NCBI GenBank assembly: GCA_040326155.1
Contig: JBEQLE010000018.1
Span: 1 to 41,815 of the forward strand
DNA from: Leptospirales bacterium
Lineage (GTDB): Bacteria > Spirochaetota > Leptospiria > Turneriellales > JAOUFE01
DNA length: 41,815 nucleotides
Direction: 5' to 3'
Position 1 is the stretch's first letter; each line of letters opens with the position of its first letter. The position numbers and the translations under genes are program-made. The notes beneath the pieces are model-generated. The model worked only from the letters and a program-made list of their open reading frames with translations, searched no databases and was not told where the DNA came from. Of the stretch, positions 1 through 41,815 are shown in pieces.

Positions 1-436
1 TATTCAAATGAATAGACAAAAAGCAAAAATTGTAGATATTAAAACTAAGATTGATCAACTTGAAAAAGAACACTCACCCAATATAAAAATAGCATTTAAA
101 CATTTTATTCGAAATCCTACAGACAAAGTTGCTGCTCATGCGTTTGAGTGCGCCGCTGAACAAAACAAAGCTATGGACATGTACCGTATAATTTTTGCCA
201 CAGGCCCCAAAGAAGAGTATTCCACATATGCGAAACAAATTGGAATCGGAGTAAGCGATTTTGAAGTTTGTATGAAATCTGGGAAATTTAACGATAAAAT
301 TGATAATGATTTATCTCAGGGTTTAGAAATCGGTATTAACGGAACGCCTGCTTTCTTAATTCAAGACAGACTCGTGGTCGGCCTTCAACCATATGGTGTG
401 TTTGATAAAGTAATCGGTATGTCAAAAACAGATTAA
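1..436 (+). CDS. DsbA/thioredoxin-fold protein, C-terminal part (5' end probably outside window)
   Basis: Frame is open to the window edge. 'IAFKHF', 'AAHAFECAAEQNK' and the cis-Pro motif 'GINGTPAFLI...G.QP' are typical of DsbA-like proteins. Confidence 0.75.
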   Translation, partial: IQMNRQKAKIVDIKTKIDQLEKEHSPNIKIAFKHFIRNPTDKVAAHAFECAAEQNKAMDMYRIIFATGPKEEYSTYAKQIGIGVSDFEVCMKSGKFNDKIDNDLSQGLEIGINGTPAFLIQDRLVVGLQPYGVFDKVIGMSKTD

Positions 437-475
437 CTTTTACCAGTTTAATCTTGAAAACCTTATTCAACAAGT

Positions 476-2125
476 ATGGAACCTAAAAACAATAGAGGCA
501 GATGGTCATCAAAAATGAGTTTTATTATGGCTGCTGCGGGTTCTGCGGTCGGCCTGGGTAACTTATGGAAATTCCCCTATATTGCCTGGAATAATGGCGG
601 GGGATTGTTTATTCTAATCTATCTTGTGGCTATTGTTTTAGTCGGTCTGCCCATAATGATTGCTGAAATCACTATGGGTAAATTAAGCCGAAAAAACCCG
701 GTAGGCGCATTTCGTACTTTGAGTCCCCCTAAATCGCCTTTTCGTTTTGTTGGCTTGCTCGGTATTTTAACCGCTTTTATAATACTGAGTTACTACGCCG
801 TAGTTGCAGGATGGGGAATTCAATATTCGATTCACTCGATACAGGGAAAATTTTATGAAACGCCTAAAGAGCAAATCTATCCTCTTTTAGCATCGGAAGA
901 TACAAAAGGGGAAAATTTAGCTTTTGTGAAACGAAAAGCCTTTGAAGAAGGAACCCTGGAGCCTCTGAGCGATGTTTTGAAAGAGGAAATGTTGATAGAT
1001 GCGGGCATAATATCTATAGACGATCCACCGAGTTCTGAAACGATCAACCGGGAATGGAAAAATAACCGCGAACAAATATCTTTAAAGCTTCAATCACAGG
1101 TGAACCTGGAAAAATGGCATGATTATTTTTATTCTGAAAAACAGATTTCCCATGACTATATATCATGGATACAAAAAACACTGTTGCCTGTTTATTCAGT
1201 AAAACTTTTTGTTGAATTCGTAGGTGATCCGATTAGAACCATCGGGTTTCAGACTATTATTATGCTGATTACCATGCTCATTGTTATTGGAGGTGTCGGT
1301 GGAGGTATCGAAAAGTTTACCCGATTTTTTATGCCTCTTTTATTTTTTATGATGATTCTTTTGGTTATAAATTCCCTGATGCTCGACAATGAACAAGAGG
1401 GGGTCCGTTTTATGCTTTTTGGGGACCCTGGAAAACTGAACCAATACTCTTTTCTAGAAGCGCTGGGTCATGCATTTTTCACATTAAGTCTCGGTATGGG
1501 AGCCATGATGACTTACGGAAGTTATACACGAGAAAATTCCAATGTTGTCTCCAACGCAATCTGGGTTACCGCTTTAGATACCATTGTCGCTCTGCTCGCC
1601 TGCTTAATGATATTTCCAATTATATTTTCATATGGACTGGACCCGAAAGAAAGCATTGGCATACTATTTACGACACTTCCGCTTGAACTTTTTAAATTCA
1701 AAGGCGGCAATATTATTTCATTGGTTTTTTATTGTCTGGTGTTGCTTGCCGCAATTACCTCTGCTATATCCTTGCTCGAAGTGGTTGTCGCTTATTTAAT
1801 AGATGAATGGAAACTTACTCGTAAAGTGGCGGCTTTAACCGCTACGGGGGCAATTTACTTGCTGGGTATTGGCTCTGCTGTCAATGGAGATTTTTTAGAG
1901 CAAGCTGATGCTTTGGCCATGATTTACCTGTTACCCATCGGGGGCTTTTTAATAGCCATCTTCGCGGGTTATCAAATTAATTTTGACTTACTTAAAAAAG
2001 AATTTACCGACCATAATTATCCACAATGGAGTATTACCGCGTTTCGCATCAGTATTCGTTATATTACCCCATGTCTCGTTATTTTGGTTATGTTAACACC
2101 TTTAATAAAGGAATACTGGCACTAA
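476..2125 (+). CDS. Sodium-dependent transporter, NSS/SNF (LeuT-like) family
   Basis: Signature 'RGRWSS..FIMAAAGSAVGLGNLWKFPY', 'GHAFFTLSLGMGAMMTYGSY' and many TM segments. Confidence 0.95.
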   Translation: MEPKNNRGRWSSKMSFIMAAAGSAVGLGNLWKFPYIAWNNGGGLFILIYLVAIVLVGLPIMIAEITMGKLSRKNPVGAFRTLSPPKSPFRFVGLLGILTAFIILSYYAVVAGWGIQYSIHSIQGKFYETPKEQIYPLLASEDTKGENLAFVKRKAFEEGTLEPLSDVLKEEMLIDAGIISIDDPPSSETINREWKNNREQISLKLQSQVNLEKWHDYFYSEKQISHDYISWIQKTLLPVYSVKLFVEFVGDPIRTIGFQTIIMLITMLIVIGGVGGGIEKFTRFFMPLLFFMMILLVINSLMLDNEQEGVRFMLFGDPGKLNQYSFLEALGHAFFTLSLGMGAMMTYGSYTRENSNVVSNAIWVTALDTIVALLACLMIFPIIFSYGLDPKESIGILFTTLPLELFKFKGGNIISLVFYCLVLLAAITSAISLLEVVVAYLIDEWKLTRKVAALTATGAIYLLGIGSAVNGDFLEQADALAMIYLLPIGGFLIAIFAGYQINFDLLKKEFTDHNYPQWSITAFRISIRYITPCLVILVMLTPLIKEYWH

Positions 2126-2161
2126 ATTACGCAATACGGAAAAACGAAAAAAGGATATAAT

Positions 2162-2881
2162 TTGGCTCTGACACAAAACTATAAATTTACAGAAAAAATT
2201 CTTATGCGTTTTGCAATTTTTCTAACTCATCTGTTGCTGAATTTGCTCGGAAAATCATTGAGAATTTCAGTAACTCAAGGGTCTGATCTAATTGATAAAG
2301 TAATTAACGAGGGCAAACCTGTTATTCTTGCTACCTGGCACAACAGGCTACTCTTTTTTTCTTATTTTCTTTCTACCAGGTATGTCCAAAAAGGTTTAAA
2401 AACAATTGTTTTAGTCAGCCCATCTAAAGATGGTGATCTTGCTGCAACTGTAGCCGAGAAATTTTACGCCGAAACTATTCGCGGTTCTTCCTCAAGGTCA
2501 GGCGCTTCGGCTTTTCTGAAACTGGTTCGTAAAATGAGAAAACAAGGTTATTCCATAGTTATTATGCCGGACGGTCCGCGCGGCCCCTGCTACGATTTTA
2601 AACCAGGAGCAATTCAGTTATCATCCATGAACCAGGCGCCAATTTATCTGTTAAACTCTACAATGGAAAAAAAATGGAGTTTGAATTCCTGGGATAGAAT
2701 GTCTATTCCCAAACCTTTCTCGAAAGTACAGGTAAAAGTGGAAGGACCAATTCAAATACCTAAAGATCTTACAGATGAAAAGATACAAAAATGGCAAAAG
2801 GACCTGTCAAAACGTCTGCTGAACTTATCGGACGATAACCCAACGCCAAAAAACAAGTCAAAGACTATCGTCGATGGGTAA
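2162..2881 (+). CDS. Lysophospholipid acyltransferase-like protein (DUF374 type)
   Basis: 'ILATWHNR', 'SPSKDGD', 'IRGSSSRSG', 'PDGPRGP', 'WDRMSIPKPFS'. TTG start after AAGGA; ATG at 2204 is an alternative. Confidence 0.85.
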   Translation: MALTQNYKFTEKILMRFAIFLTHLLLNLLGKSLRISVTQGSDLIDKVINEGKPVILATWHNRLLFFSYFLSTRYVQKGLKTIVLVSPSKDGDLAATVAEKFYAETIRGSSSRSGASAFLKLVRKMRKQGYSIVIMPDGPRGPCYDFKPGAIQLSSMNQAPIYLLNSTMEKKWSLNSWDRMSIPKPFSKVQVKVEGPIQIPKDLTDEKIQKWQKDLSKRLLNLSDDNPTPKNKSKTIVDG

Positions 2882-4120
2882 AACCACAATTTCCGCTTTT
2901 ATCCCTTCTAGCTTGTTAATCTCTTTAATGGCGACTTGAAAATCTTTACGTAAACACCGGTGAGTAACGATAATTAGATCGACATCGTCACCTTCGACTT
3001 TTTCATACGGGGCTTCCTGGTGAACCGAGGCGATCGAAATGCCACTTTTACTAAGTAAACCGGTAATTAGAGTTAACATGCCTGTTTTATCTTTAACCAA
3101 CATTCTCATATAAAAAGCGTTCGTTTTTTCATCTTGAGGTGAAATATGGCCATACACCCAGGAAAAAGATTCAGATTGTAAAGGGTTGTGATTACCTTGA
3201 GTAAAATGCATAATATCGCTCAATACCGAATATGCAGTAGGAAAACCGCCCGCCCCTTTTCCTACAAATAGATGATCTCCCGAATAGTTGCCCTGGAACA
3301 TAATCGCATTATTTTCCATATCGATGTCCCACAAAAAGTGCGATGGGCCAATTAAAGAGGGTTCAACGGAGAGAAAAACTTTATCATTTACTTTCTGGTA
3401 TCTTGAAATTTGCCGTATACGATACCCCATTCTTTCGGCGACACTAATATCTGCCAGACGGATATTTTCTATACCACGTACATCGATATTGTGGTATTCC
3501 ATCCAGGTTCCGCTCAATAAAGAACCCAGTAAAGCCAGTTTATGGACCGCGTCCATTCCGTTTATATCGAGTGTGGGGTCTGCTTCTGCAAAACCAAGTT
3601 TTTTGGCATCTTCCAGTACAATAGTATAATCGAGTTTTTCTTTTCTCATTCTACTTAATATATAGTTCGTGGTGCCGTTTAATATTCCTTCTAAAAAGGG
3701 AATATCCTCATAGAAAAAAATATTTTCAAGATTACGTATAATAGGAAGGGCTCCGGCAACGGCGGCTTCAAAGCCAATTTTTACACCATTCTGGTTTGCT
3801 TTGTTAAACAGTGCATACCCATGTTCTGCCAGTAAAAACTTGTTCGCGGTAATTACGTTTTTTTTCTTATCGAGCGCTTCGCGCACAACATAAAGAGCAT
3901 GATCTATCCCACCCATCGTTTCTACAATAATATCAATGGATTCATTATTTAGAAGATCTTCCGGTTGATCGGACGCTGGAATATCACCTATTATATCTTT
4001 TTTCTTATGAAAACTGCGATCTACAATCCCGACAATTTCAATCGGGTAATTCCCTTTCTGAATTATCTCTACCAGGCTTTTTCCTACGGTTCCGAGCCCG
4101 AACAAACCAATTTTGACCAT
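2858..4120 (-). CDS. hom: Homoserine dehydrogenase with C-terminal ACT domain
   Basis: 'GLFGLGTVG', 'VITANK', 'FEAAVAGALPII', 'GILNGTTNYIL', 'GFAEADPTLDING.DA.HKL'. Start placed at ATG 4120. Confidence 0.95.
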   Translation of the reverse strand: MVKIGLFGLGTVGKSLVEIIQKGNYPIEIVGIVDRSFHKKKDIIGDIPASDQPEDLLNNESIDIIVETMGGIDHALYVVREALDKKKNVITANKFLLAEHGYALFNKANQNGVKIGFEAAVAGALPIIRNLENIFFYEDIPFLEGILNGTTNYILSRMRKEKLDYTIVLEDAKKLGFAEADPTLDINGMDAVHKLALLGSLLSGTWMEYHNIDVRGIENIRLADISVAERMGYRIRQISRYQKVNDKVFLSVEPSLIGPSHFLWDIDMENNAIMFQGNYSGDHLFVGKGAGGFPTAYSVLSDIMHFTQGNHNPLQSESFSWVYGHISPQDEKTNAFYMRMLVKDKTGMLTLITGLLSKSGISIASVHQEAPYEKVEGDDVDLIIVTHRCLRKDFQVAIKEINKLEGIKAEIVVLPIDDSL

Positions 4121-4162
4121 GTGGATGAGAAACAAGGCAGTTACCTATTGTAAAGTCTAATC

Positions 4163-4203
4163 GTGGTATGGTGGAATACCCCGAAATTGGGGTTCCCAAC
4201 CAC
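4163..4203. repeat. GC-rich imperfect hairpin in the divergent hom/polA intergenic region
   Basis: GTGGTATGGTGGAATACCCC-GAAATT-GGGGTTCCCAACCAC is self-complementary with bulges. Confidence 0.5.
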
Positions 4204-4268
4204 AACAATCACGATTTACAGATCGGCTCGCGAATCTAATTTGACTAGACCAACAAGGAACTCATTAT

Positions 4269-7247
4269 ATGTCGAATACACCGAAACGTTTTATTATTGT
4301 AGATGGCCATGCGATGGCTTACCGAGCTTTTTATGCATTGCAGGGCCAGAATTTGACCGACTCGAAAGGGAATCCGACAGAGACCATTTTCGGGTTTTTT
4401 CGTATGCTGGGGAAATACATAAAAGACCTGAAACCGGACTACTTTGTGACGGCTTTTGACTTTCCCGCTAAAACCTTTCGACATAAAAAATACTCCTTTT
4501 ATAAGGCAAACAGGTCCCCTACTCCTGAGCCCCTAAAGGCGCAAATTCGTTCGATCTATCAAATTTTTGAAAAACTTTCACTTCCCATGATTTCCATTGA
4601 AGGTTACGAAGCCGATGATATTATCTTCACACTGGCCAACGTACACCGTTCTAAAGATTTAGAAATAAATATTATCAGCGGGGACAAAGATCTGTTTGCG
4701 TTGTTGGATGATACCGTACATCTGTTGCGTCCACAGCGAGGCGCCAGCGAATTCAGAATAATGAACGGGGAATCTGTTGTAGAAGAAATTGGAGTTAAGC
4801 CCGAACAAGTTTTTGAATTTATGGCTTTAACCGGAGATACGGCTGATAACGTTCCAGGCGTAAAAGGGGTGGGTTCAAAAACTGCCGCCAAACTTATTAA
4901 AGAGTATGGAACCCTTGAAAATATTTACAAAAATGTGGAAGATGTTCGAAACGCAAAATTGAAAGAGAAATTAATACAAGACAAAGAAAATGCATTTGTT
5001 TCTCTCGATCTGGTTACGTTACGTAATTTTGAATTTGAAAACAAGCTCGATGGTTTTATATGGAACAAGGATAATCTGGTTTCCAACTCAGTCTCTATTT
5101 TTCGAGAATATGAACTGACGAAACTCTACGAAGAGTGGAGCAAACTTTTCGGAAACAAGCCGACGGCATCTGAACCAGAACCAAAACCCGTACCAAATAA
5201 AGAGAAAAACAGTGCGCCCGCAAACCAACCGGAGACGAAGACCCTGTTTGAATCTAAGGACGAGAATGAAACGGAAGCATCAAAAGAAGCAAACAACGAA
5301 AATACTGAAGATGCAACTCAGGAACAATTTCTTACAAATATAACTCTGGTTCGAACAAAATCAGAGTGGGAAAAATTTGAAAAGCAAATGCTGACTTGCA
5401 GTGAAATTGCAATAGACACCGAAACAACTTCCGTAGACCCTATGCGGGCCCAGCTCGTAGGTGCCTCTTTTGCATGGTCCATGGATGGCGAAAAATATGC
5501 AATCTACATTCCGGTAATGTTTGACACGCAACATGAGTATCATCTCGATTACCAGGACATGGCTCCAGGAGAAGAGGTTCTCGAATGGATAAAACCAATT
5601 CTTGAAAACGAACAAATAAAAAAAACAGGTCAAAATATAAAATACGACGCACTGGTATTGCAAAATCATAATGTAGAAATAAAAGCGATTCAATACGATA
5701 CCATGGTCATCTCCTTTTTATTAGATCCGAACTCGCGAAAGCATGGCCTGGACGATCTCTCTTTTCAATATTTGCATCACAACACTATAAAATATTCCGA
5801 TATTGCCGGCAGTGGTAAAAAAGCTAGACCGTTAGTCCAGGTTCCCTTAGAAGATTTGGTAAAATATGCCGGTGAAGACGCCGAAATTGCCTACCGTTTA
5901 AAAGAGACCCTATACCCTTTACTTGAAAAAGAGAATCTTCTAAAGTTGTACGATACCATCGACTTACCAATGGTAACCCTCTTAAAAAAAATGCAATTAA
6001 ACGGGGTTTGCATCGACACTAGATATTTACAAACTCTTGATACGAAATACCAAAACAAACTCGATATAATACAAGCCAAAATTCACGAACTGGCCGATGA
6101 AGTCTTCAATATTAATTCCACGAAAGAACTGCAACGAATTTTATTTGAAAAACTTGAAATTAAGTCCAAAAAGAAAACCCCGAAAGGCGCCCTATCGACC
6201 CAGGCATCTGTACTTGAAAACCTGAGAGACCAGCATCCCATTATCGATGAAATATTACACCACCGTACTTTGACTAAACTTTTAACGACGTATATTCATA
6301 CCCTGCCGGGGTTTATTCTCCCGACTACAAAAAGGGTGCATACATCGTTATCGCAGACCATTGCAGCTACGGGAAGACTCGCATCTTCTGAACCCAACCT
6401 TCAAAATATTCCCATAAAAGGAGAAGACGGCGCGGCCCTTCGCAAAGCTTTTATAGCTCCCAAAGGATATTCCCTGCTCTCCCTGGATTACAGCCAAATT
6501 GAACTTCGTATACTGGCTCACTACAGCGAGGACGAACATCTAGTTCGCGCATATGAAAATGACGAGGATATTCATGACCAGGCGGCCTATCTCTTGTTTC
6601 ATAAATATTTTAACCCGGATGACAATACCTGGTCTGAAACAGCCCTGAATAAAACACAAGAAAGTTTTGACGCTTCCATTATGAAAAAGATGAAACAGAC
6701 TCCGGAATTTGTTCAAAAAAGAAGTCAGGCGAAAGTTCTAAATTTCTCGATTGCCTACGGTGTCACGCAATATGGCCTGGCGCGCAGCTTAAATATTGCT
6801 CAAGACGAAGCGAAAGAATTAATTCAACAATACTTTGCCTCTTTTCCGGGCATTAAAAAATATATGGATAGAACCATCGCAGCCGCTCAGACAATGCGAT
6901 ATTCAATAAATTTTTTCGGCAGAAAACGAAAAGTCGATAACATTAACGACAAAAACAGGTTTTTAAGAGAGGCCGCCGAAAGACTGGCTATCAATAACCC
7001 GATTCAATCTACAGCTGCGGACCTCATTAAAGTTGCCATGTTACATATTCAAAATGAATTAGAAAGACTCAACATGAAAACAAAAATGATTTTACAAATT
7101 CACGATGAGCTTTTATTTGAAGTTCCCGACAATGAAAAAGATTCCGCCTTTTCTCTTATACAAAATTCCATGGAAAATGCAATTCAACTTGATGTTCCCT
7201 TGAAAGTTACCGGAGGGTTCGGGCAAAATTGGCAGGAAGCCAAGTAG
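4269..7247 (+). CDS. polA: DNA polymerase I
   Basis: 5'-3' exo 'IVDGHAMAYRAFYA' and 'EADDII'; 3'-5' exo 'IDTETT', 'NIKYD', 'YAGED'; polymerase 'TGRLASSEPNLQNIP', 'DYSQIELRILAH', 'LQIHDEL'. Confidence 0.98.
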   Translation: MSNTPKRFIIVDGHAMAYRAFYALQGQNLTDSKGNPTETIFGFFRMLGKYIKDLKPDYFVTAFDFPAKTFRHKKYSFYKANRSPTPEPLKAQIRSIYQIFEKLSLPMISIEGYEADDIIFTLANVHRSKDLEINIISGDKDLFALLDDTVHLLRPQRGASEFRIMNGESVVEEIGVKPEQVFEFMALTGDTADNVPGVKGVGSKTAAKLIKEYGTLENIYKNVEDVRNAKLKEKLIQDKENAFVSLDLVTLRNFEFENKLDGFIWNKDNLVSNSVSIFREYELTKLYEEWSKLFGNKPTASEPEPKPVPNKEKNSAPANQPETKTLFESKDENETEASKEANNENTEDATQEQFLTNITLVRTKSEWEKFEKQMLTCSEIAIDTETTSVDPMRAQLVGASFAWSMDGEKYAIYIPVMFDTQHEYHLDYQDMAPGEEVLEWIKPILENEQIKKTGQNIKYDALVLQNHNVEIKAIQYDTMVISFLLDPNSRKHGLDDLSFQYLHHNTIKYSDIAGSGKKARPLVQVPLEDLVKYAGEDAEIAYRLKETLYPLLEKENLLKLYDTIDLPMVTLLKKMQLNGVCIDTRYLQTLDTKYQNKLDIIQAKIHELADEVFNINSTKELQRILFEKLEIKSKKKTPKGALSTQASVLENLRDQHPIIDEILHHRTLTKLLTTYIHTLPGFILPTTKRVHTSLSQTIAATGRLASSEPNLQNIPIKGEDGAALRKAFIAPKGYSLLSLDYSQIELRILAHYSEDEHLVRAYENDEDIHDQAAYLLFHKYFNPDDNTWSETALNKTQESFDASIMKKMKQTPEFVQKRSQAKVLNFSIAYGVTQYGLARSLNIAQDEAKELIQQYFASFPGIKKYMDRTIAAAQTMRYSINFFGRKRKVDNINDKNRFLREAAERLAINNPIQSTAADLIKVAMLHIQNELERLNMKTKMILQIHDELLFEVPDNEKDSAFSLIQNSMENAIQLDVPLKVTGGFGQNWQEAK

Positions 7248-7294
7248 CCAAGTAGCCAAATAGTCAAAGAGTCAAAGAGTCAAATAACAAAGTA
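7239..7294 (+). repeat. Degenerate 8-bp tandem repeat (~7 units) spanning the polA stop and the polA-panC spacer
   Basis: GCCAAGTA GCCAAGTA GCCAAATA GTCAAAGA GTCAAAGA GTCAAATA ACAAAGTA. Confidence 0.85.
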
Positions 7295-7306
7295 GCAAAT
7301 ACCAAA

Positions 7307-8164
7307 ATGCAAACAGTAAAAACAATTCACGAAATGAAATCGATAAGCGCTCAGCATCGATGTAACTTTCCTGACAAGAAAATAACTTTAGTACCCACCA
7401 TGGGATTCTTACACGAAGGACATTTATCGCTTATTCGTATAGCAAAAAAAAAAGACAACTTCGTCATAGTTTCCATTTTTGTAAATCCCATTCAATTTAA
7501 CGACCCCGCCGACCTCGAAAAATATCCACGCGATGAAACCAGTGACATAGAGAAACTAAACGCTTCGGGTGTGGATCTTTTGTTTATACCCACGACCCTC
7601 GATGTCTACCCGGACGGTCCCCCCGATATAAGAATCGACTACCCTGAAATTACAAATAAACTTTGCGGTAAAAAACGCGTTGGCCATTTCTCAGGAGTAT
7701 TAACCGTCGTGCATAATTTATTTCAATGGGTAAAACCCCATGAGGCAATATTCGGTCAAAAAGATTACCAGCAACTCCTCCTCATTCGAAAAATGAGCAC
7801 AGAATTAAACATGGATGTAAAAGTTGTAAACGGCCCCACGATCAGAGAAGCCGACGGCCTCGCAATGAGTTCGCGTAACTCCCGCCTCTCAGACGAAGGA
7901 CGACAAAAAGCGATAAATATTCACAAGGCATTAAAAGCCGGTTGGAACTTGCACAGAAACAACAAAACCCTTAGCGCTGCGCATATTTTAGAGCAGATAA
8001 TCGACATACTGCAACAAGCCACAATCGAAATTGAGTATATCGGCTTATACAACCCCGAAACCCTGGCCGAACTCGATCTGGCAAAACCGGTACCGAAAGC
8101 TCTGGTCGCCTGCGCCGTGTTTGTCGACGGTGTTCGCCTCATCGATAATATTTTGTTGGATTAA
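7307..8164 (+). CDS. panC: Pantoate--beta-alanine ligase
   Basis: 'VPTMGFLHEGHLSLI', 'SIFVNPIQF', 'FGQKDYQQ', 'READGLAMSSRN', 'RLIDN'. Confidence 0.98.
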   Translation: MQTVKTIHEMKSISAQHRCNFPDKKITLVPTMGFLHEGHLSLIRIAKKKDNFVIVSIFVNPIQFNDPADLEKYPRDETSDIEKLNASGVDLLFIPTTLDVYPDGPPDIRIDYPEITNKLCGKKRVGHFSGVLTVVHNLFQWVKPHEAIFGQKDYQQLLLIRKMSTELNMDVKVVNGPTIREADGLAMSSRNSRLSDEGRQKAINIHKALKAGWNLHRNNKTLSAAHILEQIIDILQQATIEIEYIGLYNPETLAELDLAKPVPKALVACAVFVDGVRLIDNILLD

Positions 8165-8198
8165 ATTTTCACTGGTGGGTAATTTCCGACCAAAAGCT
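8055..8198 (+). repeat. 144-bp direct repeat, copy 1 (panC 3' end plus 34 bp downstream)
   Basis: Ungapped match to 9864-10007 with 15 mismatches by manual alignment. Confidence 0.95.
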
Positions 8199-8278
8199 TA
8201 ACAAGACAGACGACGTCAGGAGTATTTTCGTAGCGTAAAAGTACTGCATTCTCAAGTTCGTTGTGCGGAATGCTACCG
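8168..8278 (+). repeat. Dispersed hairpin-rich intergenic repeat 'A', full copy
   Basis: Ungapped 111-bp match to 11654-11764 (5 mismatches). Internal palindromes GGTGGGTAATTTCCGACC, AGTATTTT..AAAAGTACT, GCATTC..GAATGC. Confidence 0.9.
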
Positions 8279-8453
8279 CGCTAAGTTCTATGTATTCTGG
8301 TTTAATGATTTATTCAGGTGGTGCAATGTGGAATTCGCGGAATAAAATGTTGGGCGCAATGGCGAGAATCCTTATTTTATATTCAGAAGTATTGATCTTC
8401 CATATAAATAGAACTTGCCCGGATATCTAAAATATTATTCCATATACGATATT

Positions 8454-9521
8454 ATGGATAATTTCAGATTAACGAACTTGCCACCCGCCGCTGATCTAGA
8501 AACATTGGAAATAATGAAAGCCTTAAATAGGGCTAGCAGGTCACTGGCTGAATTAAAAGGAGAAGCAAAAACTATTCCAAACGAAAGAATACTCATAAAC
8601 ACTTTAAGCTTACAAGAGGCAAAAGACAGTTCGGCCATAGAAAATATTATTACGACAAATGATGAACTTTTCCGTGCATCAGTTGATGAATCTTTCAAGA
8701 ATTTAGCAACTAAAGAAGTCCAAAACTATTCCGAGGCATTGAAATATGGCTTTAAACTTATTAAAAAATTCGAATTACTGACAACGAATCATATAGCGAA
8801 AATCCATGAAAACCTGGAACCAAATAAAAAAGGATTTCGTAAAATCCCCGGAACCGCCTTAAAAAATGATATCACCGGAGAGACAGTATACACTCCTCCG
8901 CAAAATCATACCGAAATAATAAACCTGATGTCGAACTTAGAGAAATATATTAATGACGATGGTTTACACAATATTGATCCGTTACTTAAAATGGGAATTA
9001 TCCATTTTCAATTCGAAAGTATTCATCCATTTTATGATGGCAATGGAAGGACAGGCCGAATCATAAACATACTCTATTTAGTTTTAAAAGATTTATTAGA
9101 TATCCCTGTCCTATATTTGAGTCGTTATATTAAAAAAAATAAAGGAGAGTACTATCGACTACTCCAAAATGTTCGCGATAAAGAAGATTGGGCTGCATGG
9201 TTAATTTGGTTATTAAATGGTGTAACTGAAACATCCATGAATACGATGATAATGATTAGAGAAATGAATATTCTAATGAATCATTATAAAAAAGAGATTA
9301 AAGAAAAATATAAATTTTACAGTCAAGATTTGATAAATAATCTATTCGCACATCCCTACACAAAAATTGAATTTATAGAAAACGACCTAAAGGTACACAG
9401 AAATACAGCGATGTCTTATCTAAATGAATTATGCGCCGGAGGGTATCTGATAAAAACTAAATTTGGAATTTCAAATTATTACATTAATGAACCCTTATTT
9501 AATCTATTAAAAGGCGATTAA
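8454..9521 (+). CDS. Fic family protein (Fic_N + Fic + C-terminal winged helix; SoFic-like)
   Basis: Canonical Fic motif 'HPFYDGNGRTGR' and inhibitory motif 'SSAIEN'. Start placed at ATG 8454. Confidence 0.95.
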   Translation: MDNFRLTNLPPAADLETLEIMKALNRASRSLAELKGEAKTIPNERILINTLSLQEAKDSSAIENIITTNDELFRASVDESFKNLATKEVQNYSEALKYGFKLIKKFELLTTNHIAKIHENLEPNKKGFRKIPGTALKNDITGETVYTPPQNHTEIINLMSNLEKYINDDGLHNIDPLLKMGIIHFQFESIHPFYDGNGRTGRIINILYLVLKDLLDIPVLYLSRYIKKNKGEYYRLLQNVRDKEDWAAWLIWLLNGVTETSMNTMIMIREMNILMNHYKKEIKEKYKFYSQDLINNLFAHPYTKIEFIENDLKVHRNTAMSYLNELCAGGYLIKTKFGISNYYINEPLFNLLKGD

Positions 9522-9829
9522 TGTTTGCACAAATTAACTGGTTTTTTTGTGCAAAAAAGGTTAACCTGCACAATATTTGAATTAATTTGTGTAAATGATT
9601 GGCTCTTCACTACTGCCACTACCTGTGGTCCATCGATTTCAATACTATGGACAACCTGCACGGTAGAATATTGAATATTAAGTTCAGTAAAAGAATCAAA
9701 CTGTGTAGGATTATATCGAATAACCAGTTTTCCAGGATCTGCCCCTCCCGGATTTCCTGAGCCACAATAGTATACAAAAACAATAACAAGAATCAACACC
9801 CATTTGTTAAATTTCCCATATTTATTCAT
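9518..9829 (-). pseudogene. 3'-truncated/chimeric paralogue of the putative lipoprotein at 11212-11562
   Basis: 9623-9832 aligns ungapped with 11356-11565 (first ~69 codons). Homology stops at 'EIDGPQ' and the tail runs through the fic-adjacent inverted repeats. Confidence 0.7.
9524..9593. repeat. Two tandem inverted repeats TGCACAA-N14/N13-TTGTG(C/T)A immediately after fic
   Basis: TTTGCACAAA (9524-9533) / TTTGTGCAAA (9546-9555); TGCACAA (9567-9573) / TTGTGTA (9587-9593). Confidence 0.7.
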
Positions 9830-9863
9830 TTGATAATTTTATTTCCAGCGCGCAAGAGTTGAA

Positions 9864-10007
9864 CCGAAACTCCGGTCGAACTAGATCTGGCAAAACCAGT
9901 ACCAAAAGCCCTGGCCGCCTGCGCCGTGTTTGTCGACGGTGTTCGCCTCATCGATAACATAATGTTCGATTAAATTTTCACTGGTGGGTAATTTACCAAC
10001 AAAAGCT
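9864..10007 (+). repeat. 144-bp direct repeat, copy 2: orphan panC 3' fragment (stop at 9971-9973) plus start of repeat A
   Basis: Encodes ETPVELDLAKPVPKALAACAVFVDGVRLIDNIMFD* versus panC ETLAELDLAKPVPKALVACAVFVDGVRLIDNILLD*. Confidence 0.95.
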
Positions 10008-10092
10008 CGCATGGCTGACTAAGGTAGACCACTTTTCAGTATAAACTAACAAACCTTTTGTGATTCTCTGCCCGCACAAATTTATAAATTAG

Positions 10093-10121
10093 TTGACGAT
10101 AGTATCGCTTAATGATATTAT
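10093..10121 (+). promoter_or_regulatory. sigma70 promoter of higBA with overlapping palindromic operator
   Basis: TTGACG-N17-TATTAT. Palindrome ATAGTATC-N7-GATATTAT (10099-10121) overlaps the spacer and -10. Confidence 0.7.
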
Positions 10122-10126
10122 AGTAT

Positions 10127-10408
10127 GTGATTGATAGATTTTCGTGTAAGGAGACTGAAAAAATATGGAATCAAGTTTATTCCAAAAAGTTCCCAAGCGA
10201 TATTCAGGCTATAGCTCTTAGAAAACTCATTATGATAAATCGAGCTACTGATTTAAATGACTTAAAGGTTCCACCAGGCAATCGGTTGGAAAAACTTAGA
10301 GGAAACAGGGAATCTTATTATAGCATTAGAGTAAACAATCAATGGCGAATCTGCTTTAAGTGGGTTAATGATAAAGCTAATGATGTTCATTTAATTGATT
10401 ATCACTAA
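10127..10408 (+). CDS. higB: HigB-type (RelE/ParE superfamily) toxin
   Basis: 'DLKVPPGNRLEKLRG', 'YSIRVNNQWRICFKW', C-terminal 'IDYH'; toxin-first gene order. Confidence 0.93.
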   Translation: MIDRFSCKETEKIWNQVYSKKFPSDIQAIALRKLIMINRATDLNDLKVPPGNRLEKLRGNRESYYSIRVNNQWRICFKWVNDKANDVHLIDYH

Positions 10409-10717
10409 ATGGAGAAAAATATGAAAAAAATAAAAAACATTCATCCGGGTGAAATTCTACGAGAAGAATTTATGGTCCCTATGAAACTATCTGCCTACAG
10501 ACTGGCAAAGGAAACACATATTCAAGCAACTAGAATATCTCAGATAATTCATGAGAAGAGATCAATTTCTTCAGATACTGCATTACGATTATCCAAATTC
10601 TTTGGCAACTCTCCAGATTTTTGGATGGGGCTACAAGTCGAATATGAGCTTAGAAATAGAAAAACTGAAATCCAGGATGATCTGAAAAAAATTCATCAAT
10701 ACTCCGAAGCAATTTGA
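10409..10717 (+). CDS. higA: HigA-type antitoxin (HTH-XRE)
   Basis: 'IHPGEILREEF', 'RISQII.EKRSIS.DTALRLSKFFG.SPDFWMGLQ'. Confidence 0.93.
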   Translation: MEKNMKKIKNIHPGEILREEFMVPMKLSAYRLAKETHIQATRISQIIHEKRSISSDTALRLSKFFGNSPDFWMGLQVEYELRNRKTEIQDDLKKIHQYSEAI

Positions 10718-10824
10718 ACCTTAACTTTTTCTCCAACAGAGTTTCTTGGAATCTATTTCTGAAAAATCTTGGATTTATAACAAAAATAAAGTGCTACAGA
10801 CCAAGACTACAATTTAACTCTCAG

Positions 10825-11211
10825 TTAAGGACAAGCCACCTTACTTAATACTACTGTCGGACACCCATTGCTATACCGGCAATATTCGCAAACATGCGCG
10901 TGAGCGTTCAACTCATTCTCAATAAGGGTAGCTTCATTGTCAGTGATTCCATCGACTCGTATATATAGATCATAAGAAATGGAAGTTACTTTATCAAAGT
11001 ACACTACCCTCCCCAATGCTGTTTCAATATTGGTATCTACTTCTTTGACTTCAGTGCTCGTTGCCGTTGAACTGAAATTCACAGAATAAATGGCTTGTGC
11101 ATCACTACTGCCACTACCCCCATTATTGCTGCAATTCACGGCTAAGAAGATAGCCATAATCGACGCAATAATTCCAACTCCTATAAATCTATTGAACCGC
11201 ATTATATACAT
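10825..11211 (-). CDS. Putative lipoprotein of unknown function
   Basis: Signal peptide ending LAVN-C followed by a Gly/Ser linker; Cys-rich tail (CEYC...C...C). Abuts the upstream paralogue-family gene. Confidence 0.7.
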   Translation of the reverse strand: MYIMRFNRFIGVGIIASIMAIFLAVNCSNNGGSGSSDAQAIYSVNFSSTATSTEVKEVDTNIETALGRVVYFDKVTSISYDLYIRVDGITDNEATLIENELNAHAHVCEYCRYSNGCPTVVLSKVACP

Positions 11212-11562
11212 TTAGCCTCCTGGAACCGGAAACACTTGTAGAATCTGATGTACGAAGCCAGGCTCAACTTCAAAAGTTCCGATTGCGGGTGGAATTTCTT
11301 TGGGAAATCCAATAAAATTTATTTCACCAGGGTCCGCTCCCAGATCGATGATTGTCTGTGGTCCATCGATTTCAAAACTATGGACAACCTGCACGGCAAA
11401 ATATTGAATATTAAGTTCGGTAAAATAATCAAACTGTGTGGGATTATATCGAATAACCAGTTTTCCTGGCTCTGCCGGTCCCGGATTTCCAGAACCACAA
11501 TAGTATACAAAAACAATAACAAGAATCAATAGCGATTTGTTAAATTTCCCGTATAGATTCAT
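11212..11562 (-). CDS. Putative small exported/lipoprotein of unknown function
   Basis: Hydrophobic N-terminus ending VYY-C then GSGNPG; N-terminal ~69 aa conserved in the paralogue at 9518-9829. Confidence 0.7.
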   Translation of the reverse strand: MNLYGKFNKSLLILVIVFVYYCGSGNPGPAEPGKLVIRYNPTQFDYFTELNIQYFAVQVVHSFEIDGPQTIIDLGADPGEINFIGFPKEIPPAIGTFEVEPGFVHQILQVFPVPGG

Positions 11563-11653
11563 TTGTCATTTGACATTTTACTCGGGAAAATGTCAAATGT
11601 TTTTATTTCTAGGGCTAAACAATTGAGCCGAAACGTCAGATAGAATCGAAACG

Positions 11654-11764
11654 TTCATTGGTGGGTAATTTCCGACCAAAAGCTTAACAAGGCAGACGAC
11701 GTCAGGAGTATTTTCGTAACATAAAAGTACTGCATTCTCAAGTTCGTCGTGCGGAATGCTACCG
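11654..11764 (+). repeat. Dispersed repeat A, second full copy
   Basis: 106/111 identical to 8168-8278. Confidence 0.9.
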
Positions 11765-11863
11765 GGCGCTGCAACGCTACCAAATTCTAACGCCAAGGAT
11801 AACCGAAAACCAAAACCGTCAGTGGAACTTCTTGCATACTTGATTGCGCAAGTGAGTATCGTT

Positions 11864-11939
11864 GAGGAGCCAGGTGCGGTAATTCCGCACGCCAGGATCT
11901 GTATGGGGGGTGCCGGGTAACCGGCATTCCTACCACGAC
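11864..11939 (+). mobile_element. Group II intron 3' remnant (domains V and VI); no RT/maturase ORF
   Basis: D5: GAGCCAGGT-GCGG-TAATT-CCGC-AC-GCCAGGATC (11867-11899) with AGC triad and AC bulge. D6: GGGGGGTGCCGG-GTAA-CCGGCATTCCTACC with branch-point-like A, ending CACGAC (AY terminus). Confidence 0.88.
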
Positions 11940-13080
11940 GGCGAAAATACTGTGGTTTATAATTAATAATTACTTAACTTGTAATATTTTTTAAATCCTT
12001 CCCCTCTTTGTTTAATGTATTCTTTGATTATCTGAAACATAACAGTATCGTTGTTTTCTAACATGTTTTCATTATATACCAAACTTCCAGCTTTATAAAT
12101 TTTTTTATTATCATCATTTTTCTCATATTCCAACATCCAGGTTTGAACTATTCCATTTTTTAGAAATAATCGCAATACTGTATGCTCGACTAGCCTTGAC
12201 TTAGTATAATTACCCGTTGACGTAACTTCTCTAACCTGTCTCTCATACTCTAAAAGTCTAGTATAGTTTATTTCTTTAGACGCTACGATTAGTTTTCTGT
12301 TTTTTTCAAAAGTTAATCTACGCTGAGGTTCATCACCATAGATTTGATAGATTTGCACTTCATTCGTTTTGCCTGATATGATCTGAAAATTAGAATTGTA
12401 TGTAAAATCAGAATCCTGATAAAAAATATCATCTTTGAATATTTTGTTATCCTTAAATATTGGCCTTAATTTTTCCGTTTGCGGTATTAATATAGTATAT
12501 TTTTTACTATCCTTAACAGAAATAAAACTCTTCAAAAACAATTCCCAAGATCCACTTTTCTGGCTAGGTGTAAAATTTACCATGCATACTAAGCCTTTTC
12601 CTATGTGTATAAATGCATGAAATTCATTCTTATCATCTTTTATTACTTTTACAAATAGTATAGCACTCTCTCCTATTTCTTTTCGAATGCTTTCAACTTT
12701 CTCACTGTGAAAAAGTTGTTTTAAAACTTTGGCTATTTCATACTGTTCGATATAAAATTTGTTCTCTCTATAGTAAAATCCTGATCTAATTCTAAAGTTA
12801 TAAATATCATTATTTAATTGTATACCTTGAGATTGTCCTTCATTTAGTTCTATTTTTAATTTGTCTTCCGAGGAAGTTAAATCAAAATTAATTAGAACAC
12901 TAGATTTAGGTACTTTTGTATATTCACTTTCAATTACCAAATGTAGGTTCGAAGTGAGCGAATCAATATTTAGCAGATCGACCAACTTAATTACATACTC
13001 TTTCTTGGTTGCTCGTATACTGGCCATTAATACCAGCAATAGTATTATGAATTTTTTCTTCATACGCATCTTCGCCTAAC
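11940..13080 (-). mobile_element. Integron-type gene cassette with disrupted attC
   Basis: On the - strand, core GTTAGGC (13080-13074) + GAAG + ATG. After the stop, ATTTTCGCC (11948-11940) complements GGCGAAGAT 8/9 and is cut where TAAC is expected. Confidence 0.65.
11963..13069 (-). CDS. Hypothetical secreted protein (cassette cargo)
   Basis: 368-aa ORF, N-terminal signal peptide 'MKKKFIILLLVLMASI', visibly more AT-rich than flanking housekeeping genes; no recognised family. Confidence 0.8.
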   Translation of the reverse strand: MRMKKKFIILLLVLMASIRATKKEYVIKLVDLLNIDSLTSNLHLVIESEYTKVPKSSVLINFDLTSSEDKLKIELNEGQSQGIQLNNDIYNFRIRSGFYYRENKFYIEQYEIAKVLKQLFHSEKVESIRKEIGESAILFVKVIKDDKNEFHAFIHIGKGLVCMVNFTPSQKSGSWELFLKSFISVKDSKKYTILIPQTEKLRPIFKDNKIFKDDIFYQDSDFTYNSNFQIISGKTNEVQIYQIYGDEPQRRLTFEKNRKLIVASKEINYTRLLEYERQVREVTSTGNYTKSRLVEHTVLRLFLKNGIVQTWMLEYEKNDDNKKIYKAGSLVYNENMLENNDTVMFQIIKEYIKQRGEGFKKYYKLSNY

Positions 13081-13176
13081 AAGTCTGTAGAATAAGTAAA
13101 ATCAGATGGCTGTACCCCCTCTAGATTGCAGTACAGGGTATAAAATCAGGCCAAAATTGACTTATCCTACAGACTC
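13081..13176. mobile_element. ~96-bp MITE-like element with 16-bp terminal inverted repeats
   Basis: AGTCTGTAGAATAAGT (13082-13097) / ACTTATCCTACAGACT (13160-13175), 1 mismatch; flanked by AAC on both sides (13078-13080, 13177-13179). Confidence 0.6.
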
Positions 13177-13414
13177 AACAGATTTTAATCTGCTCACGCC
13201 TTGGCCGGGCATTCGGGTTTCGCATCTTATTGTACTTCGAAATGTTCTTTACATTTAAAGAGATATAAGATCAAATGTTTTTTCTTAGATGCTCAACCAC
13301 ATTTTGGGACTGCCTTCGCTTAACCGCCATGATGTGCGCAAATTATGGAGGTGAATTGGTGCTCCTACGGCTGTCTCAGGTAGTCTCAAAAAGTCAGATA
13401 AACTGGAAACATTG

Positions 13415-13438
13415 GGTGGTGGGGAATTTCCGACCACC
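13415..13438 (+). repeat. Partial copy of the repeat A 5' hairpin
   Basis: TGGTGGGGAATTTCCGACCA versus TGGTGGGTAATTTCCGACCA; extended palindrome GGTGGT..ACCACC. Confidence 0.7.
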
Positions 13439-13651
13439 AACTTCAATCGATAGTCGCTGGCCCAGTATTCGGTAGGCCACAAGCTCTGTTCAAGCTTGCG
13501 ACACCGCCTCCCTACGACCGCTGCCGCTAGGTCTTCGGTCGGTAGCATTACGCGCTATAAACATGTAGAATGAATTACCTTTACGCTACGTTTTTTCCTG
13601 AATGGTAGACTGCCTGATCTTACTTGGTATGTTCCAGGAAAGAAAATAGAC

Positions 13652-14932
13652 CTAAGGTAAGAGCCAGAGACTGAGTTCGGGAATGTATGTGATGATCAGT
13701 TGAGCCCCGATTAAAATGAGTAAAAAGGGAAAGACCGATTTGTAGATTCCGGGTAAGGGTTCTTTAAATCGGAAGGATGATAAAAACAGGTTAATGCCTA
13801 CGGGGGGTGTGATGTAGCCAATTTCCAGGTTTGTTAGAAATAGAATTCCCAGGTGAACCATATTGATGCCGAACATTTCTGCTACGGGTATGACGATGGG
13901 GGCGACGACGATGATGGCTGAAAAGATGTCCATTAGTGCGCCTACGACCAGCAAGAAGATGTTGAGCATTATTAAGAAGGTATATTTGGACTGGACGTAA
14001 TTTTGAATCCATTCGAAAAAAATCTGTGGAACCTGATGGTCGATTAAAAAAGAGGTAAAAGACATGGCGAAGAATATAATCGCTAGAATACCCCCTAAAA
14101 GAGAAAAGGACTCTTTCAACATAGACCCGAATTGTTTGAACTTAATTTCTCGAAATATAAGAGTTTCCAATATGAAGAAAAAGAGAAACATCAATAACGA
14201 AATTTCTGAAATGGTTACTTTGCCTTTTAAAAATAACATGAAGACCAAAGGTATAATCGAAATTTCAACAATGAATTTTATCCATTCTGGTTTTTCGGGT
14301 TCGTCCTTTGTTTCGGGTAGTGAGATTTTCCTGGTTACGATAAAAATATAGATCGAAGGAAGTAGTATCAATAATAGACCCGGCATAATGCCTGCAAGAT
14401 ATAGATCTTTAATGGATACTGTGTTTTGGGAAATTATACCATATAATATAACGGGGATACTCGGGAAAAATAAAAGTCCTAAGGAACCCGACGAAGTGAT
14501 AATTCCAAGAGAGAGATTGCGACTATAACCGGAGGCGAGTAAAACCGGCATCAAAATTCCACCTAAAGCGACAATGGTTATACCCGAAGCTCCACTAAGA
14601 GGGGTAAATAGTGCCGATACAACTACGGCAAGAATACCAACCGAAAAAGTGGCCCCACGAAACGGACGCAATAATAAAGTTCGAAAGACATTGAATAACC
14701 TGTCGGGAAATTTGCTTTTCGCGAGCATATACCCTGTGACTGTAAATAATACCAGAGGCAATAAAAGCTCGCCCTGTGTTAGTCGACCATAAGGGTCCAA
14801 AAACGTCATAATCAACGCATCTGGACCTTCATACATATAAAAAAGCGCCACACTAAGCCAACCCAACCCTGCAAAAAGCGGCATGCCGTGTAAAATCAAC
14901 AGTATAATAACTAAAATAATTATTGCGTTCAC
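13652..14932 (-). CDS. dctM: TRAP transporter large permease subunit (DctM family)
   Basis: 'SGSLGLLFFPSIPVILYG', 'LYLAGIMPGLL', 'NLEIGYITPPVGINLF'. Confidence 0.92.
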   Translation of the reverse strand: MNAIIILVIILLILHGMPLFAGLGWLSVALFYMYEGPDALIMTFLDPYGRLTQGELLLPLVLFTVTGYMLAKSKFPDRLFNVFRTLLLRPFRGATFSVGILAVVVSALFTPLSGASGITIVALGGILMPVLLASGYSRNLSLGIITSSGSLGLLFFPSIPVILYGIISQNTVSIKDLYLAGIMPGLLLILLPSIYIFIVTRKISLPETKDEPEKPEWIKFIVEISIIPLVFMLFLKGKVTISEISLLMFLFFFILETLIFREIKFKQFGSMLKESFSLLGGILAIIFFAMSFTSFLIDHQVPQIFFEWIQNYVQSKYTFLIMLNIFLLVVGALMDIFSAIIVVAPIVIPVAEMFGINMVHLGILFLTNLEIGYITPPVGINLFLSSFRFKEPLPGIYKSVFPFLLILIGAQLIITYIPELSLWLLP

Positions 14933-14958
14933 TAGTTATAGTTTAATATTAGTCTATA

Positions 14959-15303
14959 TTGAAAATAAAAAAAATATTTACCCTGTTGTTCTGGCTATGG
15001 ATACTGCTTATATTCATTTTCTCCTCCATACCCGGCTCTTCAACTCCAGGGTTTCCCGCTGGAACCGATAAAATTGTCCATTTTCTGGAATACGCTATTT
15101 TGGGTTTTCTTGCCATTAAGTCGTGTAAATTCAATTCCAAAACCATATGGCTACCCGGTTTGTTCACTCCTGTTTTAGATGAATTGTACCAATCGCTGAC
15201 CCCTGGGCGAATGTCTGACCCTTACGATGTTCTGGCCGATATGATGGGTTATTTCATTGTTCTATTGGTATATCGAATTTATAGAGAGAAGGTAGAAAAA
15301 TGA
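14959..15303 (+). CDS. VanZ family membrane protein
   Basis: 'IFIFSSIP', 'DKIVHFLEYAILG', 'DELYQSLTPGR..DPYDVLAD'. TTG start. Confidence 0.85.
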   Translation: MKIKKIFTLLFWLWILLIFIFSSIPGSSTPGFPAGTDKIVHFLEYAILGFLAIKSCKFNSKTIWLPGLFTPVLDELYQSLTPGRMSDPYDVLADMMGYFIVLLVYRIYREKVEK

Positions 15304-15315
15304 AGAAAAAGACTA

Positions 15316-15546
15316 TAAGGAAAGCAGGAATTACAGGAAGACAGGAAAGTAGGAAAAGAGGGTTTAGACAGGATTAACCGGTTTACAGGTTAAGAGAAGA
15401 GTTTTATGTTGCGTTTTAAAAACTTATTTAATTATGAATTATTATCAAACTCTAAATATGTTTGTTTCTTAAAATCATGTAAATCCTGTCTACTTGTCTT
15501 CTTCTTTTCCTGCCTTCCTTATCTCTTCCCCTTCCTGCCTTCCTTA
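15316..15546. repeat. Long imperfect nested inverted repeat built from ~9-bp CAGGA-containing units between convergent genes
   Basis: Left: TAAGGAAAGCAGGAATTACAGGAAGACAGGAAAGTAGGAAAAG and TAGACAGGATTAACCGGTTTACAGG. Right: ATCATGTAAATCCTGTCTA and CTTTTCCTGCCTTCCTTA..CTTCCTGCCTTCCTTA. Confidence 0.8.
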
Positions 15547-15549
15547 CAA

Positions 15550-16497
15550 CTACTCTTCCTCTCTATAAAAGATATTCCAGTCATTCAGAGTTTTTCTGGC
15601 GAATTTTTGCTCGGGAACCAGGGTTTGCAGCCATTTTTCAAAATCGGGGGCCGATTCATTATTTATACCTGACAAAGCCCAACTGCGAGAGCTGGTTAAA
15701 TAGTGTTTCATCTGTGGGTTATTCTGGTAAAATACTTTGGGTAGTATATTAGAAATAAATACATAATCTTTTACATCTATTTTTGTAAATGCATCAAAAT
15801 CACCCACTTCAAAATGACAGCTGCCTTGAATTAAATTCGCTTCCGGGTTTAATGTAAGGTTTAATGCAAGGTTCTCATTTGCATTTTGTATGGAGAGCGT
15901 CTCAATGTCGGCGCCGTTTGCGCTGGCTGCTCCAAAAATTAGACCGGCCAGACATAAAATTCCACTTCCGGTACCAATTTCAATAATATTATCTTCAGGA
16001 AGAATAGAATCTTCGAGGAATTTAACCATCAATAAGGTTGTTTCGTGTTTTCCGGTGCCAAATGCAAAAGCGGGTTTAATAATAATCGTTTTTGGTCCAG
16101 CTGAGACATGCAAAGATGCTTTTTGGTTTTCTTTTATATCCCATGGCGGTACCAACAATAAGGAATCGGTAAGCGGAAATGATCGAAAGGTCTGTTCCAT
16201 GGAGTTCAAGTAGTCTGCGAATTTCTTCTTCTGAACTTCCCAGCTGCAATCTCCCAATCCCAATACCTCAAGGGCCATCGTAGTAAACGCCTCAACAGGA
16301 AAGTCCGCTGCATAAAAGAAATACATCATTGTATACTCTTCTTCCAGATTTTTCGTGACCCCTTCCTGGTACAATAGTTCATAAGAACCCAGAGCTCCGC
16401 TTTCAATAAAAAATTTTTCCAGCCTTAAGGCACTGGTTTTTAATACTTGAATCGTAAGTTCCCAAAACTCTTCATCCGGTTGTTTATAATATTCCAT
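15550..16497 (-). CDS. prmA: Ribosomal protein L11 methyltransferase-like (PrmA family)
   Basis: 'VPPW', 'IKPAFAFGTGKHETT', SAM motif 'IEIGTGSGIL', 'GADI'. Confidence 0.85.
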   Translation of the reverse strand: MEYYKQPDEEFWELTIQVLKTSALRLEKFFIESGALGSYELLYQEGVTKNLEEEYTMMYFFYAADFPVEAFTTMALEVLGLGDCSWEVQKKKFADYLNSMEQTFRSFPLTDSLLLVPPWDIKENQKASLHVSAGPKTIIIKPAFAFGTGKHETTLLMVKFLEDSILPEDNIIEIGTGSGILCLAGLIFGAASANGADIETLSIQNANENLALNLTLNPEANLIQGSCHFEVGDFDAFTKIDVKDYVFISNILPKVFYQNNPQMKHYLTSSRSWALSGINNESAPDFEKWLQTLVPEQKFARKTLNDWNIFYREEE

Positions 16498-16553
16498 AAC
16501 GCTATAACTATAGAAATATTAATTGATGAACTGCCAAGGGATTTATAATTGTC

Positions 16554-17303
16554 GTGTATATGGATTCTTTCAACATAGCTAGAAAAATATTTCACAGTTC
16601 TTCTCTGGTTCCTGTAATATTGTATTATCTGGAAATTTTCGATGGTCATGAATGGCAAATATTTGAGCATAACACACGATCCATTTCGCTCTATTTTTTA
16701 ATACTTATTGTACTAACGATGCTTACGGTAGACCTGCTGCGATTTAAATTTGAACCCGTTCAAAAATTATTTTTGAAATATGTAGGTTTTATGTTGAAAG
16801 GGCATGAAACAGACCGTTTTCAAGGTGGAATACCATACTTTCTAGGGCTTACCATCGGGGTTATCTTATTCCCCAAGGTCATAGTCGTTGCGGCTGTCTT
16901 TTTTTTACAAGCGGGAGACCCCGCCGCTGCCTATTTTGGCGGTAAATACGGTAAACATAGATTTTCTAATGGAAAAAGCATGGAAGGTTTAATTGCCGGA
17001 ATTGCTGTGGCTTTTCCAGCTTCATTATTTTTCCTTACTCTTCACACAATGTACGGCGTTGACCCTACCTTCACTTTATGGGACGCAAATTCGATACATT
17101 ATGGGGTTTTTGCAATACTTTTTGCGGGGGCTGTCGTGGGTTTTACAGCAGAACTTTTTAGTAAAAATGGAATTCTAAGTGACGATAATTTTATTATACC
17201 CGTAGTTTCCGGCGCAGTAATGACAATACTCTGGTTTATTTATCGCGATATTCCATTTCACTTGATGTTGCCCGACTGGAAAGCGCTGTTTTTGCCTATT
17301 TAA
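16554..17303 (+). CDS. Diacylglycerol/polyprenol kinase family (CTP-dependent, SEC59/DGK1/VTE5-like) membrane protein
   Basis: 'RKIFH', 'GDPAAAYFGGKYG', 'GKSMEG', 'DDNFIIP'. ATG at 16560 is an alternative start. Confidence 0.8.
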   Translation: MYMDSFNIARKIFHSSSLVPVILYYLEIFDGHEWQIFEHNTRSISLYFLILIVLTMLTVDLLRFKFEPVQKLFLKYVGFMLKGHETDRFQGGIPYFLGLTIGVILFPKVIVVAAVFFLQAGDPAAAYFGGKYGKHRFSNGKSMEGLIAGIAVAFPASLFFLTLHTMYGVDPTFTLWDANSIHYGVFAILFAGAVVGFTAELFSKNGILSDDNFIIPVVSGAVMTILWFIYRDIPFHLMLPDWKALFLPI

Positions 17304-17317
17304 ACTGATCTATTCAT

Positions 17318-18412
17318 ATGAAACAAATATTAGATCGATACTTCTTTACCGAGTTTTTAAAGTATTTTCTCGGCGCTTTGATATTGTTGACGGGAGTTTC
17401 TTTAATTTCCAAGACAATGGAGCGGTTGCAGATTATACTTGAATATTCTGGACCTGCCCTGGACACAATGCTTTATCTATTGTTGAACATACCCTACTTT
17501 ATCAGTATTGTTGGAGCCCCTGCTCTCATGTTTTCCGTAGCCTTCACGATTGCCATGTTCTCCAGAAACAAAGAACTTTCCGTAGTTTTGGCGGCAGGAC
17601 GTTCCTTTTTACGTACTCTTGCCCCTATATCCATTTTTACACTATTTTTTTCCGTGGGCCTTTTTTTCTTCAATGAATTTATTGCTTACCCTTCTTATTA
17701 TGAATCCATGAATCAACTTCAGGTTCTAAAAGAAAATACAGAATTCACTCGTGAAATGGGACGTGTAAATTTTCATGGTAAATTAGATAACATTTTTTAC
17801 AATGCGGGATTGTATGAAATTGAAAACAATCTAATACACAAGGCCCATATGGTTGAAATGGATGAAGCAGGAAATGTAAAAAAAATTATAAAATCGGATT
17901 ATGCCATCCCGATTGAAGGCCATTGGATATTAATAAATGGTAGTATAAAAGAATTTCTATACAGTAAAAATAAGAAAGAAGGTGCGGAGAAAATTAGCGA
18001 CTTTGAGATGATCAATATAGACTTCAGAGCAGGTCCTGAATTTTTTAGAAAAATCAGGCAAAGTTTTGATGAGATGAATATCATCAATATTTCCGAAGAG
18101 TTAGAGGCCAGAAAATTACGCGGAGCCAATTATCGAGAATATCAAGTGGAACTCTATTGGCATTATAGCTTTCCGTTTGTCTGTTTCTTTATCGTTTTTA
18201 TTGGCGGTATTTTAGGCGCCCAGGTAAAAAAAGGGGCGATGTCCATGAGTATTGGCATATCTACCGGGTTGACCATTGGTTATTATTTAGTTATGTTTTT
18301 TGGAAAATCATTGGCAAATAATGGTACTTTGCATCCCCTGTTTGGGGCGTGGTTGGCCAATATTGTTTTTGGCACTATTACAGTAGTCATTCTCTGGAGA
18401 TACCGTTTTTAA
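17318..18412 (+). CDS. LPS export permease LptF/LptG family
   Basis: 'ILDRYFFTEFLKYF', 'SRNKELSVVLAAGRS', 3+3 TM layout, 'LHPLFGAWLAN'. Confidence 0.9.
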   Translation: MKQILDRYFFTEFLKYFLGALILLTGVSLISKTMERLQIILEYSGPALDTMLYLLLNIPYFISIVGAPALMFSVAFTIAMFSRNKELSVVLAAGRSFLRTLAPISIFTLFFSVGLFFFNEFIAYPSYYESMNQLQVLKENTEFTREMGRVNFHGKLDNIFYNAGLYEIENNLIHKAHMVEMDEAGNVKKIIKSDYAIPIEGHWILINGSIKEFLYSKNKKEGAEKISDFEMINIDFRAGPEFFRKIRQSFDEMNIINISEELEARKLRGANYREYQVELYWHYSFPFVCFFIVFIGGILGAQVKKGAMSMSIGISTGLTIGYYLVMFFGKSLANNGTLHPLFGAWLANIVFGTITVVILWRYRF

Positions 18413-18420
18413 GGAACCCT

Positions 18421-19527
18421 ATGAAAAATAATATTATAGAACTATACGATATCTATGAACCCACCCTTTTGCCTTTGTTGCGTTTAAAACCTCTCTTTGC
18501 TTTGCGTACCGGAATATTCTCAGAAGCCGAAAGAGTGCTGCTCAAGCTAAAAAGCGAACAGACGAAAGATACAGACCTTCTTGATATAAAAAATGAACTA
18601 AAAATACATATTTCGCGAGACGAAAATTTTTATAAAGATTATTTGCATATACATTATGCTTCCTTAGAAACAACTTCCGAAAATTATATCTCAAAAAATT
18701 ATATTAATATCAAAGCAAAAACCAGTAATATACAACCTACTCAACCAGCCGAACTCATAGCAAACATCGGGAAAAATATTCAAAATGACGTCGCGTTTCT
18801 TTCGCGAGAAGAGTTCCCGATTATTGAAAATCCTGAATTTGGTTTGGAGGGCGATTTAACTGATCTTTGGATTGCTTCTAGTGCAAAGGTTTCGCCACAC
18901 GCTGTAATCGACACCAGGAACGGTCCTGTTATTATAGATGCCAATGTCAAAATTTCGGCGTTCAGTTTAATTCGAGGTCCAGTTTATATTGGCCCAGATT
19001 CTAACATAGATCGTGTTTTCATTGAAAACAGTATAACGGGTAAACACGCCCGCCTTGGAGGAGAAATTTCCAACTCTATTATTGGCGATTTCAGTAACAA
19101 ACACCACGAAGGTTTTTTAGGTCACAGTCTGGTCGGCGACTGGGTAAATCTGGGCGCCTTGACTACAACCTCCGATCTTAAAAACAACTATGGAAAAATT
19201 CGTTTGCAATTTGAACAGACGAACTTTGATACCAAGACCATAAAGTTCGGTTCCATTATTGGTGACCATGTAAAAACGGCGATCGGAACAATGTTGAACA
19301 CCGGCACGATTATTGATTTCGGCAGTTTAATATTTACCACTGTAAAAAATGAAGTCTATTATCCTCATAGAAAATATTATTCACCGTTTTCATGGGGAAG
19401 TGATGTTCAACGCTATAAATTTGACCGGTTTACGGAAGATATGAAAATAATAATGGCTCGTCGAAATGAAAAACCAGACAAGCGTATATTAGCTTTAATT
19501 CAACAGTTTTTTGGTGAAACGAATTAA
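18421..19527 (+). CDS. GlmU-like putative sugar nucleotidyl/acetyltransferase with left-handed beta-helix
   Basis: 'LRTGIF', 'GPVYIG', 'GGEISNSII', 'SNKHHEGFLGHSLVGDWVNLGALTTTSDLKNNY', 'MARR'. Start placed at ATG 18421. Confidence 0.82.
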   Translation: MKNNIIELYDIYEPTLLPLLRLKPLFALRTGIFSEAERVLLKLKSEQTKDTDLLDIKNELKIHISRDENFYKDYLHIHYASLETTSENYISKNYINIKAKTSNIQPTQPAELIANIGKNIQNDVAFLSREEFPIIENPEFGLEGDLTDLWIASSAKVSPHAVIDTRNGPVIIDANVKISAFSLIRGPVYIGPDSNIDRVFIENSITGKHARLGGEISNSIIGDFSNKHHEGFLGHSLVGDWVNLGALTTTSDLKNNYGKIRLQFEQTNFDTKTIKFGSIIGDHVKTAIGTMLNTGTIIDFGSLIFTTVKNEVYYPHRKYYSPFSWGSDVQRYKFDRFTEDMKIIMARRNEKPDKRILALIQQFFGETN

Positions 19528-20459
19528 TCAAATAGAGAACCGAATTCATACAAAGCGTCTAAACCCTGTATTCTTTTTGCATACCAGGGGCTGATAATTA
19601 AGTTACTCTTTTTTTTCCATTTTCGTATTTTTGCCAGAGTCTCTTTTTGCTCGACAACGTAATTTTTGAACTGTGGTTCTTGTGTAGACTCAATTACTTT
19701 ATTAATAATAAAATTATGAACTACAATCTTGCCTTTATCTAACTCTTTTACGGCTCGTTTAGTCTCTTCCAGAGAAAAACTATCCGGGTTCAATACGAAA
19801 TTAAAAGCGGTTATATCAGAGTTTATTATCAATTCTTTTAGATGACTGAATTTTTTCTGGCGTGTATCTAAAATATTCAACAGTCGATCACTATCCCCTT
19901 TCTTGTCATTCCAGACTTTGGCAATTTGTCTGTTTTTTTCTCTTTTATACATGAGCAAGTCGATCCAGTTTTTCATCGATTCAGGTAGTAGTACAAGGCG
20001 AAGCGTATGGCCGGTAGGAGCTGTGTCGATAATAATATGATCGTATTTTGAAATATTATTTACAATAAAATCGCTTAACGAATCGAGCAAAGCCGCCTCT
20101 GTTAAACCTGGCGATGAGCCTGCCAACTTTAAATATTCATCCACCTGGGCAAAAAGTTTAGCATGGACATTTTGCAGCATAATTTCTTTTACGCTTTTTA
20201 AATATTTTTTTGCTTCGTAATTTGCGTCGAGTTCCAAAACGTCTAAACGGGAATTCACCTTTGTAATATTTTTTTTTATTCTCTTTTGAAATATGTCGGA
20301 CAAATTATGAGCCGGGTCCGTCGAAATAAGTAATACCTTTTTGTTTTTTTTCCCAGAAAGAAAAACCGACAGCGACGCCGAAAAAGTAGTTTTACCTACG
20401 CCACCTTTCCCGCCAAAAAAAATTATCTTTTTGTTTAACCAGAGATCACCGATGCCCAT
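19524..20459 (-). CDS. ArsA/GET3-family ATPase (single domain)
   Basis: 'GGKGGVGKTT', 'STDPAHNL', 'SPG..E', 'DTAPTGHTLRL'. Confidence 0.93.
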   Translation of the reverse strand: MGIGDLWLNKKIIFFGGKGGVGKTTFSASLSVFLSGKKNKKVLLISTDPAHNLSDIFQKRIKKNITKVNSRLDVLELDANYEAKKYLKSVKEIMLQNVHAKLFAQVDEYLKLAGSSPGLTEAALLDSLSDFIVNNISKYDHIIIDTAPTGHTLRLVLLPESMKNWIDLLMYKREKNRQIAKVWNDKKGDSDRLLNILDTRQKKFSHLKELIINSDITAFNFVLNPDSFSLEETKRAVKELDKGKIVVHNFIINKVIESTQEPQFKNYVVEQKETLAKIRKWKKKSNLIISPWYAKRIQGLDALYEFGSLFD

Positions 20460-20529
20460 TATAAAGTCCTGTTGTTGTAGTAACTGCAGCTACCGCTGTA
20501 ACGTCGCCGCCGCCAAATAATATTTTTTG

Positions 20530-20832
20530 TCAGCAACAACTTAAACCTTCAAAGGGAGATTTTTCCATTCCCATTCTTAAGTGCCACTCATGCATATGCT
20601 CCATTAAAAAAGGATAGGCTTCAAGCATATAAAACATGATGGGGTTTGGTATACCTAACTCTTCAGAAAAGAGGAACATCATAAACAGATCATCTTGTTC
20701 ACGAATATCTTTTAAAACGGATTGTTTATATGGCCCATAAAAAAGGTTTTCATAATACCCTACAGCTTTCGAAACTTTACCGGGTATTCCAATAAAGATT
20801 TTAGCAAATCGGTTATTCCACTTCTTTTTCAT
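20530..20832 (-). CDS. Small CstA-associated protein ending in Cys-Cys (cory-CC-star-like)
   Basis: 'EQDDLFMMFLFSEELGIPNP..FY.LE..P', 'HEWHLRMGMEKSP....CC*'; lies between cstA and the ArsA-family gene. Confidence 0.8.
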   Translation of the reverse strand: MKKKWNNRFAKIFIGIPGKVSKAVGYYENLFYGPYKQSVLKDIREQDDLFMMFLFSEELGIPNPIMFYMLEAYPFLMEHMHEWHLRMGMEKSPFEGLSCC

Positions 20833-22534
20833 CAGTTTTTGCCATTACTACTCGTACACCTTCTACTAAAATCCAAAAAGCAAAAAACAAAATAATACTA
20901 CCAAAAAACAGTAAAATTCCAGAATCGCTTTGGCCCGGCCAGATATAAAATACCTGCTCAACCATCGCCCAGATGGTCATAGCCAGTAAAAACAACATCG
21001 GTATTAACGAAGGTATAAAATTCTTTTTCGTAACTTTCAACCAGATTGTAATAATCAACAGGGTAATGCCCGCCAGCAATTGATTTCCTGTACCAAACAA
21101 TGGCCACAGAGTAAAACCACCGCTACCGAACCCTTTGTCACTTTGCGGTAACATGGCTAAAAGAGCGCTTGCGCCGATACCAAGACTGGTTGCTACATGT
21201 TTTTTTGTTAATATATTAACTTTATACTCTTTGCCGAGTTCATTAATGATATACCTCATTAACCGCATTGCCGTATCCAGAGATGTTGCGGCAAAACTGA
21301 TGACAATAACAGCCACAATTGTTTTACCGATTTCTACGGGAATTCCTACGGCTCCGGCTAAATTAGCAGCTCCGCTTAAAAAGATAGTTAACCCTTGGCC
21401 ATTGGCCGACTCGAAACTATTATAGCTGGCGAGGAAATCGCCCTCAGAGGCAAAATAGGTTGCAACGGCTATTAAAGAGATTAAAGCCAGGGAACCTTCG
21501 CCAACTGAGCCCAGGTAGCCAACAAAACGCGCGTCGGTCTCTTTATCGAGTTGTTTAGAAGTTGTTCCTGAAGAGACCAATCCGTGAAAACCACTGATGG
21601 CTCCACAGGCAATGGTAATAAACAAAAGTGGAAACCACGAGCGATCTGTGTTCATTTGAATGGCAGGAGCCGTTACATCCGGGTTCATAATAAAAACGCC
21701 TGCGTATAAAATAGCTAAACCAACAATCAGCTGGTGTGAATTGATAAAATCTCTTGGTTGCAATAGTTTCCAGACCGGCAACACTGAAGCAATATAACCA
21801 TATATCATTAAGACAATAATCCAGATAAAAAAGGAAAATTCCGTACCGGTAAAACCTAAAGACGTGGGTTCATCGCCGCCTAACATGCCGACCAGGTCTA
21901 ATTGAAGTACACTGTAATTGCTGCTTAAAATTGCCGAAACATACATTATAACCAGGGCAATTAAAGATGGAATTAAAATCTTACCTTTCTTTTTGTATAC
22001 ATGATATCCTATCCAGACCGCGAGCGGTATTTGTATAAATACAGGTAAAATACTTGATGGGTTGACAATAAAAAGTTTCGAAATTACCCAGGCAAAAACA
22101 GCATTTACCATAAGCAATAAAATAAGTATAATAAACAGAAATAAAACTTTCGCACGTTTACCGATTATCTTGTTAGCTAAAGTTCCCATGGAATTACCGT
22201 CATGACGAACGGAAATTACGATGGAGCCAAAATCATGAATTCCAGCGGCAAACACAGTCCCGAAAACAACCCATAAAAGGGCGGGCAACCAACCCCAGTA
22301 TACGGCAATCGTTGGTCCTAAAATAGGCGCTGCGCCGGCAATAGAGGTAAAATGATGCCCAAAAAGTACATATTTATTCGTAGGCACAAAATCGATACCA
22401 TCGTTAAATTCATGGGCTGGAGTTCGATAATTTTTATCCAGCTTAAAAACTTTCTCAGCTAAATATTTCGAGTAAAATCGATAACCCAACGCATAAACCA
22501 CGACGCCAAAAATGATAAGTAAACTTCCACTCAT
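20813..22534 (-). CDS. cstA: Carbon starvation protein A family transporter
   Basis: 'TPAH...DG.DFVPT', 'GHHFTSIAGAAPILGP', 'LLQPRDFIN', 'TIACGAISGFH', 'LWPLFG..NQLLA'. Confidence 0.95.
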   Translation of the reverse strand: MSGSLLIIFGVVVYALGYRFYSKYLAEKVFKLDKNYRTPAHEFNDGIDFVPTNKYVLFGHHFTSIAGAAPILGPTIAVYWGWLPALLWVVFGTVFAAGIHDFGSIVISVRHDGNSMGTLANKIIGKRAKVLFLFIILILLLMVNAVFAWVISKLFIVNPSSILPVFIQIPLAVWIGYHVYKKKGKILIPSLIALVIMYVSAILSSNYSVLQLDLVGMLGGDEPTSLGFTGTEFSFFIWIIVLMIYGYIASVLPVWKLLQPRDFINSHQLIVGLAILYAGVFIMNPDVTAPAIQMNTDRSWFPLLFITIACGAISGFHGLVSSGTTSKQLDKETDARFVGYLGSVGEGSLALISLIAVATYFASEGDFLASYNSFESANGQGLTIFLSGAANLAGAVGIPVEIGKTIVAVIVISFAATSLDTAMRLMRYIINELGKEYKVNILTKKHVATSLGIGASALLAMLPQSDKGFGSGGFTLWPLFGTGNQLLAGITLLIITIWLKVTKKNFIPSLIPMLFLLAMTIWAMVEQVFYIWPGQSDSGILLFFGSIILFFAFWILVEGVRVVMAKTDEKEVE

Positions 22535-22570
22535 AATAATTGAATTGATGATGGCTTATTGCTCTGTGTG

Positions 22571-23395
22571 TCAAGGAAAATCGGAGGTAGTATTTAACTC
22601 TTTCAACTGGTCTGCATGTTTCGCCAGGTCGCGAAGGCGAAAATCGTCAACAATTTGTCTGGTAAATTGAAACGCTTCTTCTAAGGCAACATTCTGTTTT
22701 TTTTCATGCCAACGATCTTTAATATCTTCCTCGTAACCGGGAAATCTCATCACACGTTCGTTGTCGAAATCTTGCAAAAGTTTTTTTTCATCGATAATAA
22801 TATTTTCGAGTCGATACAAAGCAAGAGCCGCCGTTTGCAGTAACTTGCGTTCGACTTTTTCACGCTGGTTCGGCCCCAGCTCTTTTAATTCTTCCACGTA
22901 ATGGCGCAATAAAACGGTTGGGGAAAACTCATCAGGTACATTAAACCTTTCTAGTTCTCCCGTAAGCTGGTTTATCGTTTCCCAGGATGAAGTGCCGCGT
23001 AAAAGATACTCTATAACGGGATAATAATATTTAACCCACTCGGTAATTGCGCCAACGAGTCGACGAATTTCATGTGACGCCGCCGGGTCAAAAAATATAT
23101 CTTTGTATTTATCAAGCAAGGCATCGTTAGCCGCCATCATTGCTTCCGCACGTTGATTGAATTCATCCCTTTTTTTCTGATCGGATAATTTTACCTCGGC
23201 GAGACTTTCGGTCTTCATATAAAATTCCATCTCTTGTTCTAAAAAAGATTGAACATTTAGACCGGTTTGCATCATATGAGTAATTCTTGATTCAAGTTGT
23301 ACGAGATCGAAAAATTTCTTTCCGTATTTTTCAGCAGCTCTCTCATACTTACTTCGTAATTGATCAATCAGTTTATCTCTGGTCTCACCGCTCAT
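22571..23395 (-). CDS. Hypothetical helical protein
   Basis: 274-aa ORF overlapping the upstream gene in an operon-like arrangement; no recognised motif. Confidence 0.8.
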   Translation of the reverse strand: MSGETRDKLIDQLRSKYERAAEKYGKKFFDLVQLESRITHMMQTGLNVQSFLEQEMEFYMKTESLAEVKLSDQKKRDEFNQRAEAMMAANDALLDKYKDIFFDPAASHEIRRLVGAITEWVKYYYPVIEYLLRGTSSWETINQLTGELERFNVPDEFSPTVLLRHYVEELKELGPNQREKVERKLLQTAALALYRLENIIIDEKKLLQDFDNERVMRFPGYEEDIKDRWHEKKQNVALEEAFQFTRQIVDDFRLRDLAKHADQLKELNTTSDFP

Positions 23396-24194
23396 TTTTC
23401 ATATCTCCTGGTTGCATTTTTGCCATCATTTCTGCCATTTGTAATGCCAGTTCGGGCGGCAGCATGGAGGGGTCAAAACCTGCATTTTCTGCTTCAGGTT
23501 CGGGTTCTGGTGTTTGGTCAAAAGCAACGGCGTGCATGATGATACGATATTGAATCCAGATTGATAAAAGTGTAATTAAAATTGCTATAGCGTAGGCAAG
23601 CGTGGTTTGCATACCGGGGTTGGTAACATAGTGTAGTGCAATTAAACCCGCGTCGGTAGAAAAAATATCTCCGCGAAAGAAATCGAGCAAATCGTAAAGA
23701 GCGTACAAAGATGTTAAACCGCCCATAATAAAAAGAATAATTCGGTTCATATGATGAAACAAAGAAACAGTTAGAATTAACGCTCCCCCCCAGCCAAGCC
23801 CGGCGCTAAGAGCAAGAGTTGGAATCTTTTCAGGAACCACAAGTGTAAATATTATAATGGTAACCCCGATACACCAGGAGACCGGCCTTACAAACTTTCC
23901 TGACAACCCGGAGTGTAACATTAAAGAGCCGAATAAAATACTTCCTAAGTAACCAGAGCCTGCAATGGCTAAAAAGTTACCCCCAAAGGTTTGAGTAAAC
24001 CCCGATTCGTTTAAATTAATATTTATAATACTTACTTCGCCTCCCGAAAAAACAGCCCCCAGGGCGTGAGAAATTTCGTGAAGATACACGACCAGTATCT
24101 TAAAAGGAACCATATATGGATGTTCCCAAAAAAAACCAAGTATTAAAGATAAAACGGCTAAAAGGGCCAGCTTTATATATTTTTTTTCCGGCAT
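23385..24194 (-). CDS. M50 family (M50B-like) membrane metallopeptidase
   Basis: 'VYLHEISHAL', 'AGSGYLGS', 'STDA' plus several TMs. Confidence 0.88.
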   Translation of the reverse strand: MPEKKYIKLALLAVLSLILGFFWEHPYMVPFKILVVYLHEISHALGAVFSGGEVSIININLNESGFTQTFGGNFLAIAGSGYLGSILFGSLMLHSGLSGKFVRPVSWCIGVTIIIFTLVVPEKIPTLALSAGLGWGGALILTVSLFHHMNRIILFIMGGLTSLYALYDLLDFFRGDIFSTDAGLIALHYVTNPGMQTTLAYAIAILITLLSIWIQYRIIMHAVAFDQTPEPEPEAENAGFDPSMLPPELALQMAEMMAKMQPGDMKNER

Positions 24195-24200
24195 GCTATA

Positions 24201-25088
24201 TTAATTATCGGCATCTTTCTTGCTTTTATGCTTACTTACGGCTTGTAAAAATTGTCTTTCTGTCTCCGTCAAACTGTGAATACCGTCCTTGCTAATCTTA
24301 TCGAGCAGTTCATTCACCTTTTTATCTACACCAGGATGATTCATATCAAATTTATAAAATGGCTTGGATGTCTTTGTTTTTACATTACGATAAACTTTTT
24401 TAAATTTATCATCCGTGGCTTTGCCAAAAAGCCTTTCGATTACGGGAATTTTTTTGTATAACCCAAGGTAGATTAAACCGGCGACAAATCCACCCAGGTG
24501 TCCAATATGGCTGATTCCATCACCACCAGAACCCATCATAGAATAAATACTGATAGCTGCGTAAAACAGCACAACAAATTTCGTTTTGACAGGTATCATC
24601 ATCATAAACAAAAGTTGGCGATCGGGCCAAAACACCGCGTAAGCAAACAAAACACTCAACACAGCTCCCGAAGCCCCTAATGTCAGACTTGGAGTGCCTG
24701 TTGGTATTAAATACATATTACCTACGGCAATAATCACTCCAGCCCCTAACCCACAAACCAGGTAATATTTATAAAACTCTTTTTTACCCATAAGGTTTTC
24801 AAGTTCACTTCCAAACATCCACAGCATAAACATATTGATGCCAATATGAAAAAAACCGCCATGCAAAAACATATAGGTAAAAACCTGCCATACCTGAAAA
24901 TTTTCTGAATCAACCGCTGAAACGGAAAAAAGTATATCGAATGGTGTGGATGGTGTGCGAGTGCCTAAACTGTTAAACCCAAATAAAAGCATAGATATTA
25001 ATTGCTGAATTGCAAAAACTGCTACATTTATTATAATGAGTGTTTTTATTCCATTTGTAATCTTGGGGCCAAATTGTGCTTGATACAT
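24201..25088 (-). CDS. Rhomboid family intramembrane serine protease with C-terminal soluble domain
   Basis: 'WQVFTYMFLHGGFFHI..NM', 'GASG', 'SHIGHLGG', tail 'VNELLDKISKDGIHSLT..ER.FL'. Confidence 0.93.
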   Translation of the reverse strand: MYQAQFGPKITNGIKTLIIINVAVFAIQQLISMLLFGFNSLGTRTPSTPFDILFSVSAVDSENFQVWQVFTYMFLHGGFFHIGINMFMLWMFGSELENLMGKKEFYKYYLVCGLGAGVIIAVGNMYLIPTGTPSLTLGASGAVLSVLFAYAVFWPDRQLLFMMMIPVKTKFVVLFYAAISIYSMMGSGGDGISHIGHLGGFVAGLIYLGLYKKIPVIERLFGKATDDKFKKVYRNVKTKTSKPFYKFDMNHPGVDKKVNELLDKISKDGIHSLTETERQFLQAVSKHKSKKDADN

Positions 25089-25102
25089 AGTTTGTTCCTG
25101 GT

Positions 25103-26068
25103 TTATTTGATGGGGTTAAAGCAATGGAAAAAAGAATCACCTTTTTCTGTCGTTCTATCCGGATAACTGTTTTCGCATTCTTCAATTTTATAATTGCATC
25201 GTCCCATAAAAGGACAGCCGTCAATCCACTCACTGGGAGAAGGTAACTCCCCTTTTATGGATTTAGCAACGTCAATTTTTTTACCAATTCGGGGCATCGC
25301 GTCAAGAAGCATTTTCGTATAAGGATGGCGCGGTTTGGAAAATATCTTTTTGGTTTCACCAAATTCAACAATTTTACCAAAATACATTACAGCAATGACA
25401 TCTGAAATATGCCCAACGACTCCTAAATCGTGCGCAATAAACAAATAGGTAATTCCATATTTTTCTTTAATTTCATGTAACAGGTTCATCACCTGAGCTT
25501 GAATGGAAACATCAAGCGCGCTAATCGGCTCATCGAGAATAATTACTTTCGGTTTAAGAATTAAAGCCCTGGCAATGCCAATTCTTTGTCGTTGTCCTCC
25601 GCTAAATTCATGCGGAAATTTTTCCATAGCTTCAGGACCAAGACCCACGGAGGCCAACGCCTCTTTGACCATACTCTTGCGCTGTTGGGTACTTAATAAA
25701 AGATCATTTTTGTGAATAATTAATGGCTCTTCGAGAATTTTTTGAATTTTCATTCGAGGGTTCAAGGAGCCATAAGGATCTTGAAAAACCATCTGGACCT
25801 CTTTGCGGTAGTGTTTCCAGTCGGTACTTTTCATGGTGTTGCTCAGCATATTCCCATATTCGAAATGCCCCTGTGTAGGTGAAATCAGACCCACCAGTAA
25901 CTTCGCAAGAGTACTTTTTCCGCTGCCCGACTCCCCGACTATGCCGGTTGTCCGGTTTAAAGGAAAGGCAAGGTTGACACCATCTACGGCATAAAACGAT
26001 TTTTTCGATTGCCCTAAAAGGTTTTTCTTGATCGTGTATTTTTTTGTTAAATTGTGCAGCTTTAGCAT
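25103..26068 (-). CDS. Oligopeptide/dipeptide ABC transporter ATP-binding protein (OppF/DppF-like)
   Basis: 'GESGSGKST', 'QDPYGSLNPR', 'FSGGQRQRIGIARAL', 'HPYT', 'GCPF..RC'. Confidence 0.95.
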   Translation of the reverse strand: MLKLHNLTKKYTIKKNLLGQSKKSFYAVDGVNLAFPLNRTTGIVGESGSGKSTLAKLLVGLISPTQGHFEYGNMLSNTMKSTDWKHYRKEVQMVFQDPYGSLNPRMKIQKILEEPLIIHKNDLLLSTQQRKSMVKEALASVGLGPEAMEKFPHEFSGGQRQRIGIARALILKPKVIILDEPISALDVSIQAQVMNLLHEIKEKYGITYLFIAHDLGVVGHISDVIAVMYFGKIVEFGETKKIFSKPRHPYTKMLLDAMPRIGKKIDVAKSIKGELPSPSEWIDGCPFMGRCNYKIEECENSYPDRTTEKGDSFFHCFNPIK

Positions 26069-26169
26069 ATGTTTTTTTTCAATGTATCGTTATATCTTTT
26101 TATTATATTCTGTCGCTATATTTTATCGTAGAAATTCATAACTTTATAATTTCATTTTATAATTTTACT

Positions 26170-29100
26170 TTATAACTTTAGTCTGGCGCGCGCTATGTAC
26201 TTTTGAGCCGCCGAGTAAGATGAGGATGATTTCGGAACTTTGCTCCATACGGCAATCGCTTCTTTATATTTACCCTGCCGATATAATACAATACCCTGGC
26301 TCACAACTTTTTCATGTCCTGATGAAGAGCCTCCCGAAGATGTCGAGCTACCCGATGTTCTTCTTGATTCATTCCGTTGATTAATTTGAGCCTGACGTTT
26401 TTTACGCGCCTGGGCAAGTAAGCTCGGTGTTTCTTCATAATCTTTTACCAATTCCTGAACTTCGCTGAATTTTTCAATTGCCAATGAATAATTTTTCAGA
26501 GCCATCGCTTCTTTTCCGTCTTTATAAGGAAAAGATGCCATTTGATTTAATCCTAATTTTGACCTCGACTGTCCTTTTAAAGCATCGACGTTATTCGGTT
26601 CAATTACCAATATCGAGGTATATAAGGCGTTTGATTTTTTAAAATCTTTTTTCGCTTCGGCGTCTTGCGCTTGACTAATCCAGGTTTTAATTAATTTCTT
26701 ACCTTTCTCTTTTGCAATTTCAATATTACTGCGGGCAACTTTATCATATGGATTTATTTCAAGAACTTTTAAAAACGGAACAATACTTAAACCAATCTGG
26801 TCTGTGGAATTTAAATACTTTTCACCTTCGTCAAAATATTTTTTTGCTTTAATGGAATTTTCCCGTTTCAGCGCAAGGGCTGTGGTTTTTCTCAAGCGAA
26901 GCGCCCTGGCGTACTGTCCCGCAGCTTCTTCATATTTACCGGCTTTAAGATTTTCATCGCCTGTTTTTTCAAACACAGCTTTTTCTTCTTCAATACGGTC
27001 TTGCGCTTCTAGCAGCATTTTTTTAGCTTCACGATTACCAGGGTCTTCTTTTAAAGCGCGTTGAAAGGAGCTTTCAGCCAATAGCCACTTTCCCCCTTCG
27101 TAGTATTCCATCCCTTTAATATAATCGATTCTTTTTCTATTTAATTTGGCTTCCCTTGCTTTTGGAATATAACGGTCTACCAGAGTATTTTCAGGGTCAA
27201 GTTTTTTCACCTCTTGCCATTTCGCAATCGCTTCATCGTAATTTCTTCTTTTGTACTCGCGAACACCCTCAATAAATAAAATGGAAATTTTGCTTTGCAA
27301 CTCTTCGGCTTTTTTGGCTTGCAGCACACGTTTTTTTAACGCAAGAGCTTCTTTATGATTAGGGTCTACCGAAAGAGTTTTTTCAAGATATACAAGAGCT
27401 CGTTCAAATTCCCGGTTTTCAAGAAACCCGGCCGATTTTGCATTCCATTCAGATATAAGGGCTACATTTTGAGTCAGATCAACTGCCTGTTTTGCCTGGT
27501 CAAGATACTGTTTTGCCAGTTCGTTTGCCGGGTCTATCTCCAGGACCTGCTCCCACCCTTTAATGGCCTGGTCATATATTTTATTGTTAAAGTTTGCAAG
27601 GGCCTTTTTATGAATTTTTCCTGTTACATCTCGAACTTGCTTTCTTGCATAATCAAGCATTACCTTAGCTTCTTTATAAGAAGAATCGAGTTGCACAACT
27701 TCATTCAAGTGTTTAATGGCTTTTGAAAAACTGGGCATATCGCTATTTTTTTTGCCGGTTTCATAAAATTTCTTACCCTGTTCGTAATGCATTTTTACAA
27801 TAGCTTTTTTCTCTTTGTTAATTTTTACCAGAAAATTTCTTGCAGCCACATTATCAGGGTCAAGTTTCAAAACTGCTTTAAAGTTTTCAATTGCGCTGGT
27901 AAAAAGTCTGGCCTGGTAAGATTGCGTTCCTTCCAGTATAAAAGGTTGCACCTGGGCAGCTAATCTTATTATCGTTTCTTCAAGTGACGGTTTCGCTTTC
28001 TCATGAGTAGGATAAATCTTTAACGCCAAACGAAAATCCTGAATGGCTTGGTAATATTTATCTTCGTCAAAATTACGAATCCCTTTCTCATATATTTTAT
28101 TCGCGGCTTCTATTCCCTTTAAACCCATCTTTTCTCTTTCCCACTCTTCAATAGCCATTTGGCGATATTTTTGAGCGTCCAGATGGTCAGGGTTCAGTTT
28201 AAGAGCCTGGTCAAACATATTAATAGATTCTTCAAAAGATTTTCGACTATAGTATTGTAATCCCTTGGTATAAAAAACTTCGGACTGTTGCAACTTTTCT
28301 ATACGTTCTCTTTCAGCCAATTCCGTGTCTGATAGTTCATTTTTTATTTTCAGCAACATTTCTTTCGATGGCTCATACTCCGGGTCAAAACTTAGAGCTG
28401 ACGAAAAAGATTCAATGGCGGCTGTTTTATTATTTGCCCCATAGGCATCCATACCGCTTTTATGATGTTTTATTACCTGATCTCGAACCAGGTTTTGAAT
28501 TCGTGATATATTATTTTTAGCCTCTTTGTCTGCGGGGTTTATTTCATCCACTTTTCGCCATTCATAAATTGCGTCGCCATAATTTTTTTGAGCTTCGTAT
28601 TTTTTAGCCAGGTCTTTATGAAGTTTAATTAAACGGGATTCTTCTTCGTCCATCCAGTCCGATGTTTTCAAGTGAAGCAACGCCCTTTCCATGTATAATT
28701 TAGCCATCTCGTGTTCAGGATTTTGCTCTAACACTCTTTCAAAATCGCTGTAAGCTCCACGATAATTTTCATTATTGTACTTTTGCATCCCTTCGTAAAA
28801 ATCAATAATTTCATCGTCGGAAACTTCCTGTCCATCATTGCCAATAATTCTCATGGCTTTGTTCTTATCGATAAAGTAGGTTAAACTAATGGAGGCCAGA
28901 TTTTCATAGCCTCGTGGCATAAACGCAAAATTCAAGTTCATCGTCTGCAATTGAGTACCGACCCCGAGAGTAAAAAAGTTACCATCAAAACCAGCTCTTA
29001 AAGTAAAATAATTTCTATATATATCGAACTCCATACCTAATCGGTGTCCAATATATTCATAGACAGTTTCATATACTGGAAGGTATACATCCATCATATA

Positions 29101-29796
29101 GAATATACGGCCCTTTCCGTTTAATAAGACAATCTGCGGGCCAATTTTCAAAATTACCGGAAGAAACTCATACGTTGTATTAAATTGAAAAGGATAGTTT
29201 GCAATATTATCGATGGAAAAAGAGAGGCGAAAAAATTTCACCGGATTATAAACAAGCCCCAGGTCCAAAGATACGGCAAAACCATCGATGTAATAATAAT
29301 TAAAGTAATAAGCTTTAATCGTTTCAGAAATAGTGAGAGTTGGCAGAGGTCTCCAGATATGAGCACCCCCGCCCAGTATTTCTGCTGTGTTGTAGTACTC
29401 ACCAAAAACACCTGAGGAATCATACCTTTCGAGCAGGGAATTTCCCAGATAAGACAGACCAAAAACAAATTTGCCAATTTTTGTCGGCATGGCGTAACCA
29501 AAAAAAGCAAAATTCTGCTGAAATCCACTCGGGTCGGCAATATAGGTCAATCCAAATATACGTCCATTGATTCTGTCAAACAGATATGCCGGGTTATACC
29601 AGATTTGTCCCAACTCTTCAGATTGGCCGGCCCCACCAAGAGAAAGGTTGGTAGTCGATGCGGCGTCTTCGAGATAAATAGTAGGACTTAAACCGCCCGT
29701 GATGCTAAATGAATTTTTAAATGGTGTAACAAAGATTATAATTAATGTGAACGGATAAAAAAAATGAAAAATACGATGTCTAAAAATATCATTCAT
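26170..29796 (-). CDS. Large outer-membrane protein: N-terminal PorV/FadL-like barrel fused to a long TPR array
   Basis: Signal-like N-terminus; 'YLE..A....SLGGA.......WYNPAYL' plug-like motif; ~280 aa of amphipathic strands; then many TPRs ('A..LDP.N..A..YL'). Confidence 0.75.
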   Translation of the reverse strand: MNDIFRHRIFHFFYPFTLIIIFVTPFKNSFSITGGLSPTIYLEDAASTTNLSLGGAGQSEELGQIWYNPAYLFDRINGRIFGLTYIADPSGFQQNFAFFGYAMPTKIGKFVFGLSYLGNSLLERYDSSGVFGEYYNTAEILGGGAHIWRPLPTLTISETIKAYYFNYYYIDGFAVSLDLGLVYNPVKFFRLSFSIDNIANYPFQFNTTYEFLPVILKIGPQIVLLNGKGRIFYMMDVYLPVYETVYEYIGHRLGMEFDIYRNYFTLRAGFDGNFFTLGVGTQLQTMNLNFAFMPRGYENLASISLTYFIDKNKAMRIIGNDGQEVSDDEIIDFYEGMQKYNNENYRGAYSDFERVLEQNPEHEMAKLYMERALLHLKTSDWMDEEESRLIKLHKDLAKKYEAQKNYGDAIYEWRKVDEINPADKEAKNNISRIQNLVRDQVIKHHKSGMDAYGANNKTAAIESFSSALSFDPEYEPSKEMLLKIKNELSDTELAERERIEKLQQSEVFYTKGLQYYSRKSFEESINMFDQALKLNPDHLDAQKYRQMAIEEWEREKMGLKGIEAANKIYEKGIRNFDEDKYYQAIQDFRLALKIYPTHEKAKPSLEETIIRLAAQVQPFILEGTQSYQARLFTSAIENFKAVLKLDPDNVAARNFLVKINKEKKAIVKMHYEQGKKFYETGKKNSDMPSFSKAIKHLNEVVQLDSSYKEAKVMLDYARKQVRDVTGKIHKKALANFNNKIYDQAIKGWEQVLEIDPANELAKQYLDQAKQAVDLTQNVALISEWNAKSAGFLENREFERALVYLEKTLSVDPNHKEALALKKRVLQAKKAEELQSKISILFIEGVREYKRRNYDEAIAKWQEVKKLDPENTLVDRYIPKAREAKLNRKRIDYIKGMEYYEGGKWLLAESSFQRALKEDPGNREAKKMLLEAQDRIEEEKAVFEKTGDENLKAGKYEEAAGQYARALRLRKTTALALKRENSIKAKKYFDEGEKYLNSTDQIGLSIVPFLKVLEINPYDKVARSNIEIAKEKGKKLIKTWISQAQDAEAKKDFKKSNALYTSILVIEPNNVDALKGQSRSKLGLNQMASFPYKDGKEAMALKNYSLAIEKFSEVQELVKDYEETPSLLAQARKKRQAQINQRNESRRTSGSSTSSGGSSSGHEKVVSQGIVLYRQGKYKEAIAVWSKVPKSSSSYSAAQKYIARARLKL

Positions 29797-29813
29797 GCTA
29801 TTTACCTGATAAT

Positions 29814-30575
29814 CTACCTTATTATTAAAAGACGAAAATATGAAACATAATCGCTGTATGCGGAGGTTAAAAACCTGACATCGACTACCACGGTATAAAC
29901 TCCGGTCGAAACCAGTCGTCCGGTGCTACTTTTGCCATTCCAATAAGGGGCGTTATTAAACCGTGTAGATTTAGCGCTCTGGTAAGATTCGTTTAAAATC
30001 GTTTTAACAAGTTTTCCTCCATTGTCATAAATTTTTATTGTGACTTTTCCATTGGCAGGTAAATCGTATGCGATTGTTAAGTCTCCCGAACCTGCCTTAT
30101 ACGGAGCCGGATAACAAATAACCGAATTACCGGAGTAAGTGGCTTTAATCTGCGTTACCATAAGAGAGTCCGCATTTAATGTAAGATACATCTGAAAATT
30201 AGTGCCTTCTGATAAAAGACTTATGGAGGAGAGATTTATACTTACCGTTGAAGTTAAACCCGATTGAGAATGTATAACTTTCCCTGCTTTAGAGCGAATT
30301 TCAATATCATAGGAACCAGCGCCTGTTGTTGTAATCTTCAAATTTTGCCAGGACTGGTTTTTTTTAATTGTAAAACCGCCAATTTGAAGCTGCAATGTAT
30401 CAACCGTAGCGTAAATTCCAGTGGAATCGGCGTTCAATGTACCGTTTCCAGAAGTATAAAAGTAAAGCCCACTATTGCTAAGGTTGGTGCCCGTAATTTT
30501 AAATTCACCCGCTAAAAGCTGCGTACCTGTAAAGGGGAAGATTAATATTAACAATATCAGTAATCGTTTTTTCAT
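29814..30575 (-). CDS. Secreted beta-rich protein with C-terminal FlgD-Ig/T9SS-CTD-like domain
   Basis: Signal peptide; 'CYPAPY...TIAYDL....KVTIKIYDNGGKLVKTI...YWNGK...GRLVSTGVY'. Confidence 0.8.
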   Translation of the reverse strand: MKKRLLILLILIFPFTGTQLLAGEFKITGTNLSNSGLYFYTSGNGTLNADSTGIYATVDTLQLQIGGFTIKKNQSWQNLKITTTGAGSYDIEIRSKAGKVIHSQSGLTSTVSINLSSISLLSEGTNFQMYLTLNADSLMVTQIKATYSGNSVICYPAPYKAGSGDLTIAYDLPANGKVTIKIYDNGGKLVKTILNESYQSAKSTRFNNAPYWNGKSSTGRLVSTGVYTVVVDVRFLTSAYSDYVSYFRLLIIR

Positions 30576-30673
30576 ATTACATTTTTATTCCATCAGAATT
30601 TTTTATGAGGTGATTCAACATAATAAAACATAAAACGCGATCCATCTTTACCATCAAAGACGAAAATTGACCA

Positions 30674-31852
30674 TTACGTTACAGTATTAAGTAATTTGTT
30701 ATCGCTACTTCTATTTTCCAAAGCAGAATGAAGTCCTTCTAAGTGACGCCCTATAAGACGTAATTTTTCCAGTTCTGCCACCCTCATTTCTACCATTTTC
30801 TCTTCACATTCTTTAGAAAATTCAATGCTCTCTTTTTGTAAAAGTATAGCCGATTCAAGTATCTCTTTACCTTTCGTTTCAGCCTTAATCCATTGGACAA
30901 TATTACCTATATTCTTTCGCAGGTACAGTAAAAAAATTAGAAGCGTGACGGGAAGCGCTATAATAAACAGGAGTTTAAACAGATAGAAAAGCCAATGCCG
31001 GGCTTCATAAATAAATACCAGATTATGATTTCCAATTTTCTGACTTAAAATTCTGGCCTCGCCTTTTCGACCGCCCATCGGACCCGTATAATACCCATCT
31101 CTTATCCATTCCACAGAATAACCGATAAATTTGTCGCGGTTCAGAACTTTCCCTTTGGAATCCACAAAAAGAGCTGTTATTCCATAGGCAGGCTGCGGAA
31201 CATTAAAATGATCGAGTTTATAACCAAATCGATCCATTTCTGCGCTGATATAACCCAGCAATACATCCTGTGATTTTACTTTTATAAAAAAACGTGAATC
31301 TTCAATTGTAAAATCTTTTTCAGGTATCGCCCCCTCAAAATCTTTGGTTTTATCTGGGTATAAAACTTTGCCCGAATTATCCATAACAGTCAGGTTTTTA
31401 ACGATATCGACATTTTTTACATACCTGAGAAATTCATACTGAAACACCTCAGCATATTTGCCCCTGGTATTTTTTAACCATTGCATTAACCCCGGATGGG
31501 TTGCCAGCACATGGGCCTCTTTTTGAAAAGGGCCAGACAGGTCCGCTTCAGCCGCTTTCGCCTGCAACAGGTCTTTTCCATACAGGTACGAACTTTCCCT
31601 GGTAATTATATCAAGATAGTCATGCATGTTCCTACGCGACTCTTCCACTTCGATCTCGGAGTCTTCAAATACAATGGCATAATAATTGTATAATGGCTGT
31701 GTTGCTTCGCGAATCGCCTCGCCTGTGTAAAACTCCATAAGAGCAGGCAATATTTTTTTGTGCGCAGCTATAAAATAAGATAAACTGGTTATAATTGTAA
31801 ATAGAGAATAATACAAAGTTTTTTTCAGATATTTTTTAGTACGATATCTCAT
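30674..31852 (-). CDS. Hypothetical 2-TM membrane protein with large periplasmic (possibly Cache-like) region and short cytoplasmic coiled coil
   Basis: TMs near residues 13-30 and 288-312; 'VMDNSGKVLY' and 'FVDSKGKVL' resemble PAS/Cache strands. Confidence 0.65.
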   Translation of the reverse strand: MRYRTKKYLKKTLYYSLFTIITSLSYFIAAHKKILPALMEFYTGEAIREATQPLYNYYAIVFEDSEIEVEESRRNMHDYLDIITRESSYLYGKDLLQAKAAEADLSGPFQKEAHVLATHPGLMQWLKNTRGKYAEVFQYEFLRYVKNVDIVKNLTVMDNSGKVLYPDKTKDFEGAIPEKDFTIEDSRFFIKVKSQDVLLGYISAEMDRFGYKLDHFNVPQPAYGITALFVDSKGKVLNRDKFIGYSVEWIRDGYYTGPMGGRKGEARILSQKIGNHNLVFIYEARHWLFYLFKLLFIIALPVTLLIFLLYLRKNIGNIVQWIKAETKGKEILESAILLQKESIEFSKECEEKMVEMRVAELEKLRLIGRHLEGLHSALENRSSDNKLLNTVT

Positions 31853-32001
31853 ATATTTATTATTATCGGTATCCAGGTTTTTATACGTAAATTCAGTTGC
31901 GTTGTTTTTATTTTTTCCTGGAGCGCATCATAGTTAACCTTCTTGACATGGTAAAGGCAATTTCTGTTGAGTGATTAAAATAAAGGTGTTAGTAAACATA
32001 T

Positions 32002-32967
32002 ATGGAACGGAAAAAATTAGAAAAGTTATTACAGCGATACATGACTCCCGACGAGATTCTTACAGCATTTTCTCTAATGGATAAGATTCAGGATCTAAAA
32101 AAGGCGAAAAATGCGGTTATTTTAGGGCATAACTATATGACTCCCGATGTTTATTACGGAGTTTCTGATTTTACCGGTGACTCCCTTGCCCTGGCGAAAA
32201 ATGCCGCAGAAACGGACGCAGATATTATATTATTTAATGGTGTCCATTTTATGGCAGAAACGGCTAAAATTCTGAATCCTCATAAAAAAGTCTTAATTGC
32301 CGATCTCGATGCAGGGTGTTCGCTTGCCGAAGCTGTCACCGCCGAAGAAGTTTTGCGTTTTAAAACAGAAAACCCGAAAATTCCCGTAGTGACCTATATA
32401 AATAGTTCGGCATCGGTCAAAGCGGTATGCGATATAGTCTGTACCAGTGCAAATGCCGTCAAAGTGGTCGAATCTCTACCTGAACCATCCGTTTTAATGA
32501 TTCCCGATGGCTACCTGGCCATGAATGTTCAAAAAAAGACTGAAAAGAAAGTTTTATACTGGAGTGGAAAATGCATGGTACACGAACTCTTTTCAGAAAT
32601 GGATATCGAAATGGCCAGAAAGAATTTTCCTGGAGTCAAAGTTGTAGCTCACCCAGAATGTAAACCCGAAGTAACACAAATATCCGATTATACAGGTTCC
32701 ACTTCGCAAATTCAAGACTACATTGAATCGGAACAACCCTCTCAGGTTCTACTTTTAACAGAGTGCTCGATGGGTGAAAATATTAAAGGTGAAAACAGTT
32801 CTGTGGAGTTCGTCTCTACCTGTCAAATATGCCCTCATATGAAAAAAATTACACTCGAAGGCGTACTTCGCTCTTTACAAGAAGAAGTTTACGAAGTTTT
32901 TGTAGAAGAAAAAGTACGCATCGGAGCCGAAAAATCTTTACGACGCATGCTGGATATAGGGCGTTAA
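32002..32967 (+). CDS. nadA: Quinolinate synthase
   Basis: 'ILGHNYM', 'GDSL', 'GVHFMAETAKILNP', 'AGCSLA', 'YINS', 'CTSANA', 'C.VH', 'AHPEC', 'CPHMK'. Confidence 0.97.
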   Translation: MERKKLEKLLQRYMTPDEILTAFSLMDKIQDLKKAKNAVILGHNYMTPDVYYGVSDFTGDSLALAKNAAETDADIILFNGVHFMAETAKILNPHKKVLIADLDAGCSLAEAVTAEEVLRFKTENPKIPVVTYINSSASVKAVCDIVCTSANAVKVVESLPEPSVLMIPDGYLAMNVQKKTEKKVLYWSGKCMVHELFSEMDIEMARKNFPGVKVVAHPECKPEVTQISDYTGSTSQIQDYIESEQPSQVLLLTECSMGENIKGENSSVEFVSTCQICPHMKKITLEGVLRSLQEEVYEVFVEEKVRIGAEKSLRRMLDIGR

Positions 32968-32977
32968 TATACTCTTG

Positions 32978-33676
32978 TTAATACACTCGTAACGGGCGTT
33001 TAAAACGAATAACCTGTGAATATATCACCTCACCGGACTCTTCGTCTTTTAAGATGACTCCAAAGGTGTTAAAAAACTTTATATTCGCACTAAAAGGAAC
33101 GTAAAGCTTACCAATAACCATTGTTCGTAATGGTTGCATATCAATATAGAACTTATCGTCTGCAATAACTGGTCTTGCATCTGCGGCAATTCCGCGAATA
33201 GAAAGCTTTTGACCCAGTTCAATATCTTTTTGCATTGTATTTACTAATTCAGCAAAACCGTAACGGCTTACATTACTTTTCGCATCGGCTTCCTCATCCT
33301 TAAAAATGGGAATTGTATCGAGGTTACGAATAATTTTTACCTGTTTTTCGATGTCTTTATTTCTCCACTTAGGATAAGCTTCCAGGTTTCGTAATTTATC
33401 ATCGACACCGTCTTCTTCGTAGTAAGCAAGCAACATCATTTTCATATCAATTGTAATATCTGTGTTATTAAATATTTCAAAGGTTACGTTTAATTCCTGA
33501 CCACCACCTTTTATGGAATGACGTTTAAAAAATGAGAAATTTTTAACTACAAACCTATCATCATCCATAGCTGCATGAACTATATCTGGTTTATCTGACG
33601 ACTCAGCATGAAGCCCGCCGAGCACAGCTACTGCTGTAATTAAAGATACTATGGGTAAAATAATATATTTTTTCAT
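32978..33676 (-). CDS. Hypothetical exported protein
   Basis: 232-aa ORF with signal peptide 'MKKYIILPIVSLITAVAVLGGLHA'. Confidence 0.8.
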   Translation of the reverse strand: MKKYIILPIVSLITAVAVLGGLHAESSDKPDIVHAAMDDDRFVVKNFSFFKRHSIKGGGQELNVTFEIFNNTDITIDMKMMLLAYYEEDGVDDKLRNLEAYPKWRNKDIEKQVKIIRNLDTIPIFKDEEADAKSNVSRYGFAELVNTMQKDIELGQKLSIRGIAADARPVIADDKFYIDMQPLRTMVIGKLYVPFSANIKFFNTFGVILKDEESGEVIYSQVIRFKRPLRVY

Positions 33677-33695
33677 ATTGACCTGTCTACTGATT

Positions 33696-33722
33696 TTATC
33701 GGCAATAATTATGAAGCTCTTA
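33696..33722 (-). promoter_or_regulatory. sigma28 (FliA)-like promoter
   Basis: TAAG-N15-GCCGATAA on the - strand (consensus TAAA-N15-GCCGATAA), 19 nt upstream of ATG 33676. Confidence 0.6.
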
Positions 33723-33751
33723 AATTAAAATCGATCCTTTCTTATTCTTTC

Positions 33752-34393
33752 TTACTCGTGTAAGCCTTTTCTTCTCATAGAGACAATACGACGGCAATCA
33801 TTTAAATGAAATACATGTATACGATCTGCATATAATTCAATTTTGCCAAGTTTTATCCAATGGGACAAAACCGGTTGTACTTTATCGGGAGTTTCCCCAC
33901 ACCAATGGCCGACATCGTCTACCGTAATATTCAGCACAATCTCGTTTAATTCTTTAGCGTTCGGTTCTTTTTCAGATAGCATTAAAAACACGTCACAGAC
34001 TTTAGCCTGTACATCATCTAACAATAATATAACAAGCCTTCTGCGCGCATCGTAAATTCGTTTTGTAAAAATGGTCAGTAATTTAAAAGCCAGCTGAGGC
34101 TGGGACGTCATAAGTGTTACAAAATTATCTCGGTTAAAATGCAATGTGCTCACAGAATCAACTGCGGTAGCTGAAGCCGAACGTGGAGCTTCTTCTAAAA
34201 TCGCCATTTCACCGAAAATATCCCCCGGACCAAGAATATCCATGGTTTTTTCAGTGTCTTTTACTATTTTCGTAATCTTCACCTTGCCTGTTTGAATGAG
34301 GTAAAAATCCCCACCAGGTTCAAACTCACAAAAAATAATTTTTCCCGGATCAAATGTTTTACCGAATTTATTAGAAAGACCGTCTAATTGCAC
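33752..34393 (-). CDS. Crp/Fnr family cNMP-binding regulator
   Basis: 'FYLIQTGKVKI', intact phosphate-binding cassette 'IFGEMAILEEAPRSASA', C-terminal HTH-like region. Confidence 0.9.
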   Translation of the reverse strand: MQLDGLSNKFGKTFDPGKIIFCEFEPGGDFYLIQTGKVKITKIVKDTEKTMDILGPGDIFGEMAILEEAPRSASATAVDSVSTLHFNRDNFVTLMTSQPQLAFKLLTIFTKRIYDARRRLVILLLDDVQAKVCDVFLMLSEKEPNAKELNEIVLNITVDDVGHWCGETPDKVQPVLSHWIKLGKIELYADRIHVFHLNDCRRIVSMRRKGLHE

Positions 34394-34394
34394 T

Positions 34395-35720
34395 TTATCC
34401 CCTCAACTTCTCTATTCGTTGTTTAGCTAATGCAGATTCTTTATCTTTGGGCGGCATCTGGGTCACTTTTGTATATATACCCATTGCTCGGTTTTTGTCA
34501 TTCTTCTTCTCGTAAATTTCACCAATCGAGATCATGGCTTTTTTAATCGTCTGACTTCTGGGGTATTTTTTTACGAATTTGGAAAAACACTCAAAAGCTT
34601 CCACCGTATCGCCTTTTCTATGGTGAGTCCTGCCTTTTTCATACAGGGTTTTTTCTAGAATGGGTATATCTGTTTCCGTAGCGACAGTCTCCCTAGAAAG
34701 AATTATTTGATATTTTGATATCGCAGCGTCCCAGCTTTCTTGCGAAAAATCGTTCAAACCTGCATAGTAAAGTTCACTAATCGTCTGTTCACCGGAAGCT
34801 GTGGCGACGTTTGTACCGGCGTCAAGACTCACGTCTGGTAAATCAGGTAAATCAGGTAAATCGGGCATATTGGGTATATCGTTTAGATCGGGCATATCAG
34901 GCATATCGGGCATATCGGGTATAGACGCACTGCCGCCGTTATTTGAATCAGGAATGTCCGGAATACTTTCGAGGTCTGGAATAGCGTCAAGATCTGGTAT
35001 GTCTGGCAACTCGCTCATACCGTCTGCTTCGCCTAAGTCGGGAACATCCATATCAATAACATTATCCACGCTGAAATCAGATGGATTAAAACTGTCCGGG
35101 GCGGCCGCACCGACCAAATCGGCACCCTGGTTATTTATAGACTCAAGCTCCTGGTCAACTTCTTGTGCATCAATAGGAAACGGGTGACCTGATTCAATAA
35201 GAGAGAGCATTTTTTGCGCCCTTCCCGCAAGTTGGGAATCTTTGTACGCTTCTAAATAGCCTGCGAAGGCATATTTTGCATGTTCAATTTCATTTTTTTT
35301 GTAAAAATATTCAGCTGTTTTTAATAGATCTACTGTGTTATCATGTTCTATTGCACCACCAAGCAACTCACGTACTTTACGGTGTACTTTTCGAAGCTCC
35401 CCTGAAAAAACTTTTAACATTTGCAATACAATTCGAGAATTCTTCATGCAAAATGTTTGAAATATAGCAGGGTTAAATACAAGTACGGTGGAATCTGTTA
35501 AAACCTGGGATGTTTCTTCTCTAGGGTATAAACCGAGAGCAGATTTTACTCCGAAAAATTCTCCTTTGGAGACTTCTTCACGAACTTCCGAATGGTTATC
35601 GAGAGATTCGGATATTAATACAATTCTGCCTTTTTGCAAGACAAATATATCTGTTCCTTTATCTTCAATAAAATAGATAATAGAACCGGCTTTATATGTT
35701 CTTAATACAGGACCATTCAT
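34395..35720 (-). CDS. cNMP-binding domain + TPR protein with acidic Pro-rich repeat linker
   Basis: N-terminal cNMP fold ('IFVLQKGRI', 'EFFGVKSAL..PR'), TPRs, and a (P-D-M/L/I)n linker. Start placed at ATG 35720. Confidence 0.85.
   Translation of the reverse strand: MNGPVLRTYKAGSIIYFIEDKGTDIFVLQKGRIVLISESLDNHSEVREEVSKGEFFGVKSALGLYPREETSQVLTDSTVLVFNPAIFQTFCMKNSRIVLQMLKVFSGELRKVHRKVRELLGGAIEHDNTVDLLKTAEYFYKKNEIEHAKYAFAGYLEAYKDSQLAGRAQKMLSLIESGHPFPIDAQEVDQELESINNQGADLVGAAAPDSFNPSDFSVDNVIDMDVPDLGEADGMSELPDIPDLDAIPDLESIPDIPDSNNGGSASIPDMPDMPDMPDLNDIPNMPDLPDLPDLPDVSLDAGTNVATASGEQTISELYYAGLNDFSQESWDAAISKYQIILSRETVATETDIPILEKTLYEKGRTHHRKGDTVEAFECFSKFVKKYPRSQTIKKAMISIGEIYEKKNDKNRAMGIYTKVTQMPPKDKESALAKQRIEKLRG
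34835..35050 (-). repeat. 9-bp-period coding repeat encoding PD(M/L/I) tripeptides
   Basis: + strand AATCAGGTA AATCAGGTA AATCGGGCA ... TATCAGGCA TATCGGGCA TATCGGGTA; protein IPDMPDMPDMPDLNDIPNMPDLPDLPDLPDV. Confidence 0.85.
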
Positions 35721-35725
35721 AAATT

Positions 35726-36955
35726 TCACCAAGCTTCTACAGGTAGAAATTCAAAAGTTTTTTGAAAGCCTACCGCGTCGCGTACCTTATCGAGTAACCC
35801 CAATAAGTCGCCATTAATAATCTTCTTATACGAGTCTACTTTTATTTTTTGGAATGGTATTTCCAGTGCTTCGAAAAGCGGAATAAAACTTTCATCTGCG
35901 TATTTTGGTATGCCATCTATAACTACCAACATTATATCTTCATAACTCATATCTGTTATCGCTGAATATGGATTGCTTTTATCTCCGTTTACTATAATTA
36001 GGTCGGCTAAATACCCTTCTTTTATTTGCCCCTGCCGTTTTAAAGAAAATGCCTGGGCTGGATTTTTCGTAAGCATATTCAAAATGGTTTTTTGTGCCAA
36101 CTCTTCCCCGTAAGCCTCTTTATAGAACTCCTGTCCTACAAAAATTTCTTGAAAAAGACTGGATGAACCGGACATTGGTGAGTCAGTTCCCAGGCAGACG
36201 TTAATTTTGTTATCTAGTAATTTCTTTATGGGGGCGGTTTGTTCAAACATATATAAATTCGATGCCGGACACCAAACCACATTACACTCATTTTGTTTCA
36301 GTAATTTAATATCGGCATCTGAAAATGCAATTCCATGCACCAATACCGTGTTTTTACTTAAAGCTTGTTTTTCATTTAAAGTAGTAACAGAACGAATTGT
36401 TTCTTCGTCATACCCTTCCGAGCAATGGGCGACGAAAGGAATATCGTTTTTTGTGGCATTTGCATGTTCATTCTCAATGGTATCGCCCCATTTTAAAGAA
36501 AACGAAGTTACCGAGTGTGCTACCGCGTACTCTTCAATCAGCTTAATCGGCAAATCGTCTTTAAACATATCTTGAACAAAGTGTGGTATGTGATCTTGGA
36601 CTGAGGTTATTCCACATAACAGGTGGCGAAAAGCCCCCATCTGGTATAAATCTTTCGATTCAATCTGTTGCCTTTCTGCATATACAGGGTTGGACTTTAA
36701 ATCGTTGTCCCATACCAACCAGTTCATGTATGGTTTTCGGTCGCCGACTCGCGGCATGTACGAACCCAGCAAATGATCGTGTCCGTTAATTAATCCAGGG
36801 TATACTATTAATCCGTTTAAATCAATTTGTATGTTGGAGCTTCCGCCCTCACCTTTGCCAACTTTGGCAATTTCATCTTTTTCAACCGTTAAAGTTCCGT
36901 TTTGGATTACGGTATCTGGTGTTACAATGGTTCCGTTTATCAATTCCCAGCTCAT
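35726..36955 (-). CDS. Metal-dependent amidohydrolase (deaminase-like)
   Basis: 'PGLINGHDH', 'AHCSEG', 'VHGI', 'WCPASN', 'GTDS', 'G.LADLI'. Confidence 0.9.
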   Translation of the reverse strand: MSWELINGTIVTPDTVIQNGTLTVEKDEIAKVGKGEGGSSNIQIDLNGLIVYPGLINGHDHLLGSYMPRVGDRKPYMNWLVWDNDLKSNPVYAERQQIESKDLYQMGAFRHLLCGITSVQDHIPHFVQDMFKDDLPIKLIEEYAVAHSVTSFSLKWGDTIENEHANATKNDIPFVAHCSEGYDEETIRSVTTLNEKQALSKNTVLVHGIAFSDADIKLLKQNECNVVWCPASNLYMFEQTAPIKKLLDNKINVCLGTDSPMSGSSSLFQEIFVGQEFYKEAYGEELAQKTILNMLTKNPAQAFSLKRQGQIKEGYLADLIIVNGDKSNPYSAITDMSYEDIMLVVIDGIPKYADESFIPLFEALEIPFQKIKVDSYKKIINGDLLGLLDKVRDAVGFQKTFEFLPVEAW

Positions 36956-36961
36956 GTTTCC

Positions 36962-37627
36962 TCAAGTCTTTATTAAGTTATTATTTAGGTATAAAACAGG
37001 GTTTACCGGTTTTCCATTAAATGCCATCAATATAAATAGTTTATGGTTTTCCACTATTGCAATCTTCTCGCCAGCATTGACATATTGACCTCGTTTTACA
37101 TTGAGCTTGCTCAAGTGTGAATACATGGTATGCCACCCTTTCCCATGGTCAATCAAAATATATTCTCCATATCCACGAAGTTGTCCAATTTTTATTACTT
37201 TACCGCCGGCCATTGCCATAACTTCGCTAGAACCAATAACCTGGGCTACAATACCATAGTTTCGACCCTCGCCATAGGGTCGATACCCTTTAATTATATT
37301 CATTCTACCAACCGGATTAACAATTTTTTCAGAAAATGTTGCCGAGGGTTGACTTTGCTTGTTTAGAACACTCTTTCGAATTTTTAATTTCTGGCCAACA
37401 AATATTTTGTCAGGACTTTTAATTCGGTTCCAGGCAATAATATCATTAGATTTAACCTTATATTTGCGTGCGATGACGGTTAAGTTTTCGCCTCTTTTTA
37501 TGGTGTGGCTCACCCAGACGTCTTTTCTAGATGCCGATTCCACAGAAGAAAAAATGGCTAAACATAATACCAACCATACCGATATTCGAGTAAGGTCAAA
37601 TTTACGTAACGAACACATCTTCATCAC
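36962..37627 (-). CDS. LysM + M23-like (probably degenerate) protein
   Basis: LysM 'HTIKRGENL..IARKY.V....I..WN....P..I..GQKLKI'; M23-like 'GYGEYILIDH..GW.TMYSHL'. The HxxxD and HxH zinc motifs are not conserved. Confidence 0.85.
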   Translation of the reverse strand: MMKMCSLRKFDLTRISVWLVLCLAIFSSVESASRKDVWVSHTIKRGENLTVIARKYKVKSNDIIAWNRIKSPDKIFVGQKLKIRKSVLNKQSQPSATFSEKIVNPVGRMNIIKGYRPYGEGRNYGIVAQVIGSSEVMAMAGGKVIKIGQLRGYGEYILIDHGKGWHTMYSHLSKLNVKRGQYVNAGEKIAIVENHKLFILMAFNGKPVNPVLYLNNNLIKT

Positions 37628-37632
37628 TTTTA

Positions 37633-37660
37633 TTTTCGGCTACGCGTGTTTTAAACTATA
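37633..37660 (-). promoter_or_regulatory. Possible sigma28-like promoter for the LysM-amidohydrolase-cNMP operon
   Basis: TATAGTTT-N12-GCCGAAAA versus extended consensus TAAAGTTT-N11-GCCGATAA. Confidence 0.4.
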
Positions 37661-37752
37661 GGTGAGTCGAAAGCACTTTCATAAAACACACAAATAAATT
37701 TGCCAGCTGCCAATTTCAAAAAAAAACCCTGTCCAGGGTTTTGCCACCGGCT

Positions 37753-37795
37753 CGTCGCCTGCCATATCTTTTTAGTTCGAAAATTCCCCACCAGT
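37753..37795 (-). repeat. Diverged partial copy of repeat A
   Basis: - strand ACTGGTGGGGAATTTTCGAACTAAAA..GGCAGGCGACG versus ACTGGTGGGTAATTTCCGACCAAAA..G(G/A)CAGACGACG. Confidence 0.6.
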
Positions 37796-37846
37796 TTTAT
37801 AAGTTTATAATCTAGACAGGCTATTTTCGTATTGTACTTAGTCCGA

Positions 37847-38854
37847 ATGTCGAGTTTAAAAAAAGTAGCCATAGCCGGGGCTTCCGGGGCCGTAGGTGTT
37901 GAATTTGTTCAGGTGTTAGAAACACTTGATTTTCCGATTTCTGAGTTGAAACTCTTAGCATCTGAGCGTAGCGCCGGAAAAGAGATGTCCTTTCGTGGGG
38001 AAACTCTTGTTGTTGAAAAAATGACGCCTGAGTCATTTAAGGGTGTAGATATTGCCCTGTTTTCGGCGGGAAGTTCCATCAGTAAAGATTATGAAAAACA
38101 CCTGGTCGATGCCGGCTGTATAATGATCGACAACTCCTCAGCTTTTCGAATGCGAGATGACGTCCCGCTTATAATTCCCGAAATTAATCCAGAAGATATT
38201 CAAAACCATAATGGCGTTCTCGCCAACCCAAATTGTTCTACTATTATTATGCTGATGGCGGTTTACCCCATCCATAAAGAGTTCCCTGTAAAAAGAATGG
38301 TAGTTTCGACTTACCAGGCGGCCTCGGGCGCAGGCTGGGCGGCAATGGAAGAACTTAGAGTCGCTACGGAACATCATTTGCGTGGTGAAGCATTTACACC
38401 AAAAGTTATTCCACACCCCTATGCATTTAATACTTTTTCGCACAACTCAAAGGTTGACGAAAGCGGCTATAATGAAGAAGAAAGGAAAATGGTTCGTGAA
38501 ACTCATAAAATTCTTCACGACGAATCTATTGGTATTGCGCCAACTTGTGTTCGCGTACCCGTATTTCGAGCGCACTCAGAATCTATCAATTTACAATTTA
38601 AAGATGAAGCCCCCTCGGTAAAAAAATGCCGAGAGTTAATATCCGCATTTCCTGGCCTCGAACTTGTCGATGACCCTGCCAATAACAGATTTCCCATGCC
38701 AATCGACGCTTCTGGAGCTTACGACTGCCTGGTTGGACGAATACGAAAAGATATTTCACAACCTGCAAATGGAATTGAACTATTCGTCAGCGGCGACCAG
38801 TTGCTAAAAGGTGCTGCTTTGAACGCAGTTCAAATTGCCCAGCTGTTTGTGTGA
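37847..38854 (+). CDS. asd: Aspartate-semialdehyde dehydrogenase
   Basis: 'AGASGAVG', 'LASERSAGK', 'IDNSSAFRM', 'ANPNCST', 'STYQAASGAG', 'CVRVPV.RAHSE', 'KGAALNAVQIA'. Confidence 0.98.
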   Translation: MSSLKKVAIAGASGAVGVEFVQVLETLDFPISELKLLASERSAGKEMSFRGETLVVEKMTPESFKGVDIALFSAGSSISKDYEKHLVDAGCIMIDNSSAFRMRDDVPLIIPEINPEDIQNHNGVLANPNCSTIIMLMAVYPIHKEFPVKRMVVSTYQAASGAGWAAMEELRVATEHHLRGEAFTPKVIPHPYAFNTFSHNSKVDESGYNEEERKMVRETHKILHDESIGIAPTCVRVPVFRAHSESINLQFKDEAPSVKKCRELISAFPGLELVDDPANNRFPMPIDASGAYDCLVGRIRKDISQPANGIELFVSGDQLLKGAALNAVQIAQLFV

Positions 38855-38855
38855 C

Positions 38856-38894
38856 AAGGAAGACAGAAAAAGAGAGTCCCTTCCTGACTTCCTT
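38856..38894. terminator. Hairpin right after the asd stop (possible terminator; same AAGGAAG.CAGGAA motif as 15316-15546)
   Basis: AAGGAAGACAGAAA / TTCCTGACTTCCTT, 12/14 complementary. Confidence 0.5.
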
Positions 38895-38909
38895 ATAAAA
38901 ACCTCTTCT

Positions 38910-38960
38910 TTATACCGTTACTTCGAAATCTCGCAACGCCTGGTTCAAACTTGTTTTTTT
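38910..38960 (-). repeat. Orphan duplicate of the last 17 codons of dapD
   Basis: 47/51 identical to 39098-39148; both encode KKTSLNQALRDFEVTV*. Confidence 0.95.
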
Positions 38961-39097
38961 TCTTGATTGCTTCAAAAAATCCTTCGGTTTTTTGAACGTC
39001 GCTTCGTTCGATTTACGTTTAAAGTTTTTCGCGCTCAAAAAGCGTGGTTTTTGAGCGCTGGCTTCAAGGTAAAAAAAGTCGTGTTTTCACCTTCTGA
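38961..39097. repeat. 137-bp insert with three A-tract/T-tract hairpins (REP-like)
   Basis: TTCAAAAAAT..GTTTTTTGAA (38971-38996), GCGCTCAAAAA..TTTTTGAGCGC (39031-39058), AAGGTAAAAA..TTTTCACCTT (39066-39093). Confidence 0.75.
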
Positions 39098-39922
39098 TTA
39101 TACCGTTACTTCGAAATCTCTTAACGCCTGGTTCAAACTAGTCTTTTTATCGGTGGATTCTTTTCTTTGTCCTATAATAAGAGCTGCAGGTACCTGGTAT
39201 GTTCCGGCGTTGAATTTTTTGGGGATGGTTCCGGGGATGACTACGGAGTTTTTTGGTACTCGTCCTTTTGTTATTTTTTCTTCATCGCCAGTGACATCGA
39301 TAATTTTAGTCGAAGCGGTTATAATAACCCCGCTGCCAAGAACGGCGCCCTCTTCAACATGGACCCCTTCTACAACCACACAACGCGAACCTAAAAACGC
39401 ATTGTCTTCAATAATTACAGGGACCCCTTGTGGAGGTTCAAGAACGCCACCGATACCTACCCCACCCGAAAGGTGGACATTTTTACCAATTTGAGCGCAA
39501 CTGCCGACCGTAGCCCATGTATCTACCATTGTTCCTGTTGATACATAAGCGCCAATATTTATGTAAGATGGCATTAAAACTGCCCCTGTTTCAATAAACG
39601 AACCGTACCGGGCGACGGCGGGCGGAACAACACGTACTTTTTGTTCTTCAAAACCAGTTTTTAAGGGTATTTTGTCCCAATATTCAATATCACCAGAGTG
39701 AATGGTTTTCATACCCATCAACCCAAAATAGAGTAAAATTGCTTCTTTTGTCCAGAGGTTTACTTTCCACTCACCATTTGCTTCAGGCTCGGCTACGCGA
39801 ACTTTACCTTTATCGATTAATTCAATAGATTCAAGAATTGCGTCTTTTAAGATTTTATTGCTAAAATCTCTTTCTGTTGAAGCATATGCTTCACGTATAA
39901 TTTTTTCAAGATTTGATACCAT
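39098..39922 (-). CDS. dapD: 2,3,4,5-tetrahydropyridine-2,6-dicarboxylate N-succinyltransferase
   Basis: 'G.VRVAEP...W.VN.W.KEAILLYF', 'DKIPLK', 'RVVPPAVARYGS', 'MVDTWATVGSCAQIGKNVHLSGGVGIGGVLEP'. ATG 39922 follows an AAAGGGGA RBS. Confidence 0.96.
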   Translation of the reverse strand: MVSNLEKIIREAYASTERDFSNKILKDAILESIELIDKGKVRVAEPEANGEWKVNLWTKEAILLYFGLMGMKTIHSGDIEYWDKIPLKTGFEEQKVRVVPPAVARYGSFIETGAVLMPSYINIGAYVSTGTMVDTWATVGSCAQIGKNVHLSGGVGIGGVLEPPQGVPVIIEDNAFLGSRCVVVEGVHVEEGAVLGSGVIITASTKIIDVTGDEEKITKGRVPKNSVVIPGTIPKKFNAGTYQVPAALIIGQRKESTDKKTSLNQALRDFEVTV

Positions 39923-40176
39923 AAATTCCCCTTTCGTAACCGTATAAAAGTTAAAGACCACCATGTAAATGGGAATATTTATTGTTTCTTCTTTATTCAT
40001 TTATGTACATTGATTGTAAGCGTTAATTAGCTGCTTGACAGCTAAAATCGATAAAACAAGATGCTATAGGAAAAAAAATAAAATAAAATAGATAGGAAAC
40101 AATAAAATAATTCGTCAAAGATAGTTCGAGACTAATAGAATATTATTTTTTGGGGAGTTTGAATTAAAATAGTAAA

Positions 40177-41634
40177 ATGAGCGACGTAGAAGGACATCCA
40201 TTAGATCGGATAGTTGTGGTCAAAATTGATCCTGACGATATGGCTGCATATATCAGTTTTATCAATATATATGATGGTGAAATACCAAAAAACATTATTT
40301 TCGATATTATTTCTGGATATGATATTAAATATGGGCTAAATCCATCTTTGGTAGATCAAGCCATTGCCGAGTTTACCGAAAACCCAAAAGAAAATATTAA
40401 AAAACAATTTATTGTGGCCAAAGGTATGCCCATGGTTCCAGGCCAAAATGGCAAAGTTGATATCTATATAGACGAAGCGGCACCTGTCGCCATCGATGAT
40501 ACTGGAAAAGCAGATTTTCGTAATATTGAAAAATTTCGAACTGTTGAAAAAGACCAGATACTTGCAAAAATAATCCCTGCCATTCCAGGCAAACCAGGCT
40601 ATAATGTATTTGGTGATAAAATTGCCCCTATGGCTGTTCGAGAACCAAAGCTAATCGCTGGTGAAAACGTTATTCATAACGCTGACTCCGGAGAATTAAT
40701 GGCCAGAGCAACCGGAGTTTTTAGTAAAATAAAAAATACAATCAATGTCAGTGAAGTTTTAACTATTTCCAAGAATGTTGGTTTAGAAACAGGTAACCTT
40801 CATTACGAAGGTGTCATCAAAGTGAACGGTAACATAGAACTTGGTGCCGAAGTAAGCAGTGAACGCGACTTGTTTGTAGACGGCATTATAGAGTCTGGCT
40901 CAGTTAAAGTTGGCGGCTCGTTACATGTTAGCGGCGGCATTAAAACCAGACAAGAAGGTTTAATTACTGTTAAAAGTGATGTACATGCAACTTATATAGA
41001 AAACTCTAAAGTCTACGCAGATGGATCAATGAAAATAGTAAATGCCGTTATTGGCAGTAATCTGACCTGTTGCGGCAATATTAACACTATTAAAGACGGG
41101 AGCAAAATTGTTGGCGGGGAAATTACCGCATTGGAGCATATTGCCACAGACTTTTTTGGAAATATGAATGATACCCATACAATCGTCAGTATTGGAAATC
41201 ACTTTCAATTTCAACAAATCTACGAACGTACTCTAACTGTATTTACCGAAAAAGAAGCCCTGTTGAAAGAATATATAGAAAAAGTACATGCGATGAAAGA
41301 ATATATTCAGAGAATGCAACGAAATTTGACGACTCAGAAAAAACTGGAATTTAAAAAACTATTTGACGATTATAAAGTATGTGAAAACGAATATAAAGCT
41401 GTGAAAGAAAAACTCGAGCTCGCTAAAAACAAACGATACTTCAACGGCGATGTTTTTATACATGTGAAAGACACACTCTACCCCGGTGTCGTTATTCACC
41501 ACTTTAACTTAATTGAAAAAATTACCCAGGAATACAAACATTGTACATTGAGATTTAAAAAAGGTGAAAACGGGTTTACGCTTGAATCTTACGCTCCGCC
41601 TGAATACTTGATCGGTGAAACTACGAATGCTTAA
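40177..41634 (+). CDS. FapA/DUF342 family (flagellar assembly protein A-like)
   Basis: 'VAKG..MVPGQNG', 'DFRN......VEKDQILA...PA.PG.PG..V.G', 'V..ETGNL.Y.G...V.G.I', 'GGEI.A', 'LYPGV.I'. Confidence 0.9.
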
Positions 41635-41815
41635 CCAACCTTGACTTTGTATTTAATTTTTTGCTGTAAAGCCTTTCTCGGATCGACTGTCTTTTTATTC
41701 TTTTTGACTTCAAAATGTAAATGACTGCCCGTAGAAGTTCCAGTGTTACCCACTTTACCGATCATCGCACCGGATTTTACATAATTTCCCTTTTTAACCA
41801 CAATTTTCGAAGCAT
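41631..41815 (-). CDS. M23 family peptidase, C-terminal end (5' part outside window)
   Basis: Own translation of the - strand: [60 protein letters not shown], with the HLHF motif. Confidence 0.9.

Follow-up and report, generated by a model that had tools for sequence, protein, structure and literature searches.

A 5'-truncated group II intron at a cassette boundary in a Leptospirales genome and the recurrent junction of its lineage

The window (the whole stretch of 41,815 nt that was analysed, from a Leptospirales bacterium) contains the 3' end of a group II intron directly in front of a gene cassette. Taken together, the evidence makes it probable that this intron retrohomed at the ...ACGTTA/ end of an attC-like site by pairing via EBS1 and was then truncated from its 5' side (a slash marks the exon-intron junction throughout). 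The intron targets one end of attC-like repeats 175-340 nt in length, which occur in co-oriented arrays with cassette-specific complementary boxes. We speak of attC-like sites rather than of proven integron attC sites.

Results

The intron remnant in the window

The D5-D6 end of a group II intron at 11867-11939 (+) is real, as judged from the sequence and a comparative alignment. The intron 3' end ...GGCATTCCTACCACGAC stops at 11939, and GGCGAAAAT follows directly at 11940-11948 (+). The alignment comprises 37 sequences, namely the window, four sister copies and 32 sequences from other phyla, and RNAalifold predicts 26 pairs from it, 10 of them with compensatory changes. D5 contributes eleven pairs, and columns 1/33 and 7/27 covary. 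All 37 sequences keep the G.A opposite the triad G; the A.A at D5 columns 6/28 breaks a pair in the window copy only. The bulged A (window position 11932) is located 7 nt from the intron 3' end ..CACGAC at 11939. The window D5-D6 is 97% identical to C29:4824-4922 of the same genome, a copy 52 nt downstream of an RF02005 match, and 86 of 104 bases agree with the 3' end of a 671-nt Alkaliphilus intron. The original prediction of a group II intron 3' remnant, with a D5-D6 end on the + strand ending at 11939, is borne out by the covarying pairs, the bulged A, the 97% sister copy and a C-terminal remnant of the intron-encoded protein (IEP) in frame. The features of the region are given in Table 1.

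Table 1 Features in and around the intron remnant and the adjoining cassette
Feature	Position	Strand	Remarks
Right-arm fragment (26 nt) of another attC-like unit, ..ACGTCAGATAGAATCGAAAC-GTT-C	11631..11656	+	93% matches to four other units
Filler, copy of the sequence after the panC stop codon; not intron	11657..11767	+	95% identity to 8168-8281
IEP gene (reverse transcriptase/maturase), final ~26 codons with stop at 11841-11843; 5' truncation point	11761..11843	+	
Domain 5, 33 nt	11867..11899	+	AGC triad, conserved G.A opposite the triad G, AC bulge; one pair broken (A.A)
Domain 6	11902..11939	+	GUAA loop, bulged branch-point A at 11932, 3' end ..GAC
3' exon, first bases of the cassette, GGCGAAAATA; rest of the core box after GTTA	11940..11949	+	
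Cargo ORF, 368 aa	11963..13069	-	Signal-peptide-like N-terminus, without Pfam family
Closing box CATCTTCGCC, then TAAC	13067..13080	+	RYYYAAC-like GCCTAAC at 13074-13080
Complete attC-like unit, long type	13074..13413	+	Left arm TAAC-(A)ACAGATTTTAATCTG, right arm ..GTCAGATAAACTGGAAAC-ATT
MITE-like insertion, 96 nt, inside the unit	13081..13176	+	Inverted ends AGTCTGTAGAATAAG / CTTATCCTACAGACT, flanking AAC repeats

The remnant extends over ~11761-11939 and consists of the last ~26 IEP codons, D5 and D6. The translation of the IEP tail, RALQRYQILTPRITENQNRQWNFLHT, parallels ..RAMKRYQILTPRITETQNRQLSFLPP on contig C58 of the same genome, and both end at a stop. At the DNA level, 11754-11852 is 82% identical to C58:1997-2095, and C58:1910-2074 shows 56% identity to IEP residues 400-454 of locus L051. 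Comparison with intron bodies revealed no D1-D4 ribozyme body with EBS sites in the window copy, and of the RT/maturase in D4 only the last ~26 codons are left in the window. The loss of the 5' intron and of the IEP, with nearly all of its gene gone, had been predicted correctly. As the remnant is without D1-D3 and without EBS, it can neither splice nor move; it is inert.

The stretch 11657-11838 was considered as a shrunken D1-D4 and rejected, since its score against intron bodies (36.5-38.5) is not above that of shuffled sequences (30 ± 4.6, maximum 46.5-49). Two candidates for the intron 5' end were also rejected: GTGCGG at 11749 is inside the copy of the panC-downstream sequence, and GTGCGC at 13334 falls within a covarying repeat-unit hairpin, and other units do not conserve it.

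Upstream, the fragment at 11631-11656 fits the conserved right end of the repeat family, ..AAAACGTCAGATAAAATyGAAAC-GTTA. No repeat unit directly adjoins the remnant, which counts against our explanation; because 106 nt of unrelated sequence lie between remnant and unit, the 5' junction of the window copy is deduced from the sister copies. We propose that the copy lost all sequence 5' of the last ~26 IEP codons after its insertion, probably through an illegitimate join, at ACCG microhomology, with the copied sequence from downstream of panC. Two points correct the original prediction: a 26-nt right-arm fragment of another unit survives, and an intact unit at the far end of the cassette had been missed.

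Sister copies and EBS1-IBS1 pairing

This genome has six D5-D6 copies, of which three lie where a contig begins. The copy at C29:4638-4925 retains both ends but has lost internal sequence, and it scores 49.8 bits with RF02005 (over gathering). C98:42350-43151 is an intact 5' part and begins immediately behind a repeat unit (..GAAACGTTA/GTGCGCCAAG); its intron part reaches 142.5 bits with RF02005 and continues into the IEP N-terminus. The IEP-bearing copy of this genome is found in pieces on C98, C157 and C58. The domain order of the sister copies is normal. A circularly permuted intron, suggested by PMC5737381, was dropped as a candidate, because the order D5-D6, cassette, next site is expected from tandem insertions.

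A pattern scan recovered this type of D5 from at least 121 loci in many phyla, archaea and Chromatiales included, and RF02005 matched in 9 of the 14 lineage loci scanned. RVT_1 is present and the HNH domain absent in all four lineage IEPs scanned, with a weak GIIM in one. The lineage has an Rfam RF02005-type ribozyme with an endonuclease-less (En-minus) IEP; it is widespread in several phyla, often as ORF-less copies, and barely described. ORF-less introns were found in Clostridium, Alkaliphilus, Paenibacillus and Desulfosporosinus; their Firmicutes occurrences span at least four genomes and share one kind of site; the only ORF-less copy measured (locus L031) is 671 nt long.

The 5' junction ...ACGTTA/GTGCG is common to the C98 copy and the ORF-less introns of these four genera. 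Four aligned ORF-less copies read ..ACGTTA/GTGCGCC at the 5' end and ..CCGTGAC/TAYGAAA-like at the 3' end. Full-length and ORF-less copies recur at ...ACGTTA/, and the 3' exons of sister copies have the form [TG]G[CT]G[AC]AA. Across the lineage, the final six 5'-exon bases and the EBS1 loop (TAACGT) covary. The IBS1 and EBS1 pairs are ACGTTA with TAACGT (six copies), CCGTTA with TAACGG, CCGTTG with CAACGG, TTGTTG with CAACAA, and AATGCG with CGCATT; the table of pairs has 15 rows, of which 3 are not aligned in the block, and one copy has a mismatch.

Recurring GTTA/ junctions with EBS1-IBS1 pairing, a check named in the original prediction, were thus found at ...ACGTTA/ with 6-bp covariation. 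The prediction that D5 is not of the IIC type is also supported. IIC-attC introns have the junction TTGT/T in R'' with an IBS1 of 3-4 bp; here the junction is GTTA/, the pairing comprises 6 bp with compensatory changes, and the body is of the RF02005 type. The recurrent junctions and the EBS1 covariation further support the predicted non-IIC lineage that homes to attC at GTTA/.

From these data, an En-minus mobile group II intron with an RF02005-type ribozyme (D5 with AGC triad and conserved G.A) is likely to have retrohomed by reverse splicing into DNA at ...ACGTTA/. As its target, we propose the outer end of an attC-like recombination site at the border of the cassette in which the 368-aa gene is found today. 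The site would be chosen by 6-bp pairing of the EBS1 loop (UAACGU) with the last six 5'-exon bases, which would correspond to the core-box GTTA plus two spacer bases.

Cassette boxes and attC-like units

The cargo ORF was not found in 40 relatives. On the minus strand, it is preceded by GTTAGGC-GAAG-ATG (13080 down to 13067). The 3' exon GGCGAAAATA and GGCGAAGATG, the reverse complement of 13067-13076, match at 8 of 10 positions when compared by eye, and with the 39 other boxes that flank repeats in this genome the window 3' exon agrees at 6 positions at most. The box complementarity in the window is more than chance, and the predicted complementarity between the intron-flanking sequence and the core site of the cassette is upheld. 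Four other intron-flanked cassettes of this genome match their own downstream box at 8-9 of 10 positions, a value reached by none of the 38-39 other boxes, and in 5/5 intron-flanked cassettes the best partner of the 3' exon is its own downstream box.TAAC. The Paenibacillus cassettes show a box complementarity of 8/10, twice. Over other genomes, a box match at ≤2 mismatches was found in 4 of 71 loci (control mean 0.255, maximum 3 in 200 shuffles). When the first bases of cassettes are compared with the box before their own attC-like unit, the mean is 4.9/10 in 10 pairs, MITE-disrupted pairs included; shuffles gave 3.31 ± 0.39 with a maximum of 4.7 (n = 1000).

At its far end, the window cassette adjoins the intact attC-like unit (Table 1). 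The MITE-like element in this unit has copies at the same place in contigs C58, C83, C21, C91 and C159. Units of the short type are 175-190 nt long and those of the long type ~240 nt; the window unit reaches 340 nt with the insertion. Classical attC sites have a length of ~57-141 nt. The repeat units (175-340 nt) exceed this length and have a branched centre, which counts against our explanation. Of the inverted core boxes RYYYAAC ... GTTRRRY, TAAC and GTTA are kept at the two ends and the purine/pyrimidine pattern partly, e.g., in GCATAAC and GTTATGC. The unit ends pair as single-stranded DNA (z -2.1 to -8.3 for three units, both strands), and the folds of three units show paired ends, a GAAAC spacer plus one extra base, and a three-hairpin junction as the centre. 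Neighbouring units ≤5 kb apart are co-oriented in 10/10 pairs, with a spacing of 789-4167 nt.

Orientation of the intron

The physical layout is always attC-like unit (+) ... GTTA/intron (+)/box-content-box.TAAC-attC-like unit (+). We favour an insertion in the sense of the array at the R' end, although with less confidence than the retrohoming event as a whole. Read in cassette sense, the insertion point more probably represents the core (R') end of the attC-like site in front of it, because cassette ORFs elsewhere mostly run with the intron: the longest ORF has the intron's sense in 6/7 closed cassettes after such introns in other genomes, and both Paenibacillus cassettes upstream of an intron (2/2) have ORFs in its sense. 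The recombinase gene near the Paenibacillus array points in the intron's direction as well. In this genome, ORF polarity is mixed; hence, the R'/R'' naming rests on the arrays of other genomes, which counts against it.

The original prediction had the intron antisense in the inverse core. In this reading, it would have inserted into the bottom strand, inside R'' of the cargo cassette's own attC, like IIC-attC introns, and the attC would since have been deleted. We regard this as rather unlikely. The window remnant is indeed antisense to the cargo ORF, which starts 4 nt after GTTAGGC, and the longest ORF is antisense to the repeat/intron orientation in 5/9 cassettes of this genome in one count (5 anti vs 4 sense) and in 3/6 of the intron-flanked set (3 vs 3). 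The box complementarity fits either naming and cannot separate them because the layout is symmetric. However, the units of this genome share the right arm ACGTCAG-N9-11-AAAC-GTTA with the Paenibacillus array, whose cassette ORFs and recombinase gene run with the intron, and the window cassette is closed by an intact unit of the same polarity at 13074-13413. With the sense ORFs of the other genomes (6/7 and 2/2) and the mixed polarity here, antisense insertion is not the general case.

Integrase search and nature of the repeat units

No canonical IntI (TIGR02249, cut-off 265 bits) was found in this genome, where the best score was 102.7 bits per stretch, or in 40 relatives. This counts against our explanation, and we therefore term the sites attC-like only. 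The best IntI candidate (C12, 353 aa) scores 181.8 bits with TIGR02249 over the whole protein, and model positions ~185-238 are skipped. The gene at C106:4930-5757, which adjoins three repeat units, was rejected as the integrase; it encodes XerD (356 bits, cut-off 329.6). A tblastn search with four recombinases against 120 pattern-scan loci matched only L096 and L038. In an Anaerolineales MAG contig that carries a true IntI (441 bits), a crude scan revealed neither an intron nor attC pairs, which is uninformative.

In our explanation, the repeats would be recombination sites of an integron-like system. They could instead be a dispersed selfish repeat (a MITE, REP or IS200/IS605-derived hairpin) into which the intron merely homes, as many bacterial introns home into IS elements. 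The ~50 unit copies are spread over ~40 contigs and do not form one array; several are deep inside large contigs, and this dispersal counts against recombination sites. The conserved unit sequence, the branched fold, the missing IntI and other small insertions within units, such as the MITE-like one in the window, would fit a selfish repeat too. Yet it is the content between two units, and not the unit itself, that is framed by inverted complementary boxes, and a target-site duplication cannot yield such an arrangement, which weakens this alternative. The co-orientation of the arrays also speaks against it, as do the genes between units (HigBA, Fic and orphan genes), the usual cargo of cassettes, and analogous arrays occur beside an XerA/IntI-like recombinase in Paenibacillus and Desulfosporosinus. 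We consider a selfish repeat improbable.

Rfam searches

The search of the whole window against Rfam gave 0 matches over gathering, including RF00029 (Intron_gpII), for which a search had been suggested and whose score in the window is below gathering (40 bits). At the remnant, only a D5 model matches, with 18.1 bits in a search of 221 nt (E 0.11; gathering 53). Among sister copies, the highest RF00029 score is 33.9 bits. This silence is uninformative because RF00029 reaches gathering in 0/14 loci with introns of this lineage. That D5-D6 is a chance pair of GC-rich hairpins, to which the Rfam result and the one broken D5 pair might point, is already refuted by the sister copies (97% identity downstream of an RF02005 match, 86/104 bases shared with Alkaliphilus), the in-frame IEP remnant and the covarying structure, and its probability is negligible.

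Discussion

The window shows one relic of a second lineage, unrelated to class C, which probably arrives at the same sites as class C introns through ordinary 6-bp EBS1-IBS1 homing. This lineage inserts at a different position (GTTA/) and probably into the other strand, and it occurs in several phyla, often ORF-less. It would make convergent targeting of cassette junctions open to testing and suggests a route for introns to ride cassettes. In addition, ...ACGTTA/GTGCGCC could serve as a ready marker for unannotated cassette arrays in genomes without IntI.

A broader possibility, which we put forward tentatively, is an integron-like cassette system without canonical IntI. Its attC-like sites would be long and branched, its tyrosine recombinase would be XerA/IntI-like and without the IntI-specific insert, and it would be paired with a dedicated non-IIC intron lineage reading the site end by its 6-bp EBS1. 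Such a system would be present in this genome, Paenibacillus, Desulfosporosinus and a Nitrospirae MAG. As GTTA/ is 3 nt beyond the presumed crossover between G and TT, the intron would then form the front of the following cassette. Recombination of cassettes could move it from one array to another, and it could splice itself out of sense transcripts.

With its ORF-less copies (671 nt where measured) and an IEP-bearing copy also in this genome, the lineage resembles ORF-less introns that are mobilised in trans. The Thermosynechococcus elongatus family is an example of group II introns without an ORF that are mobilised by a related IEP. Such mobilisation is described in general terms in PMC4424553, where bacterial ORF-less introns are called rare; in contrast, the ORF-less copies of this lineage recur in several Firmicutes genomes. 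The En-minus IEP and the occurrence in archaea and Chromatiales fit class E as outlined in PMC4424553 and PMC7923331, to which the lineage may belong.

According to the standard account, as given in PMC4424553, only class C introns target attC, via a hairpin and 3-4 bp, on the bottom strand and antisense. Such IIC-attC introns (S.ma.I2 type) have a 3-4 bp IBS1, insert at TTGT/T in R'' on the bottom strand and are always antisense to the cassettes (PMC7923331 and PMC4424553). Like the present lineage, they are mobile, have an En-minus IEP and sit next to attC core boxes just 3' of the hairpin, and truncated relics are common in arrays (same sources). The present lineage differs by its RF02005-type ribozyme, the covarying 6-bp EBS1-IBS1 pairing, the GTTA/ junction and, probably, a mostly cassette-sense orientation.

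Closer parallels are the group IIB introns beside attC in halophiles described by Sonbol and Siam (2021; PMC7923331), namely UHB.I2 (CL1 IEP), which lies in the orientation of the cassettes, and H.ha.F1/F2 (bacterial class E) in a CALIN of Halorhodospira halochloris. The latter are 5'-truncated relics with D5-D6 and a portion of the IEP left, and their array lacks IntI and is rich in toxin-antitoxin cassettes. All of these are non-IIC introns placed directly behind an attC or attC-like hairpin, and the window closely resembles the H.ha.F1/F2 case. According to PMC7923331, the exons that flank UHB.I2 are poorly conserved and the 5' junctions of the truncated copies not visible; beyond this account, we find a recurrent ...ACGTTA/ junction and a covarying EBS1 across phyla.

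Intron remnant

The remnant in the window is a real group II intron end. On the plus strand, GGCATTCCTACCACGAC terminates at 11939 and is followed by GGCGAAAAT; on the minus strand, GTTAGGC-GAAG-ATG (13080 to 13067) leads into a 368-aa ORF (11963-13069), both as read in the original prediction. Rfam gave no gathering match over the 41.8-kb window and nothing intron-like on 11500-13700 with E up to 10; a D5 model scored 18.1 bits at 11864-11903 (gathering 53; E 0.11 in 221 nt). The stretch 11839-11947 is repeated within the source genome and occurs in one of 40 relatives (G022). Its copy on contig C107 reaches 33.9 bits with RF00029, below the gathering value of 40, and C29:4669-4771, just 5' of the C29 copy, matches RF02005 (group-II-D1D4-6) above gathering with 49.8 bits. 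We aligned 37 D5-D6 sequences: the window, four sister copies and 32 public sequences, the last from a set of 34 picked at random among 96 distinct ones. The alignment holds 26 pairs, of which 10 show compensatory changes. A G.A facing the triad G is conserved, and an A is bulged 7 nt before the end. A broken pair is found in the window copy alone, and this copy is inert.

A degenerate D5 pattern written from the source-genome copies finds at least 121 loci across public genomes, which belong to many bacterial phyla and also to some archaea. RF02005 matches 9 of 14 pattern loci scanned (69-188 bits) and RF00029 none of the 14. Hence, the Rfam D5-D6 model misses this lineage, and its silence on the window is uninformative.

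Only 11836-11939 can be aligned to intron bodies, with 86 of 104 bases matching a 671-nt ORF-less Alkaliphilus intron and 97 of 101 the C29 copy; 11657-11838 scores no better than shuffles against them. The stretch 11754-11852 is 82% identical to C58:1997-2095, which encodes the C-terminus of the lineage's intron-encoded RT/maturase (IEP; tblastn, 56% to residues 400-454 of the public locus L051). In this frame, the window reads RALQRYQILTPRITENQNRQWNFLHT up to a stop at 11841-11843. The remnant thus begins near 11761, where ACCG joins it to a stretch (11654-11767) that copies, at 95%, the sequence after the panC stop (8168-8281). Immediately before this copy stand 26 nt from the right arm of a repeat unit (11631-11656). 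The predicted loss of the 5' intron and the IEP is thus correct, with only the last ~26 IEP codons surviving.

A second family of group II introns, unrelated to the first, is also present in the source genome; its D5 is canonical (RF00029, 30-60 bits) and its IEP has 437 aa. Its C142 member starts with GTGCGAC, 23 nt after a unit's GTTATCG end, on that unit's other side.

Repeat units and apparent cassette island

The far end of the window cassette adjoins an attC-like repeat unit (13074-13413), one of about 50 such loci in the source genome (53 by BLAST; 64 by pattern, some spurious). A complete unit begins with (box)TAAC-AAATTTTGATCTGCTC, continues with a GC hairpin, an optional ~65-nt segment and a long covarying hairpin, and ends with ..AAAACGTCAGATAAAATyGAAAC-GTTA(box), where the boxes are cassette-specific bases. 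As single-stranded DNA, the unit ends pair and leave a GAAAC spacer (z -2.1 to -8.3, three units). Units less than 5 kb apart are co-oriented in all 10 neighbouring pairs. The 10 bases that follow GTTA are, on average, complementary at 4.9 positions to the 10 that precede the next TAAC, against 3.31 ± 0.39 (maximum 4.7) in 1000 shuffles, insertion-disrupted pairs included. The window unit is interrupted by a 96-nt MITE-like element with 15-nt inverted ends and AAC on both sides, which is why only GCCTAAC had been seen before; the element sits at the identical position of units in C58, C83, C21, C91 and C159.

The region from panC to dctM resembles a cassette island that has been rearranged. 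A duplicate of the final 110 nt of panC and its downstream sequence lies 1.8 kb on (90% identity), and panC-downstream pieces (TGGTGGGTAATTTCCGACC...) recur after two repeat-unit ends. Typical cassette cargo is present, namely a protein of the Fic/DOC family and the toxin-antitoxin pair HigB-HigA. Two small ORFs of 103 and 116 aa, both lipoprotein-like and with no Pfam family, are paralogues with 91% identity over 210 nt. Elsewhere in the window, at least seven tandem 9-nt repeats (TAAATCAGG-like) lie within two overlapping ORFs.

Coordinates of features in the window and in other contigs (C) of the source genome
Feature	Location	Remark
Remnant copy	C29:4824-4922	97% identity
Remnant copy	C107:1-142	80% identity
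Remnant copy	C58:3-76	contig start
Remnant copy	C29:1-61	contig start
Remnant copy	C89:3718-3787	minus strand
Second intron family	C142:17927-19832	
Second intron family	C122:5668-5744	
Second intron family	C97:5515-5609	minus strand
Second intron family	C85:58029-58092	
Second intron family	C68:563-601	
Apparent cassette island	8165-13651	
panC end, duplicate	8055-8198, 9864-10007	
panC-downstream pieces	8163-8281, 11649-11767, 13389-13443, 13540-13590 (minus strand)	
Fic/DOC; HigB-HigA	8415-9521, 10127-10717	
Lipoprotein-like ORFs	9518-9829, 11212-11562 (minus strand)	
MITE-like element	13081-13176	
9-nt repeats	34830-34923	
Overlapping ORFs	34395-35732 (minus), 34801-35187 (plus)	
Recombinase gene	C12:8240-9298	minus strand
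Motif GTTATCGGCAATAAA	C12:9455-9470	

Junctions and exon pairing

On C98, the 5' junction ..GAAACGTTA/GTGCGCCAAGAAAGCTTGG.. directly follows a repeat unit; a 142.5-bit RF02005 match comes next, and the contig stops at the IEP N-terminus. C29 has the same 5' junction minus 5 nt, plus an internal deletion. ORF-less introns of Clostridium thermobutyricum, Alkaliphilus, Paenibacillus sp. FA6 and Desulfosporosinus share the 5' junction ..ACGTTA/GTGCGCC and end in ..CCGTGAC, followed by TACGATA, TATGTAA, GATGAAA or TCTGAAA. Modelling the 5' end with nhmmer added the exons CCGTTA, CCGTTG, TTGTTG and one unrelated, AATGCG. The loop aligned with C98 ..ATTTAACGTTACGG.. covaries with the 5' exon (15 rows, three gapped in the loop block): TAACGT with ACGTTA (six copies), TAACGG with CCGTTA (two copies and one with a mismatch), CAACGG with CCGTTG, CAACAA with TTGTTG, and CGCATT with AATGCG. 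This is an ordinary 6-bp EBS1-IBS1 pairing. Together with the recurrent ACGTTA, the covariation bears out the non-IIC lineage and the junction after GTTA.

The 3' exons of the source-genome copies (GGCGAAA, TCGGAAA, TGTGCAA, TGCGAAA, GGCGAAA) resemble the bases after GTTA at uninterrupted units. In all five cases, the exon best matches its own downstream box.TAAC when compared with 38-39 other boxes; for the window, its own box matches at 8/10 and others at most at 6. Among public loci, exon and own box match in 4 of 71 (control mean 0.255).

Orientation of the intron

The order is invariable: unit, GTTA, intron, box-content-box.TAAC, unit, with units and intron on the plus strand. As the boxes are inverted repeats, this layout alone cannot name the R' end. 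The longest cassette ORF in the source genome is antisense in five cases and sense in four, and cassettes after intron ends are evenly split (three vs three). In other genomes, closed cassettes after such introns are sense in six of seven. The Paenibacillus locus has a recombinase gene and two cassettes (ORF, then box.TAAC-site-GTTA) that share the direction of the intron; box matches there are 8/10, twice, and the right arms (ACGTCAGGAATGCCAAAC-GTTA) are similar to those of the source genome. Because cassette ORFs elsewhere mostly run with the intron, it was probably inserted at the R' end, in array sense; the window cargo gene would then be an inverted passenger. The original prediction of an antisense insertion into R'', the inverse core of a cassette attC, is less likely, its strand and box being doubtful.

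Nature of the sites

We file the sites as attC-like. Core-like ends, complementary boxes specific to each cassette, co-oriented arrays and the cargo (HigB/HigA, Fic, orphan lipoprotein-like genes, with the 368-aa gene found in none of 40 relatives) speak for attC. The unit length, the branched centre and the scatter of units over many contigs speak against it, as does the IntI search, which found no canonical IntI in the source genome or these relatives. The best recombinase candidate, on C12, is a 353-aa XerA/IntI-like tyrosine recombinase scoring 206 bits with NF040815 'XerA/integron integrase' (cut-off 220) and 181.8 bits with TIGR02249 (cut-off 265), where the IntI-specific insert region is skipped. 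It is 37% identical to a Paenibacillus protein ~0.8 kb from that array, and Desulfosporosinus has a similar gene close to a site, with another in a Nitrospirae MAG locus.

The C12 protein has an extra ~80-aa N-terminus and is encoded at a contig end. At 160 nt upstream of the gene start lies the motif GTTATCGGCAATAAA; no repeat unit precedes it, so this may be an attI-like junction. The Paenibacillus sp. FA6 locus (NZ_CP188820.1, 4462000-4479500) is an integron-like array in a Firmicute: a recombinase below the IntI cut-off and three attC-like sites ending AACGTTA on one strand, the third containing an ORF-less intron.

Comparison with published introns

PMC4424553 assigns the targeting of attC to class C introns alone and describes ORF-less introns as rare in bacteria. 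Our search, mostly of literature outside subscription journals, returned no other papers on non-IIC introns in integrons than PMC7923331, and we regard the lineage as a variant of attC-homing introns not described before. PMC7923331 describes IIC-attC introns at TTGT/T in R'', in antisense orientation. It also reports a CL1 intron that closely follows an attC and has the orientation of the cassettes, and a CALIN lacking IntI that holds two class E relics, both truncated at the 5' end and preceded by attC-like hairpins. These relics come very close to the window layout; the cases as presented there carry no conserved junction or EBS1 argument, whereas both are given here.
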